DNA of 64,000 bases. It comes from Mytilus californianus. Its lineage: Eukaryota. This document shows positions 1 to 64,000 of the stretch, in pieces (positions within the stretch are counted from its first letter, which is position 1; each line of letters opens with the position of its first letter). The position numbers and the translations under genes were made by a program. The notes below the pieces were generated by a model. The model made no database searches. It saw only the letters and a list, made by a program, of their open reading frames with translations, and was not told the DNA's origin. The stretch is taken from NCBI RefSeq assembly GCF_021869535.1, contig NW_026262581.1, forward strand, positions 125,550,001 through 125,614,000. The letters run 5' to 3'.

Positions 1-2943
1 GAAGTTTCTGCACAAGAAGCAATATATCTGCTGCTCCAACTTCCTTTGACACAGAGTTCTAGAGATGTCATTTTCATTAACACCTCTACACCAGAGAAGC
101 GTATTGGTATTTGAAGCCAGCATCTGTGCTCAAAACACTCCCTGATGAATCTACAGAAGTAATTTGTGCTGGACTCCTTGATAGGTACTCAGAACGTCCA
201 CCTTCGATGGAAAATATTATAATGTCACAATTTGCATCTTCTTTTGAAAAACAAGTTGACAGGAAAAATGGTATCTCTGACACAGTTGATCAAATAGATG
301 GAGTAGACAATAATGTGGAGGAGATAGTTGCAGGTATGAAAATTCATTTGCCTGATGGAAGTTGGCTGGTCAAGAGAAGGGTCCCAAAGGTAATACGTTC
401 AGTGAGATATAGTCTTAAAAAAGATCCAGAGTTATACTATCGAGAGCAATTAACGCTCTTTTTTCCATGGAGAGAGGAAAATGCTCTCACAGGACAAAGT
501 ACCACTTATGAAGATGAGTTTAAAATACATGAAGCTCACATTATTTCATTTAAGGCGATGTTTGACGCCTTTACCTCAGATGAAAGCATTGAAGAAATTT
601 TCGAAGATGCCAACCAACAGATAGTCAATGATGAAATAGATGATATTGCTCCAAATGCAAGACAAACAGAGGATGATTCAGAACAGCTCAGACAAGACAT
701 GGAATCTATACTCCAGCCTGCAGATAGTTCCTGTACACATTATGACATAGGACAAGATATTGGGTGCTCTAATAGTGCAAAAAAGCCACTGAAATTGTTA
801 TAGCAAATAAGCTATCAGACCAAGAATATTTGGAACTAGTTCGTTCTTTAAATCCAGAGCAAAAATGTTTCTTTTACTACATTCTGAATACAACTAAAAC
901 AAATGATGAACCCTATTATGTTTTCTTATCCGGTGGTGCAGGGGTGGGTAAAAGTCATGTGTTGAAAGCTATTTATCAAGCCTTATTGCGATATTTTGAC
1001 ACTGCAGGTGAAAATCCAGATGAGATAAAGGTAGTTATAGGAGCGCCAACAGGCAAAGCTGCATACAACATTAAAGGTAATACGCTGCATTCGATTTTCC
1101 ACATTCCTGCTAGCCAGTCTTTGAAAACTTATATACCATTAGACCACAGCACTTTGAACACTCTGAGATGTCATTTTGCTAAGTTAAAAGTCCTTATTAT
1201 AGATGAGGTGTCCATGGTTGGCATTCAAATGTTTAATTTCCTAAGTAACCGACTCCAAGATATCTTTGGATCAAAAGAGCCCTTTGGTGGTATATCACTG
1301 CTTTTAGTTGGTGATCTTTTTCAGTTACGCCCTGTTCTAGATCAGTGGATTTTTTCATTGTCAACAGCAGATTATGGACAACTAGCAACTAATTTTTGGC
1401 AAGATTTGGTTACATTTTATGAACTGAAGACTGTTATGCGTCAGAGAGATGATGCTCAATTTGCACATATACTCAATAGAGTCCGAGAAGGGATACAAAC
1501 AGAAAATGACATTCTCACATTATCCACAAGACTTGTTTCATCACCTAGGGAATCTAATATAGACAATTACATACATTTGTTCAGTTCTAATGCACTTGTT
1601 GATGAGCACAATGTATATTCATTATCAAAGATAGAGGGTCATTTATATGTTGCTCAGGCCTCTGATTATGTAATTGGAGATGTAACAACAAATGTCAGAG
1701 ACTCTATATTAAACATATCTAAGACTCTTCAACCACAAAAAACTCAAAACTTGCTCTCAGAATTACCTTTGAAAGTTTCTGCAAACTACATGATGATTCA
1801 AAATGTAGATATAAAAGATGGTCTAACCAATGGAGCTTCCTGCCAACTTGTGCATATTGACATATCAAACAATAAACCGATACTTTTGTGGGTTGTTTTT
1901 CTGGACAAAGACATTGGTGCGACACAAAGGAAAAAAAGCAAATCACTATACAAAGGACTATTAGTCCTAATTGGACACCAATACATTTCATAACCAGACA
2001 ATTTCAAGTAGGAAAATACAAAAATGTTCAAATCGTTCGCAAACAGTTCCCATTGAAACCAGCTGCAGCATCAACAGTACACAAATGTCAAGGAATTTCA
2101 CTTTCTAATGCTGCTGTTTCCTTCAAAGGACGCATCCAAAGTCACATGGTATGTGTGGCATTAAGTCGAGTTACCTCACTACAGGGTCTCCATCTTCTCG
2201 ACTTCAACAAGGACAAGATCACAATTGACAAGAATGTCAAAATTGAGATATCCCGACTTAGAAATGAGAAACAGATTGTTTACAGTCAATTGCCACTTGC
2301 AAAGCCAAAACTTGCTATCTTATGCCATAATGCAAGATCATTACACAAACACATAGACGACTATAGAAATGATGATCGTATATATCAGAATGATGTAATA
2401 TTTATACAAGAAACTTGGGCTAAAAAGTCAGATTCATTAGATCATTATATGCTGAATGGTTTTAATCTCATTGACTTTTACCCACATGCAATACATTTAC
2501 ACAGACCTCATTGTGGCATCTTTGCATATGTAAAAGAAGGACTACAGGTTGATTCAATAGAATTCATTGAGGAAGAAGGGATAGAGGGAATACAGTTGAT
2601 AGTGTCATTATCTGAAAAACACTATTGTCTGACATCAATATACTGTCATCCATCAACCAATGTGGACAGCATTTGTGATACAATACATTCTGTTGTGACA
2701 CCCAATCATTACACAGTTCTTCTTGGAGATATCAATATTGACCAATTCAAACAAACTACGCAGTTGAAAAAACTTCAGAGTACTATGCATGCACTTAATT
2801 TAGGCCAAGCTCATATCGATGAAACCACAGACAATCATTCTTCCATTGACCATGCCTATATTACAAGACAACAACAGTTTGAAAGTGGGAGCCTAGAAAG
2901 TTATTGGAGTGACCACAAGATACTATGGTTTCATATTTTATAA
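1..2943 (+). pseudogene. Rep-Helicase-Endonuclease polyprotein with three -1 frameshifts (near 110, 783 and 1955)
   Basis: Frame 1 from base 1 reads EVSAQEAIYLLLQLPL..SSRDVIFINTS. It continues through ORF 111-803 (YYREQLTLFFPWR), ORF 830-1993 (Walker A GGAGVGKS, APTGKAA, IIDEVSMV, GDLFQLRPV, MRQ) and ORF 1888-2943 (QFPLKPAAASTVHKCQG, VALSRV, then EEP motifs NARSL, QETW, GDINID, DHAY, SDHK). Confidence 0.85.
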
Positions 2944-3409
2944 GGTTTAAGTCTCATAAACGTATCTCTTCCTTGTTTGACTTCATGATTTCTGCCTACC
3001 CACCCCTGCTGAACAAACGTGTGTGTACTTATATGCTCTCTAATATTTCAAAATGATGTCACTTATGATAACTAGATGGTCAAACAGGTCAAGCTTGATT
3101 TTTGCCTTTCCATTTGAAAACCATACAATTCATTCATTTGTTTTTTTAGATATTTTCAAAATCCTAGGTAGGTGGACTTAGTAATTTTTTTTTACTTTAT
3201 GCATTAAGGGCACACAGTTTGTCCTGCTAGAGGGTCATTTTCTATCTAGTTTATATGTTGTTATTGTTGACAACATGGAAGTCAAGTTTGATATTGATGA
3301 TCATAAATTTTACCTATTAGGAGTTTTGGTCCTTGTGATATTGATTAATGCCAGAACACAAATAAATGTTAAAGAATCCGGTTTACTGTCATTTTGACAG
3401 CTCTTGTTT
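1..3409 (+). mobile_element. Autonomous-type Helentron (endonuclease-carrying Helitron), 3' portion; 5' part lies outside the window
   Basis: Rep C-terminal region, PIF1 helicase and EEP endonuclease coding (1-2943). The 3' end has hairpin CTGTC-ATTTT-GACAG (3386-3400) followed by CTCTTGTTT (3401-3409), the same terminus type seen on non-autonomous Helentrons in this window. Confidence 0.85.
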
Positions 3410-3524
3410 ATTGTAATATTCTATACAAAGCACAAAAATGTCGTCATTCACCTCAAAAACTACCCAAACCTTTACACAGACTTATTTTAAGTAGGGATAT
3501 AGTTACAATACTGTTGTCAAACAT

Positions 3525-3829
3525 GTTTAACCCCGCCACATTCTTTATGTGCCTGTCCCAAGTCAGGAGCCTGTAGTTCAGTGGTTGTCGTTGTTTCATG
3601 TCTACCATATTTGTTTTTCGTTAATTCATTTGTTATAAATTAGGCTGTTTGTTTTCTCAATTGAATTGTTTCATATTTTTCATGTCGGGGCCTTTTATAG
3701 CCGACTATACGGTATGGGTTTTTCTCATTGTTGAAGGCCGTACGGTTGCCTATAATTGCTTACATCCATTTTATTTAAACTTTCATGGATAGTTGTCTCA
3801 TTGGCAATCATACCACATCTCCTTATTTT
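3525..3829 (+). mobile_element. Abundant SINE-like retroposon, family A (3' end ...GTTGTCTCATTGGCAATCATACCACATCT + T-rich tail)
   Basis: Related copies or fragments at about 10582-10754 (+), 18003-18115 (-), 27834-27965 (+), 34370-34620 (+), 34743-34910 (-), 58065-58290 (-), 59280-59440 (-) and 61070-61310 (+). Boundaries approximate. Confidence 0.75.
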
Positions 3830-5536
3830 GTTTAATAAAACTCTATACCAACAGTATATAACAAACGATAAAATGTGGGTATAATTACGACAATACTACA
3901 ACGCCAAACAAGGCAGTCAGCTCAAAGAACGCAATCTACTGATAAAAAATATATGCCTAATATTGGCCGTTGTACTTCCGATACGATTTTATACAGCAAC
4001 ATCATGAACAGTACAGAAAGAAAATATGTGCTACTTACCCACAACAAAAGATTTGAAAAATTGTTGTTCTACTTGTTTCCTTGTTTACAATCAAACGGTG
4101 TGAAATTTCCCTAAAATTTAGAAAGTAACAAGACCATGCATCCCTGTTGTCAACATTCATTTATTAATGAAGATATTCATTTCCGTCACTAAAATATCTA
4201 CAATATATTAGAACGCTATCTGTGAGTATTTAATCTTCGTTTCTTAGTCATTTTAAAGAAAACCTAAGATGGTTCTCGAGTCGGTCGAAAGAACACGACC
4301 AAATGCATACTTTTATGTCCACAAATTGTTTTATGTTAATGATTCTTTTTGTAGATAGCATGTTACTGTGAGAATAAAGTCATAAACATAGCTAATGCTA
4401 TCGTCCTCTGTATCATCCTCATATATCATATAATTGCTCTCTATGCTGTGACGAAAAATAGGAAAAAGTTCCGAAGAGCTTGGTTTGTAACTGAGGTATG
4501 TAGATTTTCAGATAGATTGAACACTTAATAAAGACTTCTTTTTTATGTGTTAATGAACTCGACACAATATTTGTCCAACCTAAATCTGTCTTCAATACCA
4601 GACATTTTAATCTAACTAAACAGTTAACACAAAAATGAAGAATATAAGTTATGAAAAACATTTCGTTTTTCCAAAAATTTGTCTTTGCTAGAAATTGCGT
4701 CTGTCTCTAGAAACACGGTTGTCCTCGTGTATTTGATGCTTGAACATGACTGACGGCAAAAATTACCAAGTAGTTATTCTTTTTTTCGTTAGAAATAGAA
4801 GGCCAGTGATCTGCAAAACGATCTCTCCTATGTCTGTTTTTTTCTGCAGTGTTAACACGGTCACTACGTTTGCATATGACAACACATATACAAATGTTGG
4901 AGTGAAGACAGTTTCACCGTTACTGAAAGTTTAATCATTGTCAAATCCTTTGACTAAAGCAGTTTCTTCTGTGTTGCATCTAAACCCTTTTCAGCGTCTA
5001 GTTCCCCTAGAGATAGCTTTAATTTGCCATACGATAACCGTTAACAAAATGTTGTGGACCGATTTGGAATATGTTTGTAGTTTTTAGGGGGTATATCGCT
5101 TTCAAACATACTGGTTTATTTTTATCAATAGTACCGCTTAAGTCGACGCTAGGGGCCGTCCTGACCTTATTGTAGGGTATGAACGATTCGTTCATTGTTG
5201 AAGACCCTACATCAACTGTCAAGATGAAGAACAGGAATAAAAGCCCTGTTCATTGATAATTTTTTATTTTTTCTAAGTGTTGTGTGCGATTTTGTCCCAT
5301 GAACATTTACTCCATACCCTTTTATTTTCTATAATACATTTCAATTAAATATTTGTTAATACTATATTTTCAGACATCGGTAGCGAAGTACATGCGATAA
5401 CAAAATTGTTTTCGTTGATGTTTTTAATTTATATCGCCAATGCTTTAGGCTTACTTTTGTTTCAGACGTCAGCAGAGAAATACATGGGATTACAAAACTA
5501 TTTCGTGGACGTGTCTATAGACAATGCTCTAGAACT

Positions 5537-6427
5537 TCATTTTGTGAACAATGGCCAAAGACAGAAAATTATTACAATGTTGTCTAACAAACAAGGTAAT
5601 GTACTATTAATATAAAAATAAAAAGATGTGGTATGATTGCCAATGAGACAACTATCCACCAGAGACCAAGGAGATGTGGTATGATTGCCAATGAGACAAC
5701 TATCCACCAGAGACCAAGGAGATGTAGTATGATTGCCTATGAGACAACTATCCACTAGAGACCAAGGAGATGTGGTATGATTGCCAATGAGACAACTATC
5801 CACTAGAGACCAAGGAGATGTGGTATGATTGCCAATGAGACAACTATCCACTAGAGACCAAGGAGATGTGGTATGATTGCCAATGAGACAACTATCCACT
5901 AGAGACCAAGGAGATGTGGTATGATTGCCAATGAGACAACTATCCACTAGAGACCAAGGAGATGTGGTATGATTGCCAATGAGACAACTATCCACTAGAG
6001 ACCAAGGAGATGTGGTATGATTGCCAATGAGACAACTATCCACTAGAGACCATGGAGATGTGGTATGATTGCCAATGAGACAACTATCCACTAGAGACCA
6101 AGGAGATGTGGTATGATTGCCAATGAGACAACTATCCACCAGAGACCAAGGAGATGTGGTATGATTGCCAATGAGACAACTATCCACTAGAGACCAAGGA
6201 GATGTGGTGTGATTGCCAATGAGACAACTATCCACTAGAGACCAAGGAGATGTGGTATGATTGCCTATGAGACAACTATCCACTAGAGACCAAGGAGATG
6301 TGGTATGATTGCCAATGAGACAACTATCCACCAGAGACCAAGGAGATGTGGTATGATTGCCAATGAGACAACTATCCACCAGAGACCAATTGACATAGAT
6401 GTTAGCAACGTTCATGCCAGTTGTCAT
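5537..6427 (-). CDS. Candidate 296-aa repeat protein, (WSLVDSCLIGNHTTSP)x16 with a hydrophobic C-terminal tail; expression unproven
   Basis: True ATG at 6427 with a second in-frame ATG. This is the only one of six frames open across the array, and all unit variants are synonymous in it. Confidence 0.3.
   Translation of the reverse strand: MTTGMNVANIYVNWSLVDSCLIGNHTTSPWSLVDSCLIGNHTTSPWSLVDSCLIGNHTTSPWSLVDSCLIGNHTTSPWSLVDSCLIGNHTTSPWSLVDSCLIGNHTTSPWSLVDSCLIGNHTTSPWSLVDSCLIGNHTTSPWSLVDSCLIGNHTTSPWSLVDSCLIGNHTTSPWSLVDSCLIGNHTTSPWSLVDSCLIGNHTTSPWSLVDSCLIGNHTTSPWSLVDSCLIGNHTTSPWSLVDSCLIGNHTTSPWSLVDSCLIGNHTTSFYFYINSTLPCLLDNIVIIFCLWPLFTK
5624..6389. repeat. 16 tandem copies of a 48-bp unit derived from the family A 3' end
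   Basis: Unit AGATGTGGTATGATTGCCAATGAGACAACTATCCACYAGAGACCAAGG starts at 5624 and recurs every 48 bp; copy 16 starts at 6344. Only five positions in the unit vary. Confidence 0.97.
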
Positions 6428-9230
6428 TGGTTTTGAAGCGATTGTTATTTCATTCTAATGACTCAGTATGAAAATATAACAGATTCTTGTCCAAACGGTT
6501 TCTTATAAAAGGCAATGCATAGTCAAAATGGTTTTTATGTAAATGATATTTGAAGCTTGAAGTGTTTGCTTTTGAACTGTAAAATGTCAGTCCCCAAAAG
6601 ATTGACATACTTTTACAGTTTCTAGTACATTAGTGGTCAACCTCCCAACTTCCATGTATCATTCAAAGTATACAAGAGCCATTTTCATATGTTTTTCTTT
6701 TGAATGATATTGCCAACAGTGGTAACAAAACAGGCACACATTACCACATTTCAGTATCTGAAATGGTTACCTATCATCTAAATAGCGGTACTCGTAGTCG
6801 GTGCTATTTCAATTTGTCAGATATTAAGAGCATAGTTCTTACAGATTGTGACTACACGTGTAAGAACCCTCCTCTTTGCAAATATGTCAGTAATACGTTA
6901 GTTTTTATCCATATTTTGCTTAGAAAAGGACATATGGAGCATCCGCCTTCTTATTGATGTAAGCGATTTTCTCCTATTTTTGTTTAAAAATTAAGAATGG
7001 GTTCGCCTTGAAAAGTTGCTTTTGAAGATTTCGAGTTTTTTTGTGTTGTCGCAAAGGAGCACTTATATAGACATTATAATATTAAATGAACGTCAATGAA
7101 AGAAAAAAAAAATACAATATAGTTTAAGTGTTAAAATGAATTAATATTCCTTGATAACATTTACGATGAGATAACTGGCGAGTCGAGAACAAAAGAAAAG
7201 TAACTCTTCAAGTACGACTAACGTCAATATTCATTAATGAAATCAGATGTTGCATGGTTAATGAGACAGCAACCCAACGACACAACTAACCAATAGATAT
7301 CTAGTCTCACTAAGAGGTCAACATACAGTTTTCAACAATTGACTTTTATCTACCATCTGTTTAAGCTTTGGTAACCACATTAGTTTAAAATGATTTCAAA
7401 ACCACAATTACAATTTTTAAATTAAAAAGCGTTATTTGAAATACAGATACCACTGCATATTTTCCTTTTATATCTATCGAGGAGATTTTATTAAATAACT
7501 TGTTACACTGATTTATTTAACATATGTTAATCCTCGTTGTATCCATACATCAATTTTTATGGTGTTACTGGTAGTCCTTATCACCATTCTACAAATTTCC
7601 AACAACTAAGTTTTTAAGCACATCGGTTCACTCGTCATCGCAGTATCCTTCAATATAAAACAAATCGACTTGTGTTCATATAAAGATTTAAAAATTATGT
7701 CTTTTTCATCTAGAAAAAAAAGAGTATCCATTGAAAGATTTTGACTGTATTTTGAACAGTCAGAAATATGTATGACAGTTGTTTTCCATTCGTTTAATGT
7801 ATTTGAGCTTTTGATTTTGCAATTTGATAAGGGACTTTCCATTTTGAATTTTCCTTGGAGTTCGGTATTTTTATTTTTTTACTTTTGAACATCTGTGAGA
7901 CCAATCAATTATTGTACTGTATTTTTTTCAGTGCGCAGTATGCTGCTAATGTTATGTACGAAATCCTACTGGAGAAGCCGAGTTGTAGACCCAATCATAT
8001 GCTTGTCTGTGACGTCATGTATATGTTTAATTGGAATGTTTGTACAAATTATTACATTGAGAGTTTTGGGAACGTAGCTTGACTTGAGTTCGCTATAGAT
8101 TATAAACCAATACTGAGTAATAAATTTCATGCAGAACTGAAATATATATACAAGGCTTAAACCAACAAAAACTCTGTCATCACCTTTGTGATCGATACAA
8201 ATATTGCATGGCCTTTGACACTTGCATGATCTGGTATGCTTCATTTTACATTATTTATTTTTGTAAACGAATTGATACACTGGTTTCAAATGTCAAATGA
8301 TATTTGTAACTTTATTTAGTAACGTTAATATGTTGAAATTACAGAATGATATTTGCTAGAATAGAAATGCACATATTTGTTCACTTGATAGTCAACAAAC
8401 AACTTGATGTCCGTTTAACACAAAGTTTATTCTGTGCAGTATTATATTTCTCCAGAACTGGTTAATAATTGTATAGTGGTAGTGTATCGAAGAACCACTG
8501 ACAGTATAATATTGGTCAAACGCAAATCAATTAATATGAAGTGTTTAGAATTCTGAAATAAAACGCCCAAAACAATCTTGCCAAATTTTACCGGTGTTTC
8601 AAATTATTTACCATTCAGCTAGCATCATCTGCCTTTTTTTATGTTTAAAGTATAACTTAACATTTTAGGAGTATTATATGATGTTAATCACACTATGTTT
8701 GATTGTAGCTATTATTATGCCAAGCATACTTTTGTAATTTAACCTGTATATAATGGTTGTAATCTGTATGTAAGGATGACTAGACTATTTAACGTCCAGT
8801 GGCACATATTGTATACTTATTAAGAACGAGAAGATGTTATAAACTTTCGTGGTACTTGACCTAAAGCCTTAGTCGTGTTTTACGTACTAGTTCACTAGGT
8901 TAGATCAGGTTATAGTTCACAGCCCTTCGAATTCGTGCATTCAAGGCACTTATACAACAATACCATCGAGGTGATTCAATACATAAGTTTAGGAAACTTG
9001 TGTCTGATCCTTTTTGAGCAAGTAAAGTCAATTATCTTTATGGTGATTTTACTTGATGTTGTCCGATATTGAGGGAAATTTGGATTTTGCCATTTGATAA
9101 AGGACTTTCCGTTTTGAATTTTCCTTGGAGTTCGGTATTTTTGTTATTTTACTTTTTATTTTGGTACGTGATTCGGTTTCATTCAGTTTAACTTGGCACT
9201 TTATTTGGCATATTAACTTTTTTGATTCGA

Positions 9231-9274
9231 GCGTCACTGATGAGTCTTTTGTAGACAAAACACACGTCATGCGT
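9231..9274 (+). ncRNA. Degenerate minimal type I hammerhead ribozyme motif
   Basis: gcgtca-CTGATGA-gtct(tttgt)agac-AAAA-c(acac)g-TC-atgcgt. The core GAAA has become AAAA and the stem I 3' strand is damaged. Confidence 0.65.
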
Positions 9275-9312
9275 ACACAATTATAAGCCTTGTAACTTTG
9301 ATGATTTTTTTT

Positions 9313-9375
9313 ATCTATGTGTAATATATCTATGTGTAATATATCTATGTGTAATATATCTATGTGTAATATATC
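9313..9375. repeat. 15-bp minisatellite x4 (ATCTATGTGTAATAT)
   Basis: Four exact copies immediately 3' of the hammerhead-bearing repeat. Confidence 0.9.
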
Positions 9376-12300
9376 GAACAACGTGACTAAAAACATTAAC
9401 GTTAGGTTTTTCTACAACTGTTATTGTACAGTAGTCCATGTTTACACTTATTTTAAACAGAATTGTGTTATCTTATTTTTGAAAATAGTTTGTCATATCT
9501 TTATTATATTTATAATTTTTCAGTTCAACTGATTGATAGAAAGACAAATTTCATATGTGATAATGTATTCATCTTTTAAAAGACATTTTTATGTACGTTA
9601 TTTTTTTATCATTGTATATCACGTCGATGCAGTTGAACAATATAAATGATTTGTTATAAACCAAAGACAGCTATGTTATTCTGTATGCATGTGGCATGTT
9701 ACTTACATACTCTGTATGCTCCACGCAAATGTCATTAATACCAGTGGGAAATTTAGTGGCAAAAAATTACCTCCCCTATACAAACACTGAAAACTTGATC
9801 TCTTCAAATTTTTGCACGTTCTCCATAAGGACGATATTGATTATATATTCTCACGAAAACGTTCTGGTAAATAGTAATAATAAATTGAAATTGAAATAAA
9901 AAAAAAATGACCATATAATGTTACCATTTCCCTCTTAATATAGCAACGATGAGAAAAGCAGGCTGTAGTAGTTTTGTGTAAAAGTGGTTTGAAATGTTTC
10001 TACAAAGGCGAATAAATTGCTAGTGTACCAACCCCTCAGTTTATTTTTTCTATTCGCATTAAAATCACTGGAACATGTTAGTATTCATATATGTATGCAG
10101 CTACATCAGGGAAGTTCGGAACAACATACTCGATAATTATGCAGCTTTCGAAACGCTTTTTGACAAAACAACGGATTTTTTCACAGTTCACGCCCCGATA
10201 CTAGATCTTTAACGATCACATCGCAATACTTGATCACCGTTATTTATTCTTTCACGATCAGGTCGCAATAATTGACCACGTTACATACTCTTTTACGATA
10301 ATTTTTCTCGATATAACGAAGGGCAGGCGTATATAACAGAGACAGAAACAACTGCTTGGTAATACAGTTTCAAATGTTCTTGTATTTTGTAAAAGCTAGT
10401 TCTGCTGATAAAAATTACAATATTTGTTTATGGGAAAACGCTATGGGTCAAAGTTCAAAAGCTTTAATTATAGACGAATAGTACTATATACATAAAACAT
10501 AAGCTCTATTGGGCTTTTAGTTTTATATCATCGTATTACAAACAAAACATTAAAACATGCACGTTGAAAACAAAGCAAGCTGTTTGAATGGTTTTACACG
10601 TCATTTTTGGGGCCCTTTATAGCTTGCTGTTCGGTGTGAGCCAATGCTCGGTGTTGAAGGCCGTACTTTGACCTATAATGGTTTACTTTTACAAATTGTG
10701 ACTTGAATGGAGAGTTGTCTCATTGACACTCATACCACATCTTCTTATATCTATATAACAATCACATATGAACTACATTATCAAAGCAAATCATGACGTG
10801 AAGCATACATATTTATATATACTATAATATAATTCAATGTGATCCGGATCACATCGATAACGGAGTTGATTCCGGAAAACTAAGATATATATAAAAAAAA
10901 CAAAAAACAAAACAAAACAAAGGGACAACAAAGATATGTATGTGTAATCACAATAATTTATCAAATACATTTGTAGAACGAGTTATATTATAAATTACTA
11001 ATATTATGAAGAAGTTATATCTTACCAAATAGTGCTTCCCTTAACTATTAGTATTAGGTAAACTAACATGAGGGATCCTAAGGTAAAAGCTGTAAACTTA
11101 GTAAATTGTTACAGCAAATATGCAATAAAGATATTGTTACGTTAAATAAAAAATATATAATTCAAAGAGAGGCGAAAGATATCAAAGGGATATTCAAACT
11201 CATAAGTCAGAAACAAACTGACAATGCGATGGCAAAAAAAACGATCAAAAGACAAACAACATCATACAAAACACAACATAGAAAACTAGACTGAGCAACT
11301 CGAACCCTACCAAAAAAACAGGGGTGATCTCGGGTTCTCCAGAATGACATGAAAAAGGTCATTATGATATACTATGTAGAAGTATTTGTGATGCAGTAAT
11401 CAATCATCATTTAGAGCACATAAAATTAAAAGTTTAAAACACATGAGCAGTTCTAGCACACACTATACATTAAAGCATTAGATATTTGCAAGCATTGCAT
11501 TGACACGATCTACCATTCCAGGTAACAATAAGTTTAGAATGAATTGAAATTGTTTTCTTCTCTAAAACTCTGGTGTAGTTCATCCTAGTCTTTTGCAGCT
11601 ATGAAGCGAAAGAAATTGATTCTATAGCTTTTCGTTTTACCTTTGGCTGTTCAGCGGTATTTCTATATCTAAACGAATATATGTGATTTTTAAAATTAAA
11701 CAAATCATGTTAATATGATGGTCTCTTTGTTTGTAATTCTAAAAGTGTCTACAGCTCTTGCTCGTATTCTTCTGACTTTAAGAGATTGACATTTTCACTT
11801 ATGTATTAGATATTCATCATCTTCAAAATCAAATCTCAAGGCTCACTCTAGGATTTTTTTTTCAACTTGAGTCTGTTTTTTTTTTCACTAAAAAAATGCC
11901 ATGTGACTTGGCAGTAATCAAGATTAGACAAAATAAAAGGATAATAAATTGTGACGATCAAGTCGATTCAGATATCTACCAATACGTTTAATAAGATTGA
12001 GATGACGAGGCCTTCTTACAAATCTCAGATATATGTTTATTTTCGAAATTCAACCTCTAACCTAGTTTCAGGCGGAAACCCAGTTGAAATTAAACACAAG
12101 AAATGGAGCTCTTTGTTAGAGGTGAAAAAAGGCAAAATTGGTATATTTGAAGTGTTTACATCTGTTTCCATGGGCTTTAAAAGTTTAATAAAGATGCATA
12201 ATTTAGATTTTATGCATCTTATATATGTGTTTTTACTTGAATTATAGTATGGAGCTTCGAGATATTTGTAAACTTTTAAATTATGGACAAATTTTCATAA

Positions 12301-15242
12301 GATTGTCACTTTGTGGCAGGTTCAAATCCAAGTGGATCTTTTTTGTGCATAAGCATAAATTCCACCGAAAAAAATTCCACAGAAAGATAATAGATTGATC
12401 TTTCTAAAGCATTAATTTGCATCTCTGCCCCCGTTGACAGTTTTTTGGGAAACAATAAAAAAATGGGCAATAATTGCATCGAAAAGAGAAAGTCGAGTGC
12501 ACCTTTTTATGTTCGGGCGTGTTTGAGTTGACTATTGTCTTGGAAACCTATAAAGCAAATATATTTGATACATCATCTCGCCTCAGATTCTATTATTTTA
12601 TATATTTAGGCTACAGGTTGATTTAATAACATTAAAAATTCACAGGACTAAAGAATGAAATATATGGATCAAGTGAAATACTTTTCTAATGAGTCATAAC
12701 AACAGAGTAGGTGAGTACGAATAACAAATTTTTACTAAAAGTACTTGACGACAGACTTTACAACTGGATCTTAAAAATGCATAACTTAAAAAAACTTCAT
12801 TGTTTGTGTGTATTATCTAGGGTTATTAGTCTTCAACCTCTGAAATTTTTAGTCTGCCCTTCCACGAAATATTTAATTAGATTTTTTTAAAATGTTTTTG
12901 AACTTTCGAAAATTCCACCTGACAACCGATCAGACAATAGTTTTTAAGTTGACTGAATGCAGAAAAGTACATTAAATGATGTTCAATAGCTAGTAGATAC
13001 ATTTGTCTTTTAAAATGCAACTGGCATATAAGGATCGTAATGGTGCTATGTGGATAAATTAGTCGGTTTTCAAGAGCTAAATTGGCCGCGCGTCATCCCT
13101 ACAATGGCTTCCATTTTTACGATTGTAAAAATTAACTGGCGTAATGGGGAGATAATTTTAACGAAGTAGAATCCTGACTGGTTTAACTCCAAGTGGCTTA
13201 ACATCATTTTCACACTCTATTCTATTTCCTCTAAAGGTAAAGACAATATCATGATTAAAAGAGTTTCTACTAATTGCCAAGGCTTGAAATTAATCAGGAT
13301 TAGCTTTCATTGAATTGTAATAAAACCAGTCAAGCATTTTGACAGTTTGAGACGAGACTATCACTTAACATTTTGTATATCAATTTTGGCCTACTACTAC
13401 TAGATAAGGTTCTTTTGACGTCTATGACATCTTTATCGTACATAAACTTATTTTCCAAAAAGCTGGAAAAACAAAGGTTTATACCAACTTACTGTAAACA
13501 AGACTTGTTTTCACGAAAAAGTATAACACACCAATTATGTATAAATAATAGTCAACATTTTTGTTTCGTCCTAAATGTCACGTGCTCGTTGTGTTTGATT
13601 ACTCCCTGTATCACGTGTATGTTTGAAGGCGGGGGCTGTTCTTTCAGAAATTTGGTAACGTCTCTCAGATAAAGATGTATTTGCCATTAGGGATATTTGC
13701 TTGTTTATTTTTGACAGGTCTGTAAAGCTTTATTATTTATTTATTTATTATCTTTATCAAATATCAAAAAACTAATGCATAAAATGCCACTAATTGTTTC
13801 ACAAACAGACCACCATAGTAGTTATAAAACTGACAAATGTCTTGAAAATGTGTCTAGTCCAGTAGACCTATATTTGTATGGATTTGTCACTGTTTATAAA
13901 TTTTTTAGACAAAGAAATTTACTATTATCAAAAATAAGCAAACCATTACAGATATCATAATTTCCAAAAATCATCATAACAAATGAGCAAAATGAAAAAT
14001 TGTTGTTTACACCTCAAAATTTACTTCGAGTACAAACAAACCTGTGAAGGTTGGAAAAGTTTTAAAGCCTAGCATTCATTCGATATATAGAAGTTAAATG
14101 CATTGTGCGTTTCAGAGAGATATATTTTGTTTTTAAGATTCATCATTACTATTTGACAAAGATGGATGCTTTTATACCACAGAATTCTCTCTGAATACAG
14201 ACAACTTTACAACTGCTGAAAGTGTAAAGCCGGGCAGCATCTAGATGTAAAAAAGTTTAAGAAATTAATTTCTGGATTAGATGAGCATTTTCTCCCCTTG
14301 CCATAGTAGAAGTAAAAATTCAAAAACCCGAGTTTTTTTTTTTTATACAATCCACTCAGCTATACTATTTAAATCACTAATAGTTGTGCAGATATATAAA
14401 CTACTGTCCTCTATTGTGTATGTTACCTGCAGGGGACATCTCAAAGATTTTACCCAACTAAGTTTTATATTTATACCATCTGTGGCAAGGAAAGAAAATT
14501 TTCATTCAAATCAAAATACATTTCTTTTTTCTAAAGGAAATAAAAAACCACAGAAAATTTGCCAAAAGTAAAAACTCAGTAAATCTATTTGGACGCACGT
14601 ATACTTGTAGACTGGATCCCCACCCCCCCCCCTTTAAGGAGAATATATCTTCATTCAATTAGCAGAAAATGTTATAAAGGTAACGAATTGACAAAAATAT
14701 AAAAACTAGTTTCTGTAATTAAAGGCATTAAAAAGTTATTGTACCGTCTTCAACAGTAAAGACAAATTTGAACCTTATGGCACAAGATACATTATGTTTC
14801 TTCACATTAAAGGGGCATTAGCTACGATTTAGATATAAAATTAAATTATGATTTTTTTGTTGTTGTTTCAAACGTTTTTTAGAGAGGATATTAAAATAAT
14901 ATTTCTCGATTTGTAATCAGTTTGGTTCAATTTTGTCAAACCAATAATACATCAGCGATTCTTTTGAGCTTATTATGACAAAATTGAAACAAAGCGACTT
15001 AAATATTATTTCAATTTTCCACTTTTATAAGTATTTGAAACAAAAATGATATTTTGATTTTTGTCTCGCCTTGACGGAGTCAAAAAGCGAGACATATGTA
15101 TGCTGTTTCAGGAGTTGTCGGCGTCAATAATGTATTAGTTTGTGATTAGGTCAGTTTTTCGGGAGCCACCAGTGGTAGGTCAATGATATTTGATATGCAG
15201 TTGTATTAGCATTGGCACATCTCATTTCCATGGAGATTATTT

Positions 15243-17758
15243 GAAGTATGTCCAGTGCACGATGTTTTGTCGATATTGTCAACATCGCAATGTCTACTTA
15301 ATCGTGTCATTATTGTGTTTACATTGTATCCTATCTATATATATATATATATATGTTGTGTACCTTTGTGTTTACATCGTTCACATCGTATACATCGTGA
15401 TGTTGACAATATCGTTTCAACATCGTGTTTATGTTGTATATAGAGTCTATACCTTTCTGTTTACATCGTTCACATTGTATACATCGTGATGTTGACAATA
15501 TCGTGTCAACATCGTGTTTATGTTGTATATAGAGTCTATACCTTTCTGTTTATATCGTTCACATCGTATACATCGTAAAGTTGACAATATCGTGTTTACA
15601 TCGTTCACATCGTATTAACGTTGTGTAACAAGTCTATACCTTTGTGTTTACATCGTTCACATCGTATACATCGCAATGTTAACAATATCGTGTAAACATC
15701 GTGTTAATGTTGTATATAGAGTCTATACCTTTTTGTTTACATCGTTTACATCGTATACATCGTGATATTAACAATATCGTGTCAACATCGTGTTTATGTT
15801 GTATATAGAGTCTATACCGTTTTGTTTACATCGTTCACATCGTATACATCGCAATGTTAACAATATCGTGTCAACATCGTGTTTATGTTGTATATAGAGT
15901 CTATACCTTTCTGTTTACATCGTTCACATCGTATACATCGTGATATTAACAATATCGTGTCAACATCGTGTTTATATTGTATATGATGTATATACCTTTC
16001 GGTTTACATCGTTCACATCGTATACATCGTGATATTAACAATATCGTGTCAACATCGTGTTTATGTTGTATAAAAGTATATACCTTTCGGTTTACATCGT
16101 TCACATCGTATACATCGTTATATTAACAATATCGTGTCAACATCGTGTTTATGTTGTATATAAAGTATATACCTTTTGGTTTACATCGTTCACATCGTAT
16201 ACATCGTGATATTAACAATATCGTGTCAACATCGTGTTTATGTTGTATATAAAGTATATACCTTTCGGTTTACATCGTTCACATCGTATACATCGTGATA
16301 TTAACAATATCGTGTCAACATCGTGTTTATGTTGTATATAAAGTATATACCTTTCGGTTTACATCGTTCACAACGTATACATCGTGATATAAACAATATC
16401 GTGTCAACATCGTGTTTATGTTGTATATAAAGTATATACCTGTCGGTTTACATCGTTCACATCGTATACATCGTGATATTAACAATATCATGTCAACATC
16501 GTGTTTATTCTTGTATATAAAGTATATACCTTTCGGTTTACATCGTTCACAACGTATAAACCCTAAGCCGGGAATGTCACATTATATACCATGTCTGAAA
16601 CATGAATTACACATATATTACTGATTATCCCTGTCCCTTTTTTTTCCAATACCAGGTATTTGTTAAACATTCACCACGCAGTATATATATTCAGTACATG
16701 CTTATTATTTCTTGATATTTTGTGAAATTCTGTAAATACAAGTTTTCCATTTTTTTCAAATATTTTTCTTTTTCTTTTTCTTTATTAATATTTTTCAATA
16801 AAGTTTTTAGATTTCATGTATACCGTTTGTATTTTTTTTTAACAACAATCAATACTGAAAAACCAACTTGATATTTTCCGCATATGTGAAGGATTTTATA
16901 ATTTGCTGTGAAAATAATCCTATCATATATGCAATAATTAGTAATAGCACTTTAAGAAATTACTTAAGTATTGAATTTGTAAATAGCGTGGTTATAAATT
17001 AAAAACATATTATTGACGAATACACGTCATTATTTTTCCCTTTGAGAGCCTCTTACATTCTTTAAGTGTATTGTATAGCTTAAAACTACGTCACATAGTA
17101 ACGTTTGCTATGATGACGTTGTTGATGTTCCAATTGAGATAAAAAATGTAGTATATCCGGCAGTTTTCTGAATATATACTGACATCTCCGTGTTGTTATC
17201 CAATTACAAAAATTGTAATATATCGATGTAAACGATGTAAACATTTTATTACATTTCAAACATTAAAAATAATATTGACACCATATCGTGCATACCACAA
17301 TGCAAACGATGTAAACACGATATTGATAATGCTTTGTATATATCGTAATGTTAACGATGTCAACGATGTAAACAGTATATAAGAGTTGTTACAGTGTAAA
17401 CGATGTTGACAATATATCTTGTTAACATTGTTAATATCGCAATGTTAACGATGTAAACACTACATCGTTACTACATCGTATACATCGATGTATACGATGT
17501 AAACGATGTAAACAGTATACAACAGTTGTTACAATGTAAACGATGTTGACACAATATAGTGTTAACATTGTTGATATCGCGATGTAAACGATGTAAACAC
17601 GATATCTTTACAACATTGTATATTTCGCAATGTTAACGATGTCAACGAATATATAAGAGTTCATACAATGTAAACGATGTTGACACGATATCGTGTTAAC
17701 ATTGTAAATATCGCGATGTCGACAATATTGTTTTAACATTGTGCACTGGACATGGATG
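15243..17758. mobile_element. Foldback-type element with satellite-like inverted arms and 8-bp TSD
   Basis: Direct repeat GATTATTT at 15235-15242 and 17759-17766. Subterminal inverted ATGTCCAGTGCAC / GTGCACTGGACAT. The left arm is CATCG-rich, the right arm CGATG-rich, with an AT-rich centre at about 16560-17090. Confidence 0.7.
15361..16556. repeat. 89-bp satellite array, about 13 copies
   Basis: Unit anchors at 16003, 16091, 16180, 16269 and 16358 (period 88-89 bp). Confidence 0.92.
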
Positions 17759-18554
17759 GATTATTTGGCCCTGCCCCCTCAGTCGTGGTCTATTGACTTT
17801 GAAACTTTTGCATAGTTTACATGTATTTGTTTGTGATGAGGTCAGTTTATAGGGAACCACTAGTGGTAGGTCAGGGATATTTGGTATGCAGTTGTATTAA
17901 CATTGGCACATCTCATTTCCATGGAGATTATTTGGCACCGCCCCTCATTCATTGTCTATTCACTTTGTAACTTTTACATAGTTTACATGTACAAGTTTGT
18001 GATTAGTAGATATAAGAAGATGTGGTATGAGTGCCAATGAGACAACTCTCCATCCAAGTCAAAATTTATAAAATTAAACCATTATAGGTCAAAGTACGGT
18101 CTTCAACACGGAGCTTTAATAGGTCAGTTTATGGTTAACTACTAGTGGTAGGTCAATGATATTTGGTATGCACTTCTATAAGCATTGGCACATTACATTT
18201 CCATGGTGATAATTTAGCCCCTCTCCCTCAGTCGTGGTCTATTGACTTTGAAACTTTTGCTTTGTTTACATGTGTAAGTTTGTGATAAGGTCAGTTTAAA
18301 GGGAACCACTAGTGATAGGTAAATAATATTTGGTATGCATATGTATTAGCATTGGCACATCTCACTTCCATGGATATTGTTTGGCCTTGTACCTTCAGTC
18401 AAGGTTCATTGACTTTGAATATTTTGCATAGTATTGCTTTTTTAATTTCAACATTTGCATTTTACTATCAAAATAACAAAAAGGCGAGATATATCTCTGT
18501 TCACAGTTTTATTTTGTCTAAATCGTACTTAATGCCCCTTTAAATAATTTGACA

Positions 18555-18872
18555 ATTATGTCCGAGATGACTCGGATTACAAACATGTGCGACCGGAAAA
18601 GTTTAAATATGTTGGGGTCAACGCGTCAATTGGAGATTAGTTCCAAAAAAGATGAGTAACCATCCCTCGCTTAAAGTGAGTGTCACGATCTCTGCAAGTT
18701 AAAGAACCCTTGTAAGGATTTTCTTTGGGATTCATAGGTGGTCTTTCCATCATACTATTTAACCTGAACCCAGTTTTGCATAACCTAACTATTGTATTCA
18801 CTTGTTCTCGTTCCGAATATGCATGAAATAGTTTCTACTGGACGTGAAACAAAAAAAAATAACAATCAATCA
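18555..18872 (+). mobile_element. SINE-like element, family B, with (CAAT)n tail
   Basis: Ends TTCTCGTTCCGAATATGCATGAAATA...ACTGGACGTGAAAC...CAATCAATCAAT. The same tail occurs at about 19955-20020 (+), 8760-8830 (-) and 28650-28730. 5' boundary approximate. Confidence 0.55.
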
Positions 18873-18940
18873 ATAAAAATTATCACCAAGAAAGCAAAAT
18901 ATTTGGGTCAAGTGAAATACGAAAGACTTCTTGTGGATCT

Positions 18941-18989
18941 AGAAAAAAACTGTATGTTTTGTATTTTATCCTTTGCTGGACTGTCGCTG
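18941..18989 (+). CDS. Candidate signal-peptide segment of gene A (start codon not found)
   Basis: Reads RKKLYVLYFILCWTVA then phase-1 G|GTACCC (weak donor). Joined to 19189 it gives ...WTVAAFA-HTDEK, a typical signal-peptide layout. There is no in-frame ATG nearby. Confidence 0.35.
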
Positions 18990-19188
18990 GTACCCTAGTA
19001 AATAGGATGCTCACGGAAACGTCATTTGATGTTATCTAAAAACAATAAAAGAAAAATGCATTCATGGATGTTGCATTTCCCTGTGACATATTTTATGTCA
19101 TCTTATGAAACATGTACTTCAACTGTATGATTCACAAGTAAATGAACGTGACTATTCAGTGTTTAACATCATTTTTTCTTTTGAACAG

Positions 19189-19818
19189 CATTTGCCCATA
19201 CTGATGAAAAGCTTAATAGCTTGCTGAAACGTTTAGAATCGGCTCTCCAGAAACGCAACCCGTTTCCCTCGGAACGACGTCAACAAAAACAGATAGAGAC
19301 GACTGCTGAGGTACCAGAAGGACAAAACTTCAGAGAAAACACCTTTTATCTTAGACACAATAAACCAATCAAGGATTACCTTAATCGCAGAAATCCTGAT
19401 AGTAGACATGTAGCACCCGCGGAAAACCTTCATCGCCGACATCCTGATAATAGACATAGTATACCACCCGCTGAATACCTTCACAGCCGACATCCTGATA
19501 CTAGACATGATATACCACCCTCTGAATACCTTCACCGCCGACATCCTGTTAATCAGTATGACACGGAAGTTAAACGCCAAGGTCCATACCGCCGTATTTC
19601 TTATTCAGAAGAATATCTCGACGAACGACATGGACCGAATCGCAACCAAAATTACGATGAGGTAGATGCACGTCAAGAAAAAGTGGGTTCGAACAAAAGT
19701 GATGAAGTGGATGCATTGGATAAGGATTACATGAAATATGAAGAATTTAGATGTCCGACATTAAAAAATGTTTTGATTGACTTATTTCAGGGTTTTCCAC
19801 AGATTACTGACATGTCAT
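19189..19818 (+). CDS. Gene A exon (uncharacterised protein, His/Arg/Pro repeats)
   Basis: Acceptor TTTTTCTTTTGAACAG, donor T|GTAAGT, open frame of 630 nt, phase 1 to phase 1. Confidence 0.85.
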
Positions 19819-21119
19819 GTAAGTCGTCAAGTTTTACCCCTGTGGCAAATTTAACTTGAATTCCTAAATTATGAGTTACTTAAACAAAAACATCGTAAAT
19901 TTAAATACGTTTTTTGTAGTTACTTTCTTGCGCGACAAACTAGACAGTTTTATCTATCGTCCTGAATATGCATGAACAATTTGCCACTGGGCGTTAAGCA
20001 GCCAACAATCAATCAATCATAGACAGTTTTATCAAAATACTCGAAAGCGGCAAAAAGAGAAGGTATGATGAGGCCACTTTTTTACCCTTGAATTCAAAAA
20101 ATCAAAAGTATAAATCTACAAAAACAAAAAAAGCACCAATCAGATTTTCATTAGACATGAGTCTGTCAGACATCATTATTCATATTTTTTGATTTTTTGT
20201 CTGCATATTTGCATTAGGGCTTCAAAATTCTTGGACTTGGGCGGCAAAACTGCATAAACTGCAATATATAAAATTGAGAATTATAGCCTTTATGATCCTT
20301 TAGTTTGACATATTGTTACCGATATTTAAACATAAGCAACAGCTTTACCCAAAATGGTTAATAAATGGTTAAAATATGTCAAATTCAATATGATTATGAC
20401 ATCACAAGTGACCTTTCTGTGCCAAAATGTCATGATTATATCAACCAGTTCATTTATCAATAAAATTAAGATAAATTTAAAAGGTCTGACTAATTTCATT
20501 TTTTTTTGCAATTTCGCGGTCCAAATATAAAGAACTCCTTTCATACCTCCTCCTTTGCCATTTTATAGAAGATCCCCATTAACAAATGTTTCCAGCTCTG
20601 AGCGTAAACGATGATGTTAAACCCAGAAGCGTGCAGCAAACGTAACAAAATCGACTTTCTCTTACCACTATTTGGTTAATATTAATTCTGATGAACTCGG
20701 AAGGGAACATCCGTCCTAAATTGGATAAATTCTCTGATTAGGGCTTTTTTAAAACGTAGGTTCCAACTGTAAGGTTAAATTGACTTTATTTGATTTTTTT
20801 TATTCTTTTTTTTTTTTGGGACACTTTTCGTTATAAATCTCATCTCGTACTTATAATGCCTGTCTCGACGTCCAATTTGCCGAGTTTGGAAATGAATACA
20901 AATTATTTCTGGCTAAGTTAAATTGATCCAAACATTTCTGAAACAAACAAACGTTACTAAATTGAAATCACAGTATCTAGAGCTTGTATCGACTTTTTAA
21001 TAGAAATGTTTTTTTTCCGGTCTGTTGTAAGAATTTTGAGCATAAAGTACAGAGTTATTTTACTAAAAAAACTAATTTAGTTTTTCTACTCCCAGGCATA
21101 GATGGCTCTAGCACATTAA

Positions 21120-21393
21120 GGTGGTACCTAACACTACAGGGAGATAACTCTGTAAAAATCAACTAAACGTTTTAATCACGTTGTATTGTTAAGGAAATAT
21201 TAAGCTTCTCAATGATCAAAATTAGTGTTTGTCAAACTGCTATATAACCAGTGAAATTTTTCTGATAAAGTGATTGGTTCAAATTATTTGATTTTTTTTT
21301 ATTTTTGTCAAAGGGTCAAAGTAAACATTTTGTCAAAATTTTAGGAAAATTAAACGAGCCAAATTAATATTAGTCATGGTGTTGGGTACCACC
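21120..21393. mobile_element. Kolobok-like MITE, 274 bp
   Basis: TTAA|GGTGGTACC ... GGTACCACC|TTAA, with TSDs at 21116-21119 and 21394-21397. Confidence 0.85.
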
Positions 21394-21477
21394 TTAAGCA
21401 CAACGTTATGAAAATGTTGGTTATCAGTGTCCTTCAACTTCGTAATTAATTTGGTTTTGGTTTTCTTTCTTGATTCG

Positions 21478-21520
21478 TGCACCGCTGATGAGTGTTATGT
21501 AGACGGAATAAGCGCCTGAA
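21478..21520 (+). ncRNA. Heavily degenerate hammerhead-like motif
   Basis: gtgcaccg-CTGATGA-gtgt(tatgt)agac-GGAA-taagcgcc, in the same repeat context as 9231 and 56350. Confidence 0.4.
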
Positions 21521-21677
21521 TCCTCTATCTATTAATGATGGTAGGCTTCAAGGATTAAGCCCCTTTCCGCCTTAAAGTGAAAAATTAAAGCATTTTTGTC
21601 TTGTAAACCCAAATTCTCTGTTTATTTAAATCTAAAACTGCAATTATAATACACAGACAAATCTTGATCGCGACACA

Positions 21678-23346
21678 AAACAAGAGGCGCATAAGAGCCT
21701 GATATCGCTCACCTGTAATTTCATGATTTCAGTTTCAGGCATTGGACTTATTTGAAGATCTTACTGTAAAACTGTAAAATTTCATAAAAATTAACTATTT
21801 CTGGACAGTAACCCAACAATAAGTTGTCCTATTGGTCTGATTAGAAGATTACTTGACAGGTAGACCTAAACCTGTTTATCATTTTCACCTATGTCAGTTT
21901 TGCTCTTACTGCTTTAGTTTTTGAGATGAAAGCCAAAAACTTCATTTGACCCCTATGTTCTATTTTTAGAAACTGCCGCCATGTTTTTGAATGGATCAAA
22001 TCCCCAAATACAATATATAAACTAGATACCCATAGGAACATTCAATTATAGTTTTTATAGTTTTTTAGTATTTGGCCAAGTAGTTTTAGAGAAGAAGATT
22101 TTTGAAAAAGTAATTAGACTTTCACAAAAAATGTTAAAAAAAAACGTTTTAAGGGCAATTAACTCCTTAAGGGGTCATTTTAGCTATGGCCGCCATGTTT
22201 GTTGAATGATCAAAACTTCGGATACAGTTTACAAACTAGATACCATAAGGAACATTCAGTTAAAGTTTGGAAGTATTTGGCCCAGTAGTTTAAAAGAAGA
22301 AGATTTTTGAAAAAGTAAAAGACTTGCACGAAAAAATGTAACGAATAAACGTTTCAAGGGCAATATCTCCTTAAGGAGTCAATTGACTATTTTGATCATT
22401 TGACTTATTTTTAGATCCTACTTAGCTGAACATTTTTGCCATTTACACTTTCTCTCCATCTATTATAATATTAAAGATAATAACATAAAACAGTAAAATT
22501 TCATAAAAATAAACTATTTAGGACAGTAACCCTACAATGGGTGGTCCAATTGGTCTGAAAATTTCATAGCAGATAGATTTTGACTTATTCATCACTTTCA
22601 TTTTTGCTCTAACTGCTATAGTTTTTGAGATAAAAGCCAAAAACTGCATTTGACCCCTATATTCTATTTTTAGCCATGGCGGCCATGTTTGTTAATGGAT
22701 CAAAACTTCGGATACAATTATAAACCAGTTACCCTAAGGAACATTCAGTTAAAGTTTAGAAGTATTAGGCCCAGTAGTTTCAGAGAAGAAGATTTTTAAA
22801 TGTTAGCAAACATGATGAACAAACTGTAAAATTGTCTTTAAAAGGCAATAACTCCTTAAGGGGTCAATTGACAATTTTGGTCATATTAACTTTTTTGTTG
22901 AACATTTTTTCTGTTTACAGTTATTTTTATCTTCAGTAATATTCAAGATAATAACAAAAAAGTGCAAAATTTCCTTAAAATTACCAATTTAGTGGCGGCA
23001 ACCCAACAATGGGTTGTTCGGTTCGTCTGAAAATTTCAGGGCTGATAGATCTTGACCTATTGAACATTTTTAACCCTGTCAGATTTGCTCTAAATGCTTT
23101 AGTTTTTGAGATATAAGCCAAAAACTGCATTTGACCCCTATGTTCTATTTTTAGCCATGGCGGCCATGTTTGTTGATGGATCAAAACTTCGGATACAATT
23201 TATAAACTAGATACCCTAAGGAACATTCAGTTAAAGTTTGAAAGTATTTGGCCCAGTAGTTTCAGAGGAGAAGATTCTTGAAATAGTTTACGACGAAGAC
23301 GGACGCCAAGTGATGGCATAAGCTCACTCACATAGGTGAGCTAAAA
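21678..23346 (-). mobile_element. Non-autonomous Helentron (HINE) with about 480-bp internal tandem units
   Basis: On the minus strand it begins TTTTAGCTCACCT and ends CAGGTGAGCGATATCAGGCTCTTATGCGCCTCTTGTT. The subTIR CTCACCT is present at both ends and internal units repeat. Confidence 0.85.
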
Positions 23347-23780
23347 CTCCCAACTCTTTCATATTCTAATGCCCTTGTGCACGTCTTTATCATTCATAAT
23401 CCTTCTATGTTGATTTATTATAGTCAATAAACACCGAACTTTACATTTTAAAATCTTCCCGTCCAAATAAAGTTATTCACACGATTAATATTGAGAGATT
23501 GCAACATTAAGGAACTTAAAAAACATTTGTCGTGTGTTCAGTTTATAGATAAAATGCCTTCTTTTTCAAGTATTAAAGTAAAAGTAAATGTAATACATCG
23601 GTCCAAACACTATTCAAGTTATTAATCTATCAGCTCTAAAAACTTATTCGTAGATTCATATATTCTATGTAAAATGACAACCAATTTAATTGGAATTCCA
23701 GTACTTACATTATATTCTATGCATAGTTTAGGATAAAATGATAATCACGAAAGCATACTATTTCTAAAACAATGTTTTAG

Positions 23781-23957
23781 GGAACATGTCTGTGAATATG
23801 TCTGCATTCAGACCAATTGCAGGTCGAGCAATAAGAACATACAAAGTTTCGGGTAATGGACGTTTAGCCTTTTTGCAGTTAACACAGAATTTGGCGAATT
23901 ATGTAATTACCAAACGGATGGTTTGCCCAGCAACAAAATTTCAACAGCTTACAACAT
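23781..23957 (+). CDS. Gene A exon
   Basis: Acceptor ATGTTTTAG (in-frame alternative TTGCAG gives a start at 23823), donor T|GTAAGT. Reads WNMSVNMSAFRPIAGRAIRTYKVSGNG...QLTT, phase 1 to phase 1. Confidence 0.75.
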
Positions 23958-24176
23958 GTAAGTAGCAATTATTTTATTACTGAATGCAATTTTAGTTATA
24001 TATTTGTGTCGATCATGCAAGAATTTCTATGATATTTAATTCAGAAAGGCTTTAGTGTACACATGTACAATAAATGATAAGAACGATTTTCATGTGACTT
24101 GTACCCTTGTTTGTTGTTGTTGTCGTATTTCATAAATGTTATCATATCCTTTGTAATAAGATTTATTATATTTCAG

Positions 24177-24371
24177 ATTTAATGAAGTTAGGTTTAGAAG
24201 ACGCCTTCCGTAATAGTAGTGATTCTCTGTTTAATCGTCTCTCTGAAACGTTTAAGTTTTGGGAAAAGCAAATTCCATATAATGAACAGTTCATCCGAAG
24301 TTCTATTGATTCTGTGCACAGCGAGATATATGGTGAGATAGTTCCGAAAATACAGGTTCGCGAGTTTCCAT
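24177..24371 (+). CDS. Gene A exon
   Basis: Acceptor TATATTTCAG, donor T|GTAAGT. Reads YLMKLGLEDAFRNSS...VREFP, phase 1 to phase 1. Confidence 0.85.
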
Positions 24372-25115
24372 GTAAGTAAATAAAACACGGCCCACAAAGC
24401 TATAAAATAGCTATAATATGGTTCACATTTATATTTCATTAACATGTTTTCGTTTTGATATGCCTGTGATATTTGCGACTAAACGTTAAACACAATTAAA
24501 TCAACATCATCGTCATGTATCCTTAACTGCATAAGCAAGTATATATAGTACTAATTGTATGCTCTATTTGAAAAGAAGAAACACAAATAAGGCATGTCTT
24601 CAAATGATACAGACATCTTGAAGCCTCTAGTTTTATTCTCTTGTATAATTAATACCATATAAATTTCAGAGCGCATGACACGTGTTTCTAGAAATAACAA
24701 CATGCTCTACTCCAGTGCAGGTTTATAGATTTGTATTTGCATTTATTAAGAATTAAAGTTGAGTAAATGTAAATGATTTTCTTTTAGCTTTCTTGATATA
24801 TATATATATCAATGCAAAGTATAATAACATAAATTACAAACCAAAATAGAAAATATGATAGAAACATTTAAATTCAAACAAATTTGAAAATGGACGTAAT
24901 ATCAATAATATCAGATTAAGTGATCATAATTTAAAGAACCTATTGATCGAAAAAGAAAGACCCCTAAAAATTTCGAAAAAAAAACCCGATTAGGCCTATC
25001 CTTCAATACAATTGAAGATGAGTAACATTTTCTTTTATATTGCAAGAAAAACTCAACCATTAACCTAGCTTTAAATTTGACAACTAAACAAGGAAAGTTC
25101 TAAAGAAGACTTTAA

Positions 25116-25475
25116 AGGGGCATTAACTGCCAAATTCATGTTCAACGATTTGACTCCAATTCTCATATTTGATTTAGAACATACTAAAACGTATATACAA
25201 ATTACAAAAAGTCATATATATATATATATATAAACATTTAACAATGCATGAACTATAATATATGTATCAGCATTTCGTGTGTATTTTAAGTCTAGACGCC
25301 ATCTAAACACCTTGGAAGACTGCCGACGGTCATATAACCCGATACAAACATATATATAAATACAATTAGATAGGGAGCACTTGCAATTAGATTTTTCTAA
25401 GTCTGTCAGTCAACAAAATGGTTACCCTTGTTTCACTTTAAATGTTGACATTCTTTCCTTTTAATAGCTAAACAC
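25116..25475. mobile_element. Partial copy of the Kolobok-like MITE, inverted relative to 26458-27433
   Basis: TTAA|AGGGGCATTAACTGCCAAATTCATG... aligns by eye with the reverse complement of about 27000-27433. Confidence 0.7.
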
Positions 25476-26457
25476 TATTTTGTCATCAAAAGACATAAAC
25501 TCACTAATAAAATGTTTTGCTTCATCAAATATTTTTTTCTTAAATCGTCATATAATGGACACGATAAAATAACATGGGCTACGTCTTTTAAAATATCTTG
25601 ACAATTATCACAGACTCGCTCCTCTTAAAGAATTTTTTTCAAATCTCCCCGTTTCAATTCATAAAGGTGCCACTCCACATCATACTTTGGCAAACGAACC
25701 TCTTTGTGTAAATGGCATTGGAATTGTACAATATGTTTCAGTTTCAAAACTGTTCTTAAATAAATCACATGTTCTAAGTTTGTTGCCACCTTTACCAGAT
25801 AAAGCTTTCTCTAACTGTAAATTGTATAGCCACTGATCAACATATTTATTTAACATTTTAGACATAATAATATTAACAACTGAGGTACTATCAATATATT
25901 CTGTTATGTTACACAAATATTCTACATTGTACCCAGAAAATGTTTTCCTTACATAAAAATTCCAATTTTTAATACATTTGTGTTTTTTACTCATAATGTC
26001 TGCCCATATGAAAACCTTTCTGCTTAACCAATTATAACTCATATTGTTTAAATGGCACTATAGTAAAATTAAACATTGTCATTGTTTTTGAAAGATAGGT
26101 ATCCACCCCATATCCCCTGCAACTGCAGCATTTGGAGTATGTTTACCAACTTCAAAAAAAAATCTGCAAGCTCTATTATGTATGAACAGTTTTTGCAACC
26201 CCACATACCAGCACCATATTCAACAATTGGGAGCACCAAACTTTCATATGGTTTTGAAAAGACATTATGAGTAACCCCAACTAAGATTTTGCACTTAGCT
26301 ATAACAAGACCAAGTGCTCTATTTGCAAATGCTGCAACAGCTTTAGCAGTTATATTATAATTTAAAAATTCACTTAAATCTAGACATAAATAGGTATAAG
26401 TAGTAGAGTATTCAAGGATACTATTTCCACATTTAAATACAACATGTGACTTATTAA

Positions 26458-27433
26458 AGGGGCATTAGCTACGAGATATAGAAAACAAGAATGTGTCCAT
26501 AGTACACGGATGTCCCACTCGCACTATCATTTTCTATGTTCAGTGGACCGTGAAATTGGGATCAAAAAACTAATTTGGCATTAAAATTAGAAAGATCATA
26601 TCATAGGGAACATGTGTACAAAGTTTTAAGTTGATTGGACTTCAACTTCATCAAAAACTACCTTGACCAACCAAAAACTTTAACCTGAAGCGGGTCAGAC
26701 GGACGGACGAACGGACGCGCAGACCGAAAAACATAATGCCCCTCTACTATCGTAGGTGGGGCATAAAAATAGAATATGATTTCTTTTTGGTCAATCATAA
26801 ATGAAAGTGAAATGGTGATATAATAATTCACTTTTAGCAGCCAGTTTGGTTCAGTTTTGTCAAAATAAGCAAAGAAACATCGCTAATGAATTATATTCAC
26901 TTGCAAGTGAATAATTCGACCTCATTTAATCCGTACTCATGTGAACTTCAATTGAACCCCTTAGCTAGAGATTGGTTACGCATGAACTAGGCGTGTTCAG
27001 CTTTTAAAAAGAAAAGAATGTCAACATTGGAAGTGAAATAAGGGTAAACCAATTGGTTGACTAATTCGATCTACAAAAACCCATTCTTATACAGGTAAAA
27101 ACGATTATTAGCATATTTTTTAAACCTATAATATGAAATCAAACAGACCTAGAAAAATCTAATTGCACGAGTTCGCTATCTATTTATATCTATTTTTATG
27201 TTTATATCGGGAGATATGACCATCGGCAGTCTTCGGAGGTCACCTCGATGGTTAATTAGATGGCATCTAGACTAAAATACACACGAAAATCTGATGCATA
27301 TGATCGAGTCCTTGCATCGTAAATTGTTTATTTTAGACTTTTTATTATTTGGATATACGTTTTAGTATGTTATAAATCAAATATGAGAGTTTGAATCAAA
27401 TCGGTGAACATGAATTTGACAGCTAATGCCCCT
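26458..27433. mobile_element. Kolobok-like MITE inserted in the LINE
   Basis: Perfect 13-bp TIR AGGGGCATTAGCT with TTAA TSDs at 26454-26457 and 27434-27437. Confidence 0.9.
26484..26769 (-). mobile_element. Short HINE inserted in the Kolobok-like MITE
   Basis: AACAAGAATGTGTCC...(GGAC)n...GCCCCTCTACTATCGTAGGTGGGGCATAAAAA, inserted in an A/T run. Confidence 0.8.
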
Positions 27434-27833
27434 TTAACAGAAGGTGTTCTAAAATGCACAATATTACAATTTTTGGAATTAATAGTCATACAATTATCTC
27501 CAAACCATGTATATAATGCGTTTAACAGAGTTTGTAATTCTTTTTCAACATTTGCTAGAATAACCACATCACCAGCATAAAGTAAAATACAAACCTTTTC
27601 ATCATTGATATCGATACCTTATTCATTTGATTTCAAGAACGAAACTAGGTCATTTAGATAAAGATTAATTAGCATTGGTGATAATTGACATCCTTGTTTA
27701 TGGCCATTGTTGACATTGAACCATTCTGATAAATGGCCATTTAATCGTACTGAATTACAATTAATAAATAGACTATAGCAGCACAAAAATTTTCTGCAAC
27801 ACCTTGTCCATTTAGCTTTGACCAAAGTATATT

Positions 27834-27965
27834 GCCGACCATACGGTATGTGTTTTTCTCATTGTTGAAGGCCGTACGGTTGCCTATAATTACTTACATC
27901 CACTTCATTTGAACTTTGGTGGATAGTTGTCTCATTGGCAATCATACCACATCTCCTTACTTTTA
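27834..27965 (+). mobile_element. 5'-truncated family A retroposon with 6-bp TSD
   Basis: TSD TATATT at 27828-27833 and 27966-27971. Removing the insert restores the LINE peptide INGNI-LWSKL. Confidence 0.85.
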
Positions 27966-29475
27966 TATATTTCCATTGATGGTATCATAGGCCTTTTTAA
28001 ACTCCATAAAGCACAAAAAGTAGATTTACGAAGCTTTTTCTGACATAAATTATGGTTTTAAAGAGAAGATAAATGATCTATAGTGCTTCGATTTTAATGG
28101 AAACCATTCTACTCGTCGGCTTATATGTTGTTGTCATCTACCCATTGCGTTAGCATTTATTAACACTTGAAAGAAAAAGAATCGTATTTAAAAAAAATTG
28201 TCTAAGTCGTAGCTGATGCCCCTTTAATGATTTGAGGATATTTTTTAAAATATAATCAACAACACAAATATCGCACCACTTCTTCCCATTTAAAGTAGTT
28301 TCATAATTTCTAATTTTCTGATGATTTGTAAAGTTCTAGTATGCTTTTTAAAAGTATAAACTTCAAAAATTTATCCACGAAATTACAGAAGTTTTTGTTT
28401 AAGACGTGACAAAGTTGGCTACATTTTTCGTTTTTTTGGTTGAAAATGTGTTTTTCGAGAAGTAAAAACTGAAATTTTTTTCACAGAATTTAATGCTTAT
28501 GACTCCAGAAATAGTATTTCAAGTTTTTTAATCATTTCAATCACATTTTTAAAGGTTATAGCGTTAGTTTGTATTCCAAAAAAATGAATAGAGTTGGTAC
28601 ATTTCTTTTGTAGTTGAATACATATATATTCTCTGCCCATCAACAAAAAAAAAAAACAGACCTGCTTGCTTCTTAGCATTAACATGTATCACTGAATGTT
28701 AGGCAAACATCAATCAATTAATCAATCTTATCATTTATCATATTGCGCATTTGTTATTGTGTGTTTTGTTTATTTTGTCACAATTTATTGGTTATTTATT
28801 TGACAATAAAGTTTTGAATGAAATATCTAAATTCTTCAATGAGGACGAAGTCTGAATATATCTATTTAACTGTAAAATGAACAAAAAGTTGTTTGGTTAA
28901 TGGTGGACCATACACTTTTAAAAATCGCCTTTTGAAAGAGTAACAACTGTTATTATGGAACAGATAACGCCATTATAATTGAAAAACATGCTTGATCAGT
29001 ATGTTTCTATATGTGCAACAGCTAATATAGAATTGCTGGTTCGCCAAAAACAAAAATAAAACTAAGATTCTATCCACTGATCAGAACACTTAAGTTTCTA
29101 TCCACTGATCAGAAAACTATGGTTTCAAACCTGATTCAATAAAAAAATTACGTGTATCGGTCAGTCACCTTTCGTTTACAATTTTTAGATGTGAGACTCG
29201 GTTTTTTATTAATTATTTTTGAACAAAATATTTAAGAAATTAAAATCGGTGGTGCTTTACTTTTGTCCGACTGTATATAAAGCAAATTTGAGTTAAATCT
29301 CGTCTGCAAGTAGAAGAAAAATTCCAATAGAAAACGCAGCAATATTCATGTAAAAAAAATTTGAAATGTCTTAATTCTGGCATAAAAGATAAATGTTTGA
29401 TAAAGACTGACAATTACTTTTATTGAATGTATGATTATTCACTTGAAAATTCATTCAATATTACATATGTTACAG

Positions 29476-29671
29476 ACTTACGAGGTATACTGGAAAGTAT
29501 TTACATGAAAGGAATGGAACATCTGATAAAAACTGGAAAATTCCCCTCTGAAAGAGATTTATTTCAAATGTTCAATAATACGGTAGTTATAAACAGCCAA
29601 GCATTCCGTTGTACACCCGCCAAAGACTTATATGAAAACCAAAGGCAGATATTTCGACAGTTTCTTAAAGA
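29476..29671 (+). CDS. Gene A exon
   Basis: Acceptor TGTTACAG, donor GA|GTAAGT. Reads YLRGILESIYMKG...RQFLK, phase 1 to phase 2. Confidence 0.85.
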
Positions 29672-29971
29672 GTAAGTATAAAGTTATAAGCGGTTGACAT
29701 TTTAAGTTTTATTTTATATAAGCTGCATTAATTGGCGATAATGTGATTTGCATTACTTCCCCTGTATCGCCGTCTGATCGGTCTGTATAACTACTTTCCC
29801 TGTATCGCCGTCTGATCGGTCTGTATAACTACACATAATTACCTGTATTAAATTTTAAGGGCCCCGCATCGAGGATTTGGGAGCCCTATACTATTCGCGT
29901 TGTCTGTCTGTCCGTCACCAATTTTTGTGAACGCGCCAGATTATGAAGCCCTTTGCTCATCTTGCATTAAA

Positions 29972-32101
29972 CACTGGTGTTAAACTGATAATCGTAACTG
30001 GAATTACGACGATCCCAATATGGCGACGGCAGAAATAGGTAAAATCTTTTCAGTCATTTTTCTCAAATGTAGCCCGTTGATGTCAAGAGTTACTCAGCTG
30101 CAAGGTTTTTCTATACCATTACATCATATTTGAATCGTAACGGTGCACTATAATTGTCTAAGCGCTTAGAAAATTGCCGTCCAAAAATTCGGGATGATAA
30201 TCGTAACTCACAAAAATGATAATCGTAATTTCGGTATTAATAAATAAGAAGATAATCGTAACTGGATAGTGTTTGATTGGTATTGACACGAAAAACGTCT
30301 ATCTAATAGCATATGATGAAAATAAGGTGATGAATTAATCAAGAAAACGTTCCCACATCTTATGACATTTCTTTTTGTGCATATATGATTAACAGTTCTA
30401 ATGTAAACAGCTACATACTAGTATATATCATATTATGCACCAATACACATATATATAATATATTTGTGTTTTTTTTCAGTCCTTCAAATGCGTCGCAAGA
30501 CTATACGCGCCATTTAGTTAAGGCTAATAAAAACAATAAACACAAGTAACAATAAACACAAGTAACAATAAACACATGGAACAATAAACACAAGGAACAA
30601 TAAACATAAGGAACAATAAACACAAGTAACAATAAACACAAGGAACAATATACACAAGTAACAATAAACACAAGTAACAATAAACACAAGTAATAATAAA
30701 CAATAGTAACAATAAACTGGTAACTACTCTAGATCCTTTACCATCCACCCTGTTTAAAGAAACGTCCTAAAATACATGGGTATTTAATCATAATATTTGA
30801 ATTTAATTTTTAAAATCATATAAAATATCAGTGTAAAACAGAATAAAAGTGAATTCACTTGAAAAATATGAACGGCTATTATAACTGGGATAATTTCACT
30901 CCAAAATTAAACTATATGTTTTTCTATTGAAATGTAAGGAAAAGGGCAAAATGAAAACTCATATCCACCAATCAAAGTATCAACTGTTAAGTCCAATAAT
31001 GCAGTTAAGTAACTGATGGAAAATTTTGTTCATTTCTCGCAGAAATTTAGTATAAACGTTCAGTTTATAGCACCCCCCCCCCCCCCCATTTCCCTTTTAC
31101 ATAATTTGTGGACCCATCCCCGAATATAAACAACAGGGAACTCAAAACTGACAGCGATCTTATGATAAATGAGTTCTGTATAAGGCACGGGGGAAGGGGT
31201 GGTGTCACTTCTGGCGTGCTGCTGAAATTAAAAAAAAATATTAGAAGACCAAAAATCTGATCCATGTTATAACTTATATATTTATATAGGAAGTAACCCA
31301 CAGCCACCCCCGTGGTATAGGGAATATTGAGATAGGGGAGGTTAACTTGCCCTTTTTATTGATTTAAAAGTCGATTGGATATACGCAATATTTGAGGCAA
31401 AACATATATATGGCATATTGGAATGTGGTTTACGGGACTTTCATTTGATTGCACTTTTGGGATATGGGATAATGCTATTACCCTCCCCCCCCCCTCTTCC
31501 ATACTTCCAAAAAAAACCTAAACGCGAAAACAACATTGAAACTTTGAAAGAATTTAAATTATCTATTTACCACAATAACTGACTCGACAGCTGCTTCATT
31601 TTCCATATCTTTAACAGGTACATGTATATATTAAAAGGTTATGCATATTGTTGTCAGTTATACATGTAAGTAAATTTGTCCTAAATATTAACCTGTAAGT
31701 TGCTTCATTATTTTTTATTTTGCGCGTTAATGTCATCGTTTAACTGGACATTGCCGTTTTTACACACAAAATACCAATGACAAGCTGGAAGACACATTTA
31801 CTATTTTTCAGTTACTATTATCCCATAAAGAAATTACGATTATCAAACAAGAAAAATGCCATTGAATTACGATTATCATCCCGAATTTTTGGACGGCAAT
31901 TTTCTAAGCGCTTAGACAATTATAGTGCACCGTTACGATTCAAATATGATGTAATGGTATAGAAAAACCTTGCAGCTGAGTAACTCTTGACAACAACGGG
32001 CTACATTTGAGAAAAATGACTGAAAAGATTTTACCTATTTCTGCCGTCGCCATATTGGGATCGTCGTAATTCCAGTTACGATTATCAGTTTAACACCAGT
32101 G
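29972..32101. mobile_element. Non-autonomous DNA transposon with 235-bp TIRs, CAC..GTG termini and apparent 6-bp TSD
   Basis: 29972-30206 is the reverse complement of 31867-32101 with one mismatch seen. ATTAAA lies at 29966-29971 and 32102-32107. Confidence 0.9.
30532..30717. repeat. 16-bp minisatellite (AACAATAAACACAAGK), about 12 copies
   Basis: Read directly from the sequence; lies inside the TIR element. Confidence 0.9.
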
Positions 32102-32401
32102 ATTAAATGAAGTTTAATGGATTTTCAAGAAGAGTGTTCTTCATTTTAATGCAGTTTAAGCTACAAAAACACCATGCATGACCTTTATAAAGATCTTACA
32201 GGAACATTGCAGATAAAACAGATTTGGTTTGAAAGTTTGACTGTTCATGTAGAAACCTTGTAACAAACGAGATTTTATCGGTGGCGTTGTTTCGAGTGCC
32301 AGTAAACTTCGACACAATCCATGTTAATTTAATGAAGTTATTAATTAACACTGTAGTATGATCTTTGAAAGTTGTCTTCATCGGTACTAACATTCATTCA
32401 G

Positions 32402-33986
32402 TTTTTGTCGAGCCTGCGACTTCTGTTGCAGAAAGCCAGACATAGTGAGTGATCCGGCGGCGGCGGCGTTAACTTACTAATTAAAAGTTATATATTTTAG
32501 AAGGTGGAAGACCTAGATGCTTCATACTATGTATATAGATGCCTTATGTAATGAAGTTTTCATCTGTCCTTGACCTCATTTTCATGGTTCAGCGACTACT
32601 TGAAAAAAAATTCGATTTTTTGTAATGTTAATTTCTCTCTTATTATGAGTAATATGATACCTATATTTAGTATATGCGTACCTTGCAAGGTCCACATGCC
32701 TGTCAGACAGTTTTCATCTGACCTCGACCTCATTTCATGGATCAGTGAACAAGGCTAAGTTTTCGTGGTCAAGTCCATATATCAGATACTATAAGCAATA
32801 GGTCTACTATATTTGGTGTATGGAATGATTATAAGGTGTACATGTCCAACTGACAGGTGTCATCTGACCTTGACCTCATTTTCATGGTTCAGTGGTTAAA
32901 GTTAGGTTTTTGTGTTTTAGTCTTTTTTATAATACTATATGCAATAGGTCAACTATATTTGGTGTATGGAATTATTTTACGATGTACATGTCAGTCTCGC
33001 AGGTTTTATTTGACCTTGACCTCATTTTCATAGTTCATTGCTCAGTGTTATGTTTTTCTTAAACTATAAGCAACAGGTCTACTTTATTTGGTGTATAGAA
33101 TGATTATAAGGTGTACATGTCCAATTAGCAGGTGTCATCAGACCTTGACCTCATTTTCATGGTTCAGTGGTTAATGTTAAGTTTTTGTGTCTTGGTCTTT
33201 TTTTTAAAATGCTGTATGCAATAGGTCAACTTTATTTGGTGTATGGAAATACTTTACGATGTACATGTCAGTCAGGCAGGTTTTGTTTGACCTTGACCTC
33301 ATTTTCACGGTTCATTGCTCAGTGTTAAGTTTTTGTGTTTTGTTCTGTTTTTCTTAAACTATAAGCAATAAGTCAACTATATTTGGTGTATGGAATGATT
33401 GTAAAGAGTATATGTCTGTCTGGCAGGTCACCTTGACCTCATTCTCATGGTTCATTGAACAATGTTAAATTTGCATGATTAAGTTTGTTTCTTAGATACT
33501 ATTAGCAATAGGTCAACTATATTTGGTGTATGAAATGATTGTAAGGTGTATATATTTGTCTGGCAGGTATGATCCGACCTTGACCTTATTTTCATGGTTC
33601 ATTGGTCAATTTTAAGTTTTCATGGTTAAGTTTATAAGCAATAGGTCAACTATATTTAATGCATAGATTGATTGTAAGGTGTACATGTCTTTCTGGCATG
33701 ATTTATCTGACCTTGACCTCATTTTCATGGTTCATTGGTCAGTGTAAAGTTTTCCTGGTTAAGTTTGTTTCTTAAAAACTATAAACAATAGGTCAACTAC
33801 ATTTGGTGTATGGAAGGATTGTAAGGTGTACATGTATTTCTGTATCTGACCTTGACCTCATTTTCTTGGATCATGTTAAGTTTATGTGATACTTGAAGTT
33901 GTAGTAAAGTTTTATATTTAGGACTATCAACATAAAATCAATGATCAGTAAAGCAGGCGAGACATTTCAGCGTGTGCTGTCTTGTT
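32402..33986 (+). mobile_element. HINE with GACCTTGACCTCATTTTCATGG tandem units
   Basis: 5' TTTTTGTCGAGCC...(GGC)n and 3' AGGCGAGACATTTCAGCGTGTGCTGTCTTGTT. Same family as 43292-44511. Confidence 0.85.
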
Positions 33987-35141
33987 GATAAATTAAAACA
34001 TAACGAAATATGTATGGCTATGCGTTTATGAAAATTTTTGATCCTACATCTTGTCCATACGTATGTTGGCAATGCATAATGTTATGCTTTTCTCAGGCAT
34101 TTTTTGACGTCTTTACACACAATATATTGGATGTTTAGTGTTTAATTTTGAAGTCCAGGGAAAGCATGATTTCTTTATAACCAGTTTGAATTGGTTTTCA
34201 ACTAGTTAGTTACAGTACATTTACAGTAAGTTTATTCAAAACTTTCAAATTTATTACTATAAGATCCATACCTTGTATCTTGTATTTGTGTCTTTTTATA
34301 AGGATTTTTATCTGTGCTTGAGTGCTCACAAACATGTTTTACATTGCCTCATTGTTTATTCGACTGTCATAAGTCCGGAGCATGCAATTCAGTGGTTGGT
34401 TTCTCTCTGAACTATTTGTTTCTTGTTTATTTGTTTTTTTGCTTATATCAGGCTGTTGGTTTTCTGTTTTGAATTGTTTCACATTATGTCATGCAGGGTC
34501 CTTTTATAGCTGACTAAGCGGTATGGGGTTTGGGTTTGTTAATTGTTGGAGGCCTTACGATAACCGTTTCTGGTGGAAAGTTGATATTGTCAATCATACT
34601 ATATCTCCATATGTTTATGCATGTCAATAATTTGCATAGATTTCAGATGAACCCGTTTTCATAATAGAAACAAAATAAGGTTTATTATATTATAAACCTG
34701 TACAAAATATAGGTATACAAAACTCCTTAATATATTAGTACATATAAAAATAAGGAGATGTGATATGATTGCCAATGAGACAACTATCCACCAAAGTTCA
34801 AATGAAGTGGATGTAAGCAATTATTGGCAACCGTATGGCCTTCAACAATGAGAGAATACCATATCGGATAGTCGGCTATAAAAAGCCCCGACATGAAAAA
34901 TATGAAACCATGACGGTGGTGTTACAGCACAACATAAGAACAAACTCTAAAAATCAGTGGCAATTGGCTTAACTCAAAAGATCGATACGAGAAAAAAACA
35001 ACAGACACAAAGCATCGAAATAAGAACAGTTACTGAAAGTTAGTTCAATTTAAAAATTCAGCTTTAATATGAAATATTTTATTCAAATTAAAAATAGTTT
35101 CACCTATGGTTATCAAATACATGTAAATTGTCTCTTTACAG

Positions 35142-35374
35142 ATATGATAACAAAATGTTTACTTATGAACTTTCAAAAGAATTTATTAGCATCTTGCAAG
35201 AGTTGTTTCGAAATCATTATCCTTCACAAATACTGAACACGAATGTGGAATACCAAATGACATTAGAATTTGATCAGTATATAGAGGGCATTATAGACGG
35301 TATCAGAGAGTATCTCAATGTCATTGGAAATGGAAGCACAAGTGCACGTGCTATGCTGTTTAAAGACATGCTTG
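35142..35374 (+). CDS. Gene A exon
   Basis: Acceptor TCTCTTTACAG, donor G|GTAATT. Reads EYDNKMFTYEL...FKDML, phase 2 to phase 1. Confidence 0.85.
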
Positions 35375-36024
35375 GTAATTGATGATAAAAATTAACATAT
35401 ATGTAGGAAGGATAGCTCTGTGTTCGGTTATATAATATGAAAATGGTCGTGTTTGACAGAAATTAATACAGCTTTTCAGAGCGGCCTTTTCAGAGACGGT
35501 ACAACCAAGCGAATTTAAAATACATATGGACTTACTGTTAAGGCAATTGTTTGTTTTAAATAAATTTTATTGTATTGGCATTAGCCACGATTTAGACAAA
35601 AAAATATGTTTTTTTGTTTTTGTTTAAAACATTAAAAGCGGAATTGTGAGATAATATTTCGCTATTAGCAGAAAGTTTGGTTTTGTCAAAATAAGCTCAA
35701 AAACATCTGTGATGTATACTTGGCTTGCAAATCAATAATTCAGCCTCATTTCTAAGGGGGCCATTAGCTACTCAATGGCTCAATCTTGCTTTTGTAATAT
35801 CTAATGATTACCGAACTTATTATTTATCTACTTCATTATCAAATACGGCGTAGGGTAATCACCAATCAACCAATCATTCATTATCAAATATTGATTAGTC
35901 TGTTAATTTCTAGAGACCATTCTAGTATTAAAACTTGGACTTTGTACAATCAGTGTTGGAATGTTTTAGGGCTGTATTAAATTGTGCATTATCGAAAATA
36001 GCACTGTCTTCATATACATTGCAG

Positions 36025-36081
36025 ATGAAAACCAGCTGAAAATTGCCATGAAGATTGAAGCTTCTTTAAATGGTTATGCAG
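36025..36081 (+). CDS. Gene A exon
   Basis: Acceptor CATTGCAG, donor CAG|GTAAAG. Reads DENQLKIAMKIEASLNGYA, 57 nt, phase 1 to phase 1. Confidence 0.8.
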
Positions 36082-36238
36082 GTAAAGTTAAACTTAAGCA
36101 TTGCTATATTTTATAAATCATTTCGTATATATAATAAGTTGACAGTTACTTAACCGTTTTATGTATAACTTGTTGCATATCATATTCGTTTAAATAACTA
36201 TATTTTAAAAAAAATTATATTTATAGTGCAATGCATTA

Positions 36239-36682
36239 TTATACCCCCGCTTTAAAAAAGTGGGGGTATACTGTTTTACCTCTGTCTGTCCTTCCGTCAG
36301 TCCGTTAGTCCATCCGTCCGTCCCATGAATATTTTCGTCGCATTTTTCTCAGGAACTACTTGACAAGGATTTCTGAAATTTGGTTTCAGGGTTTATATAA
36401 GTAAGTTACACCGTGTGATGGGTTTTCAGATTCATCACTCAACAACTTCCTGTTTACCGAACACTTGTATTATTTTACAAATGATAGCCAAGTTGAAAAT
36501 TTTCGTCACATTTTTCTCAGGAACTACTAGACAAGGATTTCTGAAATTTGGTTTCAGGGTTTATATAAGTCAGCTATACCGTGTGATGCGTTTTCAGATT
36601 CATCACTCAACAACTTCCTGTTTACCGAAATATTTCGGCGGGGGTATCATCAGTGAGCAGTAGCTCACAGTTTTACTTGTTT
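36239..36682 (+). mobile_element. HINE with two internal repeats
   Basis: 5' TATACCCCCGC...GGGGGTATA hairpin, (GTCC)n-like microsatellite, 3' GGGGGTAT subTIR and GTGAGCAGTAGCTCAC hairpin followed by TTACTTGTT. Confidence 0.85.
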
Positions 36683-36994
36683 AAAGTTTGTTTTAGCGAA
36701 TGTGTCAGTTTGTATTTCAGACGTTGAGTCTTGAATCCACTTTTGGAGAAGCCATCTCTTTCTAAACATGTTACAATTCGTGCAACTTTCAATTATGAAA
36801 GTCCGAAGATGAATCCTTGTCGATAGATTTCATCGGACTTTATTTGCATTAATTTGCCAGAATTTATGAATGGATAAATTGTTTAACATGGTATTGTTGA
36901 AAACATTGAATTTTCTCCGCTTTACTTTTTCAAAATATTCTGACTCAATCTTTCACTAAAACAATACACCAATGTGTCCCATTTAATACTACAG

Positions 36995-37085
36995 GTCTTA
37001 ATACTACATCATGCCCACCAACATCATGTCCACCTAATCCGACAACAAACGAGTGGATAAGTCAAGTGCAAAGTGTTATTGACAG
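36995..37085 (+). CDS. Gene A exon
   Basis: Acceptor TACTACAG, donor CAG|GTATGT. Reads GLNTTSCPPTSCPPNPTTNEWISQVQSVID, phase 1 to phase 2. Confidence 0.85.
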
Positions 37086-37418
37086 GTATGTATTTATCTC
37101 TCTAATTCGAACATCAATTACTTTCTAATTCGAACATCTATTTCTAATTCGATAATCAATTACTTTCTGATTCAAACATCAATTACTATCTAATTCGAAC
37201 ATTTAAAAGTTATGTTACAAGCGAAAGTTTGTTGATGTAAATCAAATTTATTGTCTCGCTGGCATTACACAGAAGATTTTACAGTTCTACTGAAATGATA
37301 TATATTACTTACCTGAATCACTCTCTTATAAAACCATTTTGAATTTTATACACATTTACACAAAAATCATTTTTCACGTGAATTGATAATTTCTTAATTT
37401 GTATAACAACATTTACAG

Positions 37419-37506
37419 ATTAAGAAAGATGCCGAATTCAAACGAGACAGATATAGCAACCTCAATACAGGAACTACAAAACATCATCGACAAAAGCCAG
37501 GATTAG
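37419..37506 (+). CDS. Gene A last coding exon
   Basis: Acceptor CATTTACAG. Reads RLRKMPNSNETDIATSIQELQNIIDKSQD* with TAG at 37504-37506. The eight exons total 1667 nt, plus one upstream base = 556 codons. Confidence 0.85.
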
Positions 37507-37892
37507 AAATATCAGTGCATTTTATGAACACAGTGCTATTACAGTTTCTGCTCGACAAGCAAATTTTCGTACACCTACTAGTATTGTTTTCTGAATACCG
37601 TCTATTTTCTTAGAACTACTTTTGTTTTTGTTTGTTTTCTGAACCCCTATCTTTTTCTTTTGTTTTCCGAACTCCGTCTTATTTCTTTGGTTTTCTGAAC
37701 CACCATCTTTTCCTTTTGTTTTCTGATCCCCCGTCTTTTTTTCTTTTGTCCCCCCCCCCGTCTTTTTGCTTTTGTTTTCTGAACTACTATCTTTTGTTTT
37801 TGTTGTCTGCAGGACCCCCTGTCTAATATCTTACATTGTTTGTGTTCTGATTTTCAAATTTATGTATGTCTTCATACATAATTATGTTGTAT

Positions 37893-37898
37893 AATAAA
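37893..37898 (+). terminator. Candidate polyadenylation signal of gene A
   Basis: AATAAA about 390 nt after the stop codon. Confidence 0.45.
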
Positions 37899-38944
37899 TC
37901 TGATACAACATAAAAGTAATAATTTGCTTTGTTTATTTTATATGAATTGCTAGAGATTGATTTTTTAATGAATATAATAACTAATATTTAACAATACCAA
38001 CAGCCCTTTTAGCATGGTTTAACATCTGCAATCGGTTTTCAGTCGTTTTAACACCATTTATGTTGGTATGGTCTAGACGAATGACATTAACCATAAAATG
38101 ATCAGCGAAAAAAAGTTTAACAAAAATACAGAACTCCAAGATAAATTCAAAAAAGGGAAATCCATAAAAACTAACATAATCTAACGTTAAACTTTATCAA
38201 CCAACCCTGATTTGGTACAGGCATTTTCCGAAGAAAATGGTGGATTAAACCTGGTTTTATAGTAAGTTAAACCTCCGCCTTGTATGATAGTTGATTATAG
38301 TTCCGTTATATTGAAAAAAATTGGTGAGCAACCCATACATAATAGGTTAATTTGACAATAGTTGGTATCCACAGTGTGTAAACATGCATCAAAGACACAC
38401 TACACAACTGACCAAAATCCAACAAACACACAAAGACGCCAACAGAAAGTGTATGTAGTTGATAGTAAATTTGACAAAGACGCCAACAAAATAGTTTTTG
38501 TACTTGATAGTACATACAGTTATATGGTATACACTTTCTCAATAAAGTACAAATTAAGTAAAATATAGATACAAGGGTAAAAAAAATGAAAACAACACTG
38601 TTAAAACCTTTTGCGTCCTATTCACACCTCGGGACCCACATGCACCAGGAACGCCCAAAGCCAAAAAACCCGGTAACTGGATGCATAAAAATCGAGTTAC
38701 GCCGAGAGTCATATGAACAAAAGGAACATAATATATCACAAAGACAAATGAAAGGAAAGCTGTCAAGTTAATAAAAAGACACAACTTCGACACATAGAAT
38801 CTATAACTAAAGACCGCCTTGTATTATTTGTGAAATAGGCCCTGAATATATATCTATTAGTTCTTGGGAACTTTCCGATGAACTTTTTGAGAAAAAGAAA
38901 ATCAAATCGACAAACAAAAATATCTACAAATAAGGTAAGACTGG

Positions 38945-38946
<2 letters not shown>

Positions 38947-38978
<32 letters not shown>
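38947..38978. repeat. (TC)n microsatellite
   Basis: About 16 dinucleotide units. Confidence 0.95.
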
Positions 38979-38980
<2 letters not shown>

Positions 38981-39129
38981 CCGAATACAATTAGACATGC
39001 TCTATCCCATAGAAGATACAATTTCCGGAGCCGCTAGCCGAAGGAAATTTCTCCCGGAGACTGGTATTTTTCACAAATATCCCTCCTGAGCATGCTATAA
39101 CTGTTTAATTATACCTAATATCAAAAGAG

Positions 39130-40100
39130 ATACTAGTAATCAAAACATTTAAATTTTAATTCCGTTATTCCTTTTTGCTTCAAGACAACCGCAATTAATA
39201 AGCGTATAAATAATCCAGCGTCGCCGCATAGGGACGTTTTGGCAAAAACCAAGACCGAGGGGGTAAAAAACGCATATCCTTTTGCAAATTCTCCGGCGAT
39301 TGTGAAATATGAAAGAAAATAATACTTTAATCAATTTTGTGCGTCCGATGCGCTTTTCTGGAATTACACCAGGAGCGATCAAAACTTGACATTTGAAAGC
39401 CAATGATGTATATGTACGTAGAATGGTTATGTGCTATATGAACAAAAGGTAAACAAAAATAATGGCCAAATTTATTTATTAGCCTTAGGGAGTAAACACA
39501 GGAGTTTCGAAAGGATTTCTTGACTTATCAATTGGGAATTTTAGAGAAGTTGTTAAATCATGTCATCACCGAAGCAACGACTGTTCAGCTAACGATTTTA
39601 CACCCGGGAACAAACAGTTCGCCAGCATTTATATCATCCTAGTGCTTAAAATGAAAATAACACTCAATAAATTTCGTGCGCCCAAAACACTTTTCTTGAT
39701 TTACCTTCATCGGGAACGCTCAAATCTAAACGATGTACAAATACGTAGTACTATTATGAGCTATATGACCAAAAGGAACCTAAAATGAAAGCCAACTTTA
39801 TATATGACAAACTTTGTCTGAGGGAATTTAAATCAAAGTTTCTTAACAATTTCTTATCAACGGGGAATTTAGAAAAGTTGTTATAAATCTAGGAGTAACA
39901 ATCGACCCTGAGCTAGTAAATAAAAAATAACACTATATATTTCATGCGGTGTGTCCGAAGTGCTTTTCTGGATTAACCTCCACCAGGAACGCTCAAAACT
40001 CAAAGATTTTAAGGCCAGGGATTCATAATTACGTAGAAGATTTATAGGAGCTATATGACCAAAAATACCTAAAAAGTAACCTAGTTTATCTAAAGTCAAC
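39130..40100 (-). mobile_element. Decayed tandem trimer of about 290-330-bp units, each with a hammerhead-like motif (retrozyme / Penelope-associated)
   Basis: Shared anchor TACGTAG..GCTATATGA.CAAAA at 39415, 39742 and 40030. Minus-strand motifs at 39341-39378, 39678-39719 and 39951-39992. Outer boundaries approximate. Confidence 0.55.
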
Positions 40101-40759
40101 TTTGCTTAAACGACACCCACGGTGTTACACATGTTTGTTTGATGAGTGTAACTGTTATTGAATATAAAAACTCGACCTATTTACCCTGTATTTGGTTCAC
40201 CAGTAGGTCCAAAATATAAACGCTTTTGCGTATTACATAAATTCCGAATGTTATTCAGTTCTATGTTGCTGTTGAAAGCATTTTTATACAACATTGGAAG
40301 TTTTAGATGTTTCATGAAAGTTTGCATCGAAGGACATCGTTAACCAATTTGAATTTGCATGTATCCAAAAAAAAACATATATAGCTTTACTTCCGACCGA
40401 ATTTGTCTTGGTTAAGGATTTCCTTCTCATACAATTTTGGGGAAATACTTTAAATTTTCCAAAAATTTTAAATCTGTCAAAATTACGATTTTAAGCTATT
40501 TTCAATCGCTTTTAATTTGGTGATCTGCTTAGACATAATAGCCTCATATTTCATAAAAAGACCAGGAATATCCAATTCTTTTACTTTGTCTCCGTCTATT
40601 TAGCGGACCTAAGCTGGCATATTGAAGCATATTGAAATACGAGGCTTCAATAATGGCTATTGTCATATATGACTGTAAAATAAATAAATAAGCTGTCATG
40701 GGGTGTTGTCAACTGCCCGCCGAAGTATTACATATTCTATACTTATTCCAATTCACAAT

Positions 40760-41240
40760 AGGAACACTAAATTAGTAATATCAATTTTATCAGCAATCAA
40801 AACCGGGCTTCAAAGTTATTGTGAAACTACCTACTCTAGGGGTGGCGTAAATCAGACGTGGGTACTAAAAAAACTCAAAAGATCTCTTATAGTACATATA
40901 ATTTAAGTGTCTTTCCTCTTGCAATAGTATTAAATATTTGATGTTTATCTAACCTTTACACAAGTATTCCTCATTCCAAACTAAAAGACAAATTGAAGAA
41001 TTAGTCCTTGTTTCATAAAAAAAGAATCATCGGGTCAATAGATATGTTCCAATTGTGGTTACAACAATCCCGTCCACTTTCCTTGATTGTGACCTACCGA
41101 ATTAGACACCGGGTTTGTGCTTAAATGAGCAACAGGACGGTTGTCACATGTGGAGCAGGATCTGCTTACTCTTCCGGAACACCTGAGATCACACCTAGTT
41201 TTGTTTCAGAGGGATTCGTGTTGCTCCTGCATTAGTTTTT
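40760..41240 (+). mobile_element. Penelope-like element RT fragment plus 3' repeat
   Basis: Frameshifted peptides AIKTGLQSYCETTYSRGGVNQTWVLK(NSKDLL) and NLYTSIPHSKLKDKLK resemble PLE RT motifs recalled from bivalve elements. Followed by the common ...CACATGTGGAGCAGGATCTGCTTAC... repeat. Confidence 0.6.
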
Positions 41241-42216
41241 ACTGCTTTCCTTTGTTATTTTTATTTTTTTAATGTCTGTGATGTTTATACCAGTAACAGT
41301 TTGTATATCCTTTGTTATGAAAAACTTTTTTCAATTTCAAAATTTCACATTCGGTCATGTTTCAGAGTTTACATGACCGATGGTTTATGAATAAGATGAT
41401 GTCTTATGACTAGATAAGAGTCAATTACCAATCCTCTATTACATGATGCTTAATCACTTGATATAACTGATCAACATGCAATATAGGAGTAACACGACGG
41501 GTGTCACGGGTTGAGCAGGATATGTTGCCCTTCCTGAGTTTTTCTTTTCTTGTCATGGTATTGTCGTGCAGTTTTTTTTCGACTTGTGAGTTTGAACTAC
41601 GGACTTCCCCCTTTTTGAATTTACATTAAAGTTTGGTATTTTTGTCAATACTTTTTTACAAGGTCGTCCAAAATTGTTTCGATTTCCGTTAAATCAAAGG
41701 ATAAATATGAACATTCTATATTTTTGCGAAAATTAAATGACCTTTTTCTGGTTCTTGTATGGTGAAAATTGATACCAAACACTTGTGAACATTATAGAAC
41801 AGAATACAAAATTTCTGATCAATTACACGTTAAAAAGTCAATCACGTAAACAATTGCAAAAGTCATCTGAAAATAATATAATTCAAGCAAAATTTTACTG
41901 TGGGGACAATTTTTCATTCCCATATTAATATTTTTTTTTCTTTTAAACGTAAAAGAAATTTACATGGCCACGGAAAGTCCAACAACCATTGTTTTGCTTT
42001 CCTATATGTAGATAACACAATTATAGTTGTCCGTATCTCTATCAGGTAGAGGCACTTCCCTATAATTAAAAGTGAGAAAGGGAACATGCGAGCTGTATAC
42101 AGTGAAAATATGTTTTTTCGAAGTCGAACTTATTTACAGTTGTAGTCGTATTCAAAATGCCAAATGAAATGACAGCTCCTTAATCAATGGTTCGGTAGAT
42201 TGATATTGTGAAAGAT

Positions 42217-42470
42217 TAGGGAACAACCATTTAACTTCAAAAGGGGGGGTTATTGTTTTTTCCTAAAAAAATATTCTGATCCCCAATTTGAGGAAAAAAA
42301 ATATTGTGGTCAAGCAGATGACAAAAAAATATTCTGAATCCAGATTTTCCTAATACCTTATAGTGTTAAATTTTGAAAAAAATAATTTGATTGATAGCGT
42401 CGAAAAACTAAAAAAAAAATTCTGACTCGGACAAAAAACCATAACCCCCCTTGACGTTAAATGGATGCTC
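42217..42470. mobile_element. MITE with CCATTTAAC.TCAAGGGGGG-type TIRs
   Basis: Left AACCATTTAACTTCAAAGGGGGGGTTATTGTTTTT versus right AAAAAACCATAACCCCCCTTGACGTTAAATGGAT. The right end is truncated. Confidence 0.65.
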
Positions 42471-43291
42471 GTGCAGCTATCTCACCAGCGAAGCAGGGAT
42501 AACATAACCTTCTGGAGATTCTTAGTTAATCCCAGGTTTTTGTTGGGGTCGTGTTGATTTTAAAATCCTCATCTTTCTGTGAATTATTTTGTAGACTGTT
42601 GTTATTATAGTCGTCTTTTTTCGATTCCCCATCGGTATCTCCATCCTTTTTTCAATCAGAGAGAGGATAACCAGTTTGCTAAAAGTTAACTATTCAATGA
42701 ATTTACAAGAGTATTTAAAAAAAAAACTCATTTATGTGTGCATTGTGGGAGTTTGTTTTCCTCGAGTACCGAGTTTACGAGATAGGAGTTGAACAAGTTA
42801 AGATTGCGAGTTAGAAATGTCGAGATACGAGTTGAAAAAGTCAATATTGCGAGTTAAAAAAATCGAGCTGTGAGTTGAAAAAGACAAGTTGCGAGTTAGA
42901 AAAGTCGGACTGCGAGTTGTAAAAGTCCGAGTTGCGAGAAAAAGAAAAGACATGAGGTCAAAAACTACCTTAACAATAAATAAAGTTGACCTAATAATCC
43001 AGATCTTTTTCGTAATCGATCTCTCCTAATCGTGAGTCAATAAACTTGACTCAGTACTAAGAGTACAAAATATGTGCTCAAAACACCAAATCCAATATAT
43101 TGATTGGTTGATTTCTGAGACCATGGAAGTCTTATATTGAAGTCAGTATAATACTTCCTTGCTGAGAGTGACACTGAGTGCGATAATCGGCGTACTCCAA
43201 ATATTTATGATTGCAAAGCGAGGGGTTGCAGTCGTAGAGAACGGGATATAACGACTGAATTATTCGGGTTAAAAATATAGGATTTTATATG

Positions 43292-44511
43292 ATTTTTATT
43301 GTCGAGCCTACGACTTTTGTCGCAGAAAGCTTGACATAGGGATAGTGATCCGGCGGCGGCGGCGGCGGCGTTAACTAACTTCTTAAAAGCTTTTTATTTC
43401 AGAAGGTGGAAGACCTGGATGCTTCATACTTTGTATATAAATGCCTTATGTTACGAAGTTTCCGTCTGTCACATGTCCATTGTCCTTGACCTCATTTTCA
43501 TGGTTCAGTGACTACTTGAAAAAAAAGTTAAGATTTTTTGTAATGTTAATTTCTCTCTTATTATGAGTAATAGGATAACTATATTTGGTATGTGCGTACC
43601 TTGCAAGGTCCTCATGCCCGTCAGACAGTTTTCACTTGACCTCGACCACATTTCATGGATCAGTGAACAAGGTTAAGTTTTGGTGGTCAAGTCCATATCT
43701 CAAATACTATAAGCAATTGGTCTAGTATATTTGGTCTATGGAAGGGTTGTAAGGTGTACATGTCCTACTGGCAGGTGTCATCTGACCTTGACCTCATTTT
43801 CATGGTTCAGTGGTTATAGTTAAGTTTTTGTGTTTTGATCTGTTTTTCTTATACTGTATGCAATAGGTATACTATATTTGGTGTATTGAATGATTGTATG
43901 GTGTACATGTCCAACTGGCAGGTGTCATCTGACCTTGACCTCATTTTCATGGTTCAGTGGTCAAAGTTAAGTTTTTGAGTTTCGGTCATTTTTTCTAATA
44001 CTATATGCAATAGGTCAACTATATTTGGTGTATGGAAATATTTTATGATGTACATGTCAGTCTCGCAGGTTTTATTTGACCTTGACCTCATTTTCACGGT
44101 TCATTACACAGTGTTATGTTTTTGTGTTTTGGTCTGTTTTTCTTAAAATTATAAGCAACAGGTCAACTTTATTTGTTGTATGGAAGGATTGTAAGCTGTA
44201 TATGTCTGTCTGGCAGGTATCATCTGACCTTGATCTCATTTTCATGGTTCATTGGTCAATCATGAATGTTTAGTTTTCTTGGTTAAGTCTGTTTCTTAGA
44301 AACTATAAACAATAGGTTAACTATATTTAGTGTATTGAATGATTGTAAGGTGTACATGTATTTCTCTTTTGGTTTATCTGACCATGACCTCATTTTCTTT
44401 GATCATGTTAAGTTTATGTGATAGTTGTAGTAAAGCTTTATATTTAGGACTATCAACATAATATCGATGGTTAGTAAAGAAAGTGAGACATTTCAGCGTG
44501 TGCACTCTTGT
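43292..44511 (+). mobile_element. HINE, second copy of the 32402-33986 family with fewer tandem units
   Basis: Same 5' GTCGAGCC...(GGC)n head and 3' GAGACATTTCAGCGTGTGCACTCTTGT end. Confidence 0.85.
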
Positions 44512-47500
44512 GTAATTAACAATTGAATCACAAGGACATAGTTTTTGCCATTTCACTTGAATTACTGAAAATAAATGCACATTTTTTTAATTTAAAATAC
44601 GTCATTATTATTGCAAAGGACTTTTGGTTAGCCAATTTAATCTTTGTTCTAGAAAAATTCTGCTGACAAAAAAATAAAACATAGAACTAAGTTTACGTAA
44701 TTTGAATACCATCGATGCATATCAAATACAGACCGCCAAAATCGTCTGAATTAAAGGCGTCATCTTCATTAATTAATCAGTACTATCCAAATAACTATTT
44801 CACCGTTTTTTTTAAAGAACTTTAACTGATACTAATATTAAAGGGAACATTTTAGATTAAGAAAGCCTTTTCTCCTTTAATGCAAATTTATCAGTTTGAT
44901 TCTTCAAAATCACGAGAGAAATGTCGCTTCGTTTATAATGCATTGTAGGACAAAAACAACTGATTTGCACTATGTTGCAAACCATGGATGCTCGCCATAA
45001 ATATTATTTTATAAATTTTCTTTAAGAATAGGACTATACCTCATAGAAAGATGAGGTTTCTACCTGATGTTTGCCTAGTCACGCGGCAAGGTTAAGAACA
45101 GAGGTTAATCGATACAAATATTAAATCACGCGGCAGTATCATAGTATATTCTCAATACCTATTACTGCAGTATATTTTATTTGCTATGAATACACATGAT
45201 CTTTTGTTACATTTATGTTTGTTTTTCTGCATCAGATACGAGGAGGCTTGTTAGGGCTCTTAAGCTCACAATCCTAGAGCATCGTCCCTTGGTACCTGTT
45301 GCAGCTAAACAATCTTTTATATTTATACATTTCCAGCAAAAATAATATAAAATCAAGTGAGAAAAAACGTTTACCACATCTCCGGAGTAGCAACTCTTAA
45401 ATACTTTTTTTATTTAACATATAATAGCCTGTATGACTTTGTATCAAAAGTTTAGGTTTATTATATGAATGTCATGTAAAATACTGTATGTTGTAACAAT
45501 TATATATGTTATGTGTATATTCCCCCCTAGGGACCTAATTTGGAAAATAAAATATCTTATCTTATCATAGTGATGAAAAAATCAAAGAATTGTATTTATA
45601 TTTGATATACAACTCCTTGAAAAAAATGTTGCACGATATTTGAACTTTAATTCTTTTGACCTTAGATGTAGACAAATCGGTCATTGGTCAGTATAAACCA
45701 AATGAGAGAAGCATTTAGTCGTTGCAGTTGTAGAACGTAAAACTATGTATATCTTTATGATCGGTTTATTTATCTTTATGGATCTATGTGACATTTATAT
45801 GTTGTAGTATACATGTCATAAGTTTGCTATCTCTTCTTATCTTAATCATCTACAAATTACCAGATTTACTAATCTAAAATTTAAGGATTAAAACTTACAA
45901 GTTTTAACATTCTCGTAAATTTCATATTTATCTATCTTATTTAAGAGCCAATCTGCCAGAAACCATGCAATAGGCTCCAAATGTAATGTTATCATATTGA
46001 CCTGATATTTTGCAAACATGACACCTTCACTGTGCAAAATATTTAAAAAAAAAATCATTGGTAGTCTCTTTATGGAGCGCCATCCATAAATACGTTAAGC
46101 TATAATACGGCGATTGTAGCAGTTTAAGCTGAAAAATATCAGTGTTTATCATCATTTTACTGTTTTATTGTAATGCTGTATCCTAACTGTCGAAATATGT
46201 TCAAAAAAATCCTTTATTCTCTGATTCATGTCCCAAATATCTTAACTTTTACAAAACTGTCAAAACGGTAAATTTTCATTTTTTTTAAAGTGTGTATTTT
46301 ATAAATACGTTCTACCCATAAAAGACAACACTAACAAGAACAGAATAAAACAAAACAGTAAAATATTAAAAAAAAAAAACAAGGTGTATATTGTAAGTTA
46401 AGTAATTTTTTGCCAAATATGGATCTTCTTTAATGGCAAGAGAAAAAACAATTCAAATAAAATATCATATTGTTGAAAAATAAAAAATAAATGAATAAAA
46501 AGAATCACATGAAAAGAAATCATAGGAAAATGAATGAAACAGAACAATATCTACTTTTATTATACATATCAATTAACACTTGTCATACATGTTTGACAAG
46601 GAGTTATTGTTCCGTTATCTGGGTGTCGACAAACATGTAAACATACCCCACAGTTGTTCATTACATTAATAGGTGTAAGACAGGGAAGTCTTCCCCTACC
46701 TCGTGTCTAGGAACTATTTACACATATATAAACGGTGTTCAATAGTTGTTCTACTAAGTCATTCTGCAAACATATATTTAAGGTAAGTTGTGAATATATT
46801 TTGTTCATAAATTTAATGTAAATAATATAAAAATTAGAAGATGTGGTATGGTTGCCAATGTTAAACTCTCCACCAGAAGTTCACTTTTAAGATCACCCCC
46901 GGTGTTTAGGTTGGTTAGTGTTTTATGTAGTATTTTGTAAACTGTTTGTCAGTCTTTTCGTCGTTTTTCTTTTCTTTTTGCAACGATTTCGTCGGACTTT
47001 TTTCGACTTCAGAGTTTTGTTTCTCCATTTTGTATTTTCACTTCTATTTTCCCCATAAATATGAATAAAAGGATATATGGGGTATATATATCTCAATTAA
47101 ACAGAAACACAACCAAAACAGACATTGGCAGTTGTAAGTAGTTGTTATTTTGTTATTCACTAATAAAATTTAACTGATTTAGGATTTTTAGAGAGCACTT
47201 TTCTGTTATAAGGTTGTAAGTATACTATTAAAACATTGAAGATATTATTATTTAAAGAATGAAGGGTTGTAAGCGTGATCTAAACATTGACGATAGTCGC
47301 ATTGTCGAAGAATAGATAACAAATTATGTTAAGCCTATTATGTAGTCGGGTACAAATTATGTTACTCTTCGATGCTAATATTCCCCCCCCCCCCCCCAAA
47401 AAAAAGAGTTCTTTTTCAATTTGAGGCATACCTTTATAAACAATTGGTGCTGGCATAATTTTGAAAATAATAGTGGTACATAAAAAATTTCTATATTAAA

Positions 47501-50500
47501 AATATTTGCACCTAGGTACGAAAATAATATAAATTCAAATTTGATTGTCTGTATATGTATGTTTTGCATGTTTGTTGAGGTATTATCAGTAATCACGTGT
47601 ATAAATTGCAAAAGTTTCGGCGGGAATATAGCCAGCGTCGCTATGGCTGGTTTAAACAAATTTAAGCCCAGTTATGCAATGTTTGTATGCTTAAGAAGTA
47701 TCTAGAAGTTTATGAAATACTGATAAAGCTATAAAAGAATCACCTTACAGAGAAATACTTAACTGGCCGGGGCATTTTTATCTTTCAGTAGTAAGTAATC
47801 CATTGATTAGAAGATATGAGCTGACCATTGTTTCCTGATAATTTGTAGATAATGAATAATGACCAAAATATAATAATTTTACAACCACGTGATTTCATTG
47901 AAAGATTCTTTAAAGTCTGATATCTATAGGTCGAGATAAAAGTTACAATCATATATAACTTCTATCGGTAACTGCGTAACCAAAATATGTTAACCTTTAT
48001 CTCTTGATATAGCTTGGTCAAACTGGCCTCTGAACGGTCAAACGGTCACTTTTAATAGTGTCCACTACAACTACCTGCGAAAGTGGATGTATAGAGGGAG
48101 GAAATCGACGACATTACAACAAGCATCTTTCATTAGACTACAGGTAAGATACATCACATTAATTTATCAATTATTTGTATATCAATGGAATGTTTTATGT
48201 TTATATTCTGAGATAGTAAGGTTATTTAACAGGCCAAAGAGTGTACAGTGTAGATGTCGCCCGAAGATGAATACAGGTATAACACGCCTTGGTTTGTACA
48301 TCTAATGACACATATCTACAACTAGTAACATGTCTGTCCTCTAGCAATTTTTCTTCCCCTGCACGATGTTTGAAGTCCAGTTTGTGTTATCGACCCTTCT
48401 CGTCCCGTTATCGCGGATTATTACTACACCCCTTCACGTTGTAACCAAGCCGAGATAGCGTATCTATAGGTCATTTACACAAGAGAAATTTTATGTCTCT
48501 TTCAGGTCGTAAAGGGGTGTAGGACAGGTAAGTGAATAATTATTTATTTTTGTTTTACAGATACTTTACAGAATGAATTATAATGCCCAAAGTATTTCGT
48601 GAATTTCGGTATACTGCAGTCGTATACAAATTTGTATTATGCTGTTATTCACGAGAGGTGAATGGGTCAGTTTCAACATGGACATTGGTCAATCTTTACG
48701 CTATACAAAGGTCAGTTACAATCAATATACTGTTCTTTATCGCGTCAGGACTGAAGCAAATACGGTTTTGTAGATTTATGTTTCTATGCAAATTTTTTCC
48801 TTACCAATCTGATTTTCTTACATTTGTGATTCGTTGCAGCACCAGCAGTACATTGTGCTGCCATTAAAAACAAGCATATAAGATAAGGACCACGTTTCAT
48901 TGCGTCTTATATTGTTATTCTATATTTTCCCTTAAAATGCTGATATGAAGTTTTTGTGTATTTTCTAAACATTTTAAGATATAAACACCTATACCTTCGG
49001 CTATATTTTGTTACTAAATCACATGACTTAGATTGTCACGTGTAGTAGTATATATATATCAAAATTAAATACTAAGCGCGCTAAAATGTTTTCATCTGTG
49101 CAATTAGTATCTTTTCTTTAAAAGATATCATAAAAGGTTATATTTACCAAGGAACTAGCTTGCTTTAGAAGAAAGATCGAACAAATATATGTGAGGGAGG
49201 AAATGGTTTTATAGTTTATAAGTAGACATTAAAAAGCTGCATAAATTTATTTTCTGACAAAATTGCACCCATAACATTAAAATGAAAAAAAAAAATACAC
49301 GTGTTGTAAGTGTACGAAACAAGGTGAATTGAATAAAGCGGTTTTTTTTTCTTTTGCTAAAATGAAAATATTTTTTTTCATAGGTTCCATAATGGACCAA
49401 ATAGAAAGATTGCGAAAGCCAGTTTCTACCCCGATCCTTCTGAAAACGTGAAACATGCTTCTCTTTTTATTAATATGAACTGCTTGTTTTGAAATCAGGT
49501 GCTTTTTAAAAAACGATCAGTATTAAATCACTTGTTGAAGACCATGTAGTGACCACTAGGTGCATTTTTGTGTTGTTTGGGTTGTTGTCTCATTTACGGA
49601 TACACGTCTCCTTTTATTTTCTTTCTATTCAATTTGAAGGAGACAACTTAAAAGATTTGGTTGAGAAAAAAATAAACAATATAATATCTTTTGTAACAGT
49701 AAACTGGAAAGATACAATTAAACTGTTTCAATGTTGACGTCGCCAATTTTTTTTTATTAACGAACCCTTAAAAGTATATTTATTTAAAAAAATATAAATA
49801 AGAAAGAAAAAAAATCTGCTCGTTGCGCTCGACATCAGACAAACAGAAATACTTCTACTGCTATGATATCCCTTATGATGATATGTATTATGGATATTAT
49901 AGCAAGGGAAGGACGTTTTTGGTCTATTTTTCAAATTACTTAATTGATCTAACAGACTCTTTCAAAAAGTCAAAAATATTCCAGGCTTATTATTGAGGGG
50001 GTGGACAGGGGGGTACCCTTCTCCCACCTCCCGCCCCCTATCTCCCACCTCCCACATTTAGAATCTTTTTTTCTCTCCCACCTATTTTTTGTCTACCACC
50101 TCCCCCCCCCCCCCCCCCACCTCCCACCTCCCTCAAAAGCTGTCCACCACCTCATTATTTTTGTACGCCAGACGCGCTTTCCTTCTACAATAGACTCCTC
50201 AGTGGCGATAGTATAAAAAAAGTTAAAGGCCAAATTGAAGAGCATTTAGGAACAACAATTCCGAAAGGTTTTGCCAAATACAGCCAAGTCTATCTATATT
50301 AAGCTTTTCCGGGGGAAAAAGGGGGGGGGGGGGTGTAAATGATATGAATGTGCAAATAGTAAATAGATCACACTTAATTGTAAACCCGAATAATCCAGTC
50401 GTTTAATTTCGCTCATTTTGATCATTCCATTAACCTCTGGAGAACACTGACCGTAAAACATGAAAAAGGCGCGGTATTATTCAAGTTAATGTATTGTGAA

Positions 50501-51133
50501 AAAAGAAACTTACATACTACAATATTTGAATTATTTTATGAAGAAAAAAATGCAGATTCATGCATACCTAACCACAGCATTAAGGCAAGACTTAATTGAT
50601 TGTGGGTAGATATATGTATACTAGTATGCCACTCAAACAGAAAAAAAAAATTAAATCAAATCAAAATCCAAAACTAAAAACTAAAACCAAAATGAAAAAA
50701 AGAAACCCTCTTTCTAATGCATCCATTTTATCTGTCATTGTCGAATGCCGAAGGACCTGATATCATCCCAGCGTCATTTCATATACTTATATAAATACGT
50801 TAAAGTTCCTGTAAATGACACTGCTTTAGACTGAATTTATAGATGGCTCTTTCACTAAATATTTAAAAAGTTGTAATAAATTTCATTGAGTACAAAACTA
50901 GTCCAAATCAAATTCTAATTATTTTGATTTTCTAAAACTTTCAGGATATATTTTGTTGGTAATTGTACAATTCTTGATTAACTGTCATAATTATAGCTAT
51001 ATTTAAGACTATCAAATAGACTTTTCTTTTTGACAATTAAGAGTTGTCATTCCTTTATCGATGAACTTTTAAAAATAATGGGGTGCTAAAAAATATAAAG
51101 AAGAGAGAAAAAATGACCTAGAATAATAAAAAA

Positions 51134-52010
51134 AAACTAGATATGGACAATGCCCCCCTCTGCTCTGCCATATGCATGAGAATACATGTAGTTCCACATA
51201 CTTTAAATTTGACAAGCAGTGATATTGAAGTACAAATTGAAATTGTTGCGTTGTCTGTAAGACACAAATGATGCCCCCGACTCAACATAAGAAATTATAA
51301 ATTTAATAGTATATATAGCTACTAGTATGTATGATGCTCTATCTTTTATTTTTGTTCTGAATGTCTACAATTGCAGGACTGAATGTCAAGCCAAAAGGTT
51401 TCAACTTTTCAGTTTTAGTAATCACCAAGTTCAACTTTCTATTTCCAGTGGTCACTTAGTTCAACTACCCGGTTTTGATTAAATATTTGACAATACTAAA
51501 AAGTCTTATTTATTACATTTGGGACATTAAACTGTAGTAGTACAACCCATGTTTTCAATTATATAGCAAGTGAGAAGGAAATGAAGTCCAACTATCGGTA
51601 TTTGTGAATATCTAACATCCCCCTTTCTGACTTTTAGTACAAAAAAATGATCAAGTCCTGGCATTTTAAGAATATTAAAAAAAATCAAAATCATGTGGAC
51701 ATGCACACCCCTATTTTTTTTTTTTTTTTAAATATCTACAAAATATTAAAGCTGTAGCTCAAAAACTATAGGAGGAGATAGCGGGACAAACCATATCTAT
51801 TTATGCAGCTAGCACCAAAAAAAAGTCCAAATACCGGTCATTTTGAGAATTTAAAAAAATAAACAAAATCCTGTGGACATGCACACCTCTATTATGTGTA
51901 GAAACATCCTACAAAAGATTAAAGCTGTAGTTCAAAATCTGTGGGAGGAGATAGGCGGACAAAACATGTATCTATAACCAAACGGACGGACGGACGGAGA
52001 GGGGTAAATC
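51134..52010 (-). mobile_element. Probable decayed HINE
   Basis: AAACTAGA..ATGCCCCCC end, duplicated ...GTGGACATGCACACC...AAAGCTGTAG unit and (GGAC)n near 51985. Boundaries approximate. Confidence 0.5.
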
Positions 52011-52289
52011 AATTCGATACTGTTGATCCTCAAGGCTTACTATTGAATTTCTGAATTAATCCAAGCATATTTCGCTTAAATTATTCCCAATTTTTATGGG
52101 ATATCTGTAGATGACTGATTGTGTATATAACCTTTGATTCTAGTTAAATAAGATATGCTGTGAATCTGAGACTACTATATGTATTATAGTAGTCTCACGG
52201 TGAATGAGTAAACAATTGAGTGTTGATTTTTAAGACTGGTAAATTAGTCAAATAACTACTATATTCATGTAGCCTAGACAACCTTCAGG

Positions 52290-55200
52290 CATTGAGATGT
52301 AGAAATAATTGCATGATGATTAACAACTTATTTGTAGACAATAGAACAATAAAACATCAGCATTTTCTTACACTTCTTCAAAACTTTTCTATTCTTGAAA
52401 CATCAAAACTATTTTCCGATGCTCACACTCCATTGTCACTTTCGATGTGTATATATGAAATTGAGAAAAGAAATCGTTTAAAAAAAGGGAACTGCCCACC
52501 AACTGAAGAAATGAAAAATGGGACAACGAAAATGTGGATACCTTTATTGAAAATATAGATAAAATTCATACTGACATTATTCTAACTGAGCTTGAATCTG
52601 TAAATATAGAAGATGTAAATCATAATTGTGTAAATAGTTAAGTTAAAAGAACATGTGATATACTTGTTGATGCTGCTAAAACTACTTTTGGTACTTATAT
52701 GAAACATAATAAACAAACTAATGTTAAAGTAACTACATATAAGCCTTGGTTTGACGAAGATTGCAAGACTGCAAGGAAAAATTACAAAAAATCTAAGCGA
52801 AAACTGAAACGTAACTTTTCACCAGATCTTTCCAATGAGACAAAATCTCCAGAAAAGCAATACAAAAGAACTATGGATATAAGTATCCATAAACACCGCA
52901 AGAAAATTAGAAACAAAATTAGTAATTTAAAATCGAAAAATCCAAAGGAATACTGGAGAATTTTAAATAGCAACAAAAAATCAAAAACTCCAGATATCCC
53001 AATCACCGTTTTGTTTGATTTTTTCAAAGATTTAAATAAGGGAGAAAATGTAGAGAACGAAAACCCTACAGAAAGCCATGTTGATGTAGATAGTTTAAAT
53101 ATATATATTAACTCTGTAATTACTCGTGATGAAGTTGAAAATGCTTTAAAGGGTCTGAGTGAAGAATAATAATTGATCTGCTAATGATAAAATTGTTAAT
53201 GAATATCTTAAAAATTCATTTGGTATGATATTTATGTAAAACTATTTAATATAATTTTTGATACAGGTATCGTACCCGAAGAATGGCTATGGGGCGATAT
53301 AATTCCAGTGTTTAAAAATAAAGGGGATACATTTGATCCAAAAAATTTCAGACCTATCAACATATTAAGCTGCTTTGGGAAACTTTTCACATCTGTATGA
53401 AATAACAGACTAAATAAACATTCGAAAGAATATAGCTTGATATGCGAAAACCAAGGATGCTTCCGGAAAGGATACTCCACCATTGAAAATTTATTCATTT
53501 TATATTCTCTCATTAAGACGATGAAAAACAAAAAGAAGAAACTTTTTTGTGCTTTTATCGATTTTTCTCAAGCTTCTGATATCGTTTGGCGAAATGGCCT
53601 TTGGCAAAAATTACTATTAAATGATATAAATGGTAAAATGTATTATGCAATTTTTAACATGTATAGTGGTATTAAATCTCGTATTTCATTTAATGGTGAA
53701 ACTACGGAGTACTTTCCATGTAATATTGGTGTTAGACAGGGAGAAAACATCTGAATGACTTGGAAGAATTTTTTCATAGAAATGATGTATTAGGTTTAAA
53801 CACAGCGAAAAATGAAATAGAAGAACAAATTAACATTTACTTGAAACTTTATGTACTACTTTATGCAGATGATACTGTTTTATTTTCTGAAACTGGACAA
53901 GATCTTCAACAGCAGCTTATTACATTTATGAAAACTGTGAAATATGGAAACTGAAGGTTAATCCAACCAAAACAAAAATTGTTATTTTTGGTAATGAAAG
54001 GTTGTCAAACAATCTACATTTTACACTTGATGGTAATGATTTAGAAATTTTCAAGGATATATCATACTTAAATAATAATAATAAATTTCAGTATCGAAAA
54101 AGCTTAACTCGATTTAGAATCAGTGCTCATCAGTTAGCTATTGAGAAAGTAAGATATAAAAAAGTCGATAAAGATAAAAGTTTTTGTGGGCGGTGTAAAA
54201 ATATGCAGGTTGAAGACGAGTTTCATTTTTTAATGGAATGCACTGCATATGAAAAGGAACGGAATTTTATTCTTAATGAAGCACGCATTCAATGTAAAAA
54301 CTTCCCTTTTATTTCAAAATATGAACAATTTATTTGGTTAATGTCATGTGAGTCTGAAGATGCTAATATGTCAGTGTCAAGATTTATAAGTACTTGTTTT
54401 GAAATAAGAGAAAATTTGCATTCCAGTAACTAACTAAATATACATGTAGTAGTGATGTTTCAGTAGTTATTTTTATTTTTATGTATTAGAGAGGGTTAAT
54501 ATTCTATTTTATTTATTTTCAAACACCATCTGGTATGGAGTATAGTTATTTAATCATTTATTTTTAAGGTAATATATCTTAAAAAATACTGTATAATTAA
54601 TACTATTTATATATATATATTCTCGGAAACGGGCCCTTTAATTGGATTCAATAAATGTTCTTATTCTTATTCTTATTCTTATTCTTACTTAGGCATTATT
54701 TTTTCCAAAACGGGTAGTTTCACAAGTACTAAAAATCAACTCATTAGAAAAGCCATCAAAGCTATGTGTGAAGTTCTTAAAAGGGGCGTTTACATAACCT
54801 GACATCTAAATGTCAGTACGATCTTTTTTGATAAAATCGTTAGACCAATATTGTTATACGGCTGTGAAATTTTGGGATTTAGCAATATTGATGCAATAGA
54901 AAGAGTCCATTTAAAGTTCTATAAACTTTTGTTAAATTTGAAAAAAATCAACCCCAAGCTTTATTGTTTATGGAGCTCGGCGCTTATCCTATGTCAGTAT
55001 ATGTGGAACACCGTATGGTAACCTTTTGGTCTAACATTGTAAATAGTTCTGATAGGAAATTGACAAATATTCTGTGTAGATATATTCATAAACTCAACGA
55101 AGATAGTGGATATACTTTTGAATGGTTGGTTTGTATAAAAATATCTTGAATAAATATGAATTTTCAAATATTTCGATAAATCAGAGTAATTTCGGTTTTA

Positions 55201-55797
55201 ACCCAAATAGTTAAAGTTGAGCATAAAACAGAGAATATTTGACCAATTTCAGCAGACTTGGAAATCATAAATTGAAAACTCTCCAAAAGCATTATGTTAT
55301 AAACTTTTTAAAGGAAACTTTGAATTTGAAGAATATTTAGACTTATTACCTTATAAAGATAAAACAACGTTATGTAGGTTTAGAACTGGAAATCACTGGT
55401 TACCTATAGAAACAGGTAGATGGATTGGAATTGTTAGACAGGAAAGGTACTGTGTACTTTGTTATTCTCGAGTGATAGATGGATTTCACTATATTCTAAA
55501 CTGTACAGTTCTAACAGAAAGTAGAAGAGCTTTTCTTAAACCTTACTATGTAAGCCGAGTAAATGTTTTAAAATTGGGCAGTTTATTTTTTTCAAAAAAT
55601 ATTCGGGTATTGAAAAATTTGTGTAAATTAATCAGAATTATCAATACAGAAGTTCTCCAGGTTGATCATCAATCGGTCATCTTTTTATGCTCGTTTTGTA
55701 CAAACTTGTCATGCGCAGAATCTGTGTGTTACATGTAAAAATATCTTTCTTTGTACCATTAACTTGGTTTTATAAGAAATAAAGAATTGTGAAAAAA
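52290..55797 (+). mobile_element. Decayed CR1/L2-type LINE (element A), interrupted by LINE B
   Basis: KPWFDEDCK, PKEYWRILN, FRPINILSCFGKLF, QGCFRKGYST, FCAFIDF, GVRQGENI, LLYADDTV, then after the insert YLGIIF..KIVRPILLYGCEI..FRTGNHWLPIETGRW. Ends AATAAA + A-rich run. Confidence 0.85.
54071..54685 (+). mobile_element. 5'-truncated LINE B with (TTCTTA)n tail inserted into LINE A
   Basis: RFRISAHQLAIEKVRY..CGRC..VEDEFHFLMEC C-terminal domain, AATAAA plus (TTCTTA)n tail, TSD TACTTA at 54065-54070 and 54686-54691. Confidence 0.8.
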
Positions 55798-56349
55798 GGG
55801 AAAATTGTCTGCTTTAAAACCTGTTCACGCTATGAATTCATAAACCAAGATCGAGTCTGTAAACTATTTTAAACCGGGAAAGTACCCTTTTCTGTCGTTC
55901 TGTAGGATTAGTTTTGAAATTATTTATCAATTTTAATATGAAAGTATGCATTAGTAAACTAAAAGTAGAAACGTGGTTCCTACAATTTTACGATAATATG
56001 TATGTGAATCTTTGATCCGAAAAGAACGGTTATCTTATATTTTCCACCCAAGAAAGATTTTTCTGAACTACATTAAATGCCATAGGGTGAAAGTTGCATT
56101 TAAATTTTTGGTAGATATCAGGGATGATAACATATACCTTGACATATGTGTTCCTATATTTTAAAGACAACAATGTACAGGAACCAGATTTATTAATCTC
56201 TCATTGACTCCGTTGTCATAAAGATGTACGGATTTTCTACCCCAGGTAAGATTACATTGGCTGTATTTGGCAAAACCTTTCCTAATTTCGGGTCCTCAGT
56301 GCTCTCCAACGTCGCACTTTATTTGACCTTTTTAACTTTTTTGGCTCGA

Positions 56350-56393
56350 GCGTCACTGATGAGTCTTTTGTAGACCAAACGTTCGTCTGGCGC
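56350..56393 (+). ncRNA. Minimal type I hammerhead ribozyme motif with G12C core substitution, within a repeat at about 56160-56425
   Basis: Stem I gcgtca/tggcgc, CTGATGA core, stem II gtct(tttgt)agac, CAAA instead of GAAA, minimal stem III c(gttc)g, GUC cleavage triplet at 56385-56387. Confidence 0.75.
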
Positions 56394-58299
56394 ACACAAT
56401 TTTAAGCCTGGTATCTATGGTGTGGTTATGTACAATAAAAATCGAGTTAACTCGAATACAGGAAGCCGACCCTGGCTGCTTCGCATCTTCGTCCTATTTA
56501 TCACGGAACACTTATGAGGGAAATGAATGTCTGGTGAACTGCCTATTCTTTTGTGGAGTTCGTGATGCTGAAACTTCTCACATTTAGCTGTGTTAGCTTC
56601 TCCACTTCGACCTAGGACTTTTTTGTAATGCACCACCGTGTTTCGAAAACGACAAGATTTTTCCATTAATCTAGGTAAAGGATCTATATATTCAATGATT
56701 CAATATAAATCATGATACGGTTTCCAGGAGAACAAAATTCAAATGGACCGAAGGCCAATGACCGATATCCGTAATAAGAAATAATTATTATTTCTCCCGT
56801 GAATGCGTCTGGGAAAACAACAGCCAAAATTAAATATCTGTAAAAAAGAAGAAAAACCCAGTAAGAATTTTTCTTACATACCTATTAAGATATAATATAA
56901 TATCGTGAGATAAATGGTTTCTTGTGAATTGAAAGGAGTCCCACATTTCTCTGACTTCAAACGGGCTCTGGGTAAAGACTATTTATCAAAAACTGCTGTC
57001 GGACGTCAGGGCAATCTCGGACAAGTATATTTTTGCAAAATTGAGAAGAAAATCGTTTATAGGTCATGGTTTTCGGTACCGGTCTTCGAGGGTTTGTTTG
57101 TTTGAATTTGTTCGTCGAATGTCAGAGTATTCTCGGCTTGATATAAGGGACTAACATACAAAAAGTAACTTTTGGGCAAGTTGGATCTAGGTTCAACTTT
57201 CCACTCAATTCTTCACAAAATATGATACAAAGGTTCCTTCAACAGGTATGCTGTAGTACTGTATTATGCACGATACTTATCTTCCTGTACGAGACCAACA
57301 GGGATCCGTTGTATACCGCGCCCACGTTCGTCTTTTATAAAATGCACACTATCAACCTTCACAAGCCAATTTAATTAATATATAGATCTTTGATTTCGTT
57401 ATACTTTGACGAGTAAGAGAGTTACGATATATCTGAATATTAATCAGATTGTAGACAAACTCTTTGTTGGTTGATTTCTAATACTAGTTGTATTTTGGTA
57501 CGATTTTTTTATTTGAAAATATTAAAAGAGAAAAATAACAACAAGTAAAGCACGTCACATCTTTCCTTTTCTACGTGTAGGACTTGGCCCTTTTCTTGCG
57601 TCTGAAAAGTTAAAAAAAAAATGTATATCACTTAACAAAGACAACACATATGCAATTATTATGTAAGAGAGGCTATAAAATATATGGAAATGTTTACACA
57701 TATTCATTACGGTGAAGTTTTTACCATTCGAATTCATCAAGTATCAATTAGTTGATAACGAACAGATTATCAATAGTTATTGGCCAATCCAATAACAATA
57801 ATGGTGTGTTGAAAATTTCTTTGAACATTTTTGCACTAGCAAAAAACATATCTGATCTTTAATAAGACCAAATTTAAAAACTTCAAAAATCTCGTTTTGA
57901 CATCTTCTTATTAACAGTTACAATGTAGGTACATTGGCATCACGGCTTCAACGAGCACGATACAGGATGCTTAATTGAAAGATACTTTGATTAAAATATG
58001 ACTTTTTTGTAAGTTTATGTGTTCATAATTGTTATTTTAATCTCAATGTATGCATAATAAAAACCAATATAAAAAAAGATGTGGTATGATTGTCAATGAG
58101 ACAACTATTCACCAGCGACCAACTAACGAAGATGCAAACAACTATAGATTTCCGTATGGCCTTCGCCAATAACAAAAACCCATGATACCGTATAGTTATG
58201 TAAAAGACCTTAACATGAAATAATGTAAAAGAATTCATACGAGGTACCAACGGTCTGACTTATGTACAAAATCGAAAAAAGAACGAAAATTATATGTGT

Positions 58300-58791
58300 T
58301 GGAACGACACGAATGGCCCCGCTCGCAAAAAAAGCTTGAAGCCGTTTTTTAGGAGTGGACATTTTCGAAGCCCTAAGCCCGTGATTTCGGCAAAAATCAA
58401 CGGAGCGTAACCAAACGTCAACTTGATCTGTAACTCATCATAGTAGACTCACATAGATCAGCGGAGGAGAACCAAACGTTAATTCGATCTGTAAGTCATC
58501 ATAGTAGACTCACATACTAAAATCAGCTCAATATGTGAAGGCGTTTAGAAAAAAGTCCGTAGAACTGTTATTTTCACGAAATTTTCAAAGTTCAAAGCCT
58601 GTAATTTCGACAAAAATCAGCAGGTCGGAACCAAACGTAAACTCGAACTGTAACTCATCAAAATAACTAACAATCAGCTCAATAGGTGAAGGGATTAAGA
58701 AAAGAAGTCCCTTTAACTGTTCGTTGCGGAATGACGGAATGACGGTAAGGGTAAACTATATGGCCCCGACCAAAGTCGACGGGGTCATAAA
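58300..58791 (-). mobile_element. HINE with internal tandem units
   Basis: (GACGGAAT)n and the GCCCCGAC-CAAA-GTCGACGGGGTCATAAAA end. Repeated ...AACCAAACGT.AA.T.GA.CTGTAA.TCATCA unit. Confidence 0.65.
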
Positions 58792-60145
58792 ACAACAACA
58801 AATATGATAAGACAGCAACCATTATGCCTTTTGGTTTGTATCAAGTTTTAGACTCGAATGTTTTGACCTGGAGAGAGACAATAATTGTCGAAAAGCACAT
58901 CTGGTGTAGTAAAATTGGTAACGTTAATGTTATTACTAACCACTGGGTCGATACCTCTGCTGGTGGACTGCGGTTATTTCGTGCGTAGCCCGAGGTTATC
59001 ACCAGTCAAGTTGCTAATACTTCGACATTGGGAAAAAATACTGATATTGTTTATTTAAATTTGCTGTCATAAAATTTCAAAATCATTTTGAATTAAGGAG
59101 TGTATCTCCCTCTTGCATAGCTCTGATTCCTTGCCATGTTTGGCTTTACTTTTGGTCCTTCTTGGTTTAACCAGCTCTTCAACGATTGTATATGGTTTAC
59201 GACTTTTTGGCCTCGATCATCACTGTATATACTTGTATTGTCAAAATGCATTACACCTGGTGCACTAAAAGTGGTAACGTATAATGACATCCTCTGAATT
59301 ACAGGCTCCTGACCTAGGACAGGCACATATAGAATGTGGCGTGATTACACATGTTTGCGAGCGCCCAACCCTCCCCTAACATGAGACAATAGTGTAACAG
59401 CACAACAAACCGTAAAAATCAATTGAAAAAGTCTTGACTCATCAGAATTACACAAAACATACAAACTAGTTACAAAAAAAAAAAACAGACAAAAGTATCG
59501 ATCTTAGAGTATTCACAGTTACTGAAAGCTAGTTCGAGTCCAATTACAACTAATACATATATATACTGTTTCTTTTTCCAGGACTAAAATGGGTATTTTC
59601 TAATTGTTACATGCCTGTAACGTCACTATGCCACTAAACTTGACATTATGGTACTGATGACAAAATTTAGCAATTATATTACAATTTCGTTTTTTTTTTT
59701 TTGTAAATAAAGGGTAAAGTTCTCCAATAAGTACCTGTCATTTTAAATAGTTGAGCTTAATCTATAAAGATTATACAAAATATAATAAAAAAACCAAAAC
59801 ACGAACGATGTGCTTTCGTGCACACATTGCATGTTCTTCGATAACAGTCATCACGTAAAACATAAAAACCTAAAGGTCTAGATAGAACAGCTGAAACCGT
59901 CAGAGGTCAACTTTGATTGCGAACAAAATAAATTAATTATATGATACTTGAAAATTACAAACAAAAGGTATTGAAATTAAGCCAGTGGTCGGCTGATACA
60001 CTCTGGAGCTTATAATCCACCAGAAGCGGTCACGACCAACTGAAACTGTAAAAATGAACAGCATGAAACATTAATTTGGTTTTAAATAATATCCAACCTG
60101 ATTTATAAGAAATTTTGAAGTTTGGCACAAACATTGTCAAGTTAC

Positions 60146-60928
60146 TTACAGAGAAAATCTGTTGGTACTCGGTCTTGGTGTTAAGTCTGAAAGCAACTTT
60201 TGCCTAGCATTTTGTTGTGGTGATAATAAATCTGCTGATAATTCTGTAGACTTAGTGATGAATACGTCTGATTCTAAATGATTGTCATCGGAAAGAGAAT
60301 CATGTGATTTTGTCATTTCGACTGCTGAGGTACATTCATCGAATGGTTTACATTCTTCAGCAGTTTCTTTAGAATGACAAGAGTGTGGTATAAAAGCTAC
60401 ACTGAGATAACCACCTTTGTTACCGGAAGATGATTTTGAGTTACTATGAATGGTCCCACACTGTTTACATGGATCTGTCGATTTGACATCTGTCACATCT
60501 GGCTGAGCCTCTTTCAGAGATTGACCTTGAGCAATGTCAGGTAGGTCAAAAGATAATTGCTGTTGTTTCTTACTGTCATCTGATTTAGATTTCGTTGAGC
60601 TCCGCTTATAGTGGACCACACATTGCGCTGCTTGTGGAATGTGGATTTGGACATGATATTGATATTGTGGATTAGCAACATGACATTGTTTTCTAAAACA
60701 TCGCAAATGATTCGCGTGGTTATTTTTATCATCATCATGATTACTTCCCCTTGGAGACGTGATCGAGCAACACCTTCTAATGTAGCTACACAGTTTCCTA
60801 ATGAAAGATTTCCTTAGTAGAATATATAACCATGGGTCTAAAGTTTGATTTAGACTCGCTAGTCTCACCGTTGTCAGATCTATCAAAAAATTGGATTTTC
60901 CTGTGACCATTGTGATTATTATCTGAAC
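60146..60928 (-). CDS. PTGER4-like: Last coding exon of a prostanoid (EP4-like) class A GPCR: end of TM6, TM7 and long C-tail
   Basis: Acceptor TTTTCTATTATTTTGCAG, then VQIIITMVTG..DLTTVRLASLNQTLDPWLYILLRK, matching the prostanoid receptor RLASxNQILDPWVYILLR signature and its conserved TM6 intron. The upstream exon is not in the window. Confidence 0.85.
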   Translation of the reverse strand, partial: VQIIITMVTGKSNFLIDLTTVRLASLNQTLDPWLYILLRKSFIRKLCSYIRRCCSITSPRGSNHDDDKNNHANHLRCFRKQCHVANPQYQYHVQIHIPQAAQCVVHYKRSSTKSKSDDSKKQQQLSFDLPDIAQGQSLKEAQPDVTDVKSTDPCKQCGTIHSNSKSSSGNKGGYLSVAFIPHSCHSKETAEECKPFDECTSAVEMTKSHDSLSDDNHLESDVFITKSTELSADLLSPQQNARQKLLSDLTPRPSTNRFSL

Positions 60929-62769
60929 CTGCAAAATAATAGAAAATACGATAATACATTACGTTATCTTATTCTGGGAAACATGATTTATTTATAAGTT
61001 GTATTTGGCTTTCAGTAGCTTTCAGTAACTGCGAGTACCCTTAGATCGGTACTTTGTGTCTTTATTTGTTTTGTGAGTTGTTTTTGTGCTTTATGTCAAT
61101 CTGATAGGTTTATTATTTTGTACATAAATCAGACTGTAGGTTTTCTTGTTTGAATTTTACATGTATTCATGCCCGGGGACTTCATGTACTATTTTAGTTT
61201 ATCTTATTGTTAAAGGCCGCACGGTGATGTATAGTTGCTAAGGCTATACGTCATTTAGTCTGGTGGATAGTTGCCTCATTTGATTGCATAACACATCTTA
61301 TCTTATTATTACCGTCTCCGAGGAGACGGTATTAAGAGTTGAACGATGCACAGTCTGCGGGCTGGATGCTTTCTTACTACTTGATTGGGAGATATTATCT
61401 GACTCTATAATAGTTTAGTTCGTTGATTGGTTGGGACACTTCGAAACCTAGTAAATGTCGTTTAATCCCATAGAGTGTCGGATTTGAACTCTTTATTTTA
61501 GTAATAAGATTTTGCCTGGTTACCAATCATGCGGTAACACTTATCCATGAATAGCCGGAATTCCTGAAATTTTGTAAACATACACGTGCTTATTTCACTG
61601 TTACGTAATTGTTATACATGAAAACATAGGAAAACACCGCACTTGCTTTTTTCTTAGGTTATAAATATTTTTACTTGGTAAGATAGATATCCAAATAGTT
61701 ATTTTCGATTAAAACTAATTTACACGGGAATCTTTATCACAGGAGGGAGGGGGTGAGGGGGCACTTCGACCTTTTTATGGTAGGGATGAGCAGCTGAGAC
61801 ATCCATACCCCCGCCCTTTTCATATGTTTTGAATAACAAAAGAACATACCCTAGCTTTCATATTTTTTTACAATAAGTATGCCTACATATAGCTATCATT
61901 GTTACGCTATTTCATGGGGAGATAAATAGTTTTAATCCCGTAGAGTGTCAGATTTGAACTCTTTATTTTAGTAATTAGATTTTGCCTGGATACCAATCAT
62001 GCATATCTCCCCATGAAACATGTAAATCAATATTAATCGAAAATAACTGGTTGGATATCTCCGTTTTTCAATTTTGTTGTTGCCTTTGGATTATCTTAAT
62101 ATGTATGAATATTTATAATCTAAGAAAAAAATGAATTCAAAAATTAAGCTTTACATTTTAAGGACCATTTTGAAAATATGTGAGAAACCGTTGGAAATAT
62201 ATTATTTGTGTTCTTATATGTCTCAATTTATCACGTTTCACTCTCTACACTTTTCGATGCCTATTATGAATGAAAAAAATTCAGGTGGAAGCAGCCATAC
62301 TTTTCTAACACAAAGAAATACAAAAAAAAGAAAAAAAGTAAACGAAAAACATATCTGTTTAAAAAAAAATATCGAGAAAAAGGTACAAACGCAGATGATT
62401 AAGACAATACCCCTCCCCCAAAAAAGAAATTAGTAAATCTAAAAAAAAAATGTATCAGCCTTTTATAATTTTTGTAATCCACTACAATTTATATGCAAGG
62501 CTATTCTGAATGAATTAAACTACAAAGCGAAAACATTTTCCACTTTCATCAGCTATGAGACGGCCAGCTTTTTAGAAAAGCTATTACTTGTTGTTATGTT
62601 CAGAATCTGTGGTATGTTTCTTGGGTAAATCTTAGCGTCATATTAAGTTTTGGACACGTAAGATAGTAAAAGTGTTCTTGTGTAATAAATCAGAGTTACA
62701 ACTGAGAAAGAAATTCATAGTATACCTAGAATTTTTTTTCACTAAACGCTACTGAAACCTATGCGTGTA

Positions 62770-64000
62770 TTTTTAAGGTCTTTCCACTCCGTTAGGAAAG
62801 ACCTTATTGTTTTTCTAATGTTTTTTTTAAGGTCTTTCCACTCCGTTAGGAAAGACCTTATTGTTTTTCTAATGTTTTTTTTTTTCTTTTTTTTTTTTTT
62901 TTCTTTTTCTTTTTTTTTTTTTTTTTTTTTTTCTTTTTTTTTTTTTGGGAATGCCCTCCCCCCGTTTCTGTTCAAGTTATCAAGACCAAATATGGACCAT
63001 CGATAGACATTATCATGAAGTATTACCACATGACCCTGTTAAGGATTTCATCATCCCCTGTAGAAGTTATCCCCCTTTTATTGGATTTTTTCAACATGGA
63101 CCCCCTTCGTTGTTTTTGAAGATATCATGACCTTATTTTGACAATAGGTTGATCTCATCATGATGTACTACCATATGTGACTGCATAGGATTTCATCATC
63201 CCCTATGCGAGTTATATCCCCTTGAAGCGATTTCTTTCCTTTGCATTTTTCTCAAAAAGTATTAGAGATAGAATCGATTTGAAAACGGCAACATATACAG
63301 GAACTGATGGCAATGTTAATGAACATATAAAATAATTTTGTTATTGACCCTTATAAGGAGTTATTTCTCTTAAAAAAATATACACAATTTTTGAAAAATT
63401 GTATTTCGAGAACCCTAAGTCGTAGAGACTTGGGACCTACACCAATAATCTTAAGTTCATGTGACGTTCAATTTGCACCCAAGGTCAAAGGTCACAGAGT
63501 GCAAAAAAACTTTACGCTGCAATTTCAAGCTTGCATATTAAGAAAACCATAAGAGTTTGCTGCATACATACTGTGTATAAAATGTTCCTCTCGACGAGCT
63601 CTACAATTTATACATTAAGCTCAAAAATGTCCGACTGTCTGTTCAAAAGTTACATTAACATAATTCTTAAAACTATAGTAACATATGTATATCTTTTAAA
63701 AGGTAACAGATATCAACCTACTATAAACTGCAAAGATGATCAGTAGTTCAAGGCCTTCAATTTGAGGTCAATGTCAGGTCATGATGAAATTTAACCTTGA
63801 CCTTCAGAGTGTACTATGACCTTGACCTTGTGACATTTGAAAGGTCAAGTGGTCTTGAGTTGAATGGTGGTAGTCCCATGTCTCTACGACTTACGGTTCT
63901 CAAGTTTGATATTGCATCATATATTTGATAATTCATTGTGACCTTGATGAACTTTGGAAATGTCCAATTTTTTTCTAAAATGTTGTCCTTTTACTGTAGA
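62770..64000 (+). mobile_element. HINE-like element with duplicated 5' hairpin and poly-pyrimidine tract, running off the window
   Basis: AAGGTCTTTCC-actccgtta-GGAAAGACCTT hairpin present twice, T-rich tract at 62875-62946, then GACCTTGA-rich internal sequence. Confidence 0.55.

What the first reader, a model, noticed from the sequence alone, without database searches (positions are those of the whole stretch)
5537..6427. SINE-tail-derived 16 x 48-bp array whose every variant is synonymous in its single open frame
Seen: only five unit positions vary (7, 10, 19, 37, 46), all in the same codon phase. On the minus strand they are ACC>ACT, CAT>CAC, ATT>ATA, CTG/CTA and CCT>CCA, all silent, so all 16 copies encode the same peptide, WSLVDSCLIGNHTTS(P). 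The other five frames hit stops. By hand count, 35 of 144 possible substitutions in the unit are synonymous, so five of five is about 1 in 1000 for this frame and about 1 in 200 allowing for six frames. The frame has an ATG start, an N-H-T glycosylation sequon plus one Cys, Trp and His per unit, and a hydrophobic tail (LLDNIVIIFCLWPLF). Inference: a young repeat protein exapted from a retroposon 3' end under purifying selection, or an array made by repeated RT template jumping on that 3' end.
Basis: partly seen in the sequence, partly recalled or inferred. Interest (0 to 1): 0.8.

Follow-up and report, generated by a model that had tools for sequence, protein, structure and literature searches.

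The report
Retroposon-tail minisatellite with accidental open frame
This is an ordinary non-coding minisatellite that grew out of the last 48 bases of a very abundant mussel-type jumping element; its long open reading frame and its five "silent" variants are best explained by chance and by variants shared with sister arrays, not by a new protein.

Summary
Window 5624-6389 holds 15.96 copies of a 48-bp unit. Five unit positions vary, and all are silent third-codon positions of the minus-strand ORF 6427..5537 (296 aa).

The coding interpretation fails on comparison.
- The unit is the 3' end of a roughly 400-bp dispersed element with at least 16,000 tail copies in this 1.65-Gb genome.
- At least 19 other loci carry arrays of the same tail, with periods of 39, 48, 49, 50, 52 and 53 bp. 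Most of these periods cannot keep a frame.
- In eight sister 48-bp arrays with variants, within-array variants in the same frame are 23 nonsynonymous, 2 nonsense and 10 silent, which is the neutral ratio.
- Four of the window's five variants recur as the same base change in an array on another chromosome that also carries TGA stops, so they are not independent events at this locus.
- Among dispersed copies, the would-be wobble positions are the least variable class.
- 98% of shuffled 48-mers give an open frame when tiled in tandem.
- No Pfam family or protein relative was found.

RNA evidence could not be obtained. Verdict: a TE-derived minisatellite, a known kind, of low interest.

The parts
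5624..6389 (-). 48-bp x 15.96 tandem array. In element orientation (minus strand) the unit is CCTTGGTCTCTAGTGGATAGTTGTCTCATTGGCAATCATACCACATCT.
   Evidence: TRF; unit table.
6390..6409 (-). Remnant of the parent element's body just upstream of the repeated segment (GTTGCTAACATCTATGTCAA in element orientation). The element is 5'-truncated here.
   Evidence: Alignment to dispersed copies; flank comparison; own-genome matches extend to query position 873.
5606..5623 (-). A/T-rich 3' tail of the parent element (…TTTTATTTTTATAT in element orientation), following the last unit.
   Evidence: The same tail follows every dispersed copy and every sister array.
5537..6427 (-). 296-aa ORF running through the array. 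The ATG (6427-6425) and the last 30 codons (5626-5537) lie in locus-specific, non-repeat sequence.
   Evidence: Flanks 5350-5610 and 6410-7100 are unique in the genome. No Pfam family above cut-off and no protein relative.
27919..27943 (+). Tail core of a dispersed single copy of the parent element (element on the + strand, about 134 bp retained).
3785..3809 (+). Tail core of another dispersed copy of the parent element (about 311 bp retained).
34767..34791 (-). Tail core of another dispersed copy (internally deleted variant).
58088..58112 (-). Tail core of a more diverged dispersed copy.

Best explanation
The stretch is a non-coding minisatellite seeded in the 3' end of one 5'-truncated copy of a very abundant, roughly 400-bp retroposon-like interspersed element. 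Earlier notes of this scan call the genome a mussel; I did not verify that. A duplication joined the element's tail (…CATCTCC-TT) to a point 48 bp upstream (TT-GGTCTC…) at a 2-bp microhomology. The array then grew and was homogenised by unequal exchange or replication slippage; this step is inferred. The unit happens to lack stops in one frame, so 16 copies plus chance ATG and TGA codons in the unique flanks give a 296-codon ORF. The five variants are all silent by coincidence, and the coincidence is inflated by non-independence. Four of them are the same base changes seen in a sister array on another chromosome, so they were either inherited from a common array-bearing source or arose at recurrent sites. 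They were not filtered by selection on this ORF.
For: (1) The unit is the tail of a dispersed family: 16,137 genome matches to the 46-mer at up to 3 mismatches, 5-6 solo copies in the window, and copies with a common 3' end and variable 5' truncation from 134 to over 400 bp. (2) The tail has expanded recurrently: at least 19 separate arrays with periods 39, 48, 49, 50, 52 and 53 bp and at least 5 junction types, plus 168 junctions of the 48-bp type in roughly 16 arrays. (3) In eight sister 48-bp arrays with variants, within-array variants in the homologous frame are 23 nonsynonymous, 2 nonsense (TGG>TGA) and 10 silent, i.e. 29% silent against 24-29% expected. L002 keeps the frame open over 22 units with 4 of 4 variants nonsynonymous. 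(4) Four of the five window variants recur in L004 (C99:114.15 Mb), hypergeometric p = 6e-5, and two recur in L007. 19T occurs in arrays of period 48, 49, 50 and 53, and 37C/T in periods 48, 50 and 52. Pooling L001, L004 and L007 gives 7 silent of 18 variant types, not different from neutral (p = 0.12-0.25). (5) Among dispersed copies, 1,886 differ from the 33-mer consensus only at would-be codon position 3, against 2,822 at position 2 and 2,951 at position 1, so there is no wobble excess. (6) 98% of shuffled 48-mers have at least one open frame when tiled. (7) Pfam gives only a sub-threshold 14-residue hit, and the word-based protein search gives nothing at E<=0.001. (8) The same anatomy is described for SINE-derived satellites: tandem units with a longer terminal unit running to the element's terminus, many loci, many independent variants (PMC10702118). 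TE-derived minisatellites are common (PMC9659126).
Against: Taken alone, five of five silent is a nominal p of about 0.001-0.002, and this array is the cleanest of those examined. No expression data could be obtained, so transcription or translation of the ORF is not excluded directly. The four shared variants are themselves all silent, which moves part of the coincidence back to a common ancestor rather than removing it. Only about 12 arrays of the 48-bp type could be read. Raw reads were not checked.
Confidence: 0.87

Rival explanations
1. The ORF is a young, real protein-coding gene (a 16-repeat Cys/Trp/His/N-glycosylated protein) exapted from the retroposon tail and held by purifying selection.
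For: The ORF is intact with an ATG and a stop. All five variants are silent, with nominal p about 0.001-0.002. The flanks holding the start and stop are unique sequence.
Against: Sister arrays evolve neutrally in the same frame and carry stops. Four of five variants are shared with an array on another chromosome and so did not arise under selection on this ORF. The family shows no wobble excess. An open frame is expected by chance. No Pfam family or protein relative was found. There is no signal peptide-like N-terminus for a supposedly glycosylated protein (direct reading). With dozens of arrays in this family and 2,481 notes on this genome alone, a 1-in-500 to 1-in-1000 event is expected.
Confidence: 0.03
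2. The array was not grown in place. It was made during retrotransposition, by reverse transcriptase repeatedly switching back to the 3' end of the template, or was copied from an array-bearing master element, and it arrived at this locus essentially as it is.
For: The identical 48-bp junction occurs in roughly 16 separate arrays. Most array-bearing copies keep only about 20-35 bp of element body upstream of the array, far less than solo copies. L001, L004 and L007 share unit variants across loci. The unit RNA folds into a modest hairpin (-11.7 kcal/mol, z = -1.8), of the kind LINE reverse transcriptases recognise in stringent-type tails (general knowledge, not tested here).
Against: Each array has private substitutions fixed in all or most of its units (for example C23 in all 34 units of L004 and CA at positions 4-5 in all 9 units of L025). 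That pattern needs local expansion or homogenisation, or else a differently mutated source for each array. No target-site duplication was found around this copy. The arrays are clustered on two chromosome stretches, which fits region-specific recombination better than random retrotransposition. This rival concerns origin only; the array is still non-coding under it.
Confidence: 0.3
3. The variant pattern reflects real constraint, but on nucleic-acid structure (the tail hairpin) rather than on a protein.
For: In the predicted hairpin, three of the five variants fall in unpaired positions and one (C42>U in element orientation) changes G-C to G-U. Only the private variant T39>C breaks a pair.
Against: Half of the unit is unpaired, so this distribution is unremarkable. 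The hairpin z-score is weak (-1.8). Sister arrays carry many stem-breaking variants. There is no reason for internal units of an inserted array to stay under such constraint.
Confidence: 0.04
4. Some or all of the five variants, or the copy number, are assembly artefacts of a collapsed or polished repeat.
For: Minisatellites are error-prone in assemblies, and raw reads could not be inspected.
Against: Four of the five variants are seen independently in other arrays. The array has no indels and has clean junctions with unique flanks.
Confidence: 0.05

Closest known systems
SINE-derived satellites (sSats) of squamate reptiles (Vassetzky et al. 2023, PMC10702118)
   Same: Tandem repeats made of a portion of a short retroposon, with a longer terminal unit continuing to the element's own terminus. 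Many loci per genome, several independently arisen unit variants, partial homogenisation within loci, and non-random chromosomal clustering.
   Different: Here the unit is short (48 bp, minisatellite range) and comes from the extreme 3' tail. The host is an invertebrate. The parent has no demonstrable Pol III head.
Alu- and other TE-derived minisatellites in human (Jurka & Gentles 2006; Ahmed & Liang 2012, as cited in PMC9659126)
   Same: Minisatellites seeded inside, and often near the 3' end of, abundant non-autonomous retroposons. They are a frequent, non-coding by-product of element abundance.
   Different: Different element family and host. Here one tail has produced at least five junction types and dozens of arrays.
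[quoted passage not shown]
   Same: Bivalve retroposons forming direct tandem structures, including inside introns. The authors note that tandem repeats made of fragmented SINE parts were likely missed and need targeted screening.
   Different: That paper describes multimers of whole or near-whole HCD-tRNA SINEs (2-15 elements). The array here repeats only a 48-bp tail segment of an element without a recognisable tRNA head.
De novo or TE-exapted tandem-repeat proteins
   Same: A long ORF made of identical peptide repeats derived from TE sequence.
   Different: No evidence of expression, homologues or selective constraint. Sister copies are neutral and interrupted.

Membership tests
TE-derived minisatellite / SINE-derived satellite-like array | Head-to-tail units homologous to part of a dispersed element | tested here: met
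   48-bp x 16 array. The unit matches the tail of solo copies in the window and 16,137 genome sites.
TE-derived minisatellite / SINE-derived satellite-like array | Terminal units continue into the element's own flanking sequence and terminus | tested here: met
   The body remnant at 6390-6409 and the A/T tail at 5606-5623 align with solo copies.
TE-derived minisatellite / SINE-derived satellite-like array | Multiple loci, with independent unit variants from the same element region | tested here: met
   At least 19 arrays, with periods from 39 to 53 bp and at least 5 junction types.
SINE (strict sense) | Pol III-type head derived from tRNA, 5S or 7SL RNA | tested here: not met
   ARAGORN and Rfam at gathering threshold find nothing in the window, which holds 5-6 copies. 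The full-length heads aligned show no recognised tRNA-like segment. A degenerate head cannot be excluded.
LINE-mobilised non-autonomous retroposon | Common 3' end with variable 5' truncation | tested here: met
   Copies retain 134, 165, 173, 230, 311 or more than 400 bp upstream of the same 3' end.
LINE-mobilised non-autonomous retroposon | Partner LINE with the same 3' tail; target-site duplications | tested here: inconclusive
   No target-site duplication of 8 bp or more around this copy.
Protein-coding gene (tandem-repeat protein) | Excess of synonymous over nonsynonymous change in homologous copies | tested here: not met
   This array is 5/5 silent. Sister arrays are 10 silent, 23 nonsynonymous and 2 stop. 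The pooled clade gives 7 of 18 silent, not significant. Dispersed copies are least variable at would-be wobble sites.
Protein-coding gene (tandem-repeat protein) | Homologous proteins or known domains | tested here: not met
   Pfam gives only DUF6993 at 17.6 bits, below the cut-off of 25, over 14 residues. The word-based search scored 7,013 candidates and none reached E<=0.001. That search sees only proteins of 0.55-1.75 times the query length.
Protein-coding gene (tandem-repeat protein) | Transcription and translation of the ORF strand | not testable with these tools

The most novel reading that the evidence does not exclude
The 48-bp-tail arrays form a distinct, mobile or regionally spreading sub-family. 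One junction type is shared by roughly 16 arrays, most of them attached to a nearly body-less (20-35 bp) element remnant. They share unit polymorphisms across chromosomes and are concentrated in two roughly 8-Mb chromosome stretches. This would point to a specific generating mechanism, such as reverse-transcriptase template switching at the tail hairpin or recombination-driven spread near chromosome ends. One member (this locus) may have acquired a translatable ORF.
Probability: 0.2. Interest if true: 0.4.

Novelty: new member of a known kind. Interest (0 to 1): 0.12.

Why it matters
The main value is as a caution. A long ORF through a minisatellite whose period is divisible by three, even with only silent variants, is not evidence of a gene until sister arrays of the same unit have been examined. 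Here those arrays give the locus-specific neutral expectation directly. A secondary point is that one retroposon tail has spawned dozens of arrays with several periods, and these arrays are clustered. That makes it a convenient natural series for studying how minisatellites are born from mobile-element ends in bivalve genomes, a question that PMC11481361 says still needs targeted screening.

Tried and rejected
I replaced it with whole-genome pattern counts.
- Literature search for the tail sequence itself: no paper found.
- Rfam at gathering threshold and ARAGORN on the whole window: nothing, so a tRNA-derived head is not supported.
- Pfam hit DUF6993 (E = 0.0039, 17.6 bits against a cut-off of 25, 14 residues): rejected as noise.
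- Word-based protein search: no hit. I did not run the large representative search, because the verdict does not rest on absence of relatives.
- Target-site duplication around the array-bearing copy: only a 7-bp A/T match, not convincing.
- Family-wide hypervariable sites as the explanation: only partly borne out. 7A, 19T and 37C/T recur among arrays, but in dispersed copies the class holding three of the five positions (7, 10, 19; 37 and 46 lie outside the 33-mer tested) is the least variable.
- Hairpin constraint: weak (z = -1.8) and contradicted by sister arrays.
- + strand exon-like ORF 5406-5615: no paralogue in the genome and no Pfam family. Left open.
- The search of earlier findings by words and by sequence returned nothing relevant.

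Full report
**1. What is there**

Tandem Repeats Finder reports one array at window 5624-6389, with period 48, 16.0 copies, 98% matches and no indels. Cutting it into units shows that only + strand unit positions 7, 10, 19, 37 and 46 vary.

The minus strand carries an ORF from ATG 6427 to TGA 5537, encoding 296 aa. In that frame the five variants are ACC>ACT, CAT>CAC, ATT>ATA, CTA/CTG and CCT>CCA. All are at codon position 3 and all are silent.

The probability of 5/5 silent is 0.0008 with uniform substitution, 0.0015 given three transitions and two transversions, and 0.0019 using the empirical silent fraction of sister arrays.

Two qualifications apply:
- The ancestral form of the unit (C at position 37) is also open on the + strand. 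The derived T37 creates the TAG there.
- 98% of composition-matched shuffled 48-mers have at least one open frame when tiled in tandem, with a mean of about 2.6 of six. An ORF through such an array is therefore expected.

**2. Where the unit comes from**

The 25-mer core of the unit occurs five more times in the window as isolated copies. Aligning those with the two ends of the array shows a dispersed element whose 3' end reads, in element orientation (window minus strand), …GGTGGATAGTTGTCTCATTGGCAATCATACCACATCTCCTTATTTTTATAT.

The array is that tail repeated. Its last unit runs into the A/T tail (5606-5623). Its first unit is preceded by about 20 bp of element body (6390-6409), after which homology stops.

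The family has these properties:
- Full-length copies are about 400 bp. Copies share the 3' end and are truncated at variable 5' positions, retaining 134 to over 400 bp.
- The genome (1.65 Gb, 175 contigs) has 16,137 matches to the 46-mer unit at up to 3 mismatches and 3,366 exact matches to a 33-mer.
- ARAGORN and Rfam find no tRNA-like head in the window.

So 'retroposon-like 3' tail' is supported, and 'SINE' in the strict sense is not. Earlier notes of this scan call the genome a mussel and mention a dense SINE-like family without a tRNA head. I did not verify the organism.

The sequence holding the ORF's ATG and its last 30 codons is unique in the genome.

**3. Sister arrays**

Searching the genome with the finding's 891 bases returns at least 19 other arrays of the same tail at different loci. 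TRF on the fetched loci gives periods of 39, 48, 49, 50, 52 and 53 bp with at least five junction types. Expansion of this tail is therefore a recurrent mutational process, and most products cannot keep a reading frame.

The 48-bp junction itself occurs 168 times, in roughly 16 arrays. Each array has its own far flanks, the same near flanks (element tail and body), and private substitutions fixed in all or most of its units.

**4. Test of purifying selection**

I put the units of eight sister 48-bp arrays with variants into the window's frame and counted within-array variant types. The result was 23 nonsynonymous, 2 nonsense (TGG>TGA, in L004 and L007) and 10 silent. That is 29% silent, matching the neutral expectation of 24-29%.
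- L002 keeps the frame open over 22 units, yet all four of its variants are nonsynonymous.
- Among dispersed copies, the number differing from the 33-mer consensus only at would-be codon position 3 is 1,886, against 2,822 for position 2 and 2,951 for position 1. This is the opposite of a coding signature.

**5. Non-independence of the five variants**

Four of the five are present as the same base change in L004 (C99:114.15 Mb), a 34-unit array that also has stops and five other nonsynonymous variants: CCT>CCA, CTA/CTG, ATT>ATA and ACC>ACT. Two are also in L007, 850 kb away on the same chromosome. Sharing 4 of 5 with L004's ten variant types has a hypergeometric p of 6e-5.
- The C/T polymorphism at position 37 occurs in arrays of period 48, 50 and 52, and 19T occurs in arrays of period 48, 49, 50 and 53.
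- Most of the window's variants were therefore either inherited from a common array-bearing source or arose at recurrent sites. In either case selection on this locus's ORF did not filter them.
- Only CAT>CAC (one unit) is private to this locus.
- Pooling the three related arrays gives 7 silent of 18 variant types, which is not different from neutral (p = 0.12-0.25).
- The variant set shared among these arrays also includes a nonsense change (TGG>TGA in L004 and L007) that the window's array simply lacks.

**6. Protein-level checks**

Pfam gives only a sub-threshold 14-residue hit (DUF6993, 17.6 bits against a cut-off of 25). The word-based search of 5.8 billion protein clusters scored 7,013 candidates, and none reached E<=0.001. 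That search sees only proteins of 0.55-1.75 times the query length. The N-terminus (MTTGMNVANIYVN…) does not look like a signal peptide, which a glycosylated repeat protein would need; this is my reading, not a tool result.

**7. Mechanism**

Shown:
- The array is a repeat of the element's last 48 bp.
- Its junction (…CATCTCC-TT-GGTCTC…) lies at a 2-bp overlap between tail and upstream sequence.
- Other arrays use other junctions.
- Arrays carry private fixed substitutions.

Inferred: a primary duplication followed by unequal exchange or replication slippage with homogenisation. This is the three-step scheme proposed for SINE-derived satellites (PMC10702118).

Whether some arrays were born or spread during retrotransposition stays open. 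Three observations point that way: the identical 48-bp junction in about 16 loci, the very short body remnant (20-35 bp) in most array-bearing copies, and the shared unit variants. Three point the other way: the private fixed substitutions, the lack of a target-site duplication here, and the strong regional clustering (Poisson p about 3e-8). That clustering is five arrays within C1:124.7-133.0 Mb and three within C99:114-122 Mb.

The unit RNA folds into a modest hairpin (-11.7 kcal/mol, z = -1.8). It is not strong enough to carry an argument.

**8. Comparison with known systems**

The anatomy matches SINE-derived satellites of squamates. Those have a longer terminal unit reaching the element's end, many loci, independent variants and a subtelomeric preference. 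It also matches the many TE-derived minisatellites in human. A 2024 bivalve SINE study notes that tandem repeats built from SINE fragments were probably missed and need targeted screening. This locus is therefore a new member of a known kind.

**9. What could not be done**

**10. Verdict**

The retroposon-tail origin is supported. The protein and purifying-selection reading is not supported: my estimate is about 3%, against about 87% for a non-coding minisatellite with a coincidental silent pattern. Interest is low.

Noticed in passing
G000 C1:124.7-133.0 Mb and C99:114-122 Mb (this window is C1:125.55 Mb): Arrays with the 48-bp junction are strongly clustered. Five of about 16 lie in one 8.3-Mb stretch of C1 and three in an 8-Mb stretch of C99. 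Many other-period arrays lie within 10 Mb of contig starts. This may reflect a chromosome-end preference, as reported for SINE-derived satellites, but contig lengths are unknown to me.
   Followed up: partly
window 5150-5335: A separate, very abundant repeat of about 183 bp. Copies are 91-95% identical, and the first look found 1,477 candidate places. It ends about 290 bp from the array. It was not classified.
   Followed up: no
window 5406-5615 (+): A 69-aa + strand ORF with exon-like borders (tttcag|ACG near 5466, CAAG|gtaatg at 5594/5595). It lies antisense to the 'hydrophobic tail' of the minus ORF. A diverged 92-bp copy of its start sits just upstream (about 5370-5460). It is unique in the genome and has no Pfam family. 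If it is a real exon, the array is intronic on the + strand.
   Followed up: partly
L010:1866-1964 and 2277-2393 (G000 C1:131.67 Mb): A nested 19-bp micro-array (CCAATGAGACAACTCTCCA, 5-6 copies) sits inside a 48-bp array of the same tail, so the tail core itself slips at a second scale.
   Followed up: no
genome-wide, 33-mer of the tail: Variation among dispersed copies is unequal across the three phase classes: 1,886, 2,822 and 2,951 copies (chi-square p about 3e-58). Subfamily-diagnostic positions (for example unit positions 6, 8, 9, 17, 18, 24) probably drive this, rather than any periodic constraint.
   Followed up: partly
L009:1202-1502 (G000 C86:9.175 Mb): Next to a 49-bp tail array there is a 103-bp-period repeat (2.9 copies) made of the tail plus adjacent non-element sequence. 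Larger units that include flank can therefore also be amplified.
   Followed up: no
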